Assembly: GCA_000002435.2 (NCBI GenBank)
Contig: CM018792.1
Source: Giardia intestinalis
Taxonomy: Eukaryota
Strand: one strand, 5' to 3'
Length of the DNA stretch: 64,000 nt
This document shows positions 1 through 64,000 of the stretch, in pieces. Numbering within the stretch: the first letter of the stretch is position 1; the number at the start of each line of letters is the position of its first letter. The notes beneath the pieces were generated by a model. That model worked only from the letters and a program-made list of their open reading frames with translations, made no database searches and was not told where the DNA came from. Position numbers and translations under genes: made by a program.

Positions 1-2055
1 TTGAACAGCTACATGAGAGGTCGTAAAATGAGATTGAAGCTCGTATATCGCCGGATAAATGCGGCTCGAAACATCATATCGAAAGACCTGAAGCTCTGTT
101 GATTTGTCATCCAGGTCTGCCCGTAGGTTCTCCAATTCAATATTAGAATTAGACTGATCTAGTTCTGCATAGTCTGCGTTGGGAGAAGAGTTGGTAGAAA
201 GGCGCCTAATTATGTTCCCCACATCATTATGCACCTGTTCACGTGCCAGCTGTTGAATCGTACTGTCTTTTTCTTTTTCTAATTCTTGAATGTAGTTCTG
301 GTTTTGCGTAATGGTCTTCCTAGCTTGATCCAACTCAGACCGCAGCTCTACTACGTTAGCGTCCACGGACTGCAGCAATGCTATCTTTTTATCAGCCTCG
401 TAAAGCTTTCTATTTAGTACAGCATTTTCTATTTCTAACTGAAGGCGTGAGTCGCGTTGGCTTTTTGCTGACCATGGTGTTGATTGAGCCACCAAACTCC
501 CGTCAACATGCAAGCTCGAGTGCTGTTGAGATGTCCGTTCGCTTAATTCTTTATAATTCTGGGAGTCACTAATGTTCTGTTTGCGCCCAGTTAGCTCTGA
601 AACGGTCATTGGTCTTGTTGGAGATTCAACAGATAGGCTCCCTGTGAGAACTGCCGACTTCGGTCTTCCAGAAACATTGTGAGATAGAGAGAAGTTGGAT
701 TTCCTTGAAAGTAAAGCGCTATCATCAAAACTTTCTTGCTGCGCTCCAGAAAGACGCATTACTGAAGATGTGTAACTGGCCTTTGCTGTTATTGCGTCTC
801 CCCGGCCAGTAGGTGTTGATATGGGGATTATTATCGGTTGCGTATAGGGTTCGGTTCCTTGGAAAGGAGGAGAGGAGCCTCGAGATATAAGCCCTAAGGG
901 TCTATTAGATCCTTTAAGCTGATGATCGGATGAACTACCATAGAGAGACGAATAAATTAGAGACCCATCAATTCGTCCGAGAGATCGAAGAGGGATGGGG
1001 AAGGCAGTGCCCTGACCCGGTTCATTACCTATAGTCTGGAGAAGTGAGACAACTTCTTGTCGCCCACATTGCTTAGCTATTGTCAAAGCAGTGGAGCCAA
1101 CTGGAAACTCGGCCGTTGCGGAAACCGTAGAGAAACTATTTTCATATGGAGCCAGAAGCTTACATATTTCTAAGTTACCAAGGCTTGCAGCAAGCATCAA
1201 GGATGTGATTCCAGACTGGGTTGTGCGACCAATTTCATAGCGCGATAGCATATCGCAAAGGGTGTAGTCTTCCATCTCGACCGCAAGCATAAGGGCTGTC
1301 TTCCCCGCTACAACTGTTCCATTATCTGTTTCATCATATGTGTGCTTATTTATCTCAGTAGTGGTTAGGTCAAGAAGATAGCGCACTGCATCTCGATGTC
1401 TAGCTGTGACCGCATACATAAGCGCCGTTTTCCCATAAGCATCCTGTGCCCCTTCTTGCGTCCGAATTAAGAGTTTGATGCAGCGTCCTAAATCGTGTCG
1501 CGCCAGAGTATCGCGACGGTGCATTACAAGATACATTAAGGGGGTGCGGTTATAATTATCTCTCGGGGCCACAGATGTGAGCAAGCCAGGGTCACTAGAA
1601 AACGCGGTGTTTAGTGCTCCAAAGTCAACATTGTACGCGGCAAGGAAAAGAGGGGTCCAGCCACTAAGCTCTGCCTCTCGGTCATAAAGAAGCTTTACAA
1701 TTTGATCATGCCCATGCGTAGCAGCAAGGAGAAGAGCAGTGGTGTTAGGTTTATAAGGAGAAACCGTAGTCAACGTCCTAAAGCCTGCCTCATGAGGAAA
1801 TAGGGTTTCCACAATATCTGTAAAGCCATTCTTCGCTGCACTCATAAGCGAAGTCCATCCCTCCGGAGTTGTCAGGCGCTTTTCATGGGATAGTAGAAGT
1901 TTGACGATACTGAGGTTATGTGTCTCTGCTGCCTTCATCATCGCTGTCTGATAAGGAGGGTTAGGTTCTGTACGCTTTGCATTGCTCAAATAGTTTCTAG
2001 CAATGAAACGTACATCTCCATTAGCGGCTGCGTTGAACCACGGGTCAACGTTCAT
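1..2055 (-). CDS. Ankyrin-repeat protein with C-terminal coiled coil (Giardia Protein 21.1 family); partial, N-terminal ~685 aa in window, C-terminus lies beyond the left edge
   Basis: The minus strand stays open from an ATG (rc of cat at ~2053-2055) down to position 1 with no stop codon. It is absent from the ORF track because no stop falls inside the window. Hand translation gives tandem ankyrin motifs (GWTSLMSAAKNGFTDIVETL, GKTALMYAVTARHRDAVRYLL, GKTALMLAVEMEDYTLCDML, TSLMLAASLGNLEICKLL). These are followed by heptad coiled-coil sequence (LQSVDANVVELRSELDQARKTITQNQNYIQELEKEKD). An A/T-rich stretch (tttgatttttgagtaaatag) lies directly upstream of the ATG. Confidence 0.65.
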   Translation of the reverse strand, partial: MNVDPWFNAAANGDVRFIARNYLSNAKRTEPNPPYQTAMMKAAETHNLSIVKLLLSHEKRLTTPEGWTSLMSAAKNGFTDIVETLFPHEAGFRTLTTVSPYKPNTTALLLAATHGHDQIVKLLYDREAELSGWTPLFLAAYNVDFGALNTAFSSDPGLLTSVAPRDNYNRTPLMYLVMHRRDTLARHDLGRCIKLLIRTQEGAQDAYGKTALMYAVTARHRDAVRYLLDLTTTEINKHTYDETDNGTVVAGKTALMLAVEMEDYTLCDMLSRYEIGRTTQSGITSLMLAASLGNLEICKLLAPYENSFSTVSATAEFPVGSTALTIAKQCGRQEVVSLLQTIGNEPGQGTAFPIPLRSLGRIDGSLIYSSLYGSSSDHQLKGSNRPLGLISRGSSPPFQGTEPYTQPIIIPISTPTGRGDAITAKASYTSSVMRLSGAQQESFDDSALLSRKSNFSLSHNVSGRPKSAVLTGSLSVESPTRPMTVSELTGRKQNISDSQNYKELSERTSQQHSSLHVDGSLVAQSTPWSAKSQRDSRLQLEIENAVLNRKLYEADKKIALLQSVDANVVELRSELDQARKTITQNQNYIQELEKEKDSTIQQLAREQVHNDVGNIIRRLSTNSSPNADYAELDQSNSNIELENLRADLDDKSTELQVFRYDVSSRIYPAIYELQSHFTTSHVAVQ

Positions 2056-2447
2056 TTTGATTTTTGAGTAAATAGAGCTTGCTTCTTACAGGAACAACTG
2101 GTACCACTACAACGCGCTACTTCACTCCTGTGGGTTTTCTTTGATATCGAGAGCAATATCTTGTGTGACAAATGCGTCACAAGCTGTTGGACCAGTGCTC
2201 TGAGTAATCTGAGAAATAGACCAAGAGATCGTTCATGATTCCTTAAAGACCTCTTTCTAGTTAAAGTAAATAACATATTTACGGAGATTGATGTTCTAAG
2301 GTACATGTGGAAATACATCATCATCTAAAAGCAACCAGTATTCCTGCCTGCCTCAAAGATCCACTGTGTGTTATACACCAGAGTAGTGGGTCTTACGCGG
2401 TGCATATTAGAGCGTCGTAGATAAACACATTAAGTTATTAAAAAATA

Positions 2448-5400
2448 ATGCGGTTATTCAGTCTGCAGGAATGTGGACACCTGGCCTGGTCCCCTGTTAG
2501 CATGCAGTTTGCCTTGGCTACGTCAAGTGCAAACATAACTGAGACATTTGTCAGTGAGACTTCGCTCTCTGTTTATTCTTTGGACATTGACTCCGTTACG
2601 CCTGTCCGTGAGTTCAGCTGGCCGTTTGCGGCAGAATTCACATGTCTCCTCTGGAGCACAAGCGATAGTATTATAGCAGGATTCGAGGATGGATCTCTTT
2701 CTATAGGTCCATGGAATGATATGGGAAATGCAATACGCCTGCAAGCACACAATGCAGCTTTGTCGGCTCTTTCATGTTCAGAGGCATATTCACTCCCCCT
2801 CCTAGCAACGGGGTCTGCCACAGGCGAAGTATCATTTTGGGATCTCAATACTCGCGCCCTTTGGCATGCAGTCAAGAGCCGTGAAGGGGCTGCAGCACAC
2901 CATGGTGCGATTGTGCAAATCAGTTGGAACCCTAAAGTGCCAAGAATATGCTGCACTGCTTCTCAGGATGGCACTGTCAGCATATGGGACATGGACAAAA
3001 AGGGTGGTCTTATGAGCCTTCGTGGAGATGACACGCCTCTTGTTTCAGCTCTCTTTAGTCCCGATGTGGCGACTGTTGTGTTTACTGTCAACACTGCGGG
3101 CCTGGTTTCCATGTGGGACTTACGGCAAAAGACACATCCTGTCTCAACCAGCCGTCTTCAGTTACCAGCTAATGTAGTCCCTGAATCCATGTTTATCCAT
3201 CAATACGAAAAAACCTTCCTTTATATTCCGACCAGTGATGGGAAGTGCTTTTTCTTTCTTCCTAAGCAGACAGACCTGGTCTTCATGGGTTCGATCGATA
3301 GCATTGGTACACATATTAATGCGTCGCCTTTTTATCCTGGCTATTTCCTCTCGCAAGTGTGCGATCCGGTGCAATTTTCTTCAAAAACAGAAGGGCATTT
3401 CCTTCCTTCTCTGATTCCGTTACCTCTGCTTTCCGAGCATGTAGAATTGTTACCTTCACCTGTTCTTCTCCACCCTCTTTTTTTGTTTGCGGAAAACTGT
3501 CCCGAAGACATTTCGGACAACTATGATTTTGCTCCGCGTGCAATAGTAAGCATTGATTCCCATAATGTTATGATAGATGGAAAACAGCGACAGAGCATGG
3601 AGGGGCTGTTTTCGCTGACACAAGTTCGCGACGCGGGAGCTGTGCTGTCTCAAATAGAGCACGTGCTTGCTGTTCCTATTGATGCCCATTCTTGCCCTTT
3701 GCCGTTGCACACTGATCTCTCTCTTCAACCACCAGACAAGATCTTTCGTGCTCTTCTATCCGCTGGATCGTCTGGAATTTTGTCTTGGCTTACCAGTACC
3801 GAGGCCTCTTCAAAGATAAATTTTGTTAAGCAAGTTGTGGCACACCCCGCGTCACAGCCTGTGGTAGCTTCTGATGGAAGAGACTTCTTTGATGATATCC
3901 AGAATTCCTTCCCCGACTCCTTTCCCGAGAATGAAATTCTCGAACCTTCTGTTTCTGCATCCGATAGGTTTTCGTCGTATTATTCATTTTTGTATAACAA
4001 CGATCTGGAGTCTGCGGCAGCTTATGCAGCCAACAGTGGAGATTTTGGGTTAGCCTTCTACATTGCTTCCAAGAAAAGTAATAAGGAGCTCCTAAACTCT
4101 GTGTCAGACTCTTTTAGGAAAGCAATGAAATCCAACTTCATAAAGGCTGTTGATAGCATGGAGACAGGTTATGCAGCTATCATAGAGTGTCTTCCGCCAG
4201 AAAACTGGTTCTATCATCTAAAAATTGCTGCCTCATATGGTGGCGAACAGGCAATACGAGAAGTCGCTGCAACTCTCTTGCAGAGGTCTACTAGCTTTTC
4301 GCCATCTTTATTGACCGCATTAACAATATTGGCGGGACGCATTCCAGAAGCCTTTGAGTTGGCTGCGTCGACATCAAGCCTTTTAGATACACTAGTTATG
4401 GGTCTCCTCTGTGTGTCGCAGGGAGTGTCGATGACGGGTGGCGGTGTCTTTAGAATCCTGGAGGGGCTAGTCGATATTGTTGTTTCACAAGGTGATGAGA
4501 ATCTTGCAGCAACGCTTCGTGGTAAGTTTTCTCTTAACAAGTCAAATCTAACGCCTCAAAGTGCCCCATTTGTGGAAAAAATCCAGGAGAAGGGGGCTCC
4601 TCTGAGTTCTACAACACATACAAAACAAGGGCGTCGTAGTCGAGCTTCTACTATACCACAAGTAACTGGTAATACCCTACTACCTCCACAACTTGCTACT
4701 GCGTCTCTGTTTTCTGGGCCTGCTCCACCTGCGCCAATTACGGCATCTATCGCCCCAGGAATGTCATCAACTCAAACTTCGGTACCGTTAGCAGTGCCCC
4801 CTATGTCTTATACTACTCCGGCTCAAACCGCTTCTTCTTTCCCTGCTGTTCCTCAAATTGCTTTGAATTCAGCTATTACACCACCGATACCTCATATACC
4901 AATGGCACAACCATCTGTTCAACCTCAGTCAGCTGTTTTACCTCTCGAAAGCCCGCAGACTCCCATCTTGTCAATAGCTCAACCGCCTTCAGTGATATCA
5001 GCCCCTTCCGTTAGACTACCACAGGCAGAGGTACCACTTGCTGCTCCTCCGTCTATTACAGCTCCTGCGCCCCCAACAGTTAATGGAGCAATTTCTACAG
5101 AAGTTGTGCAAGTAACTACAACAACAGCGCCACAGGCCCGAGCGCCACGTCGTCAACCAACTCAGTCATTATCGGCGGGCCAACCTTATGATGTAATTCA
5201 TAATATCGCGACAAACGGATCAGCAAATGCAGAGAGATTTAAGGCACTTGTTTTACGCTATGCTGATGTTGATCAATTGGGATTTTTGAAATATTACACG
5301 AAGCTAGGCGATTGTATTATTCATCTTGCAGAGCAAGGGGTGCTTTCAGCAGACACTATTAGTGTCCTTGGACGGTACATTGCTGGACTGGAAATGGGAA

Positions 5401-5522
5401 ATGGACAGGCTGCAACGGAGGCTATAAAAGGTATGGCAGCGCGCAAGCAGCGTCTCTACACTGAAGAGCTTTCTACGTGGGCCGCACCGCTGAAGATCAT
5501 GGCGCGGGCGCTCTGCAAGTAA
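2448..5522 (+). CDS. SEC31: Sec31-like COPII outer-coat protein (N-terminal WD40 propeller, helical region, Pro-rich segment, conserved C-terminus)
   Basis: 1024-aa ORF. The ATG sits behind the A/T-rich initiator ttaagttattaaaaaataATG. The N-terminus aligns by eye with Sec31 (MRLFSLQECGHLAWSPV..ATSS..TF..SLSVYSLD against human MKLKEVDRTAMQAWSP..ATGTS..ATF..SLEIFELD). WD signatures are present (SFWDL, SIWDM, SMWDL). A Pro/Ser/Thr/Ala-rich low-complexity block at aa ~745-890 matches the Sec31 Sec23/24-binding region. The stop TAA is embedded in AGTAAAC. Confidence 0.7.
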   Translation: MRLFSLQECGHLAWSPVSMQFALATSSANITETFVSETSLSVYSLDIDSVTPVREFSWPFAAEFTCLLWSTSDSIIAGFEDGSLSIGPWNDMGNAIRLQAHNAALSALSCSEAYSLPLLATGSATGEVSFWDLNTRALWHAVKSREGAAAHHGAIVQISWNPKVPRICCTASQDGTVSIWDMDKKGGLMSLRGDDTPLVSALFSPDVATVVFTVNTAGLVSMWDLRQKTHPVSTSRLQLPANVVPESMFIHQYEKTFLYIPTSDGKCFFFLPKQTDLVFMGSIDSIGTHINASPFYPGYFLSQVCDPVQFSSKTEGHFLPSLIPLPLLSEHVELLPSPVLLHPLFLFAENCPEDISDNYDFAPRAIVSIDSHNVMIDGKQRQSMEGLFSLTQVRDAGAVLSQIEHVLAVPIDAHSCPLPLHTDLSLQPPDKIFRALLSAGSSGILSWLTSTEASSKINFVKQVVAHPASQPVVASDGRDFFDDIQNSFPDSFPENEILEPSVSASDRFSSYYSFLYNNDLESAAAYAANSGDFGLAFYIASKKSNKELLNSVSDSFRKAMKSNFIKAVDSMETGYAAIIECLPPENWFYHLKIAASYGGEQAIREVAATLLQRSTSFSPSLLTALTILAGRIPEAFELAASTSSLLDTLVMGLLCVSQGVSMTGGGVFRILEGLVDIVVSQGDENLAATLRGKFSLNKSNLTPQSAPFVEKIQEKGAPLSSTTHTKQGRRSRASTIPQVTGNTLLPPQLATASLFSGPAPPAPITASIAPGMSSTQTSVPLAVPPMSYTTPAQTASSFPAVPQIALNSAITPPIPHIPMAQPSVQPQSAVLPLESPQTPILSIAQPPSVISAPSVRLPQAEVPLAAPPSITAPAPPTVNGAISTEVVQVTTTTAPQARAPRRQPTQSLSAGQPYDVIHNIATNGSANAERFKALVLRYADVDQLGFLKYYTKLGDCIIHLAEQGVLSADTISVLGRYIAGLEMGNGQAATEAIKGMAARKQRLYTEELSTWAAPLKIMARALCK

Positions 5523-5531
5523 ACCCATAAA

Positions 5532-5981
5532 ATGGCCGGGTCTCTGCTTCCCCGCAACTTCGGCGTCGCCGAGAACGGCGCGCGGGTGGTCGACTTCAGC
5601 TCGCAGTACCACCACAACTCGGGGGTCCAGAACCTTGTGCGCCAGGATCCCTCGGTCTGCTGGTTCACGTCGGTCTACGCGCCCCTCCCCCAGCACGTCG
5701 TCATCGACATGGGCCAGCCGGTCTGCCTCACGCGCGTGGGCATCTTCCTCCACGGTGAAAACAGCCAGAACCCCCGGCGCGTCTCCTTTGCGTGCGGGGC
5801 CGACCCTGCCTGCCCCGAGCCCCTCGCCGAGATGGACCTCCCGCACCGGGGCGGAGACCACCTGTGCACCCTTCCGTCCCCCCGCGTGGCGCGCTTCGTG
5901 CGCTACACGATCCTCGAGAACTTCGGGGGCTCGGGCGCCTACACGACCGGACTCCAGCTCTACGGGGTCCCCGCCCAGTAA
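5532..5981 (+). CDS. Small (149 aa) galactose-binding-like / F5-8 type C-like single-domain protein, possibly IFT25 (HSPB11)-like
   Basis: The ORF starts 9 nt after the Sec31 stop. It is non-repetitive despite the G+C-rich context. The pattern SSQYHHNSGVQNLV..DPSVCWFTS..PQHVVIDMGQPVCLTRVGIF resembles IFT25 (TSSDEKHPPENIIDGNPETFWTTTGMFPQEFIICF). The stop TAA lies within AGTAAAC. The function call is tentative. Confidence 0.5.
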   Translation: MAGSLLPRNFGVAENGARVVDFSSQYHHNSGVQNLVRQDPSVCWFTSVYAPLPQHVVIDMGQPVCLTRVGIFLHGENSQNPRRVSFACGADPACPEPLAEMDLPHRGGDHLCTLPSPRVARFVRYTILENFGGSGAYTTGLQLYGVPAQ

Positions 5982-5992
5982 ACGACGGTTTA

Positions 5993-8212
5993 CTACAGGT
6001 AGCTGAACCTCGCCGGCCCTGCGTGGGCCTCGCGGTCCAGCTCTCCGAGCCCCAGGTCTCCCCCGACCGCCGACCGCCCGAGGGAGCCGCTGCGGATGAG
6101 GTTCGACATCTCGTCGATGAGGTCTGGCATCGCAAAGTGCTGGGAGCCCCGCGGGCCTGCGTCGCCGTCCTCAAGCGCCTTACTGGACTCGGTGGCCTTC
6201 TTGAGCGTGTCGCTCAGACGCTTGTTGCAGATCCACATGTCGTCGATCAACATCGAAATCACGGAGTTGGCCTCGGTCACCTTGCGCGACTTGTCGAAGA
6301 GCCGCTCGCGCAGGGCCTCGACTTCTGCGCGAAGGTCTGCGTAGCGCTCGACCGTGATGCCCTCGGCCTCGAACTGCTCCATCGCCTCCTGCATCCCGAG
6401 AAGGTTGCGCTGCATCTCCTCCATCTCCTCGAGGAGCTTCTTTGCGTCCTCGTGCTCTGCGCTCAGGGCGTCGAGCTCGCGGCGCGTCTCGTCCAGCTCG
6501 CGCGCCGCGTTGCCTCCCGCGGCTTCGGCCCGGGCCAGCTCTCCCTCGAGCTCTTTGACGCGCTCCTGGGCCGTTATCAGCTGCCCCAGGACGGAGTCGT
6601 CGCTGTTCTGGAGGTCTGTGATGTGCTTCTCGAGCTCGCGGACGTGTGCATTCATGAGCTCGACCTCGCCCCGCGCGGCCTCGACTTCCTGGCGGGCGGC
6701 GGCCTTGACCTCCTCGACCTCCTCCTCCATCGCCTGGGTGTCGCGGACCTTCTCTGCATACCTCGCCTCTGCGGCGGCAACCTTCTTCTCGAGCTCGGAC
6801 ATGTCGTACAGATGGCCCTTCATCTCGCGAATCGCCGCCGCCTGCTCGTCCACCTTTGCACGAAGGTCATCGCGCTCCTGAGCCACGACCTGGAGCTCGA
6901 CCCGGAGCTTCTCAAGCTCGCGGATCGCATCTCCCTGGGAGAGGATGTCCTCGATCGCCTGGAAGAAGCTGTCCGAGTCACGCACGCCGAGGAGATCTGC
7001 AAGGCGCTGGATCGCCTCGGTAAGGGGCTTGTCGGTGACCAGGTTGAACTCCTCGCTCCGGCTGTCGAGGATGAGGGCGGTGACGATGCACGGCTCGACC
7101 TCGTCCTCGTAGACCTGCAGAATCTCCTGGCATTGCCGGTGGCCGTGCTGGACGGCGATGTCGTATGCAGACTGGCCTGCATCGTTCCGGAGCCCGTGCT
7201 CGAGGGGAGCGAGGAGCCCGACGATAGGCGCGTGGCCGGCCAGGGCTGCGTGCTGGAGCGCAGTGGCCTTCCCGGGGGAGTGGCCGAGAGGCGCCGTGCT
7301 CTGGAGGTTGGCCTCGAAGGGCGCGAGGGCCCCGACGATCTCGAGGAAGCCCCGGTGTGCGGCGAACATCATCGCAGTTGTTCCGGTCTTGTTGGGCTGG
7401 GCATTTTCGGCGTCGATGAGGTGCTTCACGCACGCGAGGTGGCCTGCGTCTGCTGCGAGGATCAGGGCGGTCGAGCCCTCGTGGTCGCCGCAGCTCGGGT
7501 TGTCGGGGATCGCCGCGCCGACGTCCTCGGGCGTCCTTTCAATCAGCACTCGGACGGCGTCTGCGCGCCCGAACTCTGCGGCAAGCATGAGGGGCGTCTT
7601 CCCCGACGCATCCCGTGTTCCGCGGTAGAGGTCGGCGAGGAGCGTTACCGAGACGGTGGGGTCTCGCGGAGAGAGGGCGGCATAGTGGAGGGGTGTGCGG
7701 CCCAGGCAGTCCCGGGTCTGGGCGCCTGCGGCCACGTGGGCCCTCAGGGCCGGCTCGTTCAGATCGAGGGCGGCGAGAAGGGGCTCGGCGAGGTACGGCC
7801 GCTCCTGGTCGAACGCCAGGAGTGCCTTCGTGGTCGAGAGGTGGCCGCGGGAGGCGGCGATCTCAATGGCCGTCGCACCAGCTGGGTACCCGAAGGCCGC
7901 GGCGGAAAGCTGCCTCCCAGCCTGGTAGGGCGCGAGGGCTGAGACCGCCGCATCGTGGCCGTGCATGGCCGCCGACATGAGGGCGGTCCAGCCTGTGTCG
8001 CTCCGGATGTCCTTCTCGTACGGGAGAAGGTACTTGACCGTGCCTGTGTGGCCGCCCTGGGCTGCAAGGTGTAGCGCCGTGAGCCCGGGCCCGTCCGGGA
8101 GCACGGCCCCCTGGTACTGCTTGCAATGGACAACGGTGAACTTGATCTCTCCGGACCGCGCCGCCTCAAACCAGGCGTCGAGGTTTCGCTTGTATTGCGA
8201 GTCGTCGGGCAT
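5993..8212 (-). CDS. Ankyrin-repeat + coiled-coil protein (Giardia Protein 21.1 family)
   Basis: The ORF-track start at 8242 is GTG. The first ATG lies 10 codons in (MPDDSQYKRNLDAWFEAARSGEIKF). At least 8 ankyrin repeats are visible (TALHLAAQGGHTGTVKYLL, TALMSAAMHGHDAAVSAL, TPLHYAALSPRD, TPLMLAAEFGRADAVRVLI, TALILAADAGHLACVKHLI, TAMMFAAHRGFLEIVGAL, TALQHAALAGHAPIVGLL). A ~300-aa Glu/Ala/Arg-rich coiled-coil tail follows. Confidence 0.8.
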   Translation of the reverse strand: MPDDSQYKRNLDAWFEAARSGEIKFTVVHCKQYQGAVLPDGPGLTALHLAAQGGHTGTVKYLLPYEKDIRSDTGWTALMSAAMHGHDAAVSALAPYQAGRQLSAAAFGYPAGATAIEIAASRGHLSTTKALLAFDQERPYLAEPLLAALDLNEPALRAHVAAGAQTRDCLGRTPLHYAALSPRDPTVSVTLLADLYRGTRDASGKTPLMLAAEFGRADAVRVLIERTPEDVGAAIPDNPSCGDHEGSTALILAADAGHLACVKHLIDAENAQPNKTGTTAMMFAAHRGFLEIVGALAPFEANLQSTAPLGHSPGKATALQHAALAGHAPIVGLLAPLEHGLRNDAGQSAYDIAVQHGHRQCQEILQVYEDEVEPCIVTALILDSRSEEFNLVTDKPLTEAIQRLADLLGVRDSDSFFQAIEDILSQGDAIRELEKLRVELQVVAQERDDLRAKVDEQAAAIREMKGHLYDMSELEKKVAAAEARYAEKVRDTQAMEEEVEEVKAAARQEVEAARGEVELMNAHVRELEKHITDLQNSDDSVLGQLITAQERVKELEGELARAEAAGGNAARELDETRRELDALSAEHEDAKKLLEEMEEMQRNLLGMQEAMEQFEAEGITVERYADLRAEVEALRERLFDKSRKVTEANSVISMLIDDMWICNKRLSDTLKKATESSKALEDGDAGPRGSQHFAMPDLIDEMSNLIRSGSLGRSAVGGDLGLGELDREAHAGPARFSYL

Positions 8213-8266
8213 CCAGGAATTTTGTGTTGGCTGCAATTTCACATGAACTTGCGATCGGAATTTACA

Positions 8267-9559
8267 ATGGACCCCGAGAGCACCCTGCTTGGCGCGGCAA
8301 TCCAGGAGCTCTGGGCCATCAGCCGCCGCCTCGACGAGCTCTCGGCTCGGAAGGCGCCTCTAATGACCGCGATTGCGGTGCGCGAACAGAGGCTCGCCGC
8401 CCTCGAGGTCGCTCTCGGGGCCCCCACGCCCCGTCACAGAGCAGCCCTTGTGACGCGCAGCAGCGCCGTGTCTCTTGAGCAGGCGACTGCAGCCCAGATC
8501 TACGCGGGCCAGCCGCCCCTTCTCTACCTCCAGGACCGCGAGTCGCACATAGGCTCAACTCGCATGGCCCCGCTCCCTACAGACCCGTGCGCCGCCTTCG
8601 CGAGCGAGGAGGCCTCCAGCTTCGTCGGCTTCGAGCCGGCCTATCCAACGAACATCGCAGGGATCGGCGGGGTCCTGGGGCCCCGCTCGGGCATTCCCCT
8701 ACGCCTCCGCCCCGTGAAGAACCGCTTTCGCGCAAACGACGACCTTGTCAAGGGCCTTCGGACGCTTTCGCCCGCAGACGCACAGGGCGCGCCCTACTTT
8801 TCCCGCCCAGTTGTCTCCCCGGACGACGAGCACGACGACGTGACGCACCTCCAGGCGGTCCAGAACGTCGGGCTCTACGCCGCAGCGCCCCTGCTCCCGC
8901 TGGCATCGGCGCCTGTCGGGCCTTCGAGGACACACGCCCGTCAGCGGCAGTTCAGCGTCGTTGGGGTCAGCAAGGCGGTCGAGGAGGCCTTCGAGTTTGC
9001 AAACATCGAGCGCCTGGTGGCAGACCTCAACGACGACGGGGTGCCGTCTGCGGTTGAGCCCTCCTCGGCCGCGCCTGTGCTTCCTCGGGCCCGCGGGTCG
9101 CTTGCGGGCAGAGGTGGGCGTGCGCCGGGGATCTGCCGCCTCTCCACGCACCGCGGAGTGCCCAGCCGCCCGGCCTCTGGGGGCTCTGCATTCGACGAGA
9201 CCCGTCGCATCGTCGGCGAGATGATGGCCGGCAGCGCCGCCCCCACGCTCGACCGTCTGCGCCGCGCATTTGCAGACCGAAACCTCCGACTGCGACGAGC
9301 GCTCGCCGCGCGCCTCGAGACCCAGGTGCTCTGCCTCCGCTGGCAGCGTCTGGAACGGCCCCTGAGTCGCCCGGTAGACAAGACCCTCGACCTCCTTTGC
9401 AAGCACCGGCTCAACAGCCTACCCGGCTTTGCCACGAGTAGTTTGCGCCTGATGAACCGAAGCAGGCGCCACGGAGTTGCGTGGGAGGGGTTTACACCGG
9501 TCACAGGCTCCTCCCCCGGCCCCGGAACTCCTCGGCAGGAGGCGGAAGTGTCTCTGTAG
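8267..9559 (+). CDS. Hypothetical protein (430 aa, G+C-rich, no recognised domain)
   Basis: In the ORF-track frame 8126-9559 I take the start as the ATG at 8267 (MDPESTLLGAAIQELW). It is preceded by aatttacaATG. The upstream in-frame part would overlap the divergent ankyrin gene. The sequence is non-repetitive, but the product is unassigned. Confidence 0.5.
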   Translation: MDPESTLLGAAIQELWAISRRLDELSARKAPLMTAIAVREQRLAALEVALGAPTPRHRAALVTRSSAVSLEQATAAQIYAGQPPLLYLQDRESHIGSTRMAPLPTDPCAAFASEEASSFVGFEPAYPTNIAGIGGVLGPRSGIPLRLRPVKNRFRANDDLVKGLRTLSPADAQGAPYFSRPVVSPDDEHDDVTHLQAVQNVGLYAAAPLLPLASAPVGPSRTHARQRQFSVVGVSKAVEEAFEFANIERLVADLNDDGVPSAVEPSSAAPVLPRARGSLAGRGGRAPGICRLSTHRGVPSRPASGGSAFDETRRIVGEMMAGSAAPTLDRLRRAFADRNLRLRRALAARLETQVLCLRWQRLERPLSRPVDKTLDLLCKHRLNSLPGFATSSLRLMNRSRRHGVAWEGFTPVTGSSPGPGTPRQEAEVSL

Positions 9560-10313
9560 GCCGGACGTCCTCGGGCCCGTCCTCGCTGGCCACGAGAGCC
9601 TCGTCCTCCGGGGACAAAGGCCTCCTGAAGGCTCTTCGCGGCAGGACATACGCTGCGACGACGCCCGAGAGCGTGTAGGGAACGCCCTCCCAGGGGGGAT
9701 AGAGCATCACCTGGGCCATGAGGACGGTGACGAGGATGACGCCCCACGCCGGGATGGGGCACCGGAAGCAGCAAGTGAACGACTTATGCCCGGACAGCCG
9801 GATCCCCATAATCGTCAGGAATACCAGCAGGGGTCCGGGCCCCATGTTCGCATTGCTTGTCCACTGGGCGGCGAAGTACGGGACGTCCCGGAGGCCGGGG
9901 GTGAGGGCGAGGAGGGCCGTGAGGGCCGACGTCAGAAGGGAGACGCAGGGGACCGCAAAGGCGAGGAGCCCGAGAAAAACCTTCCAGCCGACGGTCCGCT
10001 CCAGTAGGAACGCAGAGTTCCAGCCGATCAAGGCGAAGAGGGCTCCCTGGAAGACGGACTCCGGGAGAACAGGGGCGCTGACCAGCCGCCAGAGCTCCAG
10101 GTCCTTGTATGCACGCTCCATATTGATGGAGAGCCAGATTGCAGCCTGGAAGCCCCCCGCCAGCGAGGCCAGCGACAGGGAAAGGCCGGCGAGCAGCTCG
10201 AGGGCAAGAAGGCAGAGTGCACACCGGGGCATCGCGAGAAGCGCAGCTCCGAACCTGTGGCAGCATCCCGCTGGCCGTGCCGGGGGGTCGTCAGGTTGCA
10301 TGCCGGGGGGCAT
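9501..10313 (-). CDS. Multi-pass membrane protein (~5-6 TM helices); weak Derlin-like WRL motif after TM1 (speculative)
   Basis: The ORF-track start at 10316 is TTG. The ATG at 10313 gives MPPGMQPDD. Clear hydrophobic helices are present (LLAMPRCALCLLALELLAGLSLSLASLAGG, FLGLLAFAVPCVSLLTSALTALLAL, PLLVFLTIMGIRL, WGVILVTVLMAQVMLY). The motif LELWRLVSAPV is reminiscent of the Derlin QxWRLxTxF motif. The 3' end overlaps the convergent gene at 8267-9559 by ~59 nt. Confidence 0.5.
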   Translation of the reverse strand: MPPGMQPDDPPARPAGCCHRFGAALLAMPRCALCLLALELLAGLSLSLASLAGGFQAAIWLSINMERAYKDLELWRLVSAPVLPESVFQGALFALIGWNSAFLLERTVGWKVFLGLLAFAVPCVSLLTSALTALLALTPGLRDVPYFAAQWTSNANMGPGPLLVFLTIMGIRLSGHKSFTCCFRCPIPAWGVILVTVLMAQVMLYPPWEGVPYTLSGVVAAYVLPRRAFRRPLSPEDEALVASEDGPEDVRPTETLPPPAEEFRGRGRSL

Positions 10314-10324
10314 CAAAATTATAA
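10314..10324. promoter_or_regulatory. 11-nt A/T-only bidirectional initiator between divergent ATGs (CAT caaaattataa ATG)
   Basis: Read directly. It lies inside otherwise very G+C-rich DNA. Confidence 0.5.
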
Positions 10325-11665
10325 ATGCCTATCAGCGATGGCATCCCGACGGCCATCCTCACAGCCCACCGGGGACGCATTCGGGCGCTGCTTCTGACAC
10401 TCCACGGCCAGCTGGGCCTCCGGGAGGTTGTCTTTGCAGCCCTGGCCAACCTTTCCCTGCTCGAGCCCCCAGGGCCCGCTGCGGCACCCACGCCCCTCCC
10501 CGACTATGATTGCTGCGAGCTCTACCAGGTCGTCACCAGGTCTCGCCGTAACCTCCTCCAGTGGCTCCCCCCGCTCCACTTGACCCTTGAAGACCTCCGG
10601 CGTGTCCAGACGCGTGTCCGGGGCGACGCCGAGCTCCTCACGTTCTTCCTTGTTGTGAAGCAGCACGTCACCCGGCTCCGATACACCCACCCCCTGGCAC
10701 AGCCTGGAGGTCCCGGGCTGGCTGCCGCCCCCGAGGCAAGCGCCCGCTGTCGGGACATCGGGTACGCCGCAGCAGACCTCCGAGGGTCAACGCGCGCCAG
10801 TCTGGACCCCGCAGACCTTCTGGGCGGCCCCTTGGAGGACCCGGCGCTGGCTGTCTGCCGCACCCTCCGGGGCCTTCATCCGGCTCCCTGGGTCCTTCCC
10901 ATGGGCGTCCTTGCGCAGCACTACGGCACGTTTCTGCAGCGATCCGGGGTCCAGGGGCCGTTCTTTGTGCGCGTCGTCCAGATGCCCCCGATCACGCCCT
11001 CGGGTGGCCAGGAGTCTCGCCGGCTGTTTTCGCGCCGCCAGTTTCTTGAGGTCGGGCTGTACGTGCGGGCCGGAAGCACGCTCTACACGCTCCTCCTTCC
11101 TCTCGTGGCCGTCGGGCGCGCCCTCCATCACCTCGCCGTGGCCACTCGACTTGCCGCCCCCTGGCCGCTGCTCCTGTCTCCAGACCTGCTCCTGGCAGTC
11201 CGTGTCTCCCCCATCGGCTTCGCCGTCCACGTCCTCTCGACGTTCTGGACCGTCTGCGTCATCTACATCTTTCAGCTCGCGAGCGTTCCCAGCCTCGCCG
11301 CCCTGGCCGCCCTCTACTGGAAGACCTACGTCGTCACGTACGCCGCCAAGGCCCTCATCTACAGCACCGCGAACTTCCTGCCGCCCGCGCCAATCGTCGA
11401 GTTCATCAAGTCTGCAGACCCCGTGGGGGCCGAGGGCGTCCTCTACCACGCGTTCTTCGACGACTTCTTCCGCGAGGACTGCGAGCAGCGGGCCCATGGG
11501 GGCTACCGGAGGGTCGCGCAAGCCCCGGCTGTCTTCAAGCTCCTCGAGGAGGCGAACATCAATCTTCCGCAGCCCCAGGGGCCCCGCATGCACAGCGCCG
11601 CAAGGCTTGTGCTCCTGCTGTTGGCCACGCTGCTTCCAAGCTTCGACCCTCAGAGACGCTTCTAG
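10325..11665 (+). CDS. Hypothetical protein (446 aa) with hydrophobic C-terminal half
   Basis: The ATG sits in catcaaaattataaATG. This is an A/T-rich initiator shared head-to-head with the gene at 9501-10313. The sequence is non-repetitive. Hydrophobic segments are visible (LYTLLLPLVAVGRALHHLAV, FAVHVLSTFWTVCVIYIFQLASVPSLAALAALYW). The stop lies 7 nt before the next ATG. Confidence 0.55.
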   Translation: MPISDGIPTAILTAHRGRIRALLLTLHGQLGLREVVFAALANLSLLEPPGPAAAPTPLPDYDCCELYQVVTRSRRNLLQWLPPLHLTLEDLRRVQTRVRGDAELLTFFLVVKQHVTRLRYTHPLAQPGGPGLAAAPEASARCRDIGYAAADLRGSTRASLDPADLLGGPLEDPALAVCRTLRGLHPAPWVLPMGVLAQHYGTFLQRSGVQGPFFVRVVQMPPITPSGGQESRRLFSRRQFLEVGLYVRAGSTLYTLLLPLVAVGRALHHLAVATRLAAPWPLLLSPDLLLAVRVSPIGFAVHVLSTFWTVCVIYIFQLASVPSLAALAALYWKTYVVTYAAKALIYSTANFLPPAPIVEFIKSADPVGAEGVLYHAFFDDFFREDCEQRAHGGYRRVAQAPAVFKLLEEANINLPQPQGPRMHSAARLVLLLLATLLPSFDPQRRF

Positions 11666-11672
11666 TCAAAAA

Positions 11673-12623
11673 ATGGAAGAGGTCGTCATTGCCACGGGGA
11701 GCTACGACGGGTCGATCAAGCTCTGGCGGCCGACCTCTGAAAGTGCGCTCCGCACGCTGAACTTCGGAAAGGTCGCCAACGGGCTGGCCCTCAGCGCGGA
11801 CCGGAAAGTCCTGCTTGCAGCCGGGTTCTCCGCCACGACCGTTTATGACCTCGGCTCTGCCGGGCGGGACCCAGTCGCCGCCTTCGACGGACACCTCTCC
11901 AACGTCACAGGATGCTGCTTTCTCCAGGGCGACTCGACCGTCGCCAGCGTGGGCGAGGACGGACGCCTTCTGCTCTTCGACACCCGCGGGGGGAAGCAGA
12001 CTAGCTGCATCGTCCACGACGCGGCCCTCAACACGCTCTCTGTCGCGTGCGACCGGGGGGATGCGGCGCTCCTCGTCACGGGAGATCAGGAGGGTCGCCT
12101 GCTTGCGTACGATCTGCGCCAGCCCCGGCACCCCTTCGCAACGACGGTCGCGTTCGAGTGCGACGTCGGCGTCCGTTCGGTCAGCTGCGCCCCGGGGGCT
12201 CAAATCCTCGCGTGCTCTGACGGGCGGGGCATCGTCCGCGTCTACGCCTACAAGGGCAGCAGCCACTTCTTCGCGCCTCAGCAGTCCATCCAGGCGCACT
12301 TGGATGCCGTGATGCACGTCAACCTCTCTCCGGACGGGGCCGTCCTGGCGACGTGCAGCGCCGACAAGACTTGCAAGATCTGGTCCGTTGCTCTTGAGGA
12401 GGACTGCTATCTGACGCGCGCCCGCGTGCTGGGGACAAACGAGGCCACGGTCTGGGCGAGCGCCTTTAGTGCGGACTCGGCGTGCATCATCACGGCCGCA
12501 GACAAGAGCGCGAAGCTCTGGAACATCGCGGGCGACCCGACCGACAAGTATGTCTACGCCTACAACGGGCACTCGCACACCGTGACGACGGTGGTTCTCG
12601 GAGACGTCCGCCTTCCCCTGTGA
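11673..12623 (+). CDS. LST8: LST8 (G-beta-like, TOR complex subunit), 316-aa seven-WD40 protein
   Basis: The ORF-track ORF 10911-12623 carries a spurious Ser/Pro/Arg-rich N-extension overlapping the upstream gene. The real start is aaaaaATGgaagag ([18 protein letters not shown]). It aligns by eye with human MLST8 along its length. Examples: VILATAGYDHTVRFW; LATCSADQTCKIW against [37 protein letters not shown] against [31 protein letters not shown] against YNGHSHTV. Confidence 0.8.
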   Translation: [316 protein letters not shown]

Positions 12624-12657
12624 TTCCCTGCGCCGTTCCCTGCGCGCCTGCAAAAAG

Positions 12658-13842
12658 ATGCTCTATAGCGCTTCAGATGTCGAACGCGTTCCTACGGACT
12701 CCCGAATCTGCGTCCTCCTGACCACCCTCTTTACCGTCCCTCCCGGCGGCGATCCTGCCGAGCCGAGCCAGCGGTGCCCGCGCAAGACGTTTATCTCGGC
12801 GATCCTCGAGGGCTCTGGCCGCGGGCTGCAGGGCTCCTGGGAGGAGGTCGCAGAGCCCGTCTGCCTGCTCGAGGCGTACGATCCCGCCCTGCCCTACGCG
12901 ATCCGGGTCGCAGCGGGCGCCGGCCGGGTCGCCCGGGACCCGACGCTCCCTGCCTCGCACTACCTCTATGCCGCACACAAGCAGGGCCTCTCCGTGGGCT
13001 GCCCACACTATGTCCGGGGCTGCCTCCTCTACTGCGCAGTCTGCGGAGAGCGCTCTCCATGCCGCTTCTGCCACGATGCCTCCCACGACGACCACGAGTT
13101 CCCGCGGACCCGCACGGCAGAGGTCTTCTGTCTCTTCTGCCGCGCCACCGGCCCCATCGGGCTCCGCTGCACACACTGCCAGATGCCCTTCGGGACGCGC
13201 TACTGCGAGACGTGTCGCCTCATCTGCGGAATGGGCCGCGAGGGGCGTCCGAGCTTCCACTGCGCCCGCTGCGGGACGTGCCGGCAGGGCCTTCCGGGGT
13301 ACTCGGAGCACTGCGAGCGTTGCGGGACATGCCACACAGTCGCCCTTGGCCAGGTTCACGCGTGCGCGCCGGACCCCGGGAACTGCGTCTACTGCCTCGA
13401 CGGCCTCCGGGACAACATCTACCCGTACATCGTCCTTCCCTGCGGGCGCCACTCGTGCCACCGCCACTGCTACGAGGCCGTCTTTCGCCTGGGTGGGGCG
13501 AACTACAAGTGCCCGGTCTGCCGCCGGCTCGTCCTCTTCGGGCAGGACAGGGAGCTCTACGAGGCGCGCCTGGAGGAGCTCCGGGGATCGCTTGCGGTCC
13601 CGCCCGAGTACCGGGGCGTCTTCGTCGACTGCGCATGCCACGAGTGCGGCGGGCTCTTTGTCGCCCGGCGCCACCACCTCTACCGCTGCCCGGGCTGTGG
13701 CTCCCACAACGCCGCCGAGCGCGGGCTCTTCAGAGGCGCCGCCGCAGACGCGCGCCGCGCAATCGCGCTCCAGGCCCGCTCCGGGGCGTTTACTAGAACA
13801 GGGCGTCAAGGGCCGCCTCCAGCTGGGCCCCAAACTGGGTAA
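12658..13842 (+). CDS. RCHY1: CHY zinc-finger + CTCHY + RING-H2 + C-terminal zinc-ribbon E3 ubiquitin ligase (Pirh2/RCHY1 type)
   Basis: Motif order: GCPHYVRGCLLYCAVCGERSPCRFCHD..H (CHY finger); CLFCRATGPIGLRCTHCQMPFGTRYCETCRL..FHCARCGTCR..EHCERCGTCH (CTCHY); CVYCLDGL..PYIVLPCGRHSCHRHCYEAVF..YKCPVCRR (RING-H2); CHECGGLFVARRHHLYRCPGCGSHN (zinc ribbon). The ATG is preceded by tgcaaaaag. Confidence 0.8.
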   Translation: MLYSASDVERVPTDSRICVLLTTLFTVPPGGDPAEPSQRCPRKTFISAILEGSGRGLQGSWEEVAEPVCLLEAYDPALPYAIRVAAGAGRVARDPTLPASHYLYAAHKQGLSVGCPHYVRGCLLYCAVCGERSPCRFCHDASHDDHEFPRTRTAEVFCLFCRATGPIGLRCTHCQMPFGTRYCETCRLICGMGREGRPSFHCARCGTCRQGLPGYSEHCERCGTCHTVALGQVHACAPDPGNCVYCLDGLRDNIYPYIVLPCGRHSCHRHCYEAVFRLGGANYKCPVCRRLVLFGQDRELYEARLEELRGSLAVPPEYRGVFVDCACHECGGLFVARRHHLYRCPGCGSHNAAERGLFRGAAADARRAIALQARSGAFTRTGRQGPPPAGPQTG

Positions 13843-16270
13843 GCCGGTGGCTAGGCTCATCACAAAACCCTTTTGGTACTTCACTTTCTGCAAGTATCAC
13901 TTGCCCTGGTGCAGAGGTTTCCGTAGACCCTAAGAGAGACCAGGTATTGTTGAAGGCTTGTGGTTGCTCTTCTATGCAAGGCTCTCTCTTTGTGTGTCCA
14001 CCTAATGCACGAATCATTTGTCTGCCACTGGCCCGTGTGCTTATTAGTGCATACACCTGCCCGTCAGGGCTACAATCTACCCCGCATACTCTATCTCGCT
14101 TATGCCGTTTTTCAAAAATGACTACCTTTTCTTCTATTGCACCGTTCGCTAGCTTAAAAAGCATGCCCTTATCATCACCAATTCCAAAGACATAATGACG
14201 ATCGTTACTGTCAGGATGCGGAGATAGACAAACTTGGTGTATTATTGGCAGGCTGATACTTAGAGGCCGCTTCCTATTAGAATCCTGCTTCTTTGTAGAG
14301 ATACTTGAGTCCCTAATAAACTTATAGTAAAATATTCCTGCTGGGCTGGTGATGCAGACAGAGGTATCACCGACGGCACACATAGTTCTTCGGGTTCGGT
14401 AAGATGAACTCTTTCCTCTAGTCGCTAATAGGTCGAACCTCTCCAGCACCTTGATGCTCACGGGAAAAGGGTGACCATTCTCACTCTTTTCTGAACCGGA
14501 GTAAATAATCTCATAGACGCGCAGCTCCAAGTGGTGCTTATCAAGCTCTGCGTCCCCGAGTACTGCACAGAAATAATGGCCATTTCTAGAAACTCCAGCT
14601 GCTTCCACCCATATGGGAATATCCCCAAGACCATCGCAGATGTCCCAATTAAATACCTCGACAATGCCTGCGTCGGTGAACGTGAAGACCTTAGCCTCTA
14701 GCTGGCTAACAGTTAAAAACAAATCGCAATTAGGAACAGACAACAGAGGAGCCAGCAACTTCACAGACGTGCTGTGCGGCCGAAAAATTTGGGCGAGACA
14801 GATGGAATCGTCAAAACGGCCAGTAGCACGATAAGCATAGAGCACCTCCTCTTGGTGAACATTGTGCGTCAGTTTTAGTCCTGTAACAGCAAGCAACAAA
14901 GATCCGTTAGCCAGCGCAGCGAAGTGAAGGATATGCGGAGGATCCGAGATTTCACATCGAGAATAGACTTTGTTTCGTTGTATAATAGTCACTATATCAG
15001 TTGAGTTCGTGGGTAGCAAAGCAGAACTTGGTATATTTTCTACCCCGTGGAAAAGCTGGATGTCTCCTGGAGACCCATCAGCTAGTATGCTGAGCTGGTC
15101 GTTCTCGCCATATAAGAAGATTCCTGGAGTATCCTTTGGTGTGTAACGCAAATTTCTAGCTGGAGAGACTAACCCATGCCTCTGAGCCATAATGACACCA
15201 GCAGCGGTATCTATCAAATACATTGTGTTGGTTGCTGTAACTACGCACGCCGTCTGGGAGTAGGTAAGAGAGGTTGGAGAGAAGATTGACGGACAAGGGC
15301 ACGAGATGTACCGTACCGGTCCAACCACAGCCGGTCCAAATTGCGGAGTATAATCAAGAAGCGAAAGATTGACCACGATTGTTTCCTCTCCTCCCAGTAG
15401 GACCTTAGGAGTGGCAGTGGTGGCATGAGCAACAGCCAACGCACTGATCCCATTTTTATTCCAATGGAACCGAACATGCTTTGATTGAGCAACAGTGGTT
15501 CCTATTGGTATGCCTTCAAAGCGGTACAGAGCCCCGCGAAGATCACCCATCAAGAATCCATAGGAGGTGCGATGGTTAAACGCAACCAACTGAGTAATAC
15601 AGGCGTCATGAGACATTGTGGAATAGTTATCTGGAAGCCTTCGTGGGGAGTCGGGCCTAGAATGCGGAAATCTGGCAAAGAAAAGCGTACAATCAATAGC
15701 TATATAAATGACGTCATCTGAAATGATTAGTCGACTGCTCGTCCGCTGCAAAGTAAGTTGGTCGGGAGTGACAGGCGGGGGATTCAAACAGACTACATCA
15801 GATAGGTCAAAGACGGCCTTACGCGGGTTGTTGGCTGCAGCCGAGAGACTGTACAAGATGAGAAAATGGGTTCTGTTCTTCGCTGCTTTGGCTTCCAGTA
15901 AGAAGACAAACTGATCAGATCCATCACACTGTGCACACGCAACAAATTCTGGCTCGTGCTGCAAAATGGATCCGTCCTTAGTCTTTTTGGGCCCCTTGTC
16001 CTCTGGTAAGGAGACTTCAAGCGAGAAGTCCCCCGTCCGTGTATTGTAAATAGAGAATCGATGCTTCGAGAGGATGAGAAGCTGTGAATCTGATGCGCGT
16101 AGGAACAAGAGTTGGACTATCCGCCGTTTATGTGTTGGTACTACCTTCAAGAGAGCAAGTGTCACTGGAGACAGTGCAATTATGGAGTCTCCGGTGGCAG
16201 AATAGATTGCGCTACCATCTGGAGCAAATGCAGGAGGGCAGGACGCCATAAAGCCACCGAATGCATCCAT
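13793..16270 (-). CDS. WD40/beta-propeller protein (825 aa), possibly t-UTP UTP17/WDR75-like nucleolar SSU-processome component
   Basis: ATG MDAFGGFMAS. The N-terminus pattern GGFMASCPPAFAPDGSAIYSATGDSIIALS resembles WDR75 (GGSELNFRRAVFSADSKYIFCVSGDFVKVYS). Multiple WD-like blades run through the protein. The 3' end overlaps the convergent RCHY1-like gene by ~50 nt. The stop TAG is embedded in AGTAAAC on the minus strand. Function is low confidence. Confidence 0.7.
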   Translation of the reverse strand: MDAFGGFMASCPPAFAPDGSAIYSATGDSIIALSPVTLALLKVVPTHKRRIVQLLFLRASDSQLLILSKHRFSIYNTRTGDFSLEVSLPEDKGPKKTKDGSILQHEPEFVACAQCDGSDQFVFLLEAKAAKNRTHFLILYSLSAAANNPRKAVFDLSDVVCLNPPPVTPDQLTLQRTSSRLIISDDVIYIAIDCTLFFARFPHSRPDSPRRLPDNYSTMSHDACITQLVAFNHRTSYGFLMGDLRGALYRFEGIPIGTTVAQSKHVRFHWNKNGISALAVAHATTATPKVLLGGEETIVVNLSLLDYTPQFGPAVVGPVRYISCPCPSIFSPTSLTYSQTACVVTATNTMYLIDTAAGVIMAQRHGLVSPARNLRYTPKDTPGIFLYGENDQLSILADGSPGDIQLFHGVENIPSSALLPTNSTDIVTIIQRNKVYSRCEISDPPHILHFAALANGSLLLAVTGLKLTHNVHQEEVLYAYRATGRFDDSICLAQIFRPHSTSVKLLAPLLSVPNCDLFLTVSQLEAKVFTFTDAGIVEVFNWDICDGLGDIPIWVEAAGVSRNGHYFCAVLGDAELDKHHLELRVYEIIYSGSEKSENGHPFPVSIKVLERFDLLATRGKSSSYRTRRTMCAVGDTSVCITSPAGIFYYKFIRDSSISTKKQDSNRKRPLSISLPIIHQVCLSPHPDSNDRHYVFGIGDDKGMLFKLANGAIEEKVVIFEKRHKRDRVCGVDCSPDGQVYALISTRASGRQMIRALGGHTKREPCIEEQPQAFNNTWSLLGSTETSAPGQVILAESEVPKGFCDEPSHRLTQFGAQLEAALDALF

Positions 16271-16302
16271 TCTAATAATTGTATTTCTTTTTAGTCATAG
16301 AA
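16271..16302. promoter_or_regulatory. 32-nt A/T-rich bidirectional promoter between the UTP17-like and RNase PH-like genes
   Basis: tctaataattgtatttctttttagtcatagaa lies between CAT (16268-16270) and ATG (16303). Confidence 0.45.
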
Positions 16303-17022
16303 ATGGTCCCTGCTCCTTTCCTTGACCAGGACCGCTGTTTTGAGTGGTTTCTAGAAGAGGGTGCACGAGAGCTAGAGGCACTCCACAAGTGTGCGTCCCC
16401 CGTGCAAAACGCCATTTTTGTTCAGCACACTTCTCCAATTTCTGATTCGTCTGCAGGGTCTGTGACTGTGGAACTAGGTGGAAGCAAGGTGGCGTGCTCC
16501 ATCACCCTCCAACTTGTAGAAGAAGGAAATCCAGCTATTGTGATAGCGGTAGATTGTGGTCCTTTAGCAGCACATAAAGCCCTTGGGCGGCAGATTCACG
16601 AAATCCTCTCGAAAGTTTCTTTACACTTTGAGGAGCCGGCAGTGGAGACAGGGTGGTTACTTCAATATTCGGTTTCCTTGTCCTTGATTGTTCCTGGCCC
16701 TTCCAACATACCTGCCTTAGCAACTGCTTTCAGTGAATGCTTTAAGGCTGCTACTAGACCTGCAGATTTGTATGCAGACCAGAGTCCTCGCGTCCCTATT
16801 CTAGATCCTTCCGTTGAGCCTCTTCTGGCATCCCGCTTTACCTATGTTTCTTCCAAGTCAGGTGTAATCCAGATCAGGAACCCAACGGTAACCCAGTCAA
16901 AGATATCTGCAGGTCACATGGACATAATAATGCAGGGTGAGTCTATTTACTTTCTGGATGCCTACAATGTCCCTGCGGACATGATGAAGAGATTCTTCCA
17001 ACTTCTTAGACAGAGTTCCTAA
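16303..17022 (+). CDS. RNase PH-like domain protein (239 aa), probable RNA-exosome ring subunit (Rrp46/Mtr3/Rrp41 class)
   Basis: The ORF-track start at 16279 is TTG. The first ATG is at 16303 (MVPAPFLDQ). The segment SDSSAGSVTVELGGSKVACSIT resembles the RNase PH motif [22 protein letters not shown]. The size is typical of exosome PH subunits. It is divergent from the gene at 13793-16270 across a 32-nt A/T-rich spacer. Confidence 0.55.
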   Translation: MVPAPFLDQDRCFEWFLEEGARELEALHKCASPVQNAIFVQHTSPISDSSAGSVTVELGGSKVACSITLQLVEEGNPAIVIAVDCGPLAAHKALGRQIHEILSKVSLHFEEPAVETGWLLQYSVSLSLIVPGPSNIPALATAFSECFKAATRPADLYADQSPRVPILDPSVEPLLASRFTYVSSKSGVIQIRNPTVTQSKISAGHMDIIMQGESIYFLDAYNVPADMMKRFFQLLRQSS

Positions 17023-20000
17023 CCTCTTTGCAGTTGGCATCGTAACTATATACGTGACCTCTATACAGTGCCCGGTCTAGAAACGACGCTCGGTAAAAGT
17101 CTGACTCATGATATGGGACAGAAGAGAGCCGTCTAACAAAGTCGTCGCTTTGAATCTTTGGATGCATGAGAAGGTATGTCGCTATCGAGGCGCCAGATAT
17201 ATGGCTAGATATGGCAGTAAGATCTTCTGTTGAGATATTGACAGTCTTCAACCCAGTCTCGAACGCCTTCATTAGGTTCCTTCTGTTATCAACAATTCTA
17301 TTGGCTACACCAATGTCCTGTAACATTCTGCAAATATATTCGACATCTGACTCATATATGTTGGAGAAAGTAGTGTTAGAGAAAGACTTGTCTTTGTTAC
17401 CCTTCAAGTTTTCATAGTAGCGCCAAAAAAGAGCACAGAAGTATGCAGCGGGGAAAAGATTTGATAGCTCTATTTGAACCAGGTATTGAAGGGTATCCGA
17501 TAAGGTGCTTGCGACTCTTTCAAATGTGTTTCTAAGGTCGAGAGTCAAGTCATTAATCAGCGATTGATCGTGTGTAGCAGTAAACAGTCTTCCTATGTGG
17601 CTGTCTCGAAACGTACTCAGAATCACATAGACTAGCTTAGATGCAACTACATTGAGGGCCTCACTAACAACCTCCTTGACCGAGCTCACTTGTGCTTCAA
17701 TTACAGAACGTGCAAAAGACTCTGATTTCAGGGCACTCTTCACAAAGTCTGTAAGCTTTTCAAGTGAGTTTGGTATTAAATCTATATCATTTGCCAATGC
17801 AATATAGTGACGCGTTTCGAGCTTTTCACCTGACCAGAGCGACTCCGCGACTGGGCACCCACAGGTGGAGGAGGCATCAGAGTTAGCAACGTTTGATTGG
17901 CCTGCTACACCCTGAGATGCAAGCGTCTCTTGTAGGTTTAGTCCGGTAAGACAACTTGAGTTCCTACTGTGTGCACTGGCAGCCATAACGCTACTGGTAT
18001 CAGTGGCCATTTGGCGTGGCCTCCGTCGGATGCCGAATATCCCCCCAAACTTAGTATCGCTCGCTCGATAAAGAGGCTCGGCTTTGCTTGTCAGTTCTGA
18101 AGCAAGAGCTTGAGGGGATATCAAGGAGGAAGACCCGAGTGTTTCAGAAAGGAACTGAAAATCATCCGAATTAAGACCCTCTCTTTTAATGCTCCAAAAA
18201 GCGTCGCTAGCTAAGAGGTTATTAAAACTGTGTGCACCATCAACTATTTTGCAAAGATACTGGATGTTCATGGGCGGATCAATGCCAGAGATATTGCCAA
18301 GAATGTCGTACACAAAATTCTTTATTGCAGTACAGGCGGCGTTATAGGTTTCAAGAAAGATGCACTTCCCCAAGTCTGCAGTTAGATCAATGGTGCGAAG
18401 CTGTTCAAGGAAAATTGCAAAGATTGTACTTATAACTCCAGTCATAATGGTCCCCTCAGAGGTTGGTCTGGACGTATCCAGATCCCGTACATAGGTAAGT
18501 TGAATCTTATAGCATGCCTCGCAAAACTTCCGCAAAACATCCCTCTTGTATTGAGAAACGACAGATTGCATGGGTGCCTCCAGCGAGTATGCATTGACAA
18601 AGAACAGATCCTTTGCCTTCTGCTCCACCATTGTAGCTTTGAGTTGTGATTTCATTGCTGAGTCCTTGGAGCCTGTAAGAGAACTTAGAACCATATCTAT
18701 TGTAATTGCCCTGTCCGTGGAGCTCATGCCACTCCAAGCTGTCTCAGCAAGGCTGAGTACACAATCGTGGATTGTAAATATACAGGGGTGGGATGAAGCC
18801 TGGGCCGAGAATGGAGCTAGATCAAAGAACTTCCCGTCTGTTCGCACCATAGCATAGCTCGATCCCTTTGCCCTGGAATCCTCAGCCATGCCATCTTCAA
18901 AAACAGAAGTGAGGCTAGAGTGCCAAGAGCGATAGTGTGGTGACACTCCTGCGTGGGCTGTACCCCTGGCGATATTTTGGAAATAAACCGCATCAGGAAA
19001 GCGGCAAACAGCCCAATTAAATCCACGAGTGTCTAACTCTGTGGTGTAAGATGAAGCAAACGCAATAAGGGAGTGTAGCACCTCTTGTGTTAGAGCTACC
19101 GTCTCTGAAATGTTTCTAAGGACCCCCTGAACGTGATTGTGTATAGCAGAGACGTAAACAAGCGGAAGATTGAAGATACTAGCAACTGGAATGTGCGAGC
19201 TATTTGGGGAAAGAGGTGATGCGAGTGCGACTCGAGTTTCCTGAGTGCCGAGCCCTTTATAATATGCTTCTACAATGACAGTAGCTGCAGGCTTTCTAAA
19301 CGGGGGTTCAATGTGCATTTTTATGTGATCTAGATCCTCCTGTATGATTGATAGGAGGGTGTCCAGAAAGGTCTGGAGGTCTGAGTCTTTTGCGCCATCT
19401 GAATCATTCTTCATCGTTGACATAGCTGACCTCTCAGAGTGCTTACCCATCCTGCTCGAGAATGTGTGAGGCCGCACACGCGTACTTTGCTGCTCGTAGC
19501 GGTCAGGGATAACTGTGTTGTACACGGTATTGACGATCGCAATCCACGCTTTCGCAGCTCCTCTCTCCTCCAGAGTTTCCTGCGCAGAAAGGTTTAGAAT
19601 AAGTTGCTCCACAATCTCTCCTATATCACGCCTGGCTATCGTTTTTGAATCAAAGAGCTGTGCTGGCATTTTATCTGTGATATAGGAGGACAACTCCCGG
19701 GACAGATCCAGCGCACTCTTGAAAAACGTATTGTCAAAAGACGTTGCTATTGACGTGAGTTCTGCAGACAACTTGTCGAGCTGGACTGTCTTGAGACTTG
19801 ATGAGTGGGTAAGTGAGCTTACATACTGCTTTGGAAGCTTACGCACATCATCTCTATTCTTTAAGATGGCAAGAATTTCCTTCTGGAGCTCAAAAACAGA
19901 GACAGGGGCCGTTTCTCTTCGAGCCCATTTGCCAGCAACGACTGCTGCCCGGGCTGGGACCGAGACGACCTTTTCATAAAGCTCCTGGGTTGCAAGGGCG

Positions 20001-20329
20001 TTGGACAGCCCGTGACCAACATGCTGCATCAATATGCTGACATCTGGAGGAAAATCCTCTTCCGTCTCGCCGTAACTGGTAAGTTTAGACGCATCGTTCT
20101 GGGCTGTCTCAACTGTTTCCTGTGCCCGCACCAGAAGGTCTATGAATGAAGATGCCTTTGTAACTTGGGCATTTACGCATCGGGAAATCTCCTCCTCAAT
20201 GTGGGCCGCCTCCTGGGAAAATTGCTCAAAGACCACCTGATAGACATTCTCTCCAGACGCGGCAGCAAGAGCCGACTTGAGAAGCTGGAAAGCCTCTGCC
20301 TGCACATCGGTCTCATCAACGGATGTCAT
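17006..20329 (-). CDS. Hypothetical large alpha-helical protein (1107 aa); no recognised domain (possible CATCHR-type tethering factor, very speculative)
   Basis: Long non-repetitive minus-strand ORF. The ATG is preceded by an A/T-rich sequence (cttttaaatgagtagccataattttcATG). Confidence 0.7.
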   Translation of the reverse strand: MTSVDETDVQAEAFQLLKSALAAASGENVYQVVFEQFSQEAAHIEEEISRCVNAQVTKASSFIDLLVRAQETVETAQNDASKLTSYGETEEDFPPDVSILMQHVGHGLSNALATQELYEKVVSVPARAAVVAGKWARRETAPVSVFELQKEILAILKNRDDVRKLPKQYVSSLTHSSSLKTVQLDKLSAELTSIATSFDNTFFKSALDLSRELSSYITDKMPAQLFDSKTIARRDIGEIVEQLILNLSAQETLEERGAAKAWIAIVNTVYNTVIPDRYEQQSTRVRPHTFSSRMGKHSERSAMSTMKNDSDGAKDSDLQTFLDTLLSIIQEDLDHIKMHIEPPFRKPAATVIVEAYYKGLGTQETRVALASPLSPNSSHIPVASIFNLPLVYVSAIHNHVQGVLRNISETVALTQEVLHSLIAFASSYTTELDTRGFNWAVCRFPDAVYFQNIARGTAHAGVSPHYRSWHSSLTSVFEDGMAEDSRAKGSSYAMVRTDGKFFDLAPFSAQASSHPCIFTIHDCVLSLAETAWSGMSSTDRAITIDMVLSSLTGSKDSAMKSQLKATMVEQKAKDLFFVNAYSLEAPMQSVVSQYKRDVLRKFCEACYKIQLTYVRDLDTSRPTSEGTIMTGVISTIFAIFLEQLRTIDLTADLGKCIFLETYNAACTAIKNFVYDILGNISGIDPPMNIQYLCKIVDGAHSFNNLLASDAFWSIKREGLNSDDFQFLSETLGSSSLISPQALASELTSKAEPLYRASDTKFGGIFGIRRRPRQMATDTSSVMAASAHSRNSSCLTGLNLQETLASQGVAGQSNVANSDASSTCGCPVAESLWSGEKLETRHYIALANDIDLIPNSLEKLTDFVKSALKSESFARSVIEAQVSSVKEVVSEALNVVASKLVYVILSTFRDSHIGRLFTATHDQSLINDLTLDLRNTFERVASTLSDTLQYLVQIELSNLFPAAYFCALFWRYYENLKGNKDKSFSNTTFSNIYESDVEYICRMLQDIGVANRIVDNRRNLMKAFETGLKTVNISTEDLTAISSHISGASIATYLLMHPKIQSDDFVRRLSSVPYHESDFYRASFLDRALYRGHVYSYDANCKEVRNSV

Positions 20330-20630
20330 GAAAATTATGGCTACTCATTTAAAAGTATGCAGCACTCACAGAGAGATGCATGCTAAGTCCTATACGACCG
20401 TGTGTGAACAAGTGCACTCCTCTGCAAGCATCACACGATAAAGACTTTGCAAAATAGTTTGCACAACTGCTCTCTTGACGCCGAAGCACGAGCTGGAGCT
20501 GCGAGTGCTGCACAGAGATTCCCCTGGGAGATACCCTCTCGCCTTGAGGGCAGAACCTCAAGACGCGCTACCGCCGGCGGAACCCTTTTTTGCGCGCAAA
20601 AATTTGAGCCCAAGTTAAGAAAATAAAAGG

Positions 20631-21449
20631 ATGTCTATGTTCACCTCCACCCGTACGCTCACCCAGACGATGGACAAGCCCGACGACCTCACCCGCAGTG
20701 CGACCGAGACGGCGGTCAAGCTCAGCAACATGAACCAGCGCGTCAGCAGGTTCCACGACAAGATGGAGAACGAGATCGAGGTCCGCCGCGTCGACGACGA
20801 CACGCGCGTGAAGATGATCAAGGACGCCATCGCACACCTCGACAGGCTCATCCAGACGGAGTCGAGGAAGCGCCAGGCCTCGTTCGAGGACATCCGCGAG
20901 GAGGTCAAGAAGTCCGCCGACAACATGTACCTAACGATCAAGGAGGAGATCGACACCATGGCTGCAAACTTCCGCAAGTCCCTTGCGGAGATGGGCGACA
21001 CACTCAACAACGTTGAGACAAATCTCCAGAACCAGATCGCCATCCATAACGACGCCATCGCGGCTCTCAGGAAGGAGGCCCTCAAGAGCCTGAACGATCT
21101 CGAGACGGGCATTGCCACGGAGAACGCAGAAAGGAAGAAGATGTACGACCAGCTCAACGAGAAGGTCGCAGAGGGCTTCGCCCGCATCTCCGCCGCGATC
21201 GAGAAGGAGACGATCGCCCGCGAGAGGGCCGTTAGCGCTGCCACGACAGAAGCGCTCACAAACACGAAGCTCGTCGAGAAGTGCGTCAACGAGCAGCTCG
21301 AGAACGTCGCCTCGGAGATCCGCGCTATCCAGGAGGAGATCGACCGCGAGAAGGCCGAACGCAAGGAGGCAGAGGACAAGATCGTCAACACTCTCGAGGA
21401 CGTCGTCTCGAAGATCCAGGGCGGCCTCTCGATGGTCACAAAGCACTAA
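20631..21449 (+). CDS. bg: Beta-giardin (SF-assemblin family striated-fibre / ventral-disc protein)
   Basis: The translation MSMFTSTRTLTQTMDKPDDLTRSATETAVKLSNMNQRVSRFHDKMENEIEVRRVDDD...IQGGLSMVTKH matches Giardia beta-giardin as I remember it. The classical 259-aa form starts at the internal ATG at 20670 (MDKPDD). The A/T-rich initiator gttaagaaaataaaaggATG supports 20631 as the first codon. A poly(A) signal AGTAAAT lies 9 nt after the stop. Confidence 0.95.
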   Translation: MSMFTSTRTLTQTMDKPDDLTRSATETAVKLSNMNQRVSRFHDKMENEIEVRRVDDDTRVKMIKDAIAHLDRLIQTESRKRQASFEDIREEVKKSADNMYLTIKEEIDTMAANFRKSLAEMGDTLNNVETNLQNQIAIHNDAIAALRKEALKSLNDLETGIATENAERKKMYDQLNEKVAEGFARISAAIEKETIARERAVSAATTEALTNTKLVEKCVNEQLENVASEIRAIQEEIDREKAERKEAEDKIVNTLEDVVSKIQGGLSMVTKH

Positions 21450-21457
21450 GCGCCTGC

Positions 21458-21472
21458 AGTAAATCATTTACT
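21458..21472. terminator. Perfect palindrome AGTAAAT-C-ATTTACT: poly(A) signals for both convergent genes
   Basis: The Giardia poly(A) consensus AGTRAAY reads AGTAAAT on the plus strand 9 nt after the beta-giardin stop. On the minus strand it reads AGTAAAT overlapping the RING-gene TAA stop. Confidence 0.55.
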
Positions 21473-23915
21473 TAGGGAGTCCGACTACCTCGCCGCCGCA
21501 CCGCATCTGCACCACGGGCTGTCTGCAGAGCGCACACCGTCCGGATCGGAGCACGAGGCGTGCGGCGCACTCTGCGCAGAAGTAGTGGTTGCAGTTGAGC
21601 ACCACGATTGCCGCGCGGCAGAGCGCTCTGAGGCAGACTGCGCAGACCTCCTCATCTGCGTCTCCGTCAGAGGCGCTTTCCGACCCCTGCACCATGTCGG
21701 GGTGTGTCGAAGACTCTCTCTCGGTGTCTTCCTGCCGTCCTCGGGGCTCGATGACCATCTCCTTTGCTATGGACCCATCAAACTGGGCATAGGTCCAGGA
21801 CACCCGTTCCGTAGCCAACGTAGTAATGGCCTCAGTTTCCCTTGCAACGGCCCTGGATCCGAGGCGCCAGGATTCAAAGGGAGCATTCTGATCGGAATAG
21901 TAGTCTGTGTTGGTGTAGTCACACTGTTCAGGCCTAAACATAAAGTGTTCTGTGCTCTTGTCAGCCAATTCATCGAGCGTTGCTTTCTTGAAGATAGAGT
22001 AGAAATTAAGACTTTTCAGCGACTCCGGTGGATGCGTAATAAGTGAGGCATAATATGTCATGTACCGTAGCGCAGCAAACGCAGCCACCTGGTGATTTTG
22101 AACACTAAATTCCTTGTTGTCCAATACCCGATAGGCGTAAATTGCGAGGATATGTTTGAGGGAGTTGAGAAAGTGCTCGCCGTGTGACAAAGGTTTATAC
22201 TCATTGAACAGAATGTACGCCACCAGAGGCGAATACCCTGGTCCCAAATTTGGGCAGTTTGTTTGAAGCCACTGTGCAGCAGCCCCAGTAAGTTCCTCTT
22301 CGTGTACAGCAGGACCAGCATGGGAAAGAAGTAGGAGGAGCAAATTTGCCCTCTGGCCAATGCCCTTTGCAACCAATTCGGCACAGCCTTGATAGATATG
22401 CAAGAGCCTCTCATCAATGGTGGATTTGCTCAGTTCAATTTCAAGGACTTTGGCACAGGTGTCAACAAACATGAAAAGATGCGGAAGACAGTTGATGCGT
22501 TGTAGCTTTGCAGTTGCTAGGGTTGCAATAAGCGCATCTGGACCCTCCACATATGATTCGGCCAATCCGTCTGCAAGATGGGAGAGAAATGATCTGCATA
22601 TTTGCTTGTTTGTGGGGAACGCTGCTATGGGGTATGCAATCGCCTCAGAAAGCTCCTTGATTTCAAAGCTGCGCATTACAACCTCGTCAAAAAATTCTGC
22701 TGGCCGACAGTGTTCGTTTTCGTATGCAATCTGATAGCACAAGAGATAAATATGCACAAGGTCGGACTCACTAGGGTTTGAGAAATCAATTTCGTGATGT
22801 AAAGGATGAAGGTCGAGACGTGAGATGGCTTCTCTTGCAACTAGACCAGAGTCTAGGATAAGGTGCCGGCCAATATTTGATATGTGCGTAAGGATGTCGT
22901 TCGACACCATCTTATTGAAATGCAGATATGAACAGGCTCGGTAGAACTGAGCCATGACCCCCGTTTGATAAGGGTAGCCATTTAGGCCCATATCTAGGGC
23001 AAGATTAGCAAAGAAGCTGTACAGCACAGTCGAGTACAGAGACGATAGAAAGGTCACTGCGAGCTGAATTTGTTTCTCGTGGTATGCCACCAGACCTGAT
23101 ATTTTATGCTGTACAAACGCCACCTCAAGGGCAGTCCTAGTTGGAGGCATGGGTGACATGAGAAAGCAGTGCATGAAAGAAAAAAGAGCCAAATACCATG
23201 CATAGGGTGTGTGTGTGACGACGATCTCACTCAGAATTCCTGCCAGCTCTGCTGCATCTTCATTTGTATAGTTCTTTAGCGGCAGTAGGTCATCCAAATC
23301 AAAAGTGCGGGATGTTAAAAGCATAAGAGCCTTGTAGATAGCCGTGTTTTCACTAGAGGGAGCTTCGGGAACAAAGGCTATCAAGTGGCCCAATAGTTCT
23401 ACAGAGAGCTGCTTGTTGTACGCGTGGCATACAATAAGCTTCTTGTAAATAGGTATGGTTGTATAGATACCAACACGCCCTGTGCGTGCGGTTTGAGCCT
23501 CCTTGGAGTCAGAGGCCGTGCCTGTGGCGAGCACAACAGAAAGGACAAACTCATAAATGAAGAGGGTCTCCTCTATCGGGCCCTCGCTAGAGCCTGGCTT
23601 TGGAGGAATGTCGGTACTTACTTCTTGCAACGATAGAATCAAATGCGTCCCGCGAATAATAGAACATTTGTCTTGCTGCAAGAGCATGAGCCCACTAGCA
23701 ATAACATCACTATCTATATAAACAAAAGGGTCGTGCAGGTACATCTGCAGGTCTCCAAGAACAAACACATGAAAGCTGTTTCCTGGCGTTAAGACGACTG
23801 CCTCGGAGAGAAGACTCAGAGTCTTATCCGAAACTATGTACGCGTTCCTCTGGACTCGGCTCGCACGGTGTAGCATGCCAGAAAGAGAAGTGATGTCCAA
23901 AGGTCTTCTGAGCAT
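21468..23915 (-). CDS. Large RING-finger (C3HC4) protein, probable E3 ubiquitin ligase (815 aa)
   Basis: C-terminal RING: CAVCLRALCRAAIVVLNCNHYFCAECAARLVLRSGRCALCRQPV. The ATG is preceded by cttcaaagtaaATG. The stop TAA overlaps AGTAAAT on the minus strand. Confidence 0.75.
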   Translation of the reverse strand: MLRRPLDITSLSGMLHRASRVQRNAYIVSDKTLSLLSEAVVLTPGNSFHVFVLGDLQMYLHDPFVYIDSDVIASGLMLLQQDKCSIIRGTHLILSLQEVSTDIPPKPGSSEGPIEETLFIYEFVLSVVLATGTASDSKEAQTARTGRVGIYTTIPIYKKLIVCHAYNKQLSVELLGHLIAFVPEAPSSENTAIYKALMLLTSRTFDLDDLLPLKNYTNEDAAELAGILSEIVVTHTPYAWYLALFSFMHCFLMSPMPPTRTALEVAFVQHKISGLVAYHEKQIQLAVTFLSSLYSTVLYSFFANLALDMGLNGYPYQTGVMAQFYRACSYLHFNKMVSNDILTHISNIGRHLILDSGLVAREAISRLDLHPLHHEIDFSNPSESDLVHIYLLCYQIAYENEHCRPAEFFDEVVMRSFEIKELSEAIAYPIAAFPTNKQICRSFLSHLADGLAESYVEGPDALIATLATAKLQRINCLPHLFMFVDTCAKVLEIELSKSTIDERLLHIYQGCAELVAKGIGQRANLLLLLLSHAGPAVHEEELTGAAAQWLQTNCPNLGPGYSPLVAYILFNEYKPLSHGEHFLNSLKHILAIYAYRVLDNKEFSVQNHQVAAFAALRYMTYYASLITHPPESLKSLNFYSIFKKATLDELADKSTEHFMFRPEQCDYTNTDYYSDQNAPFESWRLGSRAVARETEAITTLATERVSWTYAQFDGSIAKEMVIEPRGRQEDTERESSTHPDMVQGSESASDGDADEEVCAVCLRALCRAAIVVLNCNHYFCAECAARLVLRSGRCALCRQPVVQMRCGGEVVGLPK

Positions 23916-23963
23916 TTACTTTGAAGAAAAGAAGAAACTGCCTCAAGCACAAACGCGTCTGTA

Positions 23964-24179
23964 TCATCTATCTTTAGTGGCCATATCCTTTGAAGAACCC
24001 TCTTCGGAGCAACAGCGAGATGTGCAGCACATTTCGTAGAAGTTTATGCACAGAGACCACGATATCAGTAATATCACGACAGACATGCCAAAAACAAAAC
24101 CAAGGGTGATGACCCAGATCTCAGCTGAATGGAGGGACGCACGGGAGTAAGACTCGACGGCTATAGAGACATCGACCAT
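23964..24179 (-). CDS. Possible small (71 aa) single-pass membrane protein ORF in an unusually long intergenic spacer
   Basis: The ATG is preceded by ctgtaaaaaATG. One hydrophobic helix is present (IWVITLGFVFGMSVVILLISW). There is no homology support. The ORF is short. Confidence 0.2.
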   Translation of the reverse strand: MVDVSIAVESYSRASLHSAEIWVITLGFVFGMSVVILLISWSLCINFYEMCCTSRCCSEEGSSKDMATKDR

Positions 24180-24271
24180 TTTTTACAGTGATCCAAGTTG
24201 TGGGTGCAGCAGACCTGCAGCATTTCATACGTGCTGAGCTGACTAAGGAAGCATAGATATGTCAATCTAAG

Positions 24272-26779
24272 ATGAACTGGGCAGAATTTTCAAAAACCGC
24301 GGAAACCATAGCTGCGCTTACTCCTTTTACCCTGGCGCCACAACAGAGGGCTGTGACCCCGGTGGCTCCTTACATGGAGCTAGCCATCCTGAGTGGAGAG
24401 AGCATAGATACCGCTGGCTCGGGCCTTTCTGATGTATCGTGTCCTCCACTGTCAACTGTAGAGGCCCCAATCTGGGGGTCTTTAGCACTTTCCACATATA
24501 GTGATCGTGAGCCAGACCCTGCTCTTCGGGCTGCATTTCAAGCTTGGCGTGCCCAGGCAAAGATGAGGAGATTGATCCTAAAACCGTATAGACGCATTGT
24601 CCGGCGATGGCACCGTCTAACAGAAGAGTCTAAGCGAGGAGAAGTCGCTTGGTCATTTTATCGACAAGCACTTTTGCAGAAGGCCTTCAATTCTCTTTTG
24701 TATCGAGTTACCACTTGCACCCATCTCACCGCACGACTGGGGTTTAAAACTCTGAGGGATATTGCTACCATAAGGAAACACGAACGCGATGTGGCTGACG
24801 AATACTACTGTGCCCGTCTTTGTGCCAAGACTTTACGCGGCCTTTTTCAATCAATTACAAAGCGCTGCCGGATCTTTCTCCAAATCCAGAGGGCTCGCGA
24901 ACTGCGTCTTCTCTCTCATACGTTTAGGCACATGCGAGTCGAGGCGTCTCTCATTGCATTAGCATTTCGCATTTATCGACGCATAACACTACATAAAGTT
25001 GTTTCCATTTGGCGACGTATGCTGCGTATTCATGTGGTAGAACAGCGCGTTAACCAGGTGATCTTACGTCACTGCTTCATTAGGTGGCGGCACCGATACA
25101 GACGCAGTCTTGCGCTCTTGCGTGATATGTATGTCCGCCAGGGGTATGACGAAGATCTGGCGCTTACTCTGGCGATTGCTTCAGAGAACGTCTGCCTCTT
25201 GCTCCGCGCTTTCTATAGTTGGCTGAAAAGAACAAGACATAAGTTACATCAGAAAATGTTGCAATCCGTCATTAATGCATTTCAGCGACAGCATCTTTTG
25301 CGGTCTGCCCTATGCAGTATAACGGAGCGTTACAAAACGATACTGGCGAGACGCCAGGCTATTTCTTCGTGTCTGCAGTCTATTGATCGTCGAACTTTGA
25401 TCCTTACCCTCAGAAGATGGAAGGGCAACGCGCAAAGTGCTAAGATTGCCCGTATTTCTTCCAATATGGTCGCACGCGAGCATAACCTCCTAGTACAGGA
25501 ACAGGCTTTCTGTGCCTGGAGAGTTGCTTGGAATATGCATCGTACAGCAAGAGCAAGATATGGTCCACTTGCATCTTCTCTGAATAGGATTCTTGTGCGT
25601 TATATATTTCACGAGTTGCAACAGAAGTACGAGGAGAACCGCTGCCGATTGGAGCGGGCAACTGAATTCCACGAAATACTGGTGAAACAATCGCTACATA
25701 AAGTGTTTAGTGCCTGGTATGTACGTTTTCTAGAACAAGAAAACACCGTGCAATTTCTCAGCTCTATTGTACACACGCTGGCAGACAGAGCCTATGATGT
25801 CTGTCACACGCGGGTACTTCGTCCTGGGAAGTGGTTTCTCGATACTCCTTCTTATAGACTTCTACGGAAGGCTTGGGATGCTTCCTGGTGGAAGTACAAA
25901 AAGCGTTCTGCTTATAGAGCAGTTCTCTTGCAAGCAGACAAGGATTATAACAATAAAGCTCTTGTGCGCACATTCTCTACATGGAGAATTGAGACAAAAG
26001 TATCTATTCTTTTGGCAATCTGGTACCCCAGGATACTTAGTGGCACCTTCACAGCTTGGCGCCTGGCTGCAGAAGGAAGTCGAGCGATTGCCCTTATGGA
26101 GTCCCAAGCCAGAATGAAGCATGAATACTCTTTGATGCATTGGACTTTCTGCTACTGGAAGCACATACGCAAGGTCTTGTCCACAGAGCGCCAGCTAGAG
26201 CAGACAATCTACTATAGAAGAGCCACACACATCCTCATATTATCGTTTAGAAGCTGGCACGCTGCGTATCTTCAAGACGTATATCTTAGAGCCAAAGAGC
26301 AGGAAGTGGCAGCCTCATGGTCCCGAACATCCCTTGCTATTGCACTGCGCAGCATATGCGCGGCGTACCTTTCACGCTTACGCTTCAGGGCAAACAGGAG
26401 GAGAAACGTGTTCACTGAGACGCTCGAAGGAATAACCGCCAGCCTTTCTTCCATCTGCATCGGCCGTTTGCTACTGGACATCCGCACGGAGCACATGAGA
26501 ATGTTGGTCCATATCTCACCTTTAAGGGTCGGGCAAATAGTCAAGAGCCCAGTCGCTGCTGTGGTGTGTGATCAAGGGTCTTCCCTACGTAGCTCACCCG
26601 AGCGTTCGCACTGGGAAATATTACGGGGACATAGAGAGAAGTACAGGTCAACGTATGAAGAAGATAGCGTTGGGATCATCCCACACAAAGTCCAGGACTG
26701 CGGGGCTCGGCAGCTCATTGATATCCTTGACAACAAGATAGCAGCACTCGGTCATCGTCTGGCAGGATGTAGCCCATAG
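24272..26779 (+). CDS. Sfi1-like centrin-binding repeat protein (835 aa)
   Basis: At least 11 copies of the Sfi1-type repeat core (F/L-x-x-W-K/R/H), spaced ~30-35 aa apart: AFQAWRAQ, VRRWHRL, VSIWRRM, FIRWRHR, FYSWLKR, TLRRWKG, AFCAWRV, VFSAWYV, TFSTWRI, TFTAWRL, TFCYWKH, SFRSWHA. The protein is basic and alpha-helical. Confidence 0.65.
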   Translation: MNWAEFSKTAETIAALTPFTLAPQQRAVTPVAPYMELAILSGESIDTAGSGLSDVSCPPLSTVEAPIWGSLALSTYSDREPDPALRAAFQAWRAQAKMRRLILKPYRRIVRRWHRLTEESKRGEVAWSFYRQALLQKAFNSLLYRVTTCTHLTARLGFKTLRDIATIRKHERDVADEYYCARLCAKTLRGLFQSITKRCRIFLQIQRARELRLLSHTFRHMRVEASLIALAFRIYRRITLHKVVSIWRRMLRIHVVEQRVNQVILRHCFIRWRHRYRRSLALLRDMYVRQGYDEDLALTLAIASENVCLLLRAFYSWLKRTRHKLHQKMLQSVINAFQRQHLLRSALCSITERYKTILARRQAISSCLQSIDRRTLILTLRRWKGNAQSAKIARISSNMVAREHNLLVQEQAFCAWRVAWNMHRTARARYGPLASSLNRILVRYIFHELQQKYEENRCRLERATEFHEILVKQSLHKVFSAWYVRFLEQENTVQFLSSIVHTLADRAYDVCHTRVLRPGKWFLDTPSYRLLRKAWDASWWKYKKRSAYRAVLLQADKDYNNKALVRTFSTWRIETKVSILLAIWYPRILSGTFTAWRLAAEGSRAIALMESQARMKHEYSLMHWTFCYWKHIRKVLSTERQLEQTIYYRRATHILILSFRSWHAAYLQDVYLRAKEQEVAASWSRTSLAIALRSICAAYLSRLRFRANRRRNVFTETLEGITASLSSICIGRLLLDIRTEHMRMLVHISPLRVGQIVKSPVAAVVCDQGSSLRSSPERSHWEILRGHREKYRSTYEEDSVGIIPHKVQDCGARQLIDILDNKIAALGHRLAGCSP

Positions 26780-26783
26780 TTCG

Positions 26784-27269
26784 TCATCTTATCTCCTTGT
26801 ACGTCATATCCTTGATGTGTTCGAGGGCGAAGTTGAGAATCAGGTCGACGGGAGATTCGTCAAACAGCCCTCTACTGATCACGGTTGTGACTCCCCTGTT
26901 GCAGCACCTGGCGTACCCATCTGTGGATCGGATCATGGCTTCTTCCTGAGGACTGGCAACCAGTATGGTTGGCCCCGTCAGCAAGGATCTGTCAAGCAGG
27001 TCTGCCAACACGCTGCTCGTCCGGTCGTTGACTAGGAAGACGAATATCTGAGAAGCGGAGAGCTTTTGCTTCATGTACTCGCTGATGGGCTTGTCCGTAG
27101 CGGCCGCGAAGAAGTGGAACCTGTATGCATTCACATCCCTGATGACCGTGTGGAACGAGTAGCCCAGATGCTCCGACTCCCCCGCTACAGAACCAGGGAA
27201 GGCCGTCTCTAGCTGGGCCGAATCACCGAAAAGGGAGACTTTCACGTCTGCAATAACAGGGCGGCTCAT
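26784..27269 (-). CDS. V-type ATPase subunit F-like protein (161 aa, with insertion)
   Basis: KVSLFGDSAQLETAF ~ KLIAVIGDEDTVTGF. QIFVFLVNDRTSSVLADLLD ~ DIGIILINQYIAEMVRHALD. GPTILVASPQEE ~ SIPAVLEIPSKE (human ATP6V1F). The ATG is preceded by cctaattaaaaagctctATG. Confidence 0.5.
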   Translation of the reverse strand: MSRPVIADVKVSLFGDSAQLETAFPGSVAGESEHLGYSFHTVIRDVNAYRFHFFAAATDKPISEYMKQKLSASQIFVFLVNDRTSSVLADLLDRSLLTGPTILVASPQEEAMIRSTDGYARCCNRGVTTVISRGLFDESPVDLILNFALEHIKDMTYKEIR

Positions 27270-27332
27270 AGAGCTTTTTAATTAGGTTGACTCGCCCGCA
27301 TCGGCTCGCAACCATCAGCCCTGTGAATACAT

Positions 27333-30300
27333 TTACTTTCTAAAGTCCCAGCAGTCCCCGTTGTTTGAAAGCTGGCCGCTCTTAGTGAAGATACTGGTGG
27401 TGCTATCCACGGGGTCGTAGACACGGCTCACAGACATCTCCGTCGCCGTGCAATCTGATATCATGGGGAAGAGCTCGCTATCGGTCAATGACACCACACT
27501 CATGCTAACCTCGATCATCGTCTCCTTGTAGTCCTTCGAGCGCATGAACTCCATACTATAGAGGTACCTGAACGTGACGTTCTGGCATATTCCACCGAAG
27601 AAGAGCCCGGCCCAGATGAGGTACTGGCAGAAGAAGATGGCTCCGAACGTCTCCAAGAGCCCCGTCCCCAGCGTCAGGCTCCTAATGCTCTCGGGGACCA
27701 CCTCTAATACGTAGGGAGTCGCCAAGCCCTTGGGCCCTGCCAGGATGTCCAGGAGCCTATTGAGCTGGACGTCGAGCGGCTCTATCACGTGCTTGTTGAC
27801 GGTACTTCCAAGCTCCATCAAAAGCGTGTCGTACATATGCTGAGAAAACCGCGGGTACAATCCTCCGGACAGGTTCTTCGAAACCATGTTTGCTTCGATG
27901 ATATCTAAGAGGATGGACAAAGGGGAGACTACAGCGTTGAGCAGCTCTGTGTATGCATCTATGAAGCTGACCTCATCGGTTGAAAAGCTACTCCAATCTT
28001 TAAACACATCCACAAACCGCTCATAGACCCTTGTTGTGTCTAGCACCACATCTAGTGCCCCGCTGGAGCCATCGTTCGGATTGCTCGCAGCATTCCAGCC
28101 AATCGTCTGGAAGCCCTTTTCCTGAAGCGCATACACGAGGTCTCGCACGGCTGCGTATGTGTTGGAGACGCAAATGGAGGTCTGTTCTACGGTGTCACCT
28201 GGGCGGATCTTCGTGCACAGGTTTCCAACGAGGTCTGGGTATGGAGACCCGTGGACGATGGAGGACAGGCTAGTGGAGATGCTTGGACACGAAGTCTTGA
28301 GGTTGGTTAGTTCGGCTCTTATCTTCTGCATTGTGCTCTTAATACTGCCCTGTGAACACAGATTCTTATCGACGGGGTTATCGGCAAGGAAGGTCACCGA
28401 GGGGCACTTTGTCATAGCGACCAAAGTATCCAGAAAGTGAATCATGGAAAGGCACTCTGCGACTATCCCCTTCTGGCCCCTAACGGCTTTGGCACTGGCT
28501 TCGAGGGACAGGGCGCTATAGTTCGCGCTGGAGGAAATGCCTCTGATATAGGCCTCAACCTGCGCTGTGACATTCATGGCAGCCAGAGCAGATGCATCAA
28601 CATCTCCGTACAAAGCTGTGCGCTTTTCTGTACTGGAGTATGTGTCGTTATATAGCTTGTGCCCTGCAGAGAAGTCCCCGAACAGGACGGCGTTCGAGAG
28701 CTCGCCACTGAGGAACGCGTTCCTAATCCCGCTAAGAAACGGATCAATGTCCGGAACAATGAAGGTCTCGAGGTACTGTGAGAGGCTGGAGCGGGGGTTG
28801 ATAGCTTCGGGTAGCACCGCGGGCAGCAGTCCTTGGAGCCCGCCCAAAAGATCCGGCAAGCCGAGGATATCGAGGATCCCTCCACCCTTCTTGTTGTAAT
28901 AGAGGAGGTCTTTGATGGACATGCGAGTTGTATCCACCCTCGTGGAAAGGCTCAGAGAGGCCATGCTGTCGTCAGGTTCGGCAGGAATCCCAAACATGCT
29001 CGGCAGGTTTCCGACGGCAACGGTAGCTGTCACGTTGGCGAGGCTCTTACGGAGAGCATCGTATGTGGTGTAATCCAGCACGGCGGACGACGGGGCTGTG
29101 TAGGCTAGGTCGGGGTGCCCCGTGTGCCGGAGCACAAAGGATCCCAGGTCCAGCTGGACCGGCGCAGGGTCTCCTATGACTCCGTTGTCTTTGAGGAGTT
29201 GGAGGACGGTGTCGTAGTTGTTGCGCAGAAGCTTGTCTGGGTTGGTGAGGAGCCCCGAATAGTACTCCAGAGCGAACTTCTGCAGAACCACCGCGACGAT
29301 CCCGAACAGCATCAGGAAAAGCGACACCCAGCAAACAACGCACCCGTTGCAGCACAAAGAGCAGCCAGCGCACCTCGTCTTGAAGCGCGCAGCGCCCACG
29401 ATCCCGCAAATGAACGTCCCGATTGGGACGAGGAGAAGAGCCAGGGCGAGCAAGAAAGGGGCCATCGATATCAGAACGTAATTGCGGCCAGCAGGCGGAA
29501 TCGTTGCCGGATCAAACCCAGAGAGCTTGCAATTCTTCAACGAGTCCAACGCACCGCCTTCTACAGGCAGGTCTGTTATGTAACCGGGGCAGGCCCCGTT
29601 GTTTATGAAGGCGTCGAACAGAGCACGCGCAGTCATCTGCTCCTTGTGGTCGTGGAGTTGCAGCACGTAGTTGATGTACTTGGAGAAGCTGGAGACCTGT
29701 GTCAGGGCATCGGTTGCGAGCTTAGGCAGGTTCAGCTGGTCGCTGATAGATCTGGCGAGCTCTTCGTCTGTTGGTCCTCCCTCGGCCCGCGTGGCAGACG
29801 CACACCACGATAGCTTGCCCTTAAGTGCCGGCTTGCCACACGCCCTCCGGACTATGTCCCCCACGGTTTGCGTCTTCGTGCTGAGTACTTCAAGCAAGTC
29901 AACGAGTAGTTGTGTGTCATCCTTACTCTGCTGTTTGCCAGACGCCTTCGGCCTTAACGAGTCTATAACGAACTTTATCACTATTTCGGGGTTGTTGTTG
30001 ACCGGGACATTCAGATCTGCTCTGTCAATAGGTGAATCGGAGGCAGCAGCAACACTGGACTTTGTTGTGCAATAATTATTTCCTGAGTTATCCTTAAAGA
30101 CCTGCTTGCACACCTTTTCAATGATAGTTTGCCAATTTCCTTGACCTGGTGGTTGCTGCTTATCTAGCGACTTCGCTATCCCGTTGGTGATAGAATTGGC
30201 CGCAAAGACAGCCCCGCCAATAAGAGACTTCTTGTTGATGTTCTTGTAGCTGGCCTCGGAGATTGCCGTGTCATCGGGTGGAGACGGAGGTTGCGTTGAT

Positions 30301-31106
30301 CGTATAGAGAAGTTGCCATAATTTTGCTTGCCTTCTAAACTCTTCTTTACTGATTCTTGCGTCTTTGTGTTCAACAATAAATCTAAGTTTTTCTGTATGT
30401 TATCTGAGAAATCTGTGATAGCACTCAACGAGGGTAGGGACGCAGGCGGCAGAAGGATGGTGCTGACCCCCTCTGCCAGCGAGGAATTCTGCGACAAGAC
30501 ATCAGAGACCACCCTCAGCGTGCAGCTCTTGGAAATCGCGCTTATGTACTCGCTGACCTCGTCTGCTGTTTTATTCAAGATATTGGAGATTGGGGAAATG
30601 GAACTATTATCTGAGCTCGAGATGAGCGCGTTTATAAGACTGTCTGAGGTGCTAATGGTGTCCGAAGCCAGATCGTAGACGCGATCGGTCGTTCGAGCCA
30701 CGACCCGGAACATGTTGTCCATGCCAATGAAGGGCTGGGAGACGGCGACGAACATCCCGATGCATCCGCAGAGGCCGATGACGTTGGCAGCGAGGCCCGT
30801 GTAGAAGCAGCAGCAGCGGTACTTGCTGGATGTCTGCTCCATCTCCAGCTTCCGGTGGCAGCATCTGCGACAGCACTGGCTACACCGGCAGGGGGCTATG
30901 CAGACGAGCGCAATGTTGAAGCAGAGCCCGAGGACAAAGGGAAGAACAAGCAGGACGCCCATGGCAACCAGGAGCGGAAGATACGGCTTGAGGGCAGCCA
31001 TGACATCCACTCCCCCGCCCTGGTGCATGAACAGGTTGGCCGTATCTATGATTGTTTCCGGCGGCACCCTCGGGAAGAACGCCGTACTAAAGGCCGTGAC
31101 CCCCAT
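27333..31106 (-). CDS. Large (1257 aa) five-TM membrane glycoprotein-like protein with two Cys-rich juxtamembrane loops; prominin-like topology
   Basis: The ORF-track start at 31109 is TTG. The ATG is at 31106. The order is TM1 (LPLLVAMGVLLVLPFVLGLCFNIALVCIAP), a Cys-rich short loop (CRCSQCCRRCCHRK..YRCCCFY), TM2, a ~500-aa loop, TM3 (FLLALALLLVPIGTFICGIVGAA), a Cys-rich loop (RCAGCSLCCNGCVVC), TM4, a ~600-aa loop, TM5 (LETFGAIFFCQYLIWAGLFFGGIC), and a C-terminal tail. Confidence 0.75.
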   Translation of the reverse strand: MGVTAFSTAFFPRVPPETIIDTANLFMHQGGGVDVMAALKPYLPLLVAMGVLLVLPFVLGLCFNIALVCIAPCRCSQCCRRCCHRKLEMEQTSSKYRCCCFYTGLAANVIGLCGCIGMFVAVSQPFIGMDNMFRVVARTTDRVYDLASDTISTSDSLINALISSSDNSSISPISNILNKTADEVSEYISAISKSCTLRVVSDVLSQNSSLAEGVSTILLPPASLPSLSAITDFSDNIQKNLDLLLNTKTQESVKKSLEGKQNYGNFSIRSTQPPSPPDDTAISEASYKNINKKSLIGGAVFAANSITNGIAKSLDKQQPPGQGNWQTIIEKVCKQVFKDNSGNNYCTTKSSVAAASDSPIDRADLNVPVNNNPEIVIKFVIDSLRPKASGKQQSKDDTQLLVDLLEVLSTKTQTVGDIVRRACGKPALKGKLSWCASATRAEGGPTDEELARSISDQLNLPKLATDALTQVSSFSKYINYVLQLHDHKEQMTARALFDAFINNGACPGYITDLPVEGGALDSLKNCKLSGFDPATIPPAGRNYVLISMAPFLLALALLLVPIGTFICGIVGAARFKTRCAGCSLCCNGCVVCWVSLFLMLFGIVAVVLQKFALEYYSGLLTNPDKLLRNNYDTVLQLLKDNGVIGDPAPVQLDLGSFVLRHTGHPDLAYTAPSSAVLDYTTYDALRKSLANVTATVAVGNLPSMFGIPAEPDDSMASLSLSTRVDTTRMSIKDLLYYNKKGGGILDILGLPDLLGGLQGLLPAVLPEAINPRSSLSQYLETFIVPDIDPFLSGIRNAFLSGELSNAVLFGDFSAGHKLYNDTYSSTEKRTALYGDVDASALAAMNVTAQVEAYIRGISSSANYSALSLEASAKAVRGQKGIVAECLSMIHFLDTLVAMTKCPSVTFLADNPVDKNLCSQGSIKSTMQKIRAELTNLKTSCPSISTSLSSIVHGSPYPDLVGNLCTKIRPGDTVEQTSICVSNTYAAVRDLVYALQEKGFQTIGWNAASNPNDGSSGALDVVLDTTRVYERFVDVFKDWSSFSTDEVSFIDAYTELLNAVVSPLSILLDIIEANMVSKNLSGGLYPRFSQHMYDTLLMELGSTVNKHVIEPLDVQLNRLLDILAGPKGLATPYVLEVVPESIRSLTLGTGLLETFGAIFFCQYLIWAGLFFGGICQNVTFRYLYSMEFMRSKDYKETMIEVSMSVVSLTDSELFPMISDCTATEMSVSRVYDPVDSTTSIFTKSGQLSNNGDCWDFRK

Positions 31107-31376
31107 CAATTATTATTTGTACTAATTGTCATGCATCATAAGTACGTTTTTCAGAACAGTGCGCCATTCTCCTCCTGGCACACTAGGTACCCTCTGCCGC
31201 CTTTTGCCGCCTCAACGCGGATTGCCTGTCTCAATAATTTGTAGACACTTGTCCGACAATTCGCCGTCTTACCTCTTCTCTTACCGGGGCCAGGGGTCGA
31301 CGAGGTTCCTAAAGTTATACACAAAATCTCGAATTCGTCGATTTCAGATTTAGATTTAAAGCTGCTGAAAATAAAT

Positions 31377-33017
31377 TCACTCGTCGGAGGCTGTCTCGCA
31401 CTGCTTCTTGTAGTCCAGGGTCCACTTGATGTAGATGATCATGGACACCAGGCCAGAGACGGCGTCCCCGACCGCGGGCGAGATGAAGATGCCGTGCACG
31501 GGGTCGACCTGGCTCTTGGTCGCCTTGACGATGAGCGGCAGGACGAAGATGCACACGATGGTGACGGCTGCTCGCGTAAGCTGCAGTATCGTGCTGAGGA
31601 CGGTCTTCCGCTTCATCTGCGACACAGAGACGGTGATGCTCACGAACAGCTGGAGAGGAAGCCCGGCCAGCCCGAGCCGCACGGCCAAGGCGGAAATGGC
31701 CCGCTCCGTCTCTCCGTCGCCCGCAAAGAGATACATAAGAGGGTAGGCCAGGCCCTCGCAGAGCCCCCAGACGGCCAGGGTCATGACCACGCCGATCAGG
31801 CTAGTGTAAACGAGGACAAGGTAGACTCGGTCCAGTTTCTTGGCCCCCAGGTTATAACCGAGGATGGGTGTCAGGGCCTGGACAAGACCTATAATGGGCA
31901 TAGAAACTAGGGTGGTTACCCTTGTCACTATCCCTACAGCGCTGCGATTGATTTCTTGGTTGGCCTGGGAAATAATTGTAGTATAGTAAGCTGCCAAGAG
32001 AGAACACACAGAGCTCGAAACACCGTTGATGTAAAAGGGGAAGCTGATCGCAAGGAATCTATAGATGATCATTCCTAGTGAAGATCGCTTAGCAGCCGGC
32101 TGAGGGTTGTCGGCAACTGTAGTATGTGGCGGGCACGACGGTTCCCCTGCAATTGTCTCAAAGCTCATCCCATCCTGCATGTCCGCATGAACCATCTCTA
32201 TTGTACTTTTCACATTTTCTAGCTCAACGGCTTCTGTGGACGTCTCAGAAGACGACTGGAGCTGTCGTTCGTCGTGGTCTCTCAGCTCGTCTACATTGTA
32301 TCGCAGAAGTCCGAACTTACACCGGAGAACGCCCCCTTTGATTAAATCAAAGATGTTTAACACCATCCAAATAGAGACTATGAGGAGGCTGATGCAAGTG
32401 GACGCCGATGCCGCGTAGTACTCCATTTTCGGGACACAGTAAAAGAAGATCGCATCAAGGACGATGTTCAGAACAGCTCCAAGCAGTTGCCGCCACATAG
32501 AAAGATTTGCCCTGTTCTCTGCACGCAGGATAGGGCCCATTGAATTAGAAAACATGTATGTGATGGTATATCCAGGAATAGCAACAACACCATACTGCTG
32601 CGCGTACCTAAAGACGTTGTTCGTGGCGTTAAACATAGAAAGAATGTTGGGTAGAAGAGGCAAGAGGATAAGCATTGCAAGCCCCCAGTAGATTAGCCCC
32701 ATGCATATAAACACTGTCGTATAGTAGTTAGCTATTCTGAACTGCTTCTGGCCTAGTGCCGGAGAGATGTATGTAGAGGCACCATATGCCATAGACAGGC
32801 TGGGGAAAAGCAGAGCTATGACATCAATGGGGGCGAACACAGATAGCGCACTTAGGCCGTCTGTGCCAAGAAATTTGGCAATGAAAATTGCATCAACGTT
32901 CATGTAAATAGCAGAAATGACCATTGAGAAAATGCACGGTACAGAGAAAGAACAGAGCAGTTTAAAGACGGGCGCTTCACCGAGTCGTTTGACCTTCTCA
33001 GTATGAACATTTGACAT
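31377..33017 (-). CDS. MATE-family (multidrug and toxic compound extrusion) transporter, ~12 TM
   Basis: The ORF-track start at 33056 is GTG. The ATG at 33017 (MSNVHTEKVKRLGEAPVFKLL) is preceded by aaatatttataattatcattcaaaaaATG. The MatE signature N-lobe (NVDAIFIAKFLGTDGLSALSVFAPI) and a repeated C-lobe are present. The protein is very hydrophobic. Confidence 0.8.
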   Translation of the reverse strand: MSNVHTEKVKRLGEAPVFKLLCSFSVPCIFSMVISAIYMNVDAIFIAKFLGTDGLSALSVFAPIDVIALLFPSLSMAYGASTYISPALGQKQFRIANYYTTVFICMGLIYWGLAMLILLPLLPNILSMFNATNNVFRYAQQYGVVAIPGYTITYMFSNSMGPILRAENRANLSMWRQLLGAVLNIVLDAIFFYCVPKMEYYAASASTCISLLIVSIWMVLNIFDLIKGGVLRCKFGLLRYNVDELRDHDERQLQSSSETSTEAVELENVKSTIEMVHADMQDGMSFETIAGEPSCPPHTTVADNPQPAAKRSSLGMIIYRFLAISFPFYINGVSSSVCSLLAAYYTTIISQANQEINRSAVGIVTRVTTLVSMPIIGLVQALTPILGYNLGAKKLDRVYLVLVYTSLIGVVMTLAVWGLCEGLAYPLMYLFAGDGETERAISALAVRLGLAGLPLQLFVSITVSVSQMKRKTVLSTILQLTRAAVTIVCIFVLPLIVKATKSQVDPVHGIFISPAVGDAVSGLVSMIIYIKWTLDYKKQCETASDE

Positions 33018-33539
33018 TTTTTGAATGATAATTATAAATATTTTGTGGGAAACCACACGTTAAACAGAACTTTACCAATCTCTCGCCAAGTATGCCCCGG
33101 CCGTCCAGTTGTGACGCAGTAAGTAGTAACGTAGATTGCTGCATTTATCATTTGATCACATAATGGAGTGAAGATTATAGCGAGAAGCTGATGAAGTCAA
33201 ATCAGGCAACACACAGCATTATTGTAGATTCGAATTTAAATTACTACGCCGAGACAAATCCACTAAGACGGGGTAGGTCAATTTAGAAGGAGTAGTATAG
33301 TCGCTCTAGATATCCACTTAGCGCATGACCGATTCTATGAGCTTTATGGCTCCGAGCTGTCAGCCGGGTCAGACCGACCCGCCGAGTGCATCTACGAAGA
33401 TATCTCCACAGTCTTTGCCGGCCGGTACGTGGAACTTGTGACTGAATTCCCTGACGCGCCGACTGTGTCGGACACGTGCGATGTTACGTGGAGTAACATC
33501 TGCAAACGCGCTCCTGTCTACTGCTATCACTGCTTCGCT

Positions 33540-34094
33540 ATGAAAGATATCAAGGCCCAGCAGTCAAAGCCCAAGTCTAACGCCAAGTCCAGACAAACAG
33601 GCGAGCACGGAGCAGCTAGCGGGTCTCCTGCGGGGAATACTCTATCTGAGAAGAGCAGTGTCAAGAAGAAGAAGAAGACTCCTCAGGCTTCCCCAGGCAA
33701 AGGATCCGTCACCGTGGAATTTGCTACTCCGTCGGATGGCAGGAGAGGTAACAAGAAAAACGGGAAGCCGGAAAGCGACGAAAGTGGCCAGAAGGATGGC
33801 GGCTCATCGCGTAGGAGGAAGGGCAGCAGCCCATCGCTGCCGATTTCCAAGAGGTTCGAGTCTGACGAGGAGGCCAGGGAATTTGCAAAGACCCTCAGTT
33901 GGGAGAGGTGCATGGTGATAGAGAAGAACAGCAGCCTCGATCTTGCAGAGCTGCACCTGATGTGCACAAACAATGGCAGCTACTTGAGCTACGTCTCCGA
34001 CAACTACATCTTCTACGGCTTTCCCAGGTCACAAGAGGTGAACATAGATATCTACAGGCGCTCCATGTCCGACACAAACATGTTTCTTGTCTAG
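33540..34094 (+). CDS. Hypothetical basic Lys/Ser-rich protein (184 aa from first ATG; ORF-track frame opens at a GTG at 33429)
   Basis: The ORF-track ORF 33429-34094 begins with GTG. The first in-frame ATG is at 33540 (MKDIKAQQSKPK). It has a KKKKK basic stretch and a conserved-looking C-terminus (WERCMVIEKNSSLDLAELHLMCTNNGSYLSYVSDNYIFYGF). Start assignment is uncertain. A 37-codon Cys-containing N-extension exists only if a non-ATG start is used. Confidence 0.4.
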   Translation: MKDIKAQQSKPKSNAKSRQTGEHGAASGSPAGNTLSEKSSVKKKKKTPQASPGKGSVTVEFATPSDGRRGNKKNGKPESDESGQKDGGSSRRRKGSSPSLPISKRFESDEEAREFAKTLSWERCMVIEKNSSLDLAELHLMCTNNGSYLSYVSDNYIFYGFPRSQEVNIDIYRRSMSDTNMFLV

Positions 34095-34177
34095 CCACGC
34101 GTAGGCCCCTGTGGGAGGCCTCCGTGTGCATTGTAAAATCACTATCTTTTTCTGATTGCATCCTGGTGTTCTGGAAG

Positions 34178-35002
34178 ATGTCTGCAGACAGCTCGGGCGC
34201 AAGGATCGCGCTATTCACGGATACACACCTCGGGTTCACTGCCCCGTCTGCACGCCCCTGCAATGCCCACGAAAACTACCTGCTTCTTGAGGAGTGCCTC
34301 TGTCTGGCCCGCAAGCTGGGCGCGCATGCTATCCTGCACGCCGGAGACTTCTTCAACCAGAACAGGCTGTCCAGCAAGAAGGTCATCAAGGCAATCTGTG
34401 CACTGAGACGATACGGGGTCTCGTCCTTTGCAGGCCACAGCGACGGCGACTCGATACCCATGGCCCTCATCTACGGCAACCACGACAACAACGATAAGAT
34501 TTTGGGCCTCCTGGAGGCGGCCGGGGCGGTGAGTCTCCTGGGGCACACTCAGGCCGGCAAAAGCCTTACGCTCCATCCTTTCTGCCGGGTAGTTGGCGGT
34601 GTAGAGCTCGTCGTGTACGGACTGGATTACCACAAAGCGTGGCAGAGGGATGTGGCACCCGAGATTTCCTTTGCCCCGGCCGCTCGCTCAGCTCTGAAGG
34701 ACGAAGCGGTGGGGAGAGGCGCTAAAGGAGGACGCAGGCACGCACGATACACCTTCCTGGTTCTTCACCAAGACTATTCAGACCAGGTTGGAAGAGACAA
34801 GATCAGCCTTTCATTCGTCGACCAGTGGAATCATACGCATGCCCCGGAAGAGCGCATAGACTTTGTGTACATAGGGCACGAGCACGACGAGACGCCTCCT
34901 CGCGACGGGGAGACGTTCACGCTTCTCATGCCCGGCTCTCCGCATAGACAAAGCAGGAAGAGAAGCCTTCCCGACTTATACTTGCTGTCTCTGCCTCTAT
35001 AG
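34178..35002 (+). CDS. Mre11-type calcineurin-like phosphoesterase, nuclease core only (274 aa); lacks capping and Rad50-binding regions
   Basis: The phosphoesterase motifs are in Mre11 order and spacing. [11 protein letters not shown] (I, against ILVATDIHLGF). [12 protein letters not shown] (II, against GGDLFHENKPS), within a block [20 protein letters not shown] ~ [27 protein letters not shown] (III). LVLHQD (IV). IGHEHDE (V/VI). LLMPGSP ~ YISQPGSS. The ORF stops 10 codons later. No continuing frame exists downstream. Confidence 0.7.
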   Translation: [274 protein letters not shown]

Positions 35003-35343
35003 TGGAAATGGCTGGCTGGCTCACGATTAGGTATTCAGTATGCAATAAACTGGTGTGTAGTTGCGTTGCTATGGGTCTGAATCATCTTAGGCAAAGGATG
35101 CTCAATTCTACTTGCTCGTAACTTTTATTTCGGCTCTTGCAAGCAATATTGAGCAAACGAGTAAAGCGCGCCTTTTGCATTATAACTTCAACAAACTCGG
35201 TAAATAAAAGTCAAGACATGAGCTGTACAAGCAACCATTTCCGTAAAGACAGGTCAGATATGCGTTGATACCCTTGTTACGTCCAAGTGTTGTGCCTTAC
35301 ATTGTCCGTAATCAGTTCTTAATTCCATCAGTCGATATCTCAG

Positions 35344-35369
35344 AAATTTGACTTTAAAAATTTGACTTT
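35344..35369 (+). repeat. Tandem direct 12-mer (aaatttgacttt aa aaatttgacttt) 9 nt upstream of ATG 35378
   Basis: Read directly: cagAAATTTGACTTTaaAAATTTGACTTTgtctctaaATG. Confidence 0.6.
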
Positions 35370-35377
35370 GTCTCTAA

Positions 35378-36967
35378 ATGGCCAGCAGCGGCCCTGGTGA
35401 TTCATCATGCTCTATAAATCAAGTGAGCGATTCTTCCACCGATGTTAACAGTCATGAATATTGCAGCAAGGAGCAGTCTACAATATCCTGTCTGTCGCCG
35501 CTTAGCTCTAATCATGTCAAGGATGAATCGTCCAAGCAAACGCCGCTTTTTGACGCGCTTGGTGAGGAGTCCCCCAACGGGGGTCAAGAACTTGCGTCAC
35601 AGCCCCTGGATGTGAATCTGGACCGTACCTCAGACCGGGATGTGGCTGTAAGTGAGATGTACAAGCAGACAAAAACAACTATCTCTCCTGAAAAGCGGGC
35701 AGCACTGCAAGTTCTTTATCAGAAGCACGGGTCCCACCAGTCTGTCATATGGTACAGCGCCCAGTCTGAGATACCGAGGTCGATCGTATCGAAGTTTATA
35801 ACGTTCATGGAGCACGGTCTTGATGTGCGGAATCTTTCATACAGAGCACCATGCAAGGCCAGAATGGCCAAGACGACTAGATTCTCTCCGGTAATGTCGA
35901 TGAAAGGCTCTAGAACGGAAGTCTTCTCTGTAGCGTCTCCTATCCAACTCAATACAGTCCAGACAAACCTAGGCAGCTCAATTCTTCATACTGACCCGAA
36001 CAACCTGGTCTTACAAAAGAAGGATGAAATTGTTAAGAAGAATGTAGCAGACACAGAAAAGGCACCAGAGAGTAAGAGAAAGAGAAGAGGTAATGATATC
36101 ACAAAGGATACTGCAGAGTCCATGGAACGTCCACATAAACAAAGAACCTCGAGACAGCAACAACACCCTAACAAAACTCCCGAAGGATCTGCTTCAGAGA
36201 TACTCTCTTGCACTCCGATGCGCTGTAAAGTGGAAACGGAACAGCTTCGCAAGAACAGAAGCAACAACCGCGAGATTCTCTCCGCTAGAGTTACATTTCT
36301 TCGCATAGAGTTCTCCTCACCTTTGACGCCAAGAATTATTAGTCAGTTGTCGAATCAGGAGGCTAGACGTGCTCAGCTTGACTTCATTGAGAGATACAGA
36401 ACAGCTCTGGTAGAGGGACGAACTGCCATGTTCATTTCTGCTGATCACTATGATCTATACGTAAGCGGATCAGAGAATTTGATATCTCTTTCCTTACTAT
36501 CTCTTTTCAGTTCAGACGGAGAGATATTTTGTGAGCTCTTTCTGGATCTGATTGGCAATGAGGTTATCAGCGAGTGGATCACCCACGTTCTCCAGACTCA
36601 ATTTAGCAACAAGGTGCCACTTATAGTCACCACTCACGAGATCCTCAGTACCCTGCCAAATCACTTTCTTTCTAACTCTCTTTCTATTGCCTATTCAAGC
36701 ATTCTTGACGTGCTTAGCCCCGTGAAGCACATGATGGAAATTTGGGAGCATCGAGTAAAGTTCTATAGTCTTCTGAACACGAACCAGACCGTGGAGGAGT
36801 TGCTGGAGCAGCTTTCAACAGAGTTCTTAACACTTCCCAAGACAAGTCTCCTGGGAAAGCTAGCAGAGATACGAGAACGCGTGTGGTGGGAAGTCTATAG
36901 CTCAACTTGGTCTGAGACCTCTAGGCCAAAAACTGAATCTAGTGCATCGGAAGTTCTAGCTCAATGA
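35378..36967 (+). CDS. Hypothetical protein (529 aa): Ser-rich disordered N-half, helical C-half; no recognised domain
   Basis: Non-repetitive ORF. The stop TGA overlaps the next gene's ATG (ATGA). Confidence 0.65.
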   Translation: MASSGPGDSSCSINQVSDSSTDVNSHEYCSKEQSTISCLSPLSSNHVKDESSKQTPLFDALGEESPNGGQELASQPLDVNLDRTSDRDVAVSEMYKQTKTTISPEKRAALQVLYQKHGSHQSVIWYSAQSEIPRSIVSKFITFMEHGLDVRNLSYRAPCKARMAKTTRFSPVMSMKGSRTEVFSVASPIQLNTVQTNLGSSILHTDPNNLVLQKKDEIVKKNVADTEKAPESKRKRRGNDITKDTAESMERPHKQRTSRQQQHPNKTPEGSASEILSCTPMRCKVETEQLRKNRSNNREILSARVTFLRIEFSSPLTPRIISQLSNQEARRAQLDFIERYRTALVEGRTAMFISADHYDLYVSGSENLISLSLLSLFSSDGEIFCELFLDLIGNEVISEWITHVLQTQFSNKVPLIVTTHEILSTLPNHFLSNSLSIAYSSILDVLSPVKHMMEIWEHRVKFYSLLNTNQTVEELLEQLSTEFLTLPKTSLLGKLAEIRERVWWEVYSSTWSETSRPKTESSASEVLAQ

Positions 36968-38889
36968 GCTCGTCTCTACGCAACAGAGCAGCAAGACCCC
37001 AAGCTGAACACTCCTCCCAGCACAAAGAGGCAGTCAGATCATTTCATGAATGGATCTTGGAGCACTTAAAAACGGACACCTTGCAGAAAGCTAAGGTAGC
37101 AATATTAGCCGCGGAATCCGAAAAAACTTTCTTAAGCAACGAACTGGATGCGCAGAGGAAGGTAGTGAAGGGATTGACTGCGCAAAACTCCCAGATGAGT
37201 GCCCAGCTTCTCAAACTGAGCTCTCTACTGACTCGCAAAGGAGAGCTCCGCAATACAGAAGAAGCTATTCCTCGATTAGAAGAGTGCCCTAGACCAGAAT
37301 ATGAACAGGTACTCTTACTTGTGCTCCAGCAAACCTTCAATTCTTCTCCAGCGACAATTCAGAGAATTTCGCGTATCCATAACCAAGAGCATCGGCTTTC
37401 AGAATTAGCGAATACTATAAAGGAAGAAGTGGCGCGGATTGTAGACGCAAACAATGCGCTGCAGGCCCAACTAGATATAGAGTTAAACGCTCATGGCATA
37501 ATAGTCGAGAAAGACAGAATTATCAACAATCTGGAGCTAAACGTGGAGGACTGTCAAGCGACAATTCAAGCAAAGGATAGAAAAATCCGGGAACTACAGT
37601 GCCGAGAACAAGAAGACTCGTTGAAGATTAATACTCTCACACAACACTTTGAAGACTTGCAAAAGAGAAGCTATGGGCTTAGTAACCGTATGGAAACAAT
37701 GCAAGCATGCAATGAGGGGCTCAAACAAACAGTAGATGATCTACAGAAGAAAATTTCAGAGCTTGAAAAGCAGAACCATCTAGATGCTGGTGCGTCTGAA
37801 GAGTTGCTGGCGATATCCACTGGTTTGAACACTTCGCTTTCGTCCAGCAATGTAGGCTTACAGGGTATCAGAGACGATCTAGATAATCTAGCAGCCGAGA
37901 CCCAGACTTCATTAATCAGACTCGCAAATAATTGTGATCATTCCGTACTAACATCCAAGTTGGTTGGAGAAGAGAAGATGTGCGGCTCGGATTTTTCTGA
38001 ACTACCAACAATAAGTCCAAGTGATAATGAAGCCCAGCCAATAAGCTTGCTGCAACGAATTTGTGCGTCCATATTAGAGCCAGATGCAACTATCGATAGA
38101 CTCAGAATCTATGTGACCAACGAAATGCCGACTAGCATTTCCAACGTAGCCCTGACAAGCGGTAGGTCACAGAAAGCTGCACACAGCGCTTCTATAGGAG
38201 TCTCCAAGGGGTCTCAATCATCTGTCGATAGAGTAGCAAAGCTGCGTGCCTCCAAGAGCACTCAAACAGATGTGTCCCTGTCACAGGTGTCCAAGATGCT
38301 TATAAACGAGAAGAGATTGCGGGACAAAGTAAGTCTTCTTGAGAATCGTCTGAGAGAACGCGAACTAGCTGTGCAGTCTCTGGAGAAAAAGCTTGCTGAA
38401 TGTACAGAAAGATCAGTCTGGCTAGAGCTCTGGGAAACACGCGTTGCAACCCCGCCGATCTCTTATGTAGCTGATTGTGACCGCGTTGACACTGCGGCAG
38501 GCTCTACAACCAGCTACTCTTCTTCAGCAGAGACACAGACAGACCCCTGCTTGAGCCTGGAGGCTCCAGACCCATCCTGGCCCGATTTTCAAGAGAAAAT
38601 GGACTTGTTTGAAGCAACACTCAATAATCTTTACTTGGCGTTGCAACAACAGAAGGCGAATGCTGGACACGACTTGCGGATAGAGGATCTTGCGACAACA
38701 ATTCGTACCCAGATTCTCGAGGCGCTTAATGGCACGACGACAGCGTCCGTTTTTACTAACGATCGTAACCTTGATCTGTCAATTATTACTGATGACATTG
38801 TTGACTACGATCGTAGCCTGCTTCATCTACAACAAAAGAAATCTGAACAACGACCAGGTAACCGAGGGATCTTCCCCTTCTGGAAATAA
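36964..38889 (+). CDS. Coiled-coil protein (641 aa), hypothetical
   Basis: Long heptad-repeat stretches (LQKKISELEKQNHLD, LRDKVSLLENRLRERELAVQSLEKKLAE). The ATG overlaps the upstream stop (caATGAgc). There are no Walker motifs, so it is not Rad50-like. Confidence 0.65.
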   Translation: MSSSLRNRAARPQAEHSSQHKEAVRSFHEWILEHLKTDTLQKAKVAILAAESEKTFLSNELDAQRKVVKGLTAQNSQMSAQLLKLSSLLTRKGELRNTEEAIPRLEECPRPEYEQVLLLVLQQTFNSSPATIQRISRIHNQEHRLSELANTIKEEVARIVDANNALQAQLDIELNAHGIIVEKDRIINNLELNVEDCQATIQAKDRKIRELQCREQEDSLKINTLTQHFEDLQKRSYGLSNRMETMQACNEGLKQTVDDLQKKISELEKQNHLDAGASEELLAISTGLNTSLSSSNVGLQGIRDDLDNLAAETQTSLIRLANNCDHSVLTSKLVGEEKMCGSDFSELPTISPSDNEAQPISLLQRICASILEPDATIDRLRIYVTNEMPTSISNVALTSGRSQKAAHSASIGVSKGSQSSVDRVAKLRASKSTQTDVSLSQVSKMLINEKRLRDKVSLLENRLRERELAVQSLEKKLAECTERSVWLELWETRVATPPISYVADCDRVDTAAGSTTSYSSSAETQTDPCLSLEAPDPSWPDFQEKMDLFEATLNNLYLALQQQKANAGHDLRIEDLATTIRTQILEALNGTTTASVFTNDRNLDLSIITDDIVDYDRSLLHLQQKKSEQRPGNRGIFPFWK

Positions 38890-38904
38890 TCCACTATCAT
38901 CTTA

Positions 38905-39459
38905 TCAGTAGTATTGATCTATAAGCCTTGCAAAACACGTGACTTCTTCGCTAAACCTATAGATGTGGCCACTTACCTCAGATATACTCAAGCCTATCTT
39001 CTCCTCAAACTCCTTGCGCTTTGGGAGAGATTTGAACCCCATGTTGAAAATACCACTAGTAACCGTATTGTGATAATTCCTCAATGTTTGTTCGTATGCT
39101 AACTTCGCCAACTTGCTAGGCTCCTCGTATGCATAGCTAGGATCCACAACTAGACACATGAGCGTTGAAACGAAACTAAATGTACGAGACAGCCAAAGAG
39201 CACCCGTAGCCAGTTTTTTGTTGTCTGGAATGGTCTGTTCAAGAAGACCGTCAACTGGCTCTACTTTCTTAATGTTTCCTGTAATGTCTCCCTTTGCTAG
39301 TTTCAGTACGCCTATATTAAGTTTGTCAATTAGCTCAACAACGTTGCGTGATGCTTGAACAAGATTCGCACTGGTCGGTGCGTGGTTCAGGTCAGTAAAC
39401 GATTTCTCAAGCCTCTCTGCGAGGGCGCTCCATTCGTTTGCGGTCGTAACTGTTCGCAT
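38905..39459 (-). CDS. Glycolipid transfer protein (GLTP) family
   Basis: LVQASRNVVELIDKLNIGVLKLAKGDITGNIKKVE ~ human GLTP FLEAVSHLPPFFDCLGSPVFTPIKADISGNITKIK. GALWLSRTFSFV ~ ATLALMWLKRGLRFI. AYEQTLRNYHNTVTSGIFNMG ~ AYEMALKKYHGWIVQKIFQAA. I prefer the second ATG (ggaaattaaaATG, A/T-rich initiator) over the first at 39492, which lies in G+C-rich context. Confidence 0.65.
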   Translation of the reverse strand: MRTVTTANEWSALAERLEKSFTDLNHAPTSANLVQASRNVVELIDKLNIGVLKLAKGDITGNIKKVEPVDGLLEQTIPDNKKLATGALWLSRTFSFVSTLMCLVVDPSYAYEEPSKLAKLAYEQTLRNYHNTVTSGIFNMGFKSLPKRKEFEEKIGLSISEVSGHIYRFSEEVTCFARLIDQYY

Positions 39460-39513
39460 TTTAATTTCCAGACATAGGATTCCCGGGGCCATAGGGTAGT
39501 TCCGGGGCAGGGA

Positions 39514-41046
39514 TTAGCGCAGGGAAAGCTCGGCACGGAGCCAACCAATAAAAATTCCCAGGTACTCCTTTAAGGTTGAAAAATATAGGTCCTGAATCTG
39601 GGGAACGCTTTGTGGGCCTCCCAAGACTGGAAGCGCGTCCGTGAACTCTAGGAGTCCCGATACCATTGACATGGTTTGAACATAATCTGTCAAAGATGTA
39701 TGTAATTTTCCAATCAGTGAGTTATAGAACTTCTCGTTTTTGTATATTAGCAGCTGCATGGCCAGTTGGTGAAGGGCGGAGGAAAGGCTAGTCAGTACCT
39801 TGTCAACAAGAGCAGGAACAAAGTAACCACAGGGAGTTTCTAGGTCTTTGGAGAGGACCTCTGCTGGTGGACGAAGAAACAGGTTAAGCGTCTGGCAGAG
39901 GTTATCAGAGAATTCTGATATGGTAGTGTTTAAGCTCGCTTGCTTCATATCTCGATTCTTTAACACCAAGATAACTATTTTAAAGGAGTCCTCGATATCG
40001 TTCATAATCTTAGTCTCCAAAAGCAAGGCATCCTTTAAACCTGGCCAAGGATCTACCGATGCATTTGAGTAGATTTTATATAGTCCTTGTAAGTAGTGAA
40101 GTGCCTGAGAATAAGACAGTGTTGCAATACTAGACCTAGAGTAACTCTGGAGAAAGTTCATCAAGGGGACGGTAAGACACTGGTGAAAAGTATTAGAATA
40201 TGCTGCAGACCCAGATTCTACCTTAAGCTTTTGATAAAGAAGTGCAAGCCATGAATTACTATCTCTTTTCTTTAGTCGAGAGACGAGCACGGCGACGTTT
40301 TCGAGGATCTGCAATGGAGTGTAGTCACTCAATTTGTGCAAAAGAGGAGTGGTAAAGTTTTTACAGACAATGGCGGGCATCTCACTGTAATCTAGCAGGA
40401 TGCTATAAAGTTTCTGTACCTGGGGAGACTCAAGACAAACAAGATTAGATAGATATATAGTTTCCACATGGGATAAAATCGTGCTGCATAGAATGTCCAT
40501 TGCGTGCTTTAGACGTGAAGAAATAGCAGTACAACAAGAAGGAGGATTGATGTGAGAGATTGTTGTACGGATTTGAAGAGATTGAGAAAGTAGTCCTGCC
40601 AAGGCGTCGCAATCTGTTGGTTTGGAAAAACAGGTCTCGTCAAGATGATCGATTAGCCTAAGGGTAGTACGAAGAGAGTCCTCTATTTGGCCAAGAATAT
40701 GCTCTTCTTGTGCAGCAGAATGCAGCTTCTCGAGACTCTCTGTAATGCTTGCCTGGGCCTCTAAAAGAATTTGCTTGGCATCTTCAAGAGAAGAATCTCT
40801 TCCAAGAGCGCTGACTGCACTACTTGCTTCAGCGCCTTTAAAGGGAAGTGGACCTGATGAACATTTCTCGCTTTGCAAAGTGTTATGGGATAGCTGCTCC
40901 AATATACCTGCAGAGGAGTTTCGGATAAACGACTCAAGGTGTTCGCGGAGGGCCGAAAGTTCAGAAGCTGGAAGCTGCAGGATGTAGCCCTCAACCTTCT
41001 CCTTGGGAAGGTGAAGCAACTCAGGAAGAGATAAAGGATCCGGCAT
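39514..41046 (-). CDS. Hypothetical protein (510 aa), alpha-helical, no recognised domain
   Basis: Non-repetitive ORF. The ATG is MPDPLSLPELLHLPKEK. It lies 21 nt upstream of the GLTP ORF on the same strand. Confidence 0.65.
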   Translation of the reverse strand: MPDPLSLPELLHLPKEKVEGYILQLPASELSALREHLESFIRNSSAGILEQLSHNTLQSEKCSSGPLPFKGAEASSAVSALGRDSSLEDAKQILLEAQASITESLEKLHSAAQEEHILGQIEDSLRTTLRLIDHLDETCFSKPTDCDALAGLLSQSLQIRTTISHINPPSCCTAISSRLKHAMDILCSTILSHVETIYLSNLVCLESPQVQKLYSILLDYSEMPAIVCKNFTTPLLHKLSDYTPLQILENVAVLVSRLKKRDSNSWLALLYQKLKVESGSAAYSNTFHQCLTVPLMNFLQSYSRSSIATLSYSQALHYLQGLYKIYSNASVDPWPGLKDALLLETKIMNDIEDSFKIVILVLKNRDMKQASLNTTISEFSDNLCQTLNLFLRPPAEVLSKDLETPCGYFVPALVDKVLTSLSSALHQLAMQLLIYKNEKFYNSLIGKLHTSLTDYVQTMSMVSGLLEFTDALPVLGGPQSVPQIQDLYFSTLKEYLGIFIGWLRAELSLR

Positions 41047-41143
41047 ACTAAGCTAAGAAAAACAGCCCACCAGTATAGTGGAAGCGTTATACGGGTCTCA
41101 AAGGTATCTCTGGTCTTTGGATTTACTTAAGTATTTCTAAAAA

Positions 41144-44100
41144 ATGAGCATTGCGACCCTTCCACTCTCTCCGGTTGGGCCCGCAGGCTACAATCACAAT
41201 GTATTCATCCACCTCCATGAGCAGGGATGCTTAATACATAATAATATTGGGTCATCGTCCTGTCACGTTTCCGTGCTGGTTCCTGTCCGGCTTGTGCACG
41301 CTACAGACTTCCTTGCACTTTCAGCTATTAAGTATTGCTTCTTGAAGAAAAGTGCCAATTACGCACCAGGATACATGCACAGTTACTTCGCCTCCACTAT
41401 GGCGTCCATTCCCACTGTTACACACCTTAGAGGTCTTTCAGGTCTAGCTTTTTCGTACTCATTTCTTGCAAACCAAGACATAACCAACCACAAGCAGTTT
41501 TCAGAGACAGTCACAAAGCAGCTTCTCGTCCTTCTTTCCCACATCTTTTACCCGGGTACCTTCGATATGTTTAGCATGTATGATTTTCAACGTATCTGTG
41601 ACGACTATGACAAGGCCATTGTGCAGGCTGCCATTGTTGACCAGATCACCGGCCGTGCAGCTTTGGCGAGCCTGCGTGACGTCGTTAAGGTTGATAAGAT
41701 GCTTCCATCTAAATTGCGCGAGATAACGAAGCAGTACTTTAACTCCGTTCTGCGTAGTGCTCCCTTCATCGTGTTTGTAACGACACAGTCTGAAGTTATA
41801 CCTGTCATCCTACGTCAAGCTATAAAGAATTGGTGCAGCCGCCTCGACGTGCAAGGACCATCAGGATCGTCTAAGCGTTCTTCCTTTCTACAGGGTGAGG
41901 GTTTGAGACGAGGCTATCAACCTGATCAAACATATATAAAGAACAAGCCTCTTATGCTAGACGCCGAGGACGAGCGTAAGCAAATGGCCAACACGACAGC
42001 TCAGACGCCCATTCTTTTTGTTCAGAAAGACAGTAGTATCTACAAGCATGTAGTGGACATTGTTGTTACCTCTAGGCGTTACATACTGCTTAACGTCTTC
42101 GATATTACATTAGCTCGCATGCTTTTTCAGTGGCTTATTGACGGCAATAAGATTCTCGATGCAATTATTAAGTACTCGAATTCATCCATTTATCTAGTGC
42201 ACGAATTGAAAGCGCTTCCGCTTCAACTAGAGGAATTTTTTGTAGGGAAGCATTATCATCTCCAGCTAGTCATCAAGAACGTACCAATTCTTATAGCAGA
42301 TATTCTGACTACTATTCTCAGCTCACTAGATCTCCAGAAGGACGTATCGAAGTACGTCTCTACCCACCTTGACTCATTCGTTAGTTTCATTCAGCGAAAA
42401 CAAATTGAAAGTGCACGTGCCTACATCACGAATCCTCATCTAGCCTTGCTGGACGAGGCAATACCCTACATGCTCAGCTTCTTTTCACTGAATGTCTTTG
42501 GGGCTGTGAAGACAGGACTGGGGCTAATGCTTATCGAAGACGTATATGGTCCTCTGAAACTCCTCAGCAAGGAGATGGGCCTGTCCGTGACACTATATGA
42601 CATATGGGGACGTGATTTGTCTAACGAACAGAGAGATACTAAACCTCAGCTTATTGACTCAAATCCGTTTCTTAACAACTACTCTTCTGCATCCTACATT
42701 TATGATGCTAAAGCTGTACTCACAGTTGCGTTTTCCACTGAGCCGGCAGTAAAGAGCCACATCTTCAATAAGGCCACAACAAAGCATGTTATCAGGCGAA
42801 GCAATTCAGTATCAGTGGGCCACATGGACAACATTTCGAGCCGCTCCAACCTACTCACAGGATCTAGGATTGGAGGGCACGGTGACCTCTCCAAAGAGTA
42901 TTCTGGAAAGATGGGTGGCAAAACAACTGCGGATCTTTCAGACAGTAATCTGGCTTCGGCATTTATTCTCAAGAACCACGAGCGCTTTTGCTTCACATTC
43001 TTTGCGGCGCTAGGGGCTATGCAACGAGTTGCCACCATTGTAACGCACTGTCATGAAAGCATCTACGACACCATGAGCAAGTTTGTTGCCGCTTTCTTCG
43101 CCGGCTGCTGGACTGTCACTCTGATTGGTGACAGGGTATCGGACTTCTTTAGTTCGTTAGTTGACAGTATCAAGATTTCGCTGCACTCCAATAGTAGCAA
43201 GATGTATAGCAACATTTGGTTCTACTACCTCGGAGGATCGTCGCTTAAGCTTCAGAAACTGGCTTCTGAGGAAAAACTTTGTCCGCAAATGTTTACTATC
43301 CAGCCTTTTGACAAGGTACCTTACGTTTCTGTACCTCTGGCCACTATGAATTTGAAGCTGTTTGATTGTAGCACCGTAGCAATATCCCCATGGGTGTACA
43401 ATATCGTTCATCCTGAAACCGATTGCAAATACATCGATATAGCTAACAGGATTTCTAAATTTTGTGGCTTTACTGTCCAGGATACTATCTCTTCTGTAAC
43501 TATTACAGATCAGGAGCTGCTCAGCGTGTTCTTTGGATCACCACTTGCATCATTAGTTACCAATCTTACGAAGCTCCAAGAAGCAACGGCAACAAACCTC
43601 ACAACTCATAACATCAGCCTGGGGCTTGTGGCACGACAGCAGTCCATCGACAATAACAAGCTGATTCAGCACATCTCTCACTCTAGAGAAATCATCGACG
43701 ACTCTGCTGTCTTTGCCTTAAAAGCAGTTCAATCCTCTATTATCTGTGCGTCTAATACGCATTCGCATATATCTCACAACGCCTCTAAGGAGCTACCATG
43801 TACCTATTCCTTTGATACCGTAGAAGATCTATTTGACCATCTCCACCCGATAAGTGCCGATATAGTTCTCGGCTCATCCTCCTATCTGCCAAAGTTTTTG
43901 CACTCCAGCCTTTTCATGAACGATATGGAAACAAGCTTCACACTCAAAGTACTCTTTAATGCTTCCAATGCCATTTCCGCAGGGCTATCTGCAGAGTTCC
44001 TCGCGCATTTGCACGTCTATCTAGATGTTTTGAACTCATTTAGCTCCAACATACTGTTTGCTTTTGAATCTCTGGATAGCTGCATATCTGTCACGCTTCG

Positions 44101-46252
44101 TGCAATATCTTTGCAACACTTTCTACAACTTGTGGACACGCTCCTAGAGATTATCCATCATCGACAGCTCAGCATACCTGACCTAGAGTTTTTAAATCTT
44201 TCTGGAGGCTCAGTGACTGCCAGCAACCTCCTCCTTCTCACAAATTCCATCTTCATGGGCCAAACAGCTAAGCTCTATCTAGATATCTGTTTTGACAACT
44301 ACTTCTTAATGACACAACCGACCAGTCGGCTCAAGGACGTCGCTCACGCGTTCAACTCAAGCAAACAACACCTGGCCCATCTTACTACCATTGTGGCTTT
44401 GAGCAAGCTCCACAGCTTCACAAAGGGACTTCCCTCTGTGTTACCTCCGTCTCCTGCCACACTTGGTAATCAGCTGTATGGTATAGCATCCTCTCAAGGT
44501 GCTCTTCTGAACACTATTTCCTTGACGTTTTGTATAAAAAAGACGCTCGATGATAATGCATTGTTACAGGACTTTCTATCACAGGACTTGCTTGGTAACA
44601 CTAATGATCTACATGCTTACCTATTCAATTTGACTACGCTATCTCTTGAGTACGTTATTTCTCGCTTAGAAGGAACGCATGCTGTATCTTGTAGCATTGC
44701 TGATAGTGTTCATGTAGGCATGTATTCTGACTATGCAACGATTGACATACTGTGCACTACTGCATCACTATCCAGCATACTTTCTCTGTTCTTTGATGAG
44801 GACGATAGCTTCAATCTGTCTATTCTCATGAAGGAGGTGCCTAACGATGTGTCTCTTTGTTTAGCTGTTCGCACCCTGTTTGACTTCCCGAATCTCTTTA
44901 CTGCGGCAAATGTCCAGCACCTCTCTGCTCTTCTGCTGAATTATTATAAAGGATTCTCCCCGAGATTGGAGATTCTTTACGGCACGCTGAAGTTGACGGC
45001 CAGCGAAATGACTGAGGTGTGCACTCAGCACTTCACACCTCTCCCCACCACCTCCATAAATCTTTTCAAGCAGCCAAATACACTAGAATATCTGCATTTT
45101 ATATCTGCTACGTACAAGAAGGTAGCGATGGCTCAGTCAAGGTTCCGATTGGATGATCTGGAGAGGTTGCAGAGCTCCAATGAAGAGGCTAGTGTTAGAA
45201 ACAAGGTCCTTTTGGAGTCGAATGAGTTTACTCAAGCACATCCTATGGACACTACTACCAAATCCGATATGAAGATGATCTCCAAACTAGAAAAACTGCG
45301 TGCTTATCGACAGTTGCTCGAGCGGCAGCTCAAGGACATACATCAAAAGAACGAGGCTGTCGCGCTTGCATGTCATTCGGCTCACGATTCCACCCAGAAT
45401 GTTAATCTCTCTTCACCCCTGAAGACACAAGCCAATACCAATGACATTCGTTATGTGCCAAACTCCGATAACGAAGGAGATCTAGATTCAATGTTCATAC
45501 ACAACCCGACAGAGTTCTTAGTCACTGCATTTAACGTCCAATTGGAGAAGAAAGGAATATATACCATTAACGGCTTTCCCATTTGGTTCAAACATCTCGA
45601 AATGAACGTTTTCCCAACAAACTCTCTAACGCTTGGTCTCAATATAGCACATCCTAGCCACTCCACGATTACAAAGAAGCATGACTTTTATGGAAGCCTG
45701 CCCTTTTATGTCACACACCTAGGTAAGAACATGTCTCAACTCTACATCCAAGAGACTGCGCTGTGGTATGCCATGCACCTTCAGCAGGCTCTCTCACTCA
45801 TGCAGAACATTCCTCTGAGGCACGAGCTTCAGCTTGCAGGTATGCACAGCAGAATCTTAAGCACCGTTACTGGACTGCCTTATCCTATTGGAATTTCGGC
45901 TGTCCATGGATGCAATGTCTATTTCCGCGACCCGCAGAGTACAGTTGCCCCTAAGAGCATTATAAAGGGCCATTACTCTAAACTATTTTCATACACTCAA
46001 GATGCGCACGGGCAGACAGCCGAGCCTGCTGGGCCAGTGCTATCGCTAAGTCCTGACGCAGTGCCTCCACTTACAAACTTCCAGATGTGTGCGGGGATGC
46101 TGATGGAGAATCTTGCCGTCATTGCATACTACTTAGATGTGGATATTTCGTTGCATGCCGGTCGCAAAGCGCCTTCAGACCCGGCTGAATACCTTTTCTA
46201 CCTGTATAGGGACTGTTTACTGCACAAGCACGGCCTGTCCCGATTGTCCTAA
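41144..46252 (+). CDS. Very large hypothetical protein (1702 aa), Leu/Ser-rich helical; no recognised domain
   Basis: Longest ORF in the window. The ATG is preceded by tacttaagtatttctaaaaaATG. The frame stays open and non-repetitive for 5.1 kb. Confidence 0.75.
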   Translation: MSIATLPLSPVGPAGYNHNVFIHLHEQGCLIHNNIGSSSCHVSVLVPVRLVHATDFLALSAIKYCFLKKSANYAPGYMHSYFASTMASIPTVTHLRGLSGLAFSYSFLANQDITNHKQFSETVTKQLLVLLSHIFYPGTFDMFSMYDFQRICDDYDKAIVQAAIVDQITGRAALASLRDVVKVDKMLPSKLREITKQYFNSVLRSAPFIVFVTTQSEVIPVILRQAIKNWCSRLDVQGPSGSSKRSSFLQGEGLRRGYQPDQTYIKNKPLMLDAEDERKQMANTTAQTPILFVQKDSSIYKHVVDIVVTSRRYILLNVFDITLARMLFQWLIDGNKILDAIIKYSNSSIYLVHELKALPLQLEEFFVGKHYHLQLVIKNVPILIADILTTILSSLDLQKDVSKYVSTHLDSFVSFIQRKQIESARAYITNPHLALLDEAIPYMLSFFSLNVFGAVKTGLGLMLIEDVYGPLKLLSKEMGLSVTLYDIWGRDLSNEQRDTKPQLIDSNPFLNNYSSASYIYDAKAVLTVAFSTEPAVKSHIFNKATTKHVIRRSNSVSVGHMDNISSRSNLLTGSRIGGHGDLSKEYSGKMGGKTTADLSDSNLASAFILKNHERFCFTFFAALGAMQRVATIVTHCHESIYDTMSKFVAAFFAGCWTVTLIGDRVSDFFSSLVDSIKISLHSNSSKMYSNIWFYYLGGSSLKLQKLASEEKLCPQMFTIQPFDKVPYVSVPLATMNLKLFDCSTVAISPWVYNIVHPETDCKYIDIANRISKFCGFTVQDTISSVTITDQELLSVFFGSPLASLVTNLTKLQEATATNLTTHNISLGLVARQQSIDNNKLIQHISHSREIIDDSAVFALKAVQSSIICASNTHSHISHNASKELPCTYSFDTVEDLFDHLHPISADIVLGSSSYLPKFLHSSLFMNDMETSFTLKVLFNASNAISAGLSAEFLAHLHVYLDVLNSFSSNILFAFESLDSCISVTLRAISLQHFLQLVDTLLEIIHHRQLSIPDLEFLNLSGGSVTASNLLLLTNSIFMGQTAKLYLDICFDNYFLMTQPTSRLKDVAHAFNSSKQHLAHLTTIVALSKLHSFTKGLPSVLPPSPATLGNQLYGIASSQGALLNTISLTFCIKKTLDDNALLQDFLSQDLLGNTNDLHAYLFNLTTLSLEYVISRLEGTHAVSCSIADSVHVGMYSDYATIDILCTTASLSSILSLFFDEDDSFNLSILMKEVPNDVSLCLAVRTLFDFPNLFTAANVQHLSALLLNYYKGFSPRLEILYGTLKLTASEMTEVCTQHFTPLPTTSINLFKQPNTLEYLHFISATYKKVAMAQSRFRLDDLERLQSSNEEASVRNKVLLESNEFTQAHPMDTTTKSDMKMISKLEKLRAYRQLLERQLKDIHQKNEAVALACHSAHDSTQNVNLSSPLKTQANTNDIRYVPNSDNEGDLDSMFIHNPTEFLVTAFNVQLEKKGIYTINGFPIWFKHLEMNVFPTNSLTLGLNIAHPSHSTITKKHDFYGSLPFYVTHLGKNMSQLYIQETALWYAMHLQQALSLMQNIPLRHELQLAGMHSRILSTVTGLPYPIGISAVHGCNVYFRDPQSTVAPKSIIKGHYSKLFSYTQDAHGQTAEPAGPVLSLSPDAVPPLTNFQMCAGMLMENLAVIAYYLDVDISLHAGRKAPSDPAEYLFYLYRDCLLHKHGLSRLS

Positions 46253-46254
46253 TA

Positions 46255-47715
46255 TCACTTTTGCATGCACTCTAAATCTAATCGCAATTGGCTCAAGTAC
46301 GAGCAGCAGGCGAGCAAAAAGGTCAGGTCAAAGATTCCGCAACCGTTGGTCTGGATGGCAGAACGCACTTTTTCTGTGATAAAATACAATATATCTGTAA
46401 ATATACTTCCGCAACTAGCATAAAAACAGATTTCGGACATTAATGGGGTCTTCCCCGTGATGTTTGGCTGTATGAACACACTCAGAGCAAATGGGCCCGG
46501 GACCGTCTTGCGCTGTTGTCTGTCAATGTTAGGGACTAAGAACTGGAAGACCTTCTCCAAATCACTGCGCCACCTGTCCGCGGTGTCAGAGATGCAGAAG
46601 GCATGGTGTGAGATGATCGCATACGAGCCGCCGGACAACGCCTTCACCGAACTGACGACCTCACGTGCCACATTAAGAGCTGTCTTATGAGCAGAGTAAC
46701 TTACATGCAGGGTGCCCATGGCACACGTCTGGCCAGTTACAGAGAAGGCGGAGCCGGTGGACATGTGTAGACAAAGATGTGCAAGATTGTCCCGATTTAA
46801 CAGGCTGAGAATAATGAATATTACATCAACGCAATATCCATATGCATGTAAGTCATCGAACGAGGAAATAGCTATTCTATCGGATGTCTGGGGAATGATG
46901 TTGTGGTACATGTTCTTGGCCTCAGCCTCAGGTGCGCCGTCGCCTTCAGACTTATCACTCATGTCAGTGCCTCTGACCTTATTCTTTTCTGAAGACGTCA
47001 GACTGAGGCCCATGAACCTCATGAAGGCTAGCTTATCTTTGAAGCACTCTCCAACGTCTGTCGGCACATGATGAGGTACAAAGAGAACAGAGGCAGCCCG
47101 GCGTAGAGCCACAGACATGATGATAGCGTAGTTACAAAGTTCAAGTGTGGGTATCATGGACCAATTCTTGTTGACCAGCAGGACATGGACATGCGCCAGG
47201 CTATTCAAGATACTGAGCATGGGGCTGAGGCACCCTGAGATTGAGTCGCTTGGGTCGCAGACAACCATGAGCTCCTGGGCAGTGGGGGTACTCTTGCGCA
47301 TGTAGTGGATGCATGTGTAAACTATTGCCTTGGAAAGTAAATCTGAGCGCCGAACCTCCAAAATTCCGCGAGTAGGAAACTCTCCACTATTGAAAAAGAT
47401 GTCTTTTCCAGACATTCTACCGGCATCGTCAAAGTTGTGGTTTGACAGAAAGTCCTCTGCTGTAATGGATAGACAGTATTCCTTTGTAGTGATGTACACA
47501 CACCCAAGTGACGCTGATTGTTTTGCGTGGTGGGTATAGTGCGACTTAAGAAATGCCGAGCGGATCAGTTGAGGCCTATGGTCTGCGAAGACGAAGTCAA
47601 TGTTGCCGGCGGTAAGCACTCGTTTGAACACATCTTTCTCACCATTTGTCACTAGCATCCTTGTCATCATGGTCCCGCTGTATATCGCTTCCTGACCAAG
47701 CCACACAATAAGCAT
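46255..47715 (-). CDS. Hypothetical protein (486 aa)
   Basis: The ORF-track start at 47745 is TTG. The first ATG is at 47715 (MLIVWLGQEAIYSG), with agtaagaattttattttg upstream. It converges on the 1702-aa gene with only a 2-nt gap between the two stop codons. Confidence 0.65.
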   Translation of the reverse strand: MLIVWLGQEAIYSGTMMTRMLVTNGEKDVFKRVLTAGNIDFVFADHRPQLIRSAFLKSHYTHHAKQSASLGCVYITTKEYCLSITAEDFLSNHNFDDAGRMSGKDIFFNSGEFPTRGILEVRRSDLLSKAIVYTCIHYMRKSTPTAQELMVVCDPSDSISGCLSPMLSILNSLAHVHVLLVNKNWSMIPTLELCNYAIIMSVALRRAASVLFVPHHVPTDVGECFKDKLAFMRFMGLSLTSSEKNKVRGTDMSDKSEGDGAPEAEAKNMYHNIIPQTSDRIAISSFDDLHAYGYCVDVIFIILSLLNRDNLAHLCLHMSTGSAFSVTGQTCAMGTLHVSYSAHKTALNVAREVVSSVKALSGGSYAIISHHAFCISDTADRWRSDLEKVFQFLVPNIDRQQRKTVPGPFALSVFIQPNITGKTPLMSEICFYASCGSIFTDILYFITEKVRSAIQTNGCGIFDLTFLLACCSYLSQLRLDLECMQK

Positions 47716-47786
47716 CGCGGAAGCACAGGAAAGCGCAGAAGACAAAATAAAATTCTTACTAACCGCACAACCTCACGCGCCACCTC

Positions 47787-48698
47787 ATGCTGTGCAAGTC
47801 CGTCTACGACAAGTTCCGCTATGTAAACTGGCCCGGGCCACTGATGAAGTATACAATACAGCGAAAGACGGTTTTGATCCCTCCAGAGGTCTGCAAAGAG
47901 ATTGTTTCCGATGACATGGCCATGACCAGTGTCAATGCCCCTGCGCTGCATAAGTTCTGCGAAAGCCTTGATCTTGTTAATGGGAAGTTCCTTAAGGTGG
48001 ACTGGGCAGCCCCCACTGACTGTTCCCAGATTGTGGAGACTCTAATGTGCATTGTCCCCAGCAACGCCTTTATCCTGCTGAAGATGTCTGAAAAGATACG
48101 CAATGCGCTCCTAAACTTCCACAACGAAGAGATTCCTGGCAAGTTTGATCCCAGTATTCCGCACTATCTCTATGTTATGCCATATGAGCGTCTTCACAAG
48201 ATCTTCGAGTACCGCATATTCATCAAGGATCTGCGTATTGTCCTCATCGCTCCGCGTTATCAGTGCATGATCACCGACGTGACTACAGACATCGTCCGCT
48301 TTGTCAAGGTCTTCCTCCTCGAGCACATCACTCAGCACATGGGTGTCACGGACCTCATAATCGATCTCTACTGTGATGTAGATGAAGACATATGTTCTTC
48401 TATTCTTCTCTTAGACATGCAACCCCTGCCGACAGCAGAGTCCGCCTTCGAAGACCTTTGTGTGCTGGGAGCCGCTGTTTTGAAGGAGAGATTGAAGCCT
48501 GACGCAATTCTAGACCCCCTGTTTGTCAATCCTACTGTTGAAAGGATATCTGCAGTGGGGCGAGCCACCACGAACAACACTTACCCCTCCGAGCTTACAT
48601 CTGGGATGATCTCTGGCACCCACACGGAAATCATAGAGCTTGTCCGACAGGCCACTCGCAAGACAGAGATCCCCGAGCTGGTCAGTCTCAGGCTCTAG
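47787..48698 (+). CDS. CDC123: CDC123 / D123 family (ATP-grasp-like eIF2 assembly factor)
   Basis: Aligns by eye with human CDC123. KFRYVNWPGPLMKYTIQRKTVLIPPEV ~ CQFSAWYPFFRGVTIKSVILPLPQNV. GKFLKVDWAAPTDCSQIV ~ VFPKLNWSAPRDAYWIA. DLIIDLYCDVDEDICSSILLLDMQPL ~ DFVFDIYRDSRGKVWLIDFNPF. Confidence 0.7.
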   Translation: MLCKSVYDKFRYVNWPGPLMKYTIQRKTVLIPPEVCKEIVSDDMAMTSVNAPALHKFCESLDLVNGKFLKVDWAAPTDCSQIVETLMCIVPSNAFILLKMSEKIRNALLNFHNEEIPGKFDPSIPHYLYVMPYERLHKIFEYRIFIKDLRIVLIAPRYQCMITDVTTDIVRFVKVFLLEHITQHMGVTDLIIDLYCDVDEDICSSILLLDMQPLPTAESAFEDLCVLGAAVLKERLKPDAILDPLFVNPTVERISAVGRATTNNTYPSELTSGMISGTHTEIIELVRQATRKTEIPELVSLRL

Positions 48699-48786
48699 GG
48701 CAGCCTGTTTGGTATGCTTGACTCTTTCAATTGCAGGTTAGTAAATTTGAAAGCGGGAAAAGAAGACCAAGTCTTGTCTTCAGCGC

Positions 48787-51150
48787 ATGCGTCCAGGCAG
48801 CAGCTCATACCAAGAGCGCCTTCAACGCCTCCCTCTTGTTGAGGATGCATTCCTGGGAGACGTGCGTACGCGGTACTCAACTGCCGGCCCTTGGCGGTTA
48901 GGAGGCCAGTGCTCTGCTGTACCTACAACCCTTCCACCCTGCATAGCAGATATCCATATAAAGCGGCAGCAAGCGGAGCACATTCGGCCTGCTTCTGTCT
49001 ATTTGGAGATGGATTATTCACCAGGGATTGTTTCCGATAGCTCTTTGCTATTCCCAACTGATCAGGATGACAAGAAACACCTAAGAATGTTCCATGGCAG
49101 CTTCTCTTTGCATCTCCCCAAAGCCTCTTCATATCCCTTGGGACTCTCATTTCTTAAATCGATCACTGGCAAGTCATGTCGACAACGTTACTTAAAATTG
49201 TTAGACTTATTATCAACAGATGCACTGCACGTAACAAAAGCCTTAGTTAGCCACACTTCAAGTGTAAGCCCTTCGGCTGCCCTAGATCCACCTCAAAGCA
49301 CCCAACTGGTATTATCAACGCACCGAGCTATTCTACGACCTATAGTATGTCGCGAACTTCTGACAGACGTAGTTCGTCTACTAACATGTAGTGCACCAGA
49401 CGTGGTGACACTATCAAGTTTAGAGCGCTCAGCTCGTTGGTTCCTTACAGCTGCCCCTCACTCTATCTGGTTTTCAGACCGTAATGGACTAAGCACTGGC
49501 GTACACATATGTCGTGAGGCCATCAAGTGTAAGAGTACATGTTCGCCACCTGTCAGCTTTCTCTGCAGTTACTTTAAAGCCTCCAATCTTCCTTTAGACA
49601 CTAGTGTTGAGAAAATATCTTCACCAACAATAAGCACTGGCCACCTGAGGCTTGGTCTGGAGCTCTACCTCCTGCTATATAGGTACTACCTGATCAGAAA
49701 GACCCTATTCTTCGCATCTGCGCATTCGCTGAATACAGAGCTGCAGTCGCTTGCAGTACGAACAAATGCACGAGAGATATACTCTCAGCTAGCCAACGTC
49801 TCCACCGACATTCAAGCTTTGTGGACACAGAAGACTACTCTTCAGAACTTTCGGGAATCTCTTCCAGTGAGTGCCACAAGAATGAATCAGCGCATTCAGC
49901 TTCTAAAAATGGCACTAAATGATGCTAGTATGAAGATTCTGAGGCATCAAAAGAAGCATGGTCAAAGCAAAGAATACTGGAGAACCAAGAGCGCTGAGCT
50001 GGAGCAGAGCGCTATGCGCCAACGGAAGGTGCAGCAAGACCTTCAAGACCAAATACAGAGGCTTGAGCAACGCGTTAAGTCATCAACTTTGGCAAAGACG
50101 CGAGTCTCGAGAGGAGCCGAGAAGATCCAATCAAGCGTGGACAAATTGAACAATAAAATGGCCGCAAAAAAGGGAGAACTGGAAGGATTGAACAAACAGA
50201 TTAAGGAACTAAATCAAACGCTCACTGATAAAGAGTGGCAGATCACCACAGCCCAATCTGTACGCAAACGAGAATTGGAAGCCAATTCCTTGGCACTACA
50301 CACAGAACTTAACAGACTCGATGTACTATTAAGTGCATCGTTCTTTGAAAACAAGCCTGCTAACCTTCACTCAATTATAGCCAACATGCAATTATACATC
50401 TCTCGAATAACCAAAACAAAGGACATAAATCTCACACTTCCGGAGCTAGGCGCGCTTGAGGAGCAGATCCTTGCAATACACAAGACTGGGTTTATCCAGC
50501 TGCTATCAGACAGTATATCTGCTATGCAACGAATCAACTATAAGTTTCCTCCCAAGTTTCTAGGCCTTATGGCTGCAACATGCATTTCACTGCAACAGAG
50601 AACCGCCCTTCTAAAGGAGCTATGCGCATTTTTGGGCAAAGCGCAACCGCACCTCATGGCATGTTGCACGGCGGTCTCTGCAGCACGTACGAGCAAGCCA
50701 TCCGCCCCGCTATCGTCCAATCCAGATGTTAGTGTTATCATAACATCAACCAGCATTCAGCCAAAGCTCTGCTTTCAGCACCATTCGGATGATGCGACAA
50801 CATCTAGCTTCTGTGGTAATAGCGAGGAGGACACAGGGCCCCAAGGAAGCAGCTCTACCAAGGAAGCTTCAGAAGGTGCCTCTCAAGCAAAGGAACCAGA
50901 GCTTTGCAGCTTGCTTGGGTCACCTATTCCGTGGAATCTCTTGCACTACAGGTATTCTACCTCACTGACACTGGAGCAAAACATCTTGCAGTACCTACGA
51001 CAAACCTGTGCCCTCAACCCTTGCATCGCAAGATCCCATCACTACAAGCAGACGCTGAAGCCTTCGCTTGCTGACGAGAGCATAAACAAAAAGTCTGATG
51101 AATGCTGCGAGAAATCCAGCACTCCGCACCCTAGTACCCCTGTGGAATGA
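48787..51150 (+). CDS. Hypothetical protein (787 aa) with central coiled coil
   Basis: Non-repetitive ORF. Coiled-coil block: QRKVQQDLQDQIQRLEQRVKSS..KKGELEGLNKQIKELNQTL. The ATG is at 48787. Downstream in-frame Met alternatives exist. Confidence 0.6.
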   Translation: MRPGSSSYQERLQRLPLVEDAFLGDVRTRYSTAGPWRLGGQCSAVPTTLPPCIADIHIKRQQAEHIRPASVYLEMDYSPGIVSDSSLLFPTDQDDKKHLRMFHGSFSLHLPKASSYPLGLSFLKSITGKSCRQRYLKLLDLLSTDALHVTKALVSHTSSVSPSAALDPPQSTQLVLSTHRAILRPIVCRELLTDVVRLLTCSAPDVVTLSSLERSARWFLTAAPHSIWFSDRNGLSTGVHICREAIKCKSTCSPPVSFLCSYFKASNLPLDTSVEKISSPTISTGHLRLGLELYLLLYRYYLIRKTLFFASAHSLNTELQSLAVRTNAREIYSQLANVSTDIQALWTQKTTLQNFRESLPVSATRMNQRIQLLKMALNDASMKILRHQKKHGQSKEYWRTKSAELEQSAMRQRKVQQDLQDQIQRLEQRVKSSTLAKTRVSRGAEKIQSSVDKLNNKMAAKKGELEGLNKQIKELNQTLTDKEWQITTAQSVRKRELEANSLALHTELNRLDVLLSASFFENKPANLHSIIANMQLYISRITKTKDINLTLPELGALEEQILAIHKTGFIQLLSDSISAMQRINYKFPPKFLGLMAATCISLQQRTALLKELCAFLGKAQPHLMACCTAVSAARTSKPSAPLSSNPDVSVIITSTSIQPKLCFQHHSDDATTSSFCGNSEEDTGPQGSSSTKEASEGASQAKEPELCSLLGSPIPWNLLHYRYSTSLTLEQNILQYLRQTCALNPCIARSHHYKQTLKPSLADESINKKSDECCEKSSTPHPSTPVE

Positions 51151-52084
51151 ACTATTTGTTAGCGATCTGGAGCGTGAACATATCCTCAATGCGTTGAGAA
51201 CACACAGTTACGCTTTACCGACCTATATTGAGGGACTTGAAACTCTTGTTAAGCTCAAGCACGAGTACATATCCGTCTCCAACAAGCATAGGCTACTCTA
51301 TGAGTATCTCTCCACCACTTCTTGTAGCCCCCAGAGCTCATCTAACACTCTCTTAGCTATTGCGCAATTTCGCTACTACACTCTAGCCACTATCTCCCTT
51401 ACCGCGGCAGCACGCTCGATAATAGGCCTCCCCGTGACTCTACCCTCCTTTAAAATCCTACCAATGGACGCTGGCAACTGGCTGACCCTGATTAGATCCA
51501 TGTATGTGTTCACTCTAGACAGAACAGCGTCCTGTTTGAGTATGATAGAAGTTCCAGAACAGAAAACGGCAGAAGTAGCAGAGAACGCCTTCTCGAATGC
51601 CAAAAATCGGCTCCTGAACTGGATTGTTGATCTATTGGATCCACAGAATCGGTCCGAAGGGAGCACTAAATTGCGCCGTCAGATGGAGGCCTTCTTTCCG
51701 GATGGATCGTTCCTGCCTAAGATGCTATTTGACCCAGATGTGTCATTCCTTGGCCCGTCGCTTTTCATCGACATCAATTTCCGCATGCTGTTGGGGATAT
51801 CCTTCGACGATAAGCCACATCCTGACGATGCCATTGTAAAGCTGAGGCGCTACATAAATGGGCAGCGCCTGAACGACGCTTATTACTGCGGAATCTCCGC
51901 TAAAATCATGACTCCTGAAGAGGCGTTCAACTATGCTATTGGAGAAGAACAGCGGGTACAAGCAGCACACGCAATGATAGAGCAAGCAGCTCTCTACAAG
52001 CAATCCCCCGTATTATTGCCAATTCAGCGTGACTCCAAGAGACGAGAAACATACAGTATATCGACCAACAAAACGGTCAAATAG
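51098..52084 (+). CDS. Hypothetical protein (328 aa)
   Basis: The first ATG overlaps the last 53 nt of the upstream gene in another frame. The sequence is protein-like and non-repetitive from M1. An alternative start at Met123 (MDAGNWLTL) would remove the overlap. Confidence 0.5.
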   Translation: MNAARNPALRTLVPLWNELFVSDLEREHILNALRTHSYALPTYIEGLETLVKLKHEYISVSNKHRLLYEYLSTTSCSPQSSSNTLLAIAQFRYYTLATISLTAAARSIIGLPVTLPSFKILPMDAGNWLTLIRSMYVFTLDRTASCLSMIEVPEQKTAEVAENAFSNAKNRLLNWIVDLLDPQNRSEGSTKLRRQMEAFFPDGSFLPKMLFDPDVSFLGPSLFIDINFRMLLGISFDDKPHPDDAIVKLRRYINGQRLNDAYYCGISAKIMTPEEAFNYAIGEEQRVQAAHAMIEQAALYKQSPVLLPIQRDSKRRETYSISTNKTVK

Positions 52085-52094
52085 AAACATGGCC

Positions 52095-52574
52095 CTAAGG
52101 AGTTGCCCTCTTGGAGCTTTTAAACTGCACATAGAGCCTTTTCATGGCTGCATATTCGCGTGCTATCAGAGATGCAGAGTAGCTTGGAAAGTAGCGTCTC
52201 TGCAAGTATTGAGCTATGGCGACAAGCGTGTTCCTAGGTGGCTTGGGGGCCTGAGAAGTGGACATGTTCTCATTGTGGAACGATTCCGTGAGGGCCTCCT
52301 GCTCGAATGCTTCAGACTCTATGAGACGGCAAAGAAGCTCTCTGTCCTCTTCAGTAAACTCGCGGCGATCGAACAATGTATCAAGAATAAGCTGCATCTG
52401 CGCTTTGCACACGTTTTCTGGTGTGCCAAGCTTGGCGGCAATCTCGGGCCAAGACACCTGTAAGCTATCAACAAAGCGGTGTAGTGAGCCTCCAGAGAGT
52501 AGTATGCGTTCTATGAGTGCGTAAAGATTTGGGGAGATCTGTGGTCTTTGTAAGGATGCTTGAGAGCTATGCAT
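52095..52574 (-). CDS. Small protein (159 aa) with a Myb/SANT-like half-repeat (W-x-EIA-x-L-G-x-P-x-N-x-x-K)
   Basis: SWPEIAAKLGTPENVCKAQMQ ~ c-Myb [22 protein letters not shown]. It has its own A/T-rich initiator (tctctttttaaaaataATG), 34 nt downstream of the stop of the Myb gene at 52609-53298. Confidence 0.45.
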   Translation of the reverse strand: MHSSQASLQRPQISPNLYALIERILLSGGSLHRFVDSLQVSWPEIAAKLGTPENVCKAQMQLILDTLFDRREFTEEDRELLCRLIESEAFEQEALTESFHNENMSTSQAPKPPRNTLVAIAQYLQRRYFPSYSASLIAREYAAMKRLYVQFKSSKRATP

Positions 52575-52608
52575 TATTTTTAAAAAGAGACAATAATCGA
52601 TATTTTCA

Positions 52609-53298
52609 TTAGAAGGTTTTGCACCAAGCTAAGTGGCCGAGGAACCTCCCTTCTCTGCGCTTTTTGCTGCCACTACATCGTCTTGCAGAATCCTTAGATG
52701 ATAGGGGAAAGGTCAGAATGTTCCTGTCCAGTGACCAAGGATTAAAAGGCTTTCGATTATGTTTAAACGCTTGTACGAGCCACAATTGACGACAAGAGTC
52801 AGCACCAATGTACTCAGCCAGGCGTCGACGCTTGTGAGATGCACGATAGAGACTCTCCTGAAGAAGCTCCCTATAGGGGGCGTACTCATCCAGGCGCCAA
52901 ACATCGGAGTTCTTGGACATCAGTGCACGCTGTAGGGATAAGAACTTACCCTTGACCTCAGCAGGAGTTCGCCCAGGAAAACATGTCGAGTACATGCTCC
53001 AGTTACGTCCGTGGTCCGCATACCACTTGAGCAGCTGAACGGTCTCATCAATGCTCCACAAGCAGCGTGACGTGCCGCTTTTGCCGGGGTGATTAATGTA
53101 CGTATATCGCTGGTAGCACTGTACTCGGTCTCTAGTGCCTACCCGCTTGGCAACCTCCCGCCAGTTAATCTTGCCAACAGTAGTTGCAGCCCTTTCCATG
53201 GATATAGCATCTACAAGCCTTTTCACTTCATCAGCGCTCCACGGGACTCGATGCCTTTTGTTTGTGCTTGAGATTCTGTAGAAGCTAATGGAGGACAT
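52609..53298 (-). CDS. Myb-like DNA-binding protein with two Myb/SANT repeats
   Basis: Repeat 1: RVPWSADEVKRLVDAI..INWREVAKRVGTRDRVQCYQRY. Repeat 2: RCLWSIDETVQLLKWYADHGRNWSMYSTCFPGRTPAEVKGKFLSL. The ORF-track start at 53517 is GTG and would overlap the upstream LRR gene by 175 nt. The first ATG is at 53298 (MSSISFYR). Confidence 0.65.
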   Translation of the reverse strand: MSSISFYRISSTNKRHRVPWSADEVKRLVDAISMERAATTVGKINWREVAKRVGTRDRVQCYQRYTYINHPGKSGTSRCLWSIDETVQLLKWYADHGRNWSMYSTCFPGRTPAEVKGKFLSLQRALMSKNSDVWRLDEYAPYRELLQESLYRASHKRRRLAEYIGADSCRQLWLVQAFKHNRKPFNPWSLDRNILTFPLSSKDSARRCSGSKKRREGRFLGHLAWCKTF

Positions 53299-53342
53299 AT
53301 AAGATGTAAGCCAGAACGAAGCTGAGAAGGGGAGAATGACCT

Positions 53343-54215
53343 TTAAGAATGATCCGCCTTTGTACTCTGAATAGGTGTTTGGGTTGTAAGAGATGAAACG
53401 ATGATCTGATTGACTCGCATGTGGGGGTTCACTGCAGCAAGAGCCTTCCTCAAGTAGGCCACAACCTCCTCGCGTTCCATGCACGGATTGCCGGCTAGGC
53501 CCAACTGATGGAGCCACTTGGTCCTGGTGAGAGCAGAAAGATCCCTAATCATTACAAGCCGGTTGTGACCGAGCTCCAACTGGCGAAGCTTTGGAAGGCA
53601 GATCCAGCTATCAGAAATGCTAGATATTTTGTTGTGGGACAGCCGAACCTCTCTGATGCTGGCGGACAGGATCTGGGGGCAAGCAGTTAACTCGCATTCG
53701 GAGAAGTTAACCTTTCGCAATGATGGAAAGTCAGAGAATTTGTCCTTGATGGACTCATTTGTTAGCGGGTTTTTGGACAGAATGAGCGTGTTAAGATTGT
53801 ATGTAATTTTTATCGCCCGCGGTCCTTTGGGGATGCTTTCTAAGAGAGGGGGCACTTCTGTGATGTTATTATCGCTTAGAATAAGGGCCTTGAGCCCTGG
53901 TTTCAGAAGAGAAAACGGGATTTTGGACAGCTTGCAGCCGGAAACATTAAGAACAATGAGCTTATACTGCGAAAACTCCCGTAGTTGCTCCTCATCTATC
54001 TGGCAATCGACGATCTTCAGCATAGTCACTGATGGGAAGATCATGGGGATAAACGTAACATCTTCAATGGAGCAGGTGAGAAACGAGAGATTTGTGACCG
54101 CCTCCCACTTGGTTCTGGTATCGATAGATTTTATCACCAGGTCAGAAAAGCTAGCCTTTGATGATGATGTGCAACTCGCAATCAGTACGTCGTCAAAAGC
54201 CACAGTCTGAGGCAT
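53343..54215 (-). CDS. Leucine-rich-repeat protein with C-terminal LRRcap (Sds22 / dynein-LC1 / U2A'-like architecture)
   Basis: LRRs: LNVSGCKLSKIP, LKALILSDNNITEVP, LNTLILSKNPLTN, LRKVNFSECELTACP, IREVRLSHNKISSI, LRQLELGHNRLVMI. Cap: LAGNPCMEREEVVAYLRKALAAVNPHMRV. Confidence 0.7.
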   Translation of the reverse strand: MPQTVAFDDVLIASCTSSSKASFSDLVIKSIDTRTKWEAVTNLSFLTCSIEDVTFIPMIFPSVTMLKIVDCQIDEEQLREFSQYKLIVLNVSGCKLSKIPFSLLKPGLKALILSDNNITEVPPLLESIPKGPRAIKITYNLNTLILSKNPLTNESIKDKFSDFPSLRKVNFSECELTACPQILSASIREVRLSHNKISSISDSWICLPKLRQLELGHNRLVMIRDLSALTRTKWLHQLGLAGNPCMEREEVVAYLRKALAAVNPHMRVNQIIVSSLTTQTPIQSTKADHS

Positions 54216-54310
54216 CTACGAAAAATGAATGCAAAATGCAATTTTCTATTTCTTTTATGGTGACACGGTCTCTAAAAATGTGTCGACAATCTGAACTATA
54301 GAAATTCCGG
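54216..54310. promoter_or_regulatory. 95-nt A/T-rich divergent promoter region (LRR gene / hypothetical gene)
   Basis: acgaaaaatgaatgcaaaatgcaattttctatttcttttatgg...ctatagaaattccgg lies between CAT 54213-54215 and ATG 54311. Confidence 0.4.
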
Positions 54311-54817
54311 ATGGCTATGGAGCTCCACGTCCCGGTGCCGTTTGATCTCGACGAGGAGGTGGTGTTCTTGGAGCAGGACGGTAACATGCGCCACGTAGCA
54401 GCCCGTCAAATCTTGCTCGGCAAGGAAAATGCCCACACAGAATGGATATGCAAAAACTTCTCCTGTAGATGCCGACTGGTCGACACAACGTCCCAGGCTT
54501 GGCCATCTGCTTCACGCGGAGAGAGTACCTTCAACTCTGACGCCTCTAGGCAGCCGGGTTTCGTTCTAGACCGCGGCACAGAGGCAAACCTCCAAAACGC
54601 GAGGACCGCTGTTAACGCACTTATCGATGCGGCGATGGAACTCATCGATACTCTGCAAGCCACGGAAAATAGGGTTCTTGAGCTCACTAACGATGTCAGC
54701 TTCATTCGCTGGTACGAGGCAGAGCGCGATCCCGAGTCTCAGGAGTCACGTAAAGCGATCGTTGCTCAAATATACGATACCTTAATCGATGAGAAAGAGA
54801 CGCAGGAGGACCCGTAG
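54311..54817 (+). CDS. Hypothetical acidic protein (168 aa)
   Basis: It is divergent from the LRR gene across a 95-nt A/T-rich spacer. The sequence is non-repetitive. No domain is recognised. Confidence 0.5.
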   Translation: MAMELHVPVPFDLDEEVVFLEQDGNMRHVAARQILLGKENAHTEWICKNFSCRCRLVDTTSQAWPSASRGESTFNSDASRQPGFVLDRGTEANLQNARTAVNALIDAAMELIDTLQATENRVLELTNDVSFIRWYEAERDPESQESRKAIVAQIYDTLIDEKETQEDP

Positions 54818-55129
54818 AAGAGACGTGCGGGCTCAGAAGGTAAGTTTTCACCTGCCCACTCTTTGGTGTCTATCTATGCAAGTGAGCGTTGGTTGGGGCT
54901 GATGCGATTTGCCTGGTCACAAATTGCATTGATGCCTCGACCCACCTTTTTCTCTTGGTTCTAGGATTCTCAGAATTTCTCAGGAATTTGTCGTTGCCAC
55001 AAAAAACACAGCCGCGTGGTGGAGCACAAGCCCCTCTGTATGCCTCCTTGTCGTTAGTCTTTTGTCATTAGTCTTTGTACTCTAATTATTACGTACGTGA
55101 TATCCTATCATCTCAAACCAAAAAACAAC

Positions 55130-55633
55130 ATGTCTGAAGAAGTTGCCCCTGGACGCAGCCCCGATGCAAAGGGCTTCGTTCCCTTGCGCGCAATCGCACG
55201 CTTCATTAGAAAGATGTGCACGCGTCCCACGACGAGGCGTGCCACATCCGAACCCGACGTTGACCTCGAAAGCTTTTTGGAGCACATCAACGACCGTGCG
55301 GACCTTCCCAGGCCGTGCTTCACCTATGCCGTTGTGCTTCTGAAGCACCTTGCTGAGAGGTATGCCGGAAAAATCACTCCAAACAATATCATACGTGTCA
55401 CCTTTGCTTCTATTATCGTCGCGGCCGGGATGCTCCAGGACATAACCTACAACCTCGACGCTTGGGCTGACATCGGAAACAACTATTACTCGAAGACCCA
55501 ACTCTGCACCCTGCAAACCCAGTTTCTCCAGAGCCTGGGGTATGAGGTCCACGTCATGATTGACGAGTATGCGCGAATGAATAATGACATTCTCGTGTAT
55601 AATGATGAGATAGAGAGTGTTGAAACAAATTGA
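55130..55633 (+). CDS. Pho80/PCL-type (cyclin-U-like) cyclin, CDK5/Pho85-class partner
   Basis: The ORF-track start at 55097 is GTG. The ATG is in caaaccaaaaaacaacATG (MSEEVAPG). Cyclin box: FLEHINDRADLPRPCFTYAVVLLKHLAERYAG..IIRVTFASIIVAAGMLQDITYNLDAWADIGNNYYSKTQLCTLQTQFLQSLGYEV. The antisense 230-aa ORF is rejected. Confidence 0.7.
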   Translation: MSEEVAPGRSPDAKGFVPLRAIARFIRKMCTRPTTRRATSEPDVDLESFLEHINDRADLPRPCFTYAVVLLKHLAERYAGKITPNNIIRVTFASIIVAAGMLQDITYNLDAWADIGNNYYSKTQLCTLQTQFLQSLGYEVHVMIDEYARMNNDILVYNDEIESVETN

Positions 55634-55751
55634 CCGTGTCAGGAAGGTATGGCGCTTTCCATGACGATCCTTCTGCGTTTGCCTCGACGCGCGTCGGTAT
55701 TGCAGGCCTGGGCTAATGTCTAGTAAATAAATTATTACCTTGGAGTTTGCC

Positions 55752-58700
55752 ATGTATCGCGCGGGTGAGCACACGCTGATGAAGCTGAATCACGTTATAA
55801 TTCGCTCGATCTCCACGGCGGGAGGGAACTATTGGCCGCACATAGATACAGAGGCCTCCAGGGACATCGTCCCCATCGCCCCCCACTGCCTCATCTCCGT
55901 GCGTACAGTCCTCCAGGGAACCCTTTTAGTGACTAATATGCGTGTTTTCTTATTAACACAAGAGCGCCAGCTGAACTTTGGATTCCCTATTCATCACATA
56001 GCAAAGCTGGAAATGTCTGGCGGTGAAAGCAATGTTGCCCTGACCACGTTCTCTATCCGGTTGGTGACCCCCCACTTGATCATTCTTTCCGCACATTCTA
56101 GTGCAGTCCAATGTGTTGTGGAGCTTCTCAAGCGCATCAATGTCACACCCACTCTGTCTCGCTACTCATCGACCATCACCCAGGCTGTTTCTCGGTTTAC
56201 AGAAGCCACTCCGCACATAGCTGCATCATATGATGGGCTCTACTATCAGGTGCCTATCCCGCACACCATTTACTTCAGCAAGGATCCTGTGCAATCGTTT
56301 ATCTACTCAGCACCACACGAGAAGCTTATGCAGGCGTTTCGCAAGAACCCAGCACTAGAAGCTTTCCTTGGCGAGGCAGACAGCATGATGTTGGATAATG
56401 TGACCCACTTTCCCAGCCTGGGCCACTCTATCTTTGATCCTATTCGAGAGTTCCGCAGAATGGGGGTTCAGATGACCCACCCTACCCCTGCTCAACTTAG
56501 TAAGATGATCTTTGGGGCCAGCATCCATCCGGATCTACTATCGTACTTACTGAAGTTCAAGCCTGTTAGGTCTATGGACTACTTCAACGACGCTGGAATC
56601 CTAATGGGGTCTTGCCGCGGGTCAGTGTGCTGCACGAGATTTAATTCTGGTGTATCTGACTTCTACGAGAAGATGCGTATGACAGCCTTCTATGACCCGT
56701 TCCTACTTTTCGATACACCAGAACAGTTTTATTGCTTGTTGAACTACCATCCACAAGCAACTCAGAGTAATTTCGGTGCTGTCACCTACAGGTCCGGTCA
56801 GGCAGGAGATGATATCATGAACGAAGAAGATGCTGAAGACGATGGGTCTGGAGCTCCACGTCCCCAGCCATCGTCGTTTCTATCAAAGCTTAAGAGCGGT
56901 TTTTCACCAGCCTCCAATACTGGGAGCGCGACTACATCGGCCGTCCCAACTTACAACTTCACGTTGCAAGATAGACAGACAGGAACATATCTGTATGCCC
57001 ATGGATGCTTCTTTGAGCCTACGTTCTTCCGTTGTGAACCTCATATGCGCCACTACATCAAGGCTCTCCTTGCTGTTGTAATACCTCCATATATAGACAG
57101 CACACATGAGCCTCCCATGCGCCCCCAGGAACTAGCACGAGATGGTTGGAACATTTCGTGGACCAATTGTGTTTACGAGAACTCGCCAACATATCCTGCG
57201 GTGTTAGCTGTTCCTGACACGGTCAACGACAGCATTGTCTTGGGGTCCATGAAGTTCAGGTCTAAAGGCCGCTTCTGTGCTCTTTCATGGCGGTCTCCCG
57301 TGACTGGGGCCGCTCTCTGTCGTTGCTCACAGCCTGGCGGTGGGTTTGGCCTGTCTAGAAGCTCAGATGACGAGGCTCTTTTGCGCGCCGTTTGCAACGC
57401 TCCGCCGTCCACCGACACACGGAACCTCCTTTTTGTTTTTGATGCTAGGCCCCATCTGGCTGCATTTGCCAACAGGCTCACTGGCAAGGGCTTCGAATCC
57501 ACGCGCGCATATCCATTCTCTAGAACTATCTATTTGAACATACAGAACATCCACGTGGTTCGTGACAGCTATGAGGCCATGCGCAAGGCTGCACTAGAGT
57601 TTATCCTCACCAGAGAGGCAAACTTCAGGGGCATTCTAGACACATCGGAGGATAAAGTGCAAGGCAATTATGATTATAACATTCAGAATGCGAGAAATCT
57701 ACTCGAAAGTGTGGCCTCCACGAAGTCTGTCATATTCAAGACAGGAAAGGAGTCTAACTGGTATAGCCACATCCAGACCATCATGGCGGGTGCATGCATG
57801 ATCTGTGAGTGCCTCACGAAGCTTCGTTGTCATGCGATGATACACTGCTCCGATGGCTGGGATCGAACGTCTCAACTGAGCTCCCTTGCGATGCTACTTC
57901 TGGATCCTTATTACAGGACCCTTCGAGGGTTTTGCATCCTCATCGAGAAAGAGTGGCGTTCTTTTGGGCACATGTTTGCCACCCGTTGTAAGCAGGAAGG
58001 CAGTACAAAGGCCAGCACTAGGAAGGAGGACAAAAAGGCCAAACCCTTTAATGTACTCGCAGCAGCATACAGTCAGATGCTAGGGCACCACAATGCTTAC
58101 CAGCAGGGGCCGGATGCACCTCTCCAGGGAACTGTGTATGCACCAATTGTGATCAACCCTAGTTACGCTGGTCCTATCGGCCCGGCCCCAGGACCTGCAA
58201 TGAGTCCTACAATAGGCTCTGCGATGTTCTCGGGCCCAGTGCCCTTTAGCTCGAGTGCGCCCCTCCCCGGCGCAGCTATAAGCGGAAGCCAGGGACCACA
58301 GGGTGCAAGCTATACTAATCAAGGCATCAATCTAGGCCAGCCATCGATACCATCTCAGGGACTCTTGAGGACGCATCTGGCTGATGCCTTTGATAGCGTG
58401 GACACATCTCCAATCCCAGAGGTGCCTCTATCTAACTTAGACTTTTCTAGCTCTCAATCGTCTCCCATCTTTTTACAGTGGTTGGAGTGCGTGTATCAAG
58501 TTATGCACCAGCGCGCTGACGAGTTTGAATTCAACGATAAAGTGTTACTATACATAGCACACCACGCATACTCCGGCTGGCATGGAACATTTATTTTTGA
58601 CAACGAACGGGATAGAACCCAGCACCTCCTATCAACCATAACGACCTCTGTATGGGATGAATTTATCACCAATTCAGCTTATTATCTTAACCCGCACTAT

Positions 58701-58829
58701 AAGATACCGGCTCCTTTGAATGTCATGAAGACACGAACGGGGCTGGAATATATGCACATTTCATGTAGTATGCGAAAGATGACTCCGTGGAGCGCCTACT
58801 GGTCACAAGTAGCGGCATTCCACGAATAG
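55752..58829 (+). CDS. Myotubularin-family phosphoinositide 3-phosphatase (active; N-terminal GRAM/PH-like region and C-terminal Pro/Gly-rich extension)
   Basis: The ORF-track start at 55740 is TTG. The first ATG lies 4 codons in (MYRAGEH). The catalytic loop [45 protein letters not shown] is near-identical in pattern to MTM1 [46 protein letters not shown], with intact CX5R. Confidence 0.85.
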   Translation: [1025 protein letters not shown]

Positions 58830-58842
58830 AAAAGCAAGAGCT

Positions 58843-59250
58843 CTACTTCACCGCAAATGAGTGCGGTACGGGAGGAATAACTGCTACACGAGGCTTTACT
58901 GTTGCCAAGTGCTTGTAGACAACTTCAAAAGCGGTAAAATTGAGGGGTACAGCCACGTCGCGATCATACAATGTTACTCCCGTCGCAGTTGTATTTGCAT
59001 AGTCTTGCATCATCTTGTAAACATCTACATAGCTTAACGCATCCGGCAATTTTATGGCTTCAAGGATTTGCACTAGTTCTTCGCGCTTGTGCACCTCAAG
59101 AGTAGCACTTGATGCATTAGGCCCGGTGCTGGAGCATGGAGTGCCACCGAGCACCGCTTCTACGGTGGCAGAGATAGCCCCTATAAAGGCCTGCTCCTCT
59201 AAGCCGCTTGTATGCCTAGAGGACTGCATGTAAGAGTTGGAAGTTTGCAT
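58843..59250 (-). CDS. Hypothetical small protein (135 aa from ATG at 59250; alternative ATG at 59229)
   Basis: The ORF-track start at 59301 is GTG. There are in-frame ATGs at 59250 and 59229. It is divergent from the WD gene at 59258. The sequence is non-repetitive. No family is recognised. Confidence 0.45.
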   Translation of the reverse strand: MQTSNSYMQSSRHTSGLEEQAFIGAISATVEAVLGGTPCSSTGPNASSATLEVHKREELVQILEAIKLPDALSYVDVYKMMQDYANTTATGVTLYDRDVAVPLNFTAFEVVYKHLATVKPRVAVIPPVPHSFAVK

Positions 59251-59257
59251 TTTTTTG
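59251..59257. promoter_or_regulatory. 7-nt T-rich spacer between divergent ATGs (CAT ttttttg ATG)
   Basis: Read directly. If the minus gene instead starts at 59229, the spacer is 28 nt. Confidence 0.4.
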
Positions 59258-60238
59258 ATGATTGCTGCTGGTGTCCGGCTGGCGCTCAAACACACGATCA
59301 CGTGTCACAGAGCTCCAGTGACGAGCATGATCTACGACGAGAGTGGCTCAGTGCTCTTCTCTGGCTCTGCTGATGGAACCGTCTCGGTGCACGCAGTGGA
59401 TGCAAATCCTAATCAGGAGCCGAAGTTCCTGCACCGCCTCCACCGAAACCAGGCAAAGGGTATCAATGCCCTGGCATGGTCGGCTAATAGAGTTTTGGCA
59501 GCTGGCGACGATTGCGCTGTTCTATGGGACATAAACGTCCAAAAGCCGATGCTCACGCTTACTGACCATACGCTTCCTGTCACCGACTGTGACATCTACG
59601 AAAACTTTGCGCTAACATCATCTGCTGACCAGACCATCAGCCTTGTGGACATGCGCCAAGGGAAGCCCATTTCGACCATGCGAGCCCACACCGGCGCTGT
59701 TCTTTCGTGTCGTTTACTCACAAAACTGGAGATCTTAGGTCAGGGAGGCGTTGCGGCCCTTAGCGGTGGTGTAGATGGAATGCTCAAACTTTGGAACGCT
59801 GTTCAGGGTAATACACTAGTAACAATCAAGCCGGCCAAACCAATCTCTAGCATAAAAGTTTCGCCCAACGAAAAATATGCTTTGTGCATGCACGTAGGAG
59901 CGGGCGTCGTGCTCCATACTCTTCCCACTGACACACAAGGTCTCGAGCTGCGCAAGGTGAAAGAGTACTCTGTTCATGACAGTACGGACTATCTCTTGCC
60001 AGCAAACTACATGTGGCTGAAGGACAACAAAACACAGATGGTCGTTTGCGGAAGCAGCAAAAATCAAATTGTGATCTATGATATTAAGAGATCGGATCGG
60101 ATGCTAATAGAGCCGATTCCTTTATCGAGCCCGCCCCTTGCAATTGCCTCCTCGTCCAACAGCCAGCTTCTTGGGGTCGGGTGCATGGACGCTAGGATCC
60201 AGCTATTTGATATAATCACGGAATGGCCCAGTGCTTAG
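59258..60238 (+). CDS. WD40-repeat protein (326 aa, ~7 blades)
   Basis: The ORF-track start at 59237 is TTG. ATG MIAAGVRLALKHTITCHRAPVTSMIYDESGSVLFSGSADGTVSVHAV begins a canonical first WD blade. Further blades: LAAGDDCAVLWDI, LTSSADQTISLVDM, LSGGVDGMLKLWN. It is preceded by a T-rich initiator (gcatttttttgATG). Confidence 0.7.
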   Translation: MIAAGVRLALKHTITCHRAPVTSMIYDESGSVLFSGSADGTVSVHAVDANPNQEPKFLHRLHRNQAKGINALAWSANRVLAAGDDCAVLWDINVQKPMLTLTDHTLPVTDCDIYENFALTSSADQTISLVDMRQGKPISTMRAHTGAVLSCRLLTKLEILGQGGVAALSGGVDGMLKLWNAVQGNTLVTIKPAKPISSIKVSPNEKYALCMHVGAGVVLHTLPTDTQGLELRKVKEYSVHDSTDYLLPANYMWLKDNKTQMVVCGSSKNQIVIYDIKRSDRMLIEPIPLSSPPLAIASSSNSQLLGVGCMDARIQLFDIITEWPSA

Positions 60239-60445
60239 CTTGGCATTGTGGTTCCTTTATGTGAGGGGTGCACTCTTGGAGCTATTTGGACGCCTTGAGA
60301 TACCCGGCTTTCAAGTAGAGTGGGACAGTAAATGACCCAGAGAGTAAAACACCCCGCTCTGGGCAAAGTCTAGGGTAGGATGGTCGACTAGGGTTCCACT
60401 TAGTGATAGCATTCCTGCGCTGCACAGGGGCGCGTCTAACTAAAT

Positions 60446-60766
60446 TTACTCATCGTTATCGTCGTTGTCATCTTCGTCTTGGGATGTCTTGGCAGCAAAA
60501 CGGCTTCCCCCCGCGGCAGGTGGGTTCGGCTTTCCTGCAGTCTCCTTTGTTATGTCCTTGTTGAAGTAAGCACTAGGCTGGGTCTCTCCTCTACCTTGCT
60601 TCAAGATGAACTCTGCAGAGTCATAGAACCTTCCCTTGGACTGGGCAATCCTGCGCAGCGCAGCCGCTCTATTGAAGGGCACCCCGGCCTTCTTGGCCTC
60701 TGCCTCCTTCTTGTCCATCTCGCGCTGCAGCTCGTCAAGGTCCTCCTGACTCGGTCTATCAGTCAT
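60446..60766 (-). CDS. Endosulfine/ARPP-19-like small protein (106 aa)
   Basis: KGRFYDSAEF resembles the ENSA/ARPP19 core KYFDSGDY (the Greatwall site). The N-terminus is a charged helix. The acidic tail is DEDDNDDNDE. The ATG is preceded by ctagtaaaaaacgATG. Confidence 0.5.
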   Translation of the reverse strand: MTDRPSQEDLDELQREMDKKEAEAKKAGVPFNRAAALRRIAQSKGRFYDSAEFILKQGRGETQPSAYFNKDITKETAGKPNPPAAGGSRFAAKTSQDEDDNDDNDE

Positions 60767-60850
60767 CGTTTTTTACTAGAGAAATTACAGGCTAAAGAGA
60801 GCAGAAAAGGCCGAGGGTACATGCTGTGTCCATTTACTCAACAGAGAGGC

Positions 60851-61180
60851 TCACTTCTTCTGGGAGGAGTTGCGAGGAAAGCGCTTTGGTGGGGTGCGTA
60901 TCTTGCGGTCCTCGCGGGAGCGGACTCGAACGATATGATTGTGGATGGAGCACGACACACAGTACTGGACCTTGTTGTAGAGCTTGGGGATGGCGAACCC
61001 CTGAATCACGCACGCGTTGAGGACATCGTCTGCAATAGTATTGTCCACTATATTGCGAATGGTGAATCTCTTAATTACTTTGTCCTTGGGAACGCAGCGG
61101 TGGCAGTTCTGACAGCGAACGATGTTCGTGTGTCCGCAGTTATATTTTGAGCGTCCGTTGTTGCGTCTTTTAACAGGCAT
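60851..61180 (-). CDS. RPS26: 40S ribosomal protein S26e
   Basis: The ORF-track start at 61207 is TTG. The ATG at 61180 gives [45 protein letters not shown]...[34 protein letters not shown]. Human RPS26 is [45 protein letters not shown]...[34 protein letters not shown]. Confidence 0.9.
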
Positions 61181-61450
61181 GTCGCGAGTCCAAAAAAGAA
61201 AATGCAAGAAGTGGAATTAAAATTATTACGGGCGTTGTTTTTGCTTGCAGAGTGACGCCGAGACAACGCGGAGAAAACGTAGCATCAGAGAAAGGTGGTC
61301 GCTGATGATCTTCCAGTCACGGTCCAGTCATGGTACTGACCACAGATAAAGTGCTGCGCTGCACTTGTTACGACACTAAACTGTGTGGCTCAGGCGGTTC
61401 AAAATCAAACGGTTCAAAATATAATTATCCTCTTTACTACCCGTTGCTAC

Positions 61451-62272
61451 ATGCAGCAAGCTCAACAGAAGCCATTCATCCCAACCATCCCTGCTTATCA
61501 GGCGCTGAAGCTGGATGAAGATCTTATAAACAAGTGCAATTATTCTATAGAGCAGCTGATGGAGATTGCTGGCACAGCCGTTGCTCAGGCGACTACTCAT
61601 TATATAGAGTCAACCTCATCGGTGTCTAAGGCTGGGGTGCTGGTCGTCTGTGGCCCAGGGAACAACGGAGGAGACGGCCTGGTGGCTGCTAGGCATCTCT
61701 CCTCTGGGTCCATGAGCAGTGCCACCGTCCGCGTATGGCTGCCTAAAGAACCAAGTTCCTCCGTGAACAAGCGGATGCTGTCTATTGCCAAGCATGCAGG
61801 AGTTGTTTTCATTAAAGACACCAATGAGGAGGCGTTGCACGCAATCTTGGAATTTATCAACTCGTGTGAAAGTTTTTACTTAGTAGATGCCATATTCGGC
61901 TTTTCTTTCCACGGAGGACCCATCAAGCCCCCGTACGACACAGTGATAAACACACTTCTGCAGATGCAGACGTCAATGGCCATCGGCCCCAAGACAAGGA
62001 TCGTCTCTGTTGATGTTCCATCTGGCTGGTCCGTGGATGCACAGGAATGGGGGCTGAATACTGACAAGGAACTAATACCAGACGGCCTGCTTCGTCCTGA
62101 CGCACTTATATCCCTTACGGTGCCAAAGAACTGTTCGCTGTGGCTACCTCCCGGTACAGCCCACTACCTGGGAGGCAACTTCCTGACTCCATTGCTTGCC
62201 ATGGAGTATGACGTGCAAGAGATCCAACACTATTGGAGCGGGGTGTCGTCTCTCTTTGTAGTCCTGTCCTGA
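61451..62272 (+). CDS. NAXE: NAD(P)H-hydrate epimerase (YjeF N-terminal domain; NAXE/AIBP family)
   Basis: The ORF-track start at 61385 is GTG. The ATG at 61451 (MQQAQQKPF) follows caaaatataattatcc. YjeF_N motifs are present: LMEIAGTAVAQA, VLVVCGPGNNGGDGLVAARHL, VDAIFGFSFHGGPIKPPYDTVINTL, VSVDVPSGW. Confidence 0.8.
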   Translation: MQQAQQKPFIPTIPAYQALKLDEDLINKCNYSIEQLMEIAGTAVAQATTHYIESTSSVSKAGVLVVCGPGNNGGDGLVAARHLSSGSMSSATVRVWLPKEPSSSVNKRMLSIAKHAGVVFIKDTNEEALHAILEFINSCESFYLVDAIFGFSFHGGPIKPPYDTVINTLLQMQTSMAIGPKTRIVSVDVPSGWSVDAQEWGLNTDKELIPDGLLRPDALISLTVPKNCSLWLPPGTAHYLGGNFLTPLLAMEYDVQEIQHYWSGVSSLFVVLS

Positions 62273-63168
62273 TCGTTATTGGTTTCATCGTCTTTGTGCT
62301 CATACATTTGTACTGCGTGGACATCCGGCCTGGTGACGACAACGATAGAGAGGAATGCAACGGCTATCAGGACCGCTGTTAGAGTATCAGATAGGAAGTG
62401 GGCTCCTGCTGACATGCGTGCTATGATCATCAGAATAATTCCTGAGATCCCCCACACGGCAACAACCGTCAACAAGAGCCCCATGACTATAGATAAGATG
62501 GTGAGTCCCAGCAGTCTTGGCGCCCAGTATGCTCTTATGAGTTCAAACAGTTGAATAATGTAGGCAACGGAGGGGAGGATGCAATATGCAGCGGCAGCTG
62601 TGTGCCCGGAAGGTGTAGAGCTCAGGGAGTGACTGCACTGGCTCCTTCCCAGATAAGGTGTAAATATAGCTTTGAATTCATACTTGCACGTCTCCAGGAG
62701 GATGCCAAACTCGTGAGTGTTGCGTGGCCGAGGCCTGCGAAGCAGTACTTTTAGGGCTATAACGACGGTTTGAACCGTTATGACATAGAAGCAGAAAGAT
62801 AGAGGAAAGTAGAGGTAGACACTTTTGTCCCGGGACCGCACAATGAAAAAGAGAATCCCGTAACAAAGCAATATGACGCTCAGAGGAAACAAAATGTATA
62901 TTAGAGGATACGTGTTGATGAATGATATTAATCCAACATTGTAAGGATTGGAGACGTAGATGCCTTCACTATTTATTGCTGATGAGAATGCAGATGCCAA
63001 CACCTGGTCCAAATTTGCCACACTCTCTCTAAACACATAAATAAAGATCAGCGTACTGAAGGACGCAACGCTTAAGACTATAGATCCCAGACCCGCGGTA
63101 GGTGAAGTCATACCGATCGGAACGTAATGAAGATACTGAATGCACGCCCTCACTACTAGTCTTTGCAT
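62230..63168 (-). CDS. PAP2-superfamily lipid phosphate phosphatase (LPP / dolichyl-PP phosphatase type), polytopic membrane protein
   Basis: Three PAP2 signature motifs are present. KVLLRRPRP (KxxxxxxRP), STPSGHT (PSGH) and ARMSAGAHFLSD (SRxxxxxHxxxD). It has ~6 TM helices. The 3' end overlaps the convergent NAXE gene by ~43 nt. Confidence 0.8.
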   Translation of the reverse strand: MQRLVVRACIQYLHYVPIGMTSPTAGLGSIVLSVASFSTLIFIYVFRESVANLDQVLASAFSSAINSEGIYVSNPYNVGLISFINTYPLIYILFPLSVILLCYGILFFIVRSRDKSVYLYFPLSFCFYVITVQTVVIALKVLLRRPRPRNTHEFGILLETCKYEFKAIFTPYLGRSQCSHSLSSTPSGHTAAAAYCILPSVAYIIQLFELIRAYWAPRLLGLTILSIVMGLLLTVVAVWGISGIILMIIARMSAGAHFLSDTLTAVLIAVAFLSIVVVTRPDVHAVQMYEHKDDETNNDQDRTTKRDDTPLQ

Positions 63169-63215
63169 GTATAGTAGTGTAGGACAAGATTTAAATTTGA
63201 TAACATCACCTAGAG

Positions 63216-63764
63216 ATGCAGGAGATGGAGAAGTGCATATATGTAGCTATCTGGGGGTTTACTGAGGCCAAAGAGAGCTTTATTAGCCATTTTGATAAAA
63301 CCGCAGCACCCCTCATACTAAGGGATGACCTCGACTTTGTCTATCTGCCCCTTGAAAATAAGGACTACTCGATGATGCTCTTCAATCTGCCGATGCGTGC
63401 TACGATCAAGGACACAGCTATTCAATACGTTATACATATCGCCCATGCACACCTGCTCATCGAGCCCAGCCTGGAAATAGCCAAAGTTATACAAGCCTGC
63501 ATGCCCCACTGCGACGGTTCTGGGCTTATTTACACATGGCATCGGCTGGACGCCGAGGCCTTGGGGCTTGAGCTGGTTACGGAGCCCAAGACGACCGAGG
63601 AGGCCGTCCAGCTCATGCACCTGATAGCCTCTAGAACCATAGAAAAGAATTTATTGCTTCCTCCAATCATAGAAGCGAAGCTTCCGGAGCCAATCAACAG
63701 AGACGTAGTCCCCGTGGATGAAATTCTAAAGGATAAAGACACGAAGCAACAGTGCAAGAAATGA
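63216..63764 (+). CDS. Hypothetical protein (182 aa); faint resemblance to a degenerate small-GTPase-like fold (no intact P-loop)
   Basis: The ATG is preceded by caagatttaaatttgataacatcacctagagATG. It is divergent from the PAP2 gene across a 47-nt spacer. AGTAAAT lies ~40 nt after the stop. Confidence 0.5.
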   Translation: MQEMEKCIYVAIWGFTEAKESFISHFDKTAAPLILRDDLDFVYLPLENKDYSMMLFNLPMRATIKDTAIQYVIHIAHAHLLIEPSLEIAKVIQACMPHCDGSGLIYTWHRLDAEALGLELVTEPKTTEEAVQLMHLIASRTIEKNLLLPPIIEAKLPEPINRDVVPVDEILKDKDTKQQCKK

Positions 63765-63820
63765 CCAACACTCGGCTCTGTAGGCACATCTGATATTACG
63801 TAGTACAGTAAATATGTCTG

Positions 63821-64000
63821 TTACTTCTTCGGATCCTTCTTGCCAGAGGGGGTTGTAGTGGTGGTGGTAAGCTCTGCGATCATCCGAGCCCTGGCCTTCT
63901 CAAGCTGAGTATTTGTAGCTGTCTCAATGACTCTAGCCAGGCGTTCTACGTCTACTTCTTCTTTCTGCGTTTCGCTCTCATCGTCATTAGCGCCGTCTTT
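63821..64000 (-). CDS. C-terminal 59 codons of a gene whose start lies beyond the right edge (ends ...ERLARVIETATNTQLEKARARMIAELTTTTTTPSGKKDPKK)
   Basis: The minus strand stays open from position 64000 to a TAA (rc of tta at ~63821-63823). It is not in the ORF track because it has no in-window start. Confidence 0.35.
   Translation of the reverse strand, partial: KDGANDDESETQKEEVDVERLARVIETATNTQLEKARARMIAELTTTTTTPSGKKDPKK

What the first reader, a model, noticed from the sequence alone, without database searches (positions are those of the whole stretch)
60446..61180. Endosulfine/ARPP-19-like protein with FYDSAEF core next to RPS26
The Greatwall-ENSA-PP2A/B55 module controls mitotic entry. 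A 106-aa protein with a K-x-x-F-Y-D-S-A-E-F core (nt ~60608-60628, minus strand) and an acidic tail fits ENSA. A diverged phospho-site (DSAEF vs DSGDY) would be informative for Giardia cell-cycle wiring.
Basis: inference. Interest (0 to 1): 0.5.

Follow-up and report, generated by a model that had tools for sequence, protein, structure and literature searches.

The report
Divergent endosulfine-like protein of Giardia
A small, disordered, unannotated Giardia protein (GL50803_5258), conserved across Giardia's relatives, is probably a very diverged endosulfine/ARPP19-type inhibitor of the PP2A-B55 phosphatase, in an organism whose published kinase catalogue lists no Greatwall-type kinase to switch it on.

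Summary
A 106-aa ORF (60446-60766, minus strand) carries K-G-R-F-Y-D-S-A-E-F (FYDSAEF = nt 60628-60608) and an acidic tail. It lies 84 nt downstream of RPS26. It is Giardia duodenalis GL50803_5258, named "hypothetical" in every source, detected by mass spectrometry, with dN/dS 0.029 between assemblages.

The ENSA reading is partly supported. The Giardia protein gets no Pfam Endosulfine hit. It does belong to a family found across Fornicata with an invariant D-S-A core. Four slower-evolving members hit PF04667 as top or only Pfam match (E 0.002-0.04, below threshold). Profile-profile comparison with true ENSA gives 75% probability (P = 2.4e-5), more than 10 SD above column shuffles. The similarity is confined to about 32-35 columns, which correspond to ARPP19's B55-platform helix, kink, phospho-serine and following helix. 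AlphaFold predicts three helices colinear with ARPP19's.

Giardia has a PR55/B55 subunit (GL50803_4079) and PP2Ac. The published kinome lists no MAST/Greatwall-class kinase. My best reading (about 0.6) is a diverged ENSA-type PP2A-B55 inhibitor with an unidentified activating kinase. Binding, inhibition and Ser50 phosphorylation are untested.

The parts
60446..60766 (-). CDS of the ENSA-like protein (106 aa plus stop) = GL50803_5258
   Evidence: ORF. 100% identity to GL50803_005258. Detected by MS, dN/dS 0.029.
60686..60748 (-). Residues 7-27: N-terminal charged amphipathic helix, positional counterpart of ARPP19 helix alpha2 (fuzzy B55 contact)
   Evidence: AF2 helix 7-27, pLDDT about 90. hhalign places it opposite ENSA 'ekaeeaKLKakYp'. 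On its own it shows no significant similarity.
60641..60670 (-). Residues 33-42 (RAAALRRIAQ): basic amphipathic helix, candidate B55-platform helix (counterpart of the ARPP19 alpha3 SHELM F-L-R-x-R-L-x-K)
   Evidence: AF2 helix 33-42. L37, R38 and R39 are invariant or nearly invariant in the family. This region adds about 10 hhalign score units in register with the core. The SHELM is defined in PMC10765524.
60608..60637 (-). Residues 44-53 (K-G-R-F-Y-D-S-A-E-F): the ENSA-like core, counterpart of ARPP19 58-KYFDSGDY-65
   Evidence: Sequence. D49, S50 and A51 are invariant in 14 fornicate sequences. The eight core columns R46-F53 alone give hhalign score 17.8.
60617..60619 (-). Ser50 codon (tct): predicted regulatory phospho-site, equivalent to ENSA S67 / ARPP19 S62
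   Evidence: Alignment register from hhalign. Invariant in the family. Phosphorylation itself was not tested.
60563..60571 (-). Residues 66-68 (A-Y-F): family-specific conserved motif in the disordered C-terminal half
   Evidence: A66 is invariant and Y67/F68 nearly invariant. No counterpart in ENSA.
60497..60505 (-). Residues 88-90 (S-R-F): second family-specific C-terminal motif
   Evidence: Invariant in the five closest members and kept in most others.
60449..60478 (-). Residues 97-106 (DEDDNDDNDE): acidic tail, conserved as a feature in full-length fornicate orthologues
   Evidence: Alignments. Metazoan ENSA/ARPP19 has no such tail.
60444..60450 (-). AGTAAAT overlapping the stop codon: matches the Giardia polyadenylation signal AGTRAAY
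   Evidence: Sequence. The consensus is from my own knowledge of Giardia gene structure.
60767..60850 (-). 84-nt intergenic region between the RPS26 stop and the ENSA-like ATG, with an A-rich stretch (gtaaaaaacgATG) just before the start; presumed short promoter
   Evidence: Sequence. Promoter function is inferred.
60851..61180 (-). RPS26 CDS (109 aa plus stop): neighbour included in the finding, not functionally linked
   Evidence: Pfam Ribosomal_S26e E = 1.2e-48. The adjacency is kept in two Giardia-like contigs and not in Spironucleus.

Best explanation
GL50803_5258 is the Giardia representative of a fornicate-wide, highly diverged branch of the endosulfine/ARPP19/Igo family. These are small, intrinsically disordered regulators of PP2A-B55.

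Proposed mechanism, inferred by analogy with the ARPP19 cryo-EM structure:
- The basic amphipathic helix at residues 33-42 ([L/A]-L-R-R-I-A-Q) docks on the B55 platform of the Giardia PR55 subunit GL50803_4079.
- The R-F-Y-D-S-A-E-F kink places phospho-Ser50 over the PP2Ac (GL50803_5010) active site.
- The protein then acts as a tightly bound, slowly dephosphorylated pseudo-substrate that blocks other substrates.
- The family-specific C-terminal A-Y-F and S-R-F motifs and the acidic tail would take the place of ARPP19's C-terminal clamp.

The activating kinase is unknown, because no MAST/Greatwall-class kinase is catalogued in Giardia. The likely biological roles are control of mitotic phosphorylation and/or the proliferation-to-encystation switch.

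Shown: gene, expression, conservation, sequence and profile similarity to the ENSA core, helix colinearity, and the existence of B55 and PP2Ac. Inferred: binding, inhibition, Ser50 phosphorylation, and the biological role.
For: - The family spans Giardia A/B/E, Spironucleus, Hexamita, Dysnectes, Aduncisulcus, Kipferlia and Chilomastix. D-S-A is invariant and L-R-R nearly so.
- PF04667 is the top or only Pfam hit for four members, with library-wide E = 0.0024-0.041, covering the motif region. True metazoan ENSAs score only 32-37 bits on that model.
- hhalign gives probability 75%, P = 2.4e-5 and score 33.7. Shuffles give 10.5 +/- 2.2 (maximum 19.4) and the reversed alignment 15.6.
- An ENSA HMM hits P0016, P0010, P0008, P0009 and P0015 at E = 7e-5 to 5e-3 with Z = 5000. 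The fornicate HMM hits Drosophila Endos at 19.9 bits, E = 2.5e-4.
- The score builds up in register over about 32-35 columns: core 17.8, plus the upstream helix 28.3, plus the downstream helix 31.3. These columns equal ARPP19 alpha3-kink-pS62-alpha4, which contact B55 and PP2Ac.
- Six of the seven residues at positions equivalent to ARPP19 K58, Y59, F60, D61, S62, D64 and Y65 (whose mutation alters inhibition) are kept or conservatively replaced throughout the family (F/Y, Y/F, D, S, E/D, Y/F); the K58-equivalent position is R in Giardia but K or Q in other members.
- AF2 predicts helices 7-27, 33-42 and 48-57 and a disordered C-terminal half. At an offset of 12 residues these are colinear with ARPP19 alpha2 25-34, alpha3 46-55 and alpha4 62-75.
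- Physico-chemical profile is like ENSA: 11.8 kDa, GRAVY -1.3, no Cys or Trp.
- B55 (GL50803_4079, IPR000009 PR55, 472 aa) and PP2Ac are expressed.
- PP2Ac is implicated in encystation and excystation. GL50803_5258 was among genes selected as more highly expressed in encysting in vivo foci. In yeasts the Greatwall-endosulfine switch governs quiescence and differentiation.
Against: - No family member reaches the Pfam gathering score (best 18.3 bits against 29.8), and the Giardia protein gives no hit at all.
- BLASTP against human ENSA does not align the core.
- PDB-wide profile searches do not list ARPP19 or ENSA, and the best chance hit there (13.6 bits) equals what vertebrate ARPP19 scores.
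- With the 8-residue core removed, neither flank is similar on its own (P = 0.33 and 0.88). The evidence therefore rests on about 32-35 columns and could reflect motif convergence.
- The two ARPP19 residues most critical for B55 binding, R52 and L53, align with I and A.
- The C-terminal half has no ENSA counterpart and no PKA site.
- No MAST/Greatwall-class kinase is catalogued in Giardia.
- No phosphoproteomic or interaction data were found.
Confidence: 0.6

Rival explanations
1. This is an unrelated, fornicate-specific small acidic disordered protein of some other function. Its [FY][FY]-D-S-A-[ED]-[YF] segment resembles the endosulfine core by chance or convergence and does not target PP2A-B55.
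For: All statistical similarity sits in about 32-35 columns, and the flanks alone are not similar. There is no Pfam hit above threshold for any member. PDB-wide searches do not recover ARPP19. The conserved A-Y-F and S-R-F motifs and the acidic tail have no ENSA equivalent. No Greatwall/MAST kinase is catalogued.
Against: Four orthologues independently pick the same Pfam family as their best or only hit over the same region. The hhalign score is more than 10 SD above shuffles. The upstream helix adds score in register with the core. Helix order and spacing match ARPP19. The conserved residues are those that ARPP19 uses at the active site. No alternative family was suggested by any search.
Confidence: 0.25
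2. It is a true endosulfine relative that no longer works as a phospho-switch. It binds PP2A-B55 constitutively as a weak competitor or substrate-like adaptor, or has been re-used for another partner through its acidic tail. Ser50 would be conserved for structural reasons only.
For: The published kinome lists no MAST/Greatwall-class kinase. Unphosphorylated ARPP19 binds PP2A-B55 tightly, and phosphorylation does not change the binding. FAM122A inhibits without phosphorylation (synopsis). The C-terminal half has been remodelled.
Against: The serine and its acidic and aromatic neighbours are invariant across a deep clade, as expected for a site read by both a kinase and a phosphatase. Unphosphorylated ARPP19 inhibits only moderately.
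Confidence: 0.1
3. It is a secreted Giardia effector, as its listing in the conserved 'secretome' (rank 6) would suggest.
For: It is enriched 2.8-fold in culture supernatant over pellet in both assemblages (PMC5887430).
Against: It has no predicted signal peptide. It is listed together with CKS1, another small soluble cell-cycle protein, which suggests leakage of small cytosolic proteins. It is conserved in free-living fornicates such as Kipferlia and Aduncisulcus, where a host-directed effector makes no sense. dN/dS is 0.029, unlike the fast-evolving secreted tenascins.
Confidence: 0.05

Closest known systems
Alpha-endosulfine / ARPP19 / Endos / Igo1-2 family (Pfam PF04667)
   Same: It is a protein of about 100 aa, free of Cys and Trp, and disordered with three helical stretches. 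A basic amphipathic helix lies about 5 residues upstream of a [KR]-aromatic-aromatic-D-S-small-acidic-aromatic core, followed by a helix. Its residues match those that ARPP19 places on B55 and in the PP2Ac active site.
   Different: The core is F-Y-D-S-A-E-F/Y (invariant Ala where ENSA has Gly, Glu for Asp, and the aromatic pair swapped). SHELM positions R52 and L53 are I and A. There is no C-terminal PKA site or crossover sequence; A-Y-F and S-R-F motifs and a poly-acidic tail stand in their place. It is below the Pfam threshold. No Greatwall/MAST kinase is catalogued in the host.
C. elegans ENSA-1 (an endosulfine in an animal without a recognisable Greatwall; that absence is from my own knowledge)
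   Same: It is a precedent for an endosulfine kept alongside B55 without an obvious Greatwall. The worm protein is also mostly unfolded, sharing three helical stretches with ARPP19 (PMC10943098).
   Different: The worm protein is a recognised ENSA orthologue; that it keeps the canonical FDSGDY core is from my own knowledge. The fornicate family is not recognisable as ENSA by standard annotation.
FAM122A / PABIR1 (phosphorylation-independent PP2A-B55 inhibitor)
   Same: It is a disordered inhibitor that uses helical motifs on B55 and reaches the PP2Ac active site.
   Different: FAM122A is defined by an [RK]-V-x-x-[VI]-R motif (PMC11233601 abstract). GL50803_5258 has a single Val (V29, preceded by Gly) and no such motif (sequence).
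Bod1 (PP2A-B56 inhibitor, reported as ENSA/ARPP19-like; PMC3826647 listed; details from my own knowledge)
   Same: It is a small phospho-regulated PP2A inhibitor with local similarity to the ENSA core.
   Different: Bod1 is a folded COMPASS-Shg1 domain protein, phosphorylated by CDK1 on Thr, and it targets B56. No such Pfam domain is seen here.

Membership tests
Endosulfine/ARPP19/Igo (PF04667) | Match to the Pfam Endosulfine model at or above the gathering score (29.8 bits) | tested here: not met
   The Giardia protein gives no hit at E <= 10. The best family members score 18.3, 17.2, 16.5 and 14.4 bits. The model is weak for non-fungal members: human ENSA scores 34.9 bits and yeast Igo1 115 bits.
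Endosulfine/ARPP19/Igo (PF04667) | Core block (B55-platform helix, kink, phospho-Ser, helix) alignable with an ENSA profile beyond chance | tested here: met
   hhalign gives probability 75%, P = 2.4e-5 and score 33.7, against 200 shuffles at 10.5 +/- 2.2, maximum 19.4. HMM hits in both directions have E = 7e-5 to 5e-3 at Z = 5000. Caveats: the probability is below 95%, the ENSA set was narrow, and the signal is confined to about 32-35 columns.
Endosulfine/ARPP19/Igo (PF04667) | Invariant Greatwall site K-Y-F-D-S-G-D-Y | tested here: inconclusive
   Giardia has R-F-Y-D-S-A-E-F. Across the family the pattern is [RKQ]-[FY]-[FY]-D-S-A-[ED]-[YF] (one member has Ile at the acidic position), with D, S and A invariant. 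In Giardia every position is identical or conservative, but G to A is fixed. I could not check whether A occurs at this position in accepted ENSAs.
Endosulfine/ARPP19/Igo (PF04667) | Small, heat-stable-type intrinsically disordered protein with helical propensities and no globular fold | tested here: met
   106 aa, GRAVY -1.3, no Cys or Trp. AF2 predicts three helices and a disordered C-terminal half. Foldseek against PDB finds no match with E < 6.
Endosulfine/ARPP19/Igo (PF04667) | B55-binding short helical motif F-L-R-x-R-L-x-K (ARPP19 48-55) | tested here: inconclusive
   The aligned segment is [L/A]-L-R-R-I-A-Q-S. The hydrophobic i, i+1, i+4, i+5 pattern and the R50 equivalent are kept. 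The critical R52 and L53, and K55, are not. A helix is predicted at 33-42.
Endosulfine/ARPP19/Igo (PF04667) | C-terminal regulatory tail (PKA site R-K-x-S; crossover and B55 site-3 binding) | tested here: not met
   The C-terminal halves are not alignable (hhalign P = 0.88). There is no R-K-x-S. A-Y-F and S-R-F motifs and an acidic tail are present instead.
Endosulfine/ARPP19/Igo (PF04667) | Phosphorylation of the core serine by a Greatwall/MASTL/Rim15 (or MAST) kinase | not testable with these tools
   The Giardia kinome paper lists seven AGC kinases (PDK1, Akt, two PKA, FPK, two unclassified NDR) and states that MAST is lost. Greatwall is not mentioned (PMC3218828). No phosphoproteome with this protein was found.
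Endosulfine/ARPP19/Igo (PF04667) | Presence of the target: a PP2A holoenzyme with a B55/PR55 subunit | tested here: met
   Literature only. GL50803_4079 is 'PP2A regulatory subunit B', 472 aa, with IPR000009 (PR55) plus WD40, and was quantified by MS (PMC5913674 supplements). PP2Ac is GL50803_5010. The WD40 gene next door (59237-60238) is WDR5-like, not B55.
Endosulfine/ARPP19/Igo (PF04667) | Physical binding to and inhibition of PP2A-B55 | not testable with these tools
   No complex prediction or experiment was available.
FAM122A/PABIR | [RK]-V-x-x-[VI]-R B55-binding motif | tested here: not met
   The only Val in the protein is V29, in A-G-V-P (sequence). The motif comes from the PMC11233601 abstract.

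The most novel reading that the evidence does not exclude
Fornicata, including Giardia, kept the endosulfine-B55 half of the mitotic and quiescence switch but lost Greatwall/MAST. The invariant Ser50 would then be phosphorylated by a different kinase. Candidates are one of the two unclassified NDR-like AGC kinases or a member of the hugely expanded NEK family, since the motif has an aromatic residue at -3. The remodelled C-terminus (A-Y-F, S-R-F, acidic tail) would replace ARPP19's C-terminal clamp. This would be a rewired PP2A-B55 switch in a eukaryote that, from my own knowledge, also lacks the APC/C and a conventional spindle checkpoint, and it might couple division to encystation.
Probability: 0.3. 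Interest if true: 0.7.

Novelty: new variant of a known kind. Interest (0 to 1): 0.5.

Why it matters
Giardia's cell-cycle control is poorly understood, and from my own knowledge it is missing several canonical parts. PP2A is already implicated in encystation and excystation. A candidate PP2A-B55 inhibitor gives a concrete, testable handle: one serine, one helix and one known B55 subunit. It bears on how mitotic phosphorylation and the switch to the cyst stage are controlled.

It would also extend the endosulfine family into Metamonada. It would provide a natural case of an endosulfine working without a recognisable Greatwall, which is informative about which kinase-substrate links in this module are ancestral.

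On the practical side, an abundant "hypothetical" protein currently listed in the Giardia secretome would be re-annotated as a probable intracellular regulator.

Tried and rejected
- Direct tests on the Giardia protein were negative: Pfam, BLASTP against human ENSA, and phmmer/hmmsearch against PDB sequences with 1, 5 or 14 sequences.
- The whole-library profile search (1.84 billion representatives) and two word-indexed searches found only fornicate relatives, and no bridging sequences to canonical ENSA.
- The third homology search, with an ENSA alignment, returned only vertebrate and Drosophila sequences in the 120 rows shown. The ENSA profile was therefore narrow.
- Foldseek of the AF2 model against PDB gave nothing meaningful, as expected for a disordered protein.
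- I tested whether the neighbouring WD40 gene could be B55. It is WDR5-like.
- I asked whether adjacency to RPS26 means anything. It is local synteny within Giardia-like genomes only.
- Literature searches for Giardia plus endosulfine, Greatwall, B55 or PR55 found nothing relevant.
- Lauwaet 2007 and 2011 are not held.
- No Giardia phosphoproteome containing this protein was found.
- The secreted-effector reading was rejected: no signal peptide, and orthologues in free-living relatives.
Full report
**What is there**

The window carries an ATG ORF of 106 codons at 60446..60766 on the minus strand. Reading the sequence, FYDSAEF occupies nt 60628-60608, with the Ser50 codon at 60619-60617. It is preceded by K44-G-R. 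The protein ends in DEDDNDDNDE.

Eighty-four nucleotides upstream on the same strand lies RPS26 (61180..60851; Pfam Ribosomal_S26e E = 1.2e-48). An AGTAAAT overlapping the stop codon fits the Giardia poly(A) signal, as I know it from the literature.

The pattern [KRQ][FY][FY]DS[GA][DE][FYW] occurs once in the 70,937 residues of all six-frame ORF segments in the window, in this ORF.

**Is it a gene**

Yes. The protein is 100% identical to GL50803_005258 of Giardia duodenalis (UniProt A8BR00). It is called hypothetical or uncharacterised in every source, as are all its relatives.

- A proteomic study found it abundant in cells and culture supernatant. It has no signal peptide, and dN/dS between assemblages A and B is 0.029 (PMC5887430).
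- It was one of 15 genes chosen for GFP tagging because they were differentially expressed in encysting in vivo foci (PMC5450421).
- A 223-codon ORF on the opposite strand (60479-61150) spans both genes and has no Pfam match. It is presumably spurious.

**The family**

Searches of 5.8 billion and 1.84 billion proteins found relatives only in Fornicata. These are Giardia assemblages, two Giardia-like assemblies, Spironucleus salmonicida, Hexamita inflata, Dysnectes brevis, Aduncisulcus paluster, Kipferlia bialata, Chilomastix caulleri and a few environmental sequences.

In 14 sequences R39, D49, S50, A51 and A66 are invariant. F31, N32, A35, L37, R38 and F68 are nearly so. The consensus is P-F-N-R-x-A-x-L-R-R-I-A-Q-x-K-G-[RQK]-[FY]-[FY]-D-S-A-E-Y-V-L-K-x-G ... 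A-Y-F ... S-R-F ... poly-D/E.

**Is it an endosulfine**

Tests on the Giardia protein alone are negative:
- no PF04667 hit at E <= 10;
- BLASTP against human ENSA does not align the core;
- an ENSA HMM gives 7.5 bits;
- PDB sequence searches do not list ARPP19 or ENSA.

Evidence at the family level is positive and consistent.

1. PF04667 is the best or only Pfam hit for four slower-evolving members: Aduncisulcus E = 0.0024, P0016 0.0053, Chilomastix 0.0091 and Kipferlia 0.041. These E-values are already corrected for the 24,736 models. Each match covers the D-S motif. The Pfam model is weak outside fungi. Human ENSA, ARPP19 and Drosophila Endos score only 32-37 bits against a cut-off of 29.8, while yeast Igo1 scores 115.
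2. hhalign of the 14-sequence fornicate profile against an ENSA profile gives probability 75%, P = 2.4e-5 and score 33.7. Two hundred column shuffles give 10.5 +/- 2.2 with a maximum of 19.4. The reversed alignment gives 15.6.
3. At a proteome-sized Z of 5000, the ENSA HMM hits five fornicate members at E = 7e-5 to 5e-3. The fornicate HMM hits Drosophila Endos at 19.9 bits (E = 2.5e-4) and vertebrate ARPP19/ENSA at 13-14.5 bits.

Limits of this evidence:
- With the eight core columns removed, neither flank is similar on its own (P = 0.33 and 0.88).
- The score builds up in register only over about 32-35 columns: core 17.8, plus 16 upstream columns 28.3, plus 12 downstream columns 31.3, full length 33.7.
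- A 14-bit hit is at noise level in a PDB-wide search.

I therefore cannot separate common descent from convergence of a roughly 30-residue module. No other family was suggested by any search.

**Comparison with the ARPP19 structure**

In the PP2A:B55-ARPP19 cryo-EM structure (PMC10765524), the contacts are:
- helix alpha2 (25-34) touches B55 loosely;
- helix alpha3 (46-SDFLRKRLQK-55, motif F-L-R-x-R-L-x-K) sits on the B55 platform;
- Y59, F60 and D61 splay at a kink;
- phospho-S62 sits over the PP2Ac metals, held by D61 and D64;
- helix alpha4 (62-75) runs along PP2Ac;
- the C-terminus clamps back on B55.

The hhalign register equates Giardia residue n with ARPP19 residue n+12:

| Giardia | ARPP19 |
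|---|---|
| L37-R38-R39-I40-A41 | L49-R50-K51-R52-L53 |
| R46-F47-Y48-D49-S50-A51-E52-F53 | K58-Y59-F60-D61-S62-G63-D64-Y65 |

Mutating K58, Y59, F60, D61, D64 or Y65 makes ARPP19 a fast substrate. At the Y59, F60, D61, S62, D64 and Y65 equivalents the fornicate family keeps or conservatively replaces the residue; the K58 equivalent is R in Giardia and K or Q elsewhere.

AlphaFold2 with the family alignment (mean pLDDT 71.6) predicts helices 7-27, 33-42 and 48-57 and a disordered C-terminal half. These are colinear with alpha2, alpha3 and alpha4. This agrees with the statement that human, Xenopus and worm ENSA/ARPP19 share three helical stretches.

The differences are:
- ARPP19's most critical platform residues R52 and L53 correspond to I and A, although the hydrophobic i, i+1, i+4, i+5 pattern and the R50 equivalent are kept;
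- Gly63 is an invariant Ala;
- the C-terminal half has no PKA site or crossover sequence, and instead carries A-Y-F, S-R-F and an acidic tail.

**Partners**

[quoted passage not shown] It is 472 aa and carries IPR000009 (PR55) plus WD40 signatures. The same supplement lists an EF-hand B''-type subunit (17538) and PP2Ac (5010) (PMC5913674). So the proposed target exists and is expressed.

The Giardia kinome paper lists seven AGC kinases: PDK1, Akt, two PKA, FPK and two unclassified NDR. It states that MAST has been lost and does not mention Greatwall (PMC3218828). By inference, no Greatwall-class kinase is known. I could not search the genome myself.

The WD40 gene convergent with the ENSA-like gene (59237-60238) is WDR5-like, not B55.

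**Surroundings**

The order RPS26, then the ENSA-like gene, then the convergent WD40 gene recurs in two Giardia-like contigs whose orthologues are 71% and 60% identical. It does not recur in Spironucleus. The RPS26 adjacency is therefore shallow synteny with no functional meaning.

**Conclusion**

The most likely reading (about 0.6) is a strongly diverged endosulfine-type regulator of PP2A-B55 that works through phospho-Ser50 as a slowly turned-over pseudo-substrate, with an unidentified kinase.

The rivals are:
- an unrelated disordered protein with a convergent motif (about 0.25);
- a true relative that no longer acts as a phospho-switch (about 0.1);
- a secreted effector (about 0.05), which the lack of a signal peptide and the orthologues in free-living fornicates argue against.

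Because the Pfam threshold, the C-terminal features and the kinase link are not met or not testable, I file it as a new variant that probably works like ENSA. I do not file it as a certified family member. Binding, inhibition, phosphorylation and phenotype remain to be shown.

Noticed in passing
window 59237-60238 (+): A canonical 7-blade-type WD40 protein, WDR5-like (PDB WDR5 E about 1e-19, generic WD40 Pfam hits). It is convergent with the ENSA-like gene, and their stop codons are about 200 nt apart. The same arrangement is seen in two Giardia-like contigs (L001, L003). It is not B55.
   Followed up: yes
window 61385-62272 (+) and 62230-63168 (-): A YjeF_N (NAD(P)HX epimerase-type) gene and a PAP2-superfamily phosphatase gene converge, and their ORFs overlap by 43 nt at the 3' ends. 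The same pair overlaps by 19 nt in locus L003 (1865-2791 and 2773-3558).
   Followed up: partly
window 55740-58829 (+): A 1029-aa ORF with a myotubularin-like phosphatase domain (PF06602, E = 1.3e-105). The same gene neighbours the ENSA-like/WD40 pair in locus L001.
   Followed up: partly
window 60479-61150 (+): A 223-codon ORF antisense to both the ENSA-like gene and RPS26, with no Pfam match. It is most likely a non-coding shadow ORF of the two real genes.
   Followed up: partly
GL50803_5258 in PMC5887430, Table 1: The protein ranks 6th in the published 'Giardia secretome', next to CKS1, although neither has a signal peptide. This suggests small soluble cytosolic proteins leak into supernatants, and that this secretome entry may not reflect true secretion.
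   Followed up: partly
P0012 (1562 aa): A long protein with five repeated stretches (...EWIPFNRLSNLRKIGDSK...) matched the P-F-N-R...L-R-R-I part of the fornicate profile at E = 8e-9. It lacks the D-S-A core and looks like an unrelated repeat protein. Origin unknown.
   Followed up: no
window 63216-63764 (+) and 58843-59301 (-): ORFs of 182 aa and 152 aa without any Pfam match. Their coding status was not examined.
   Followed up: no
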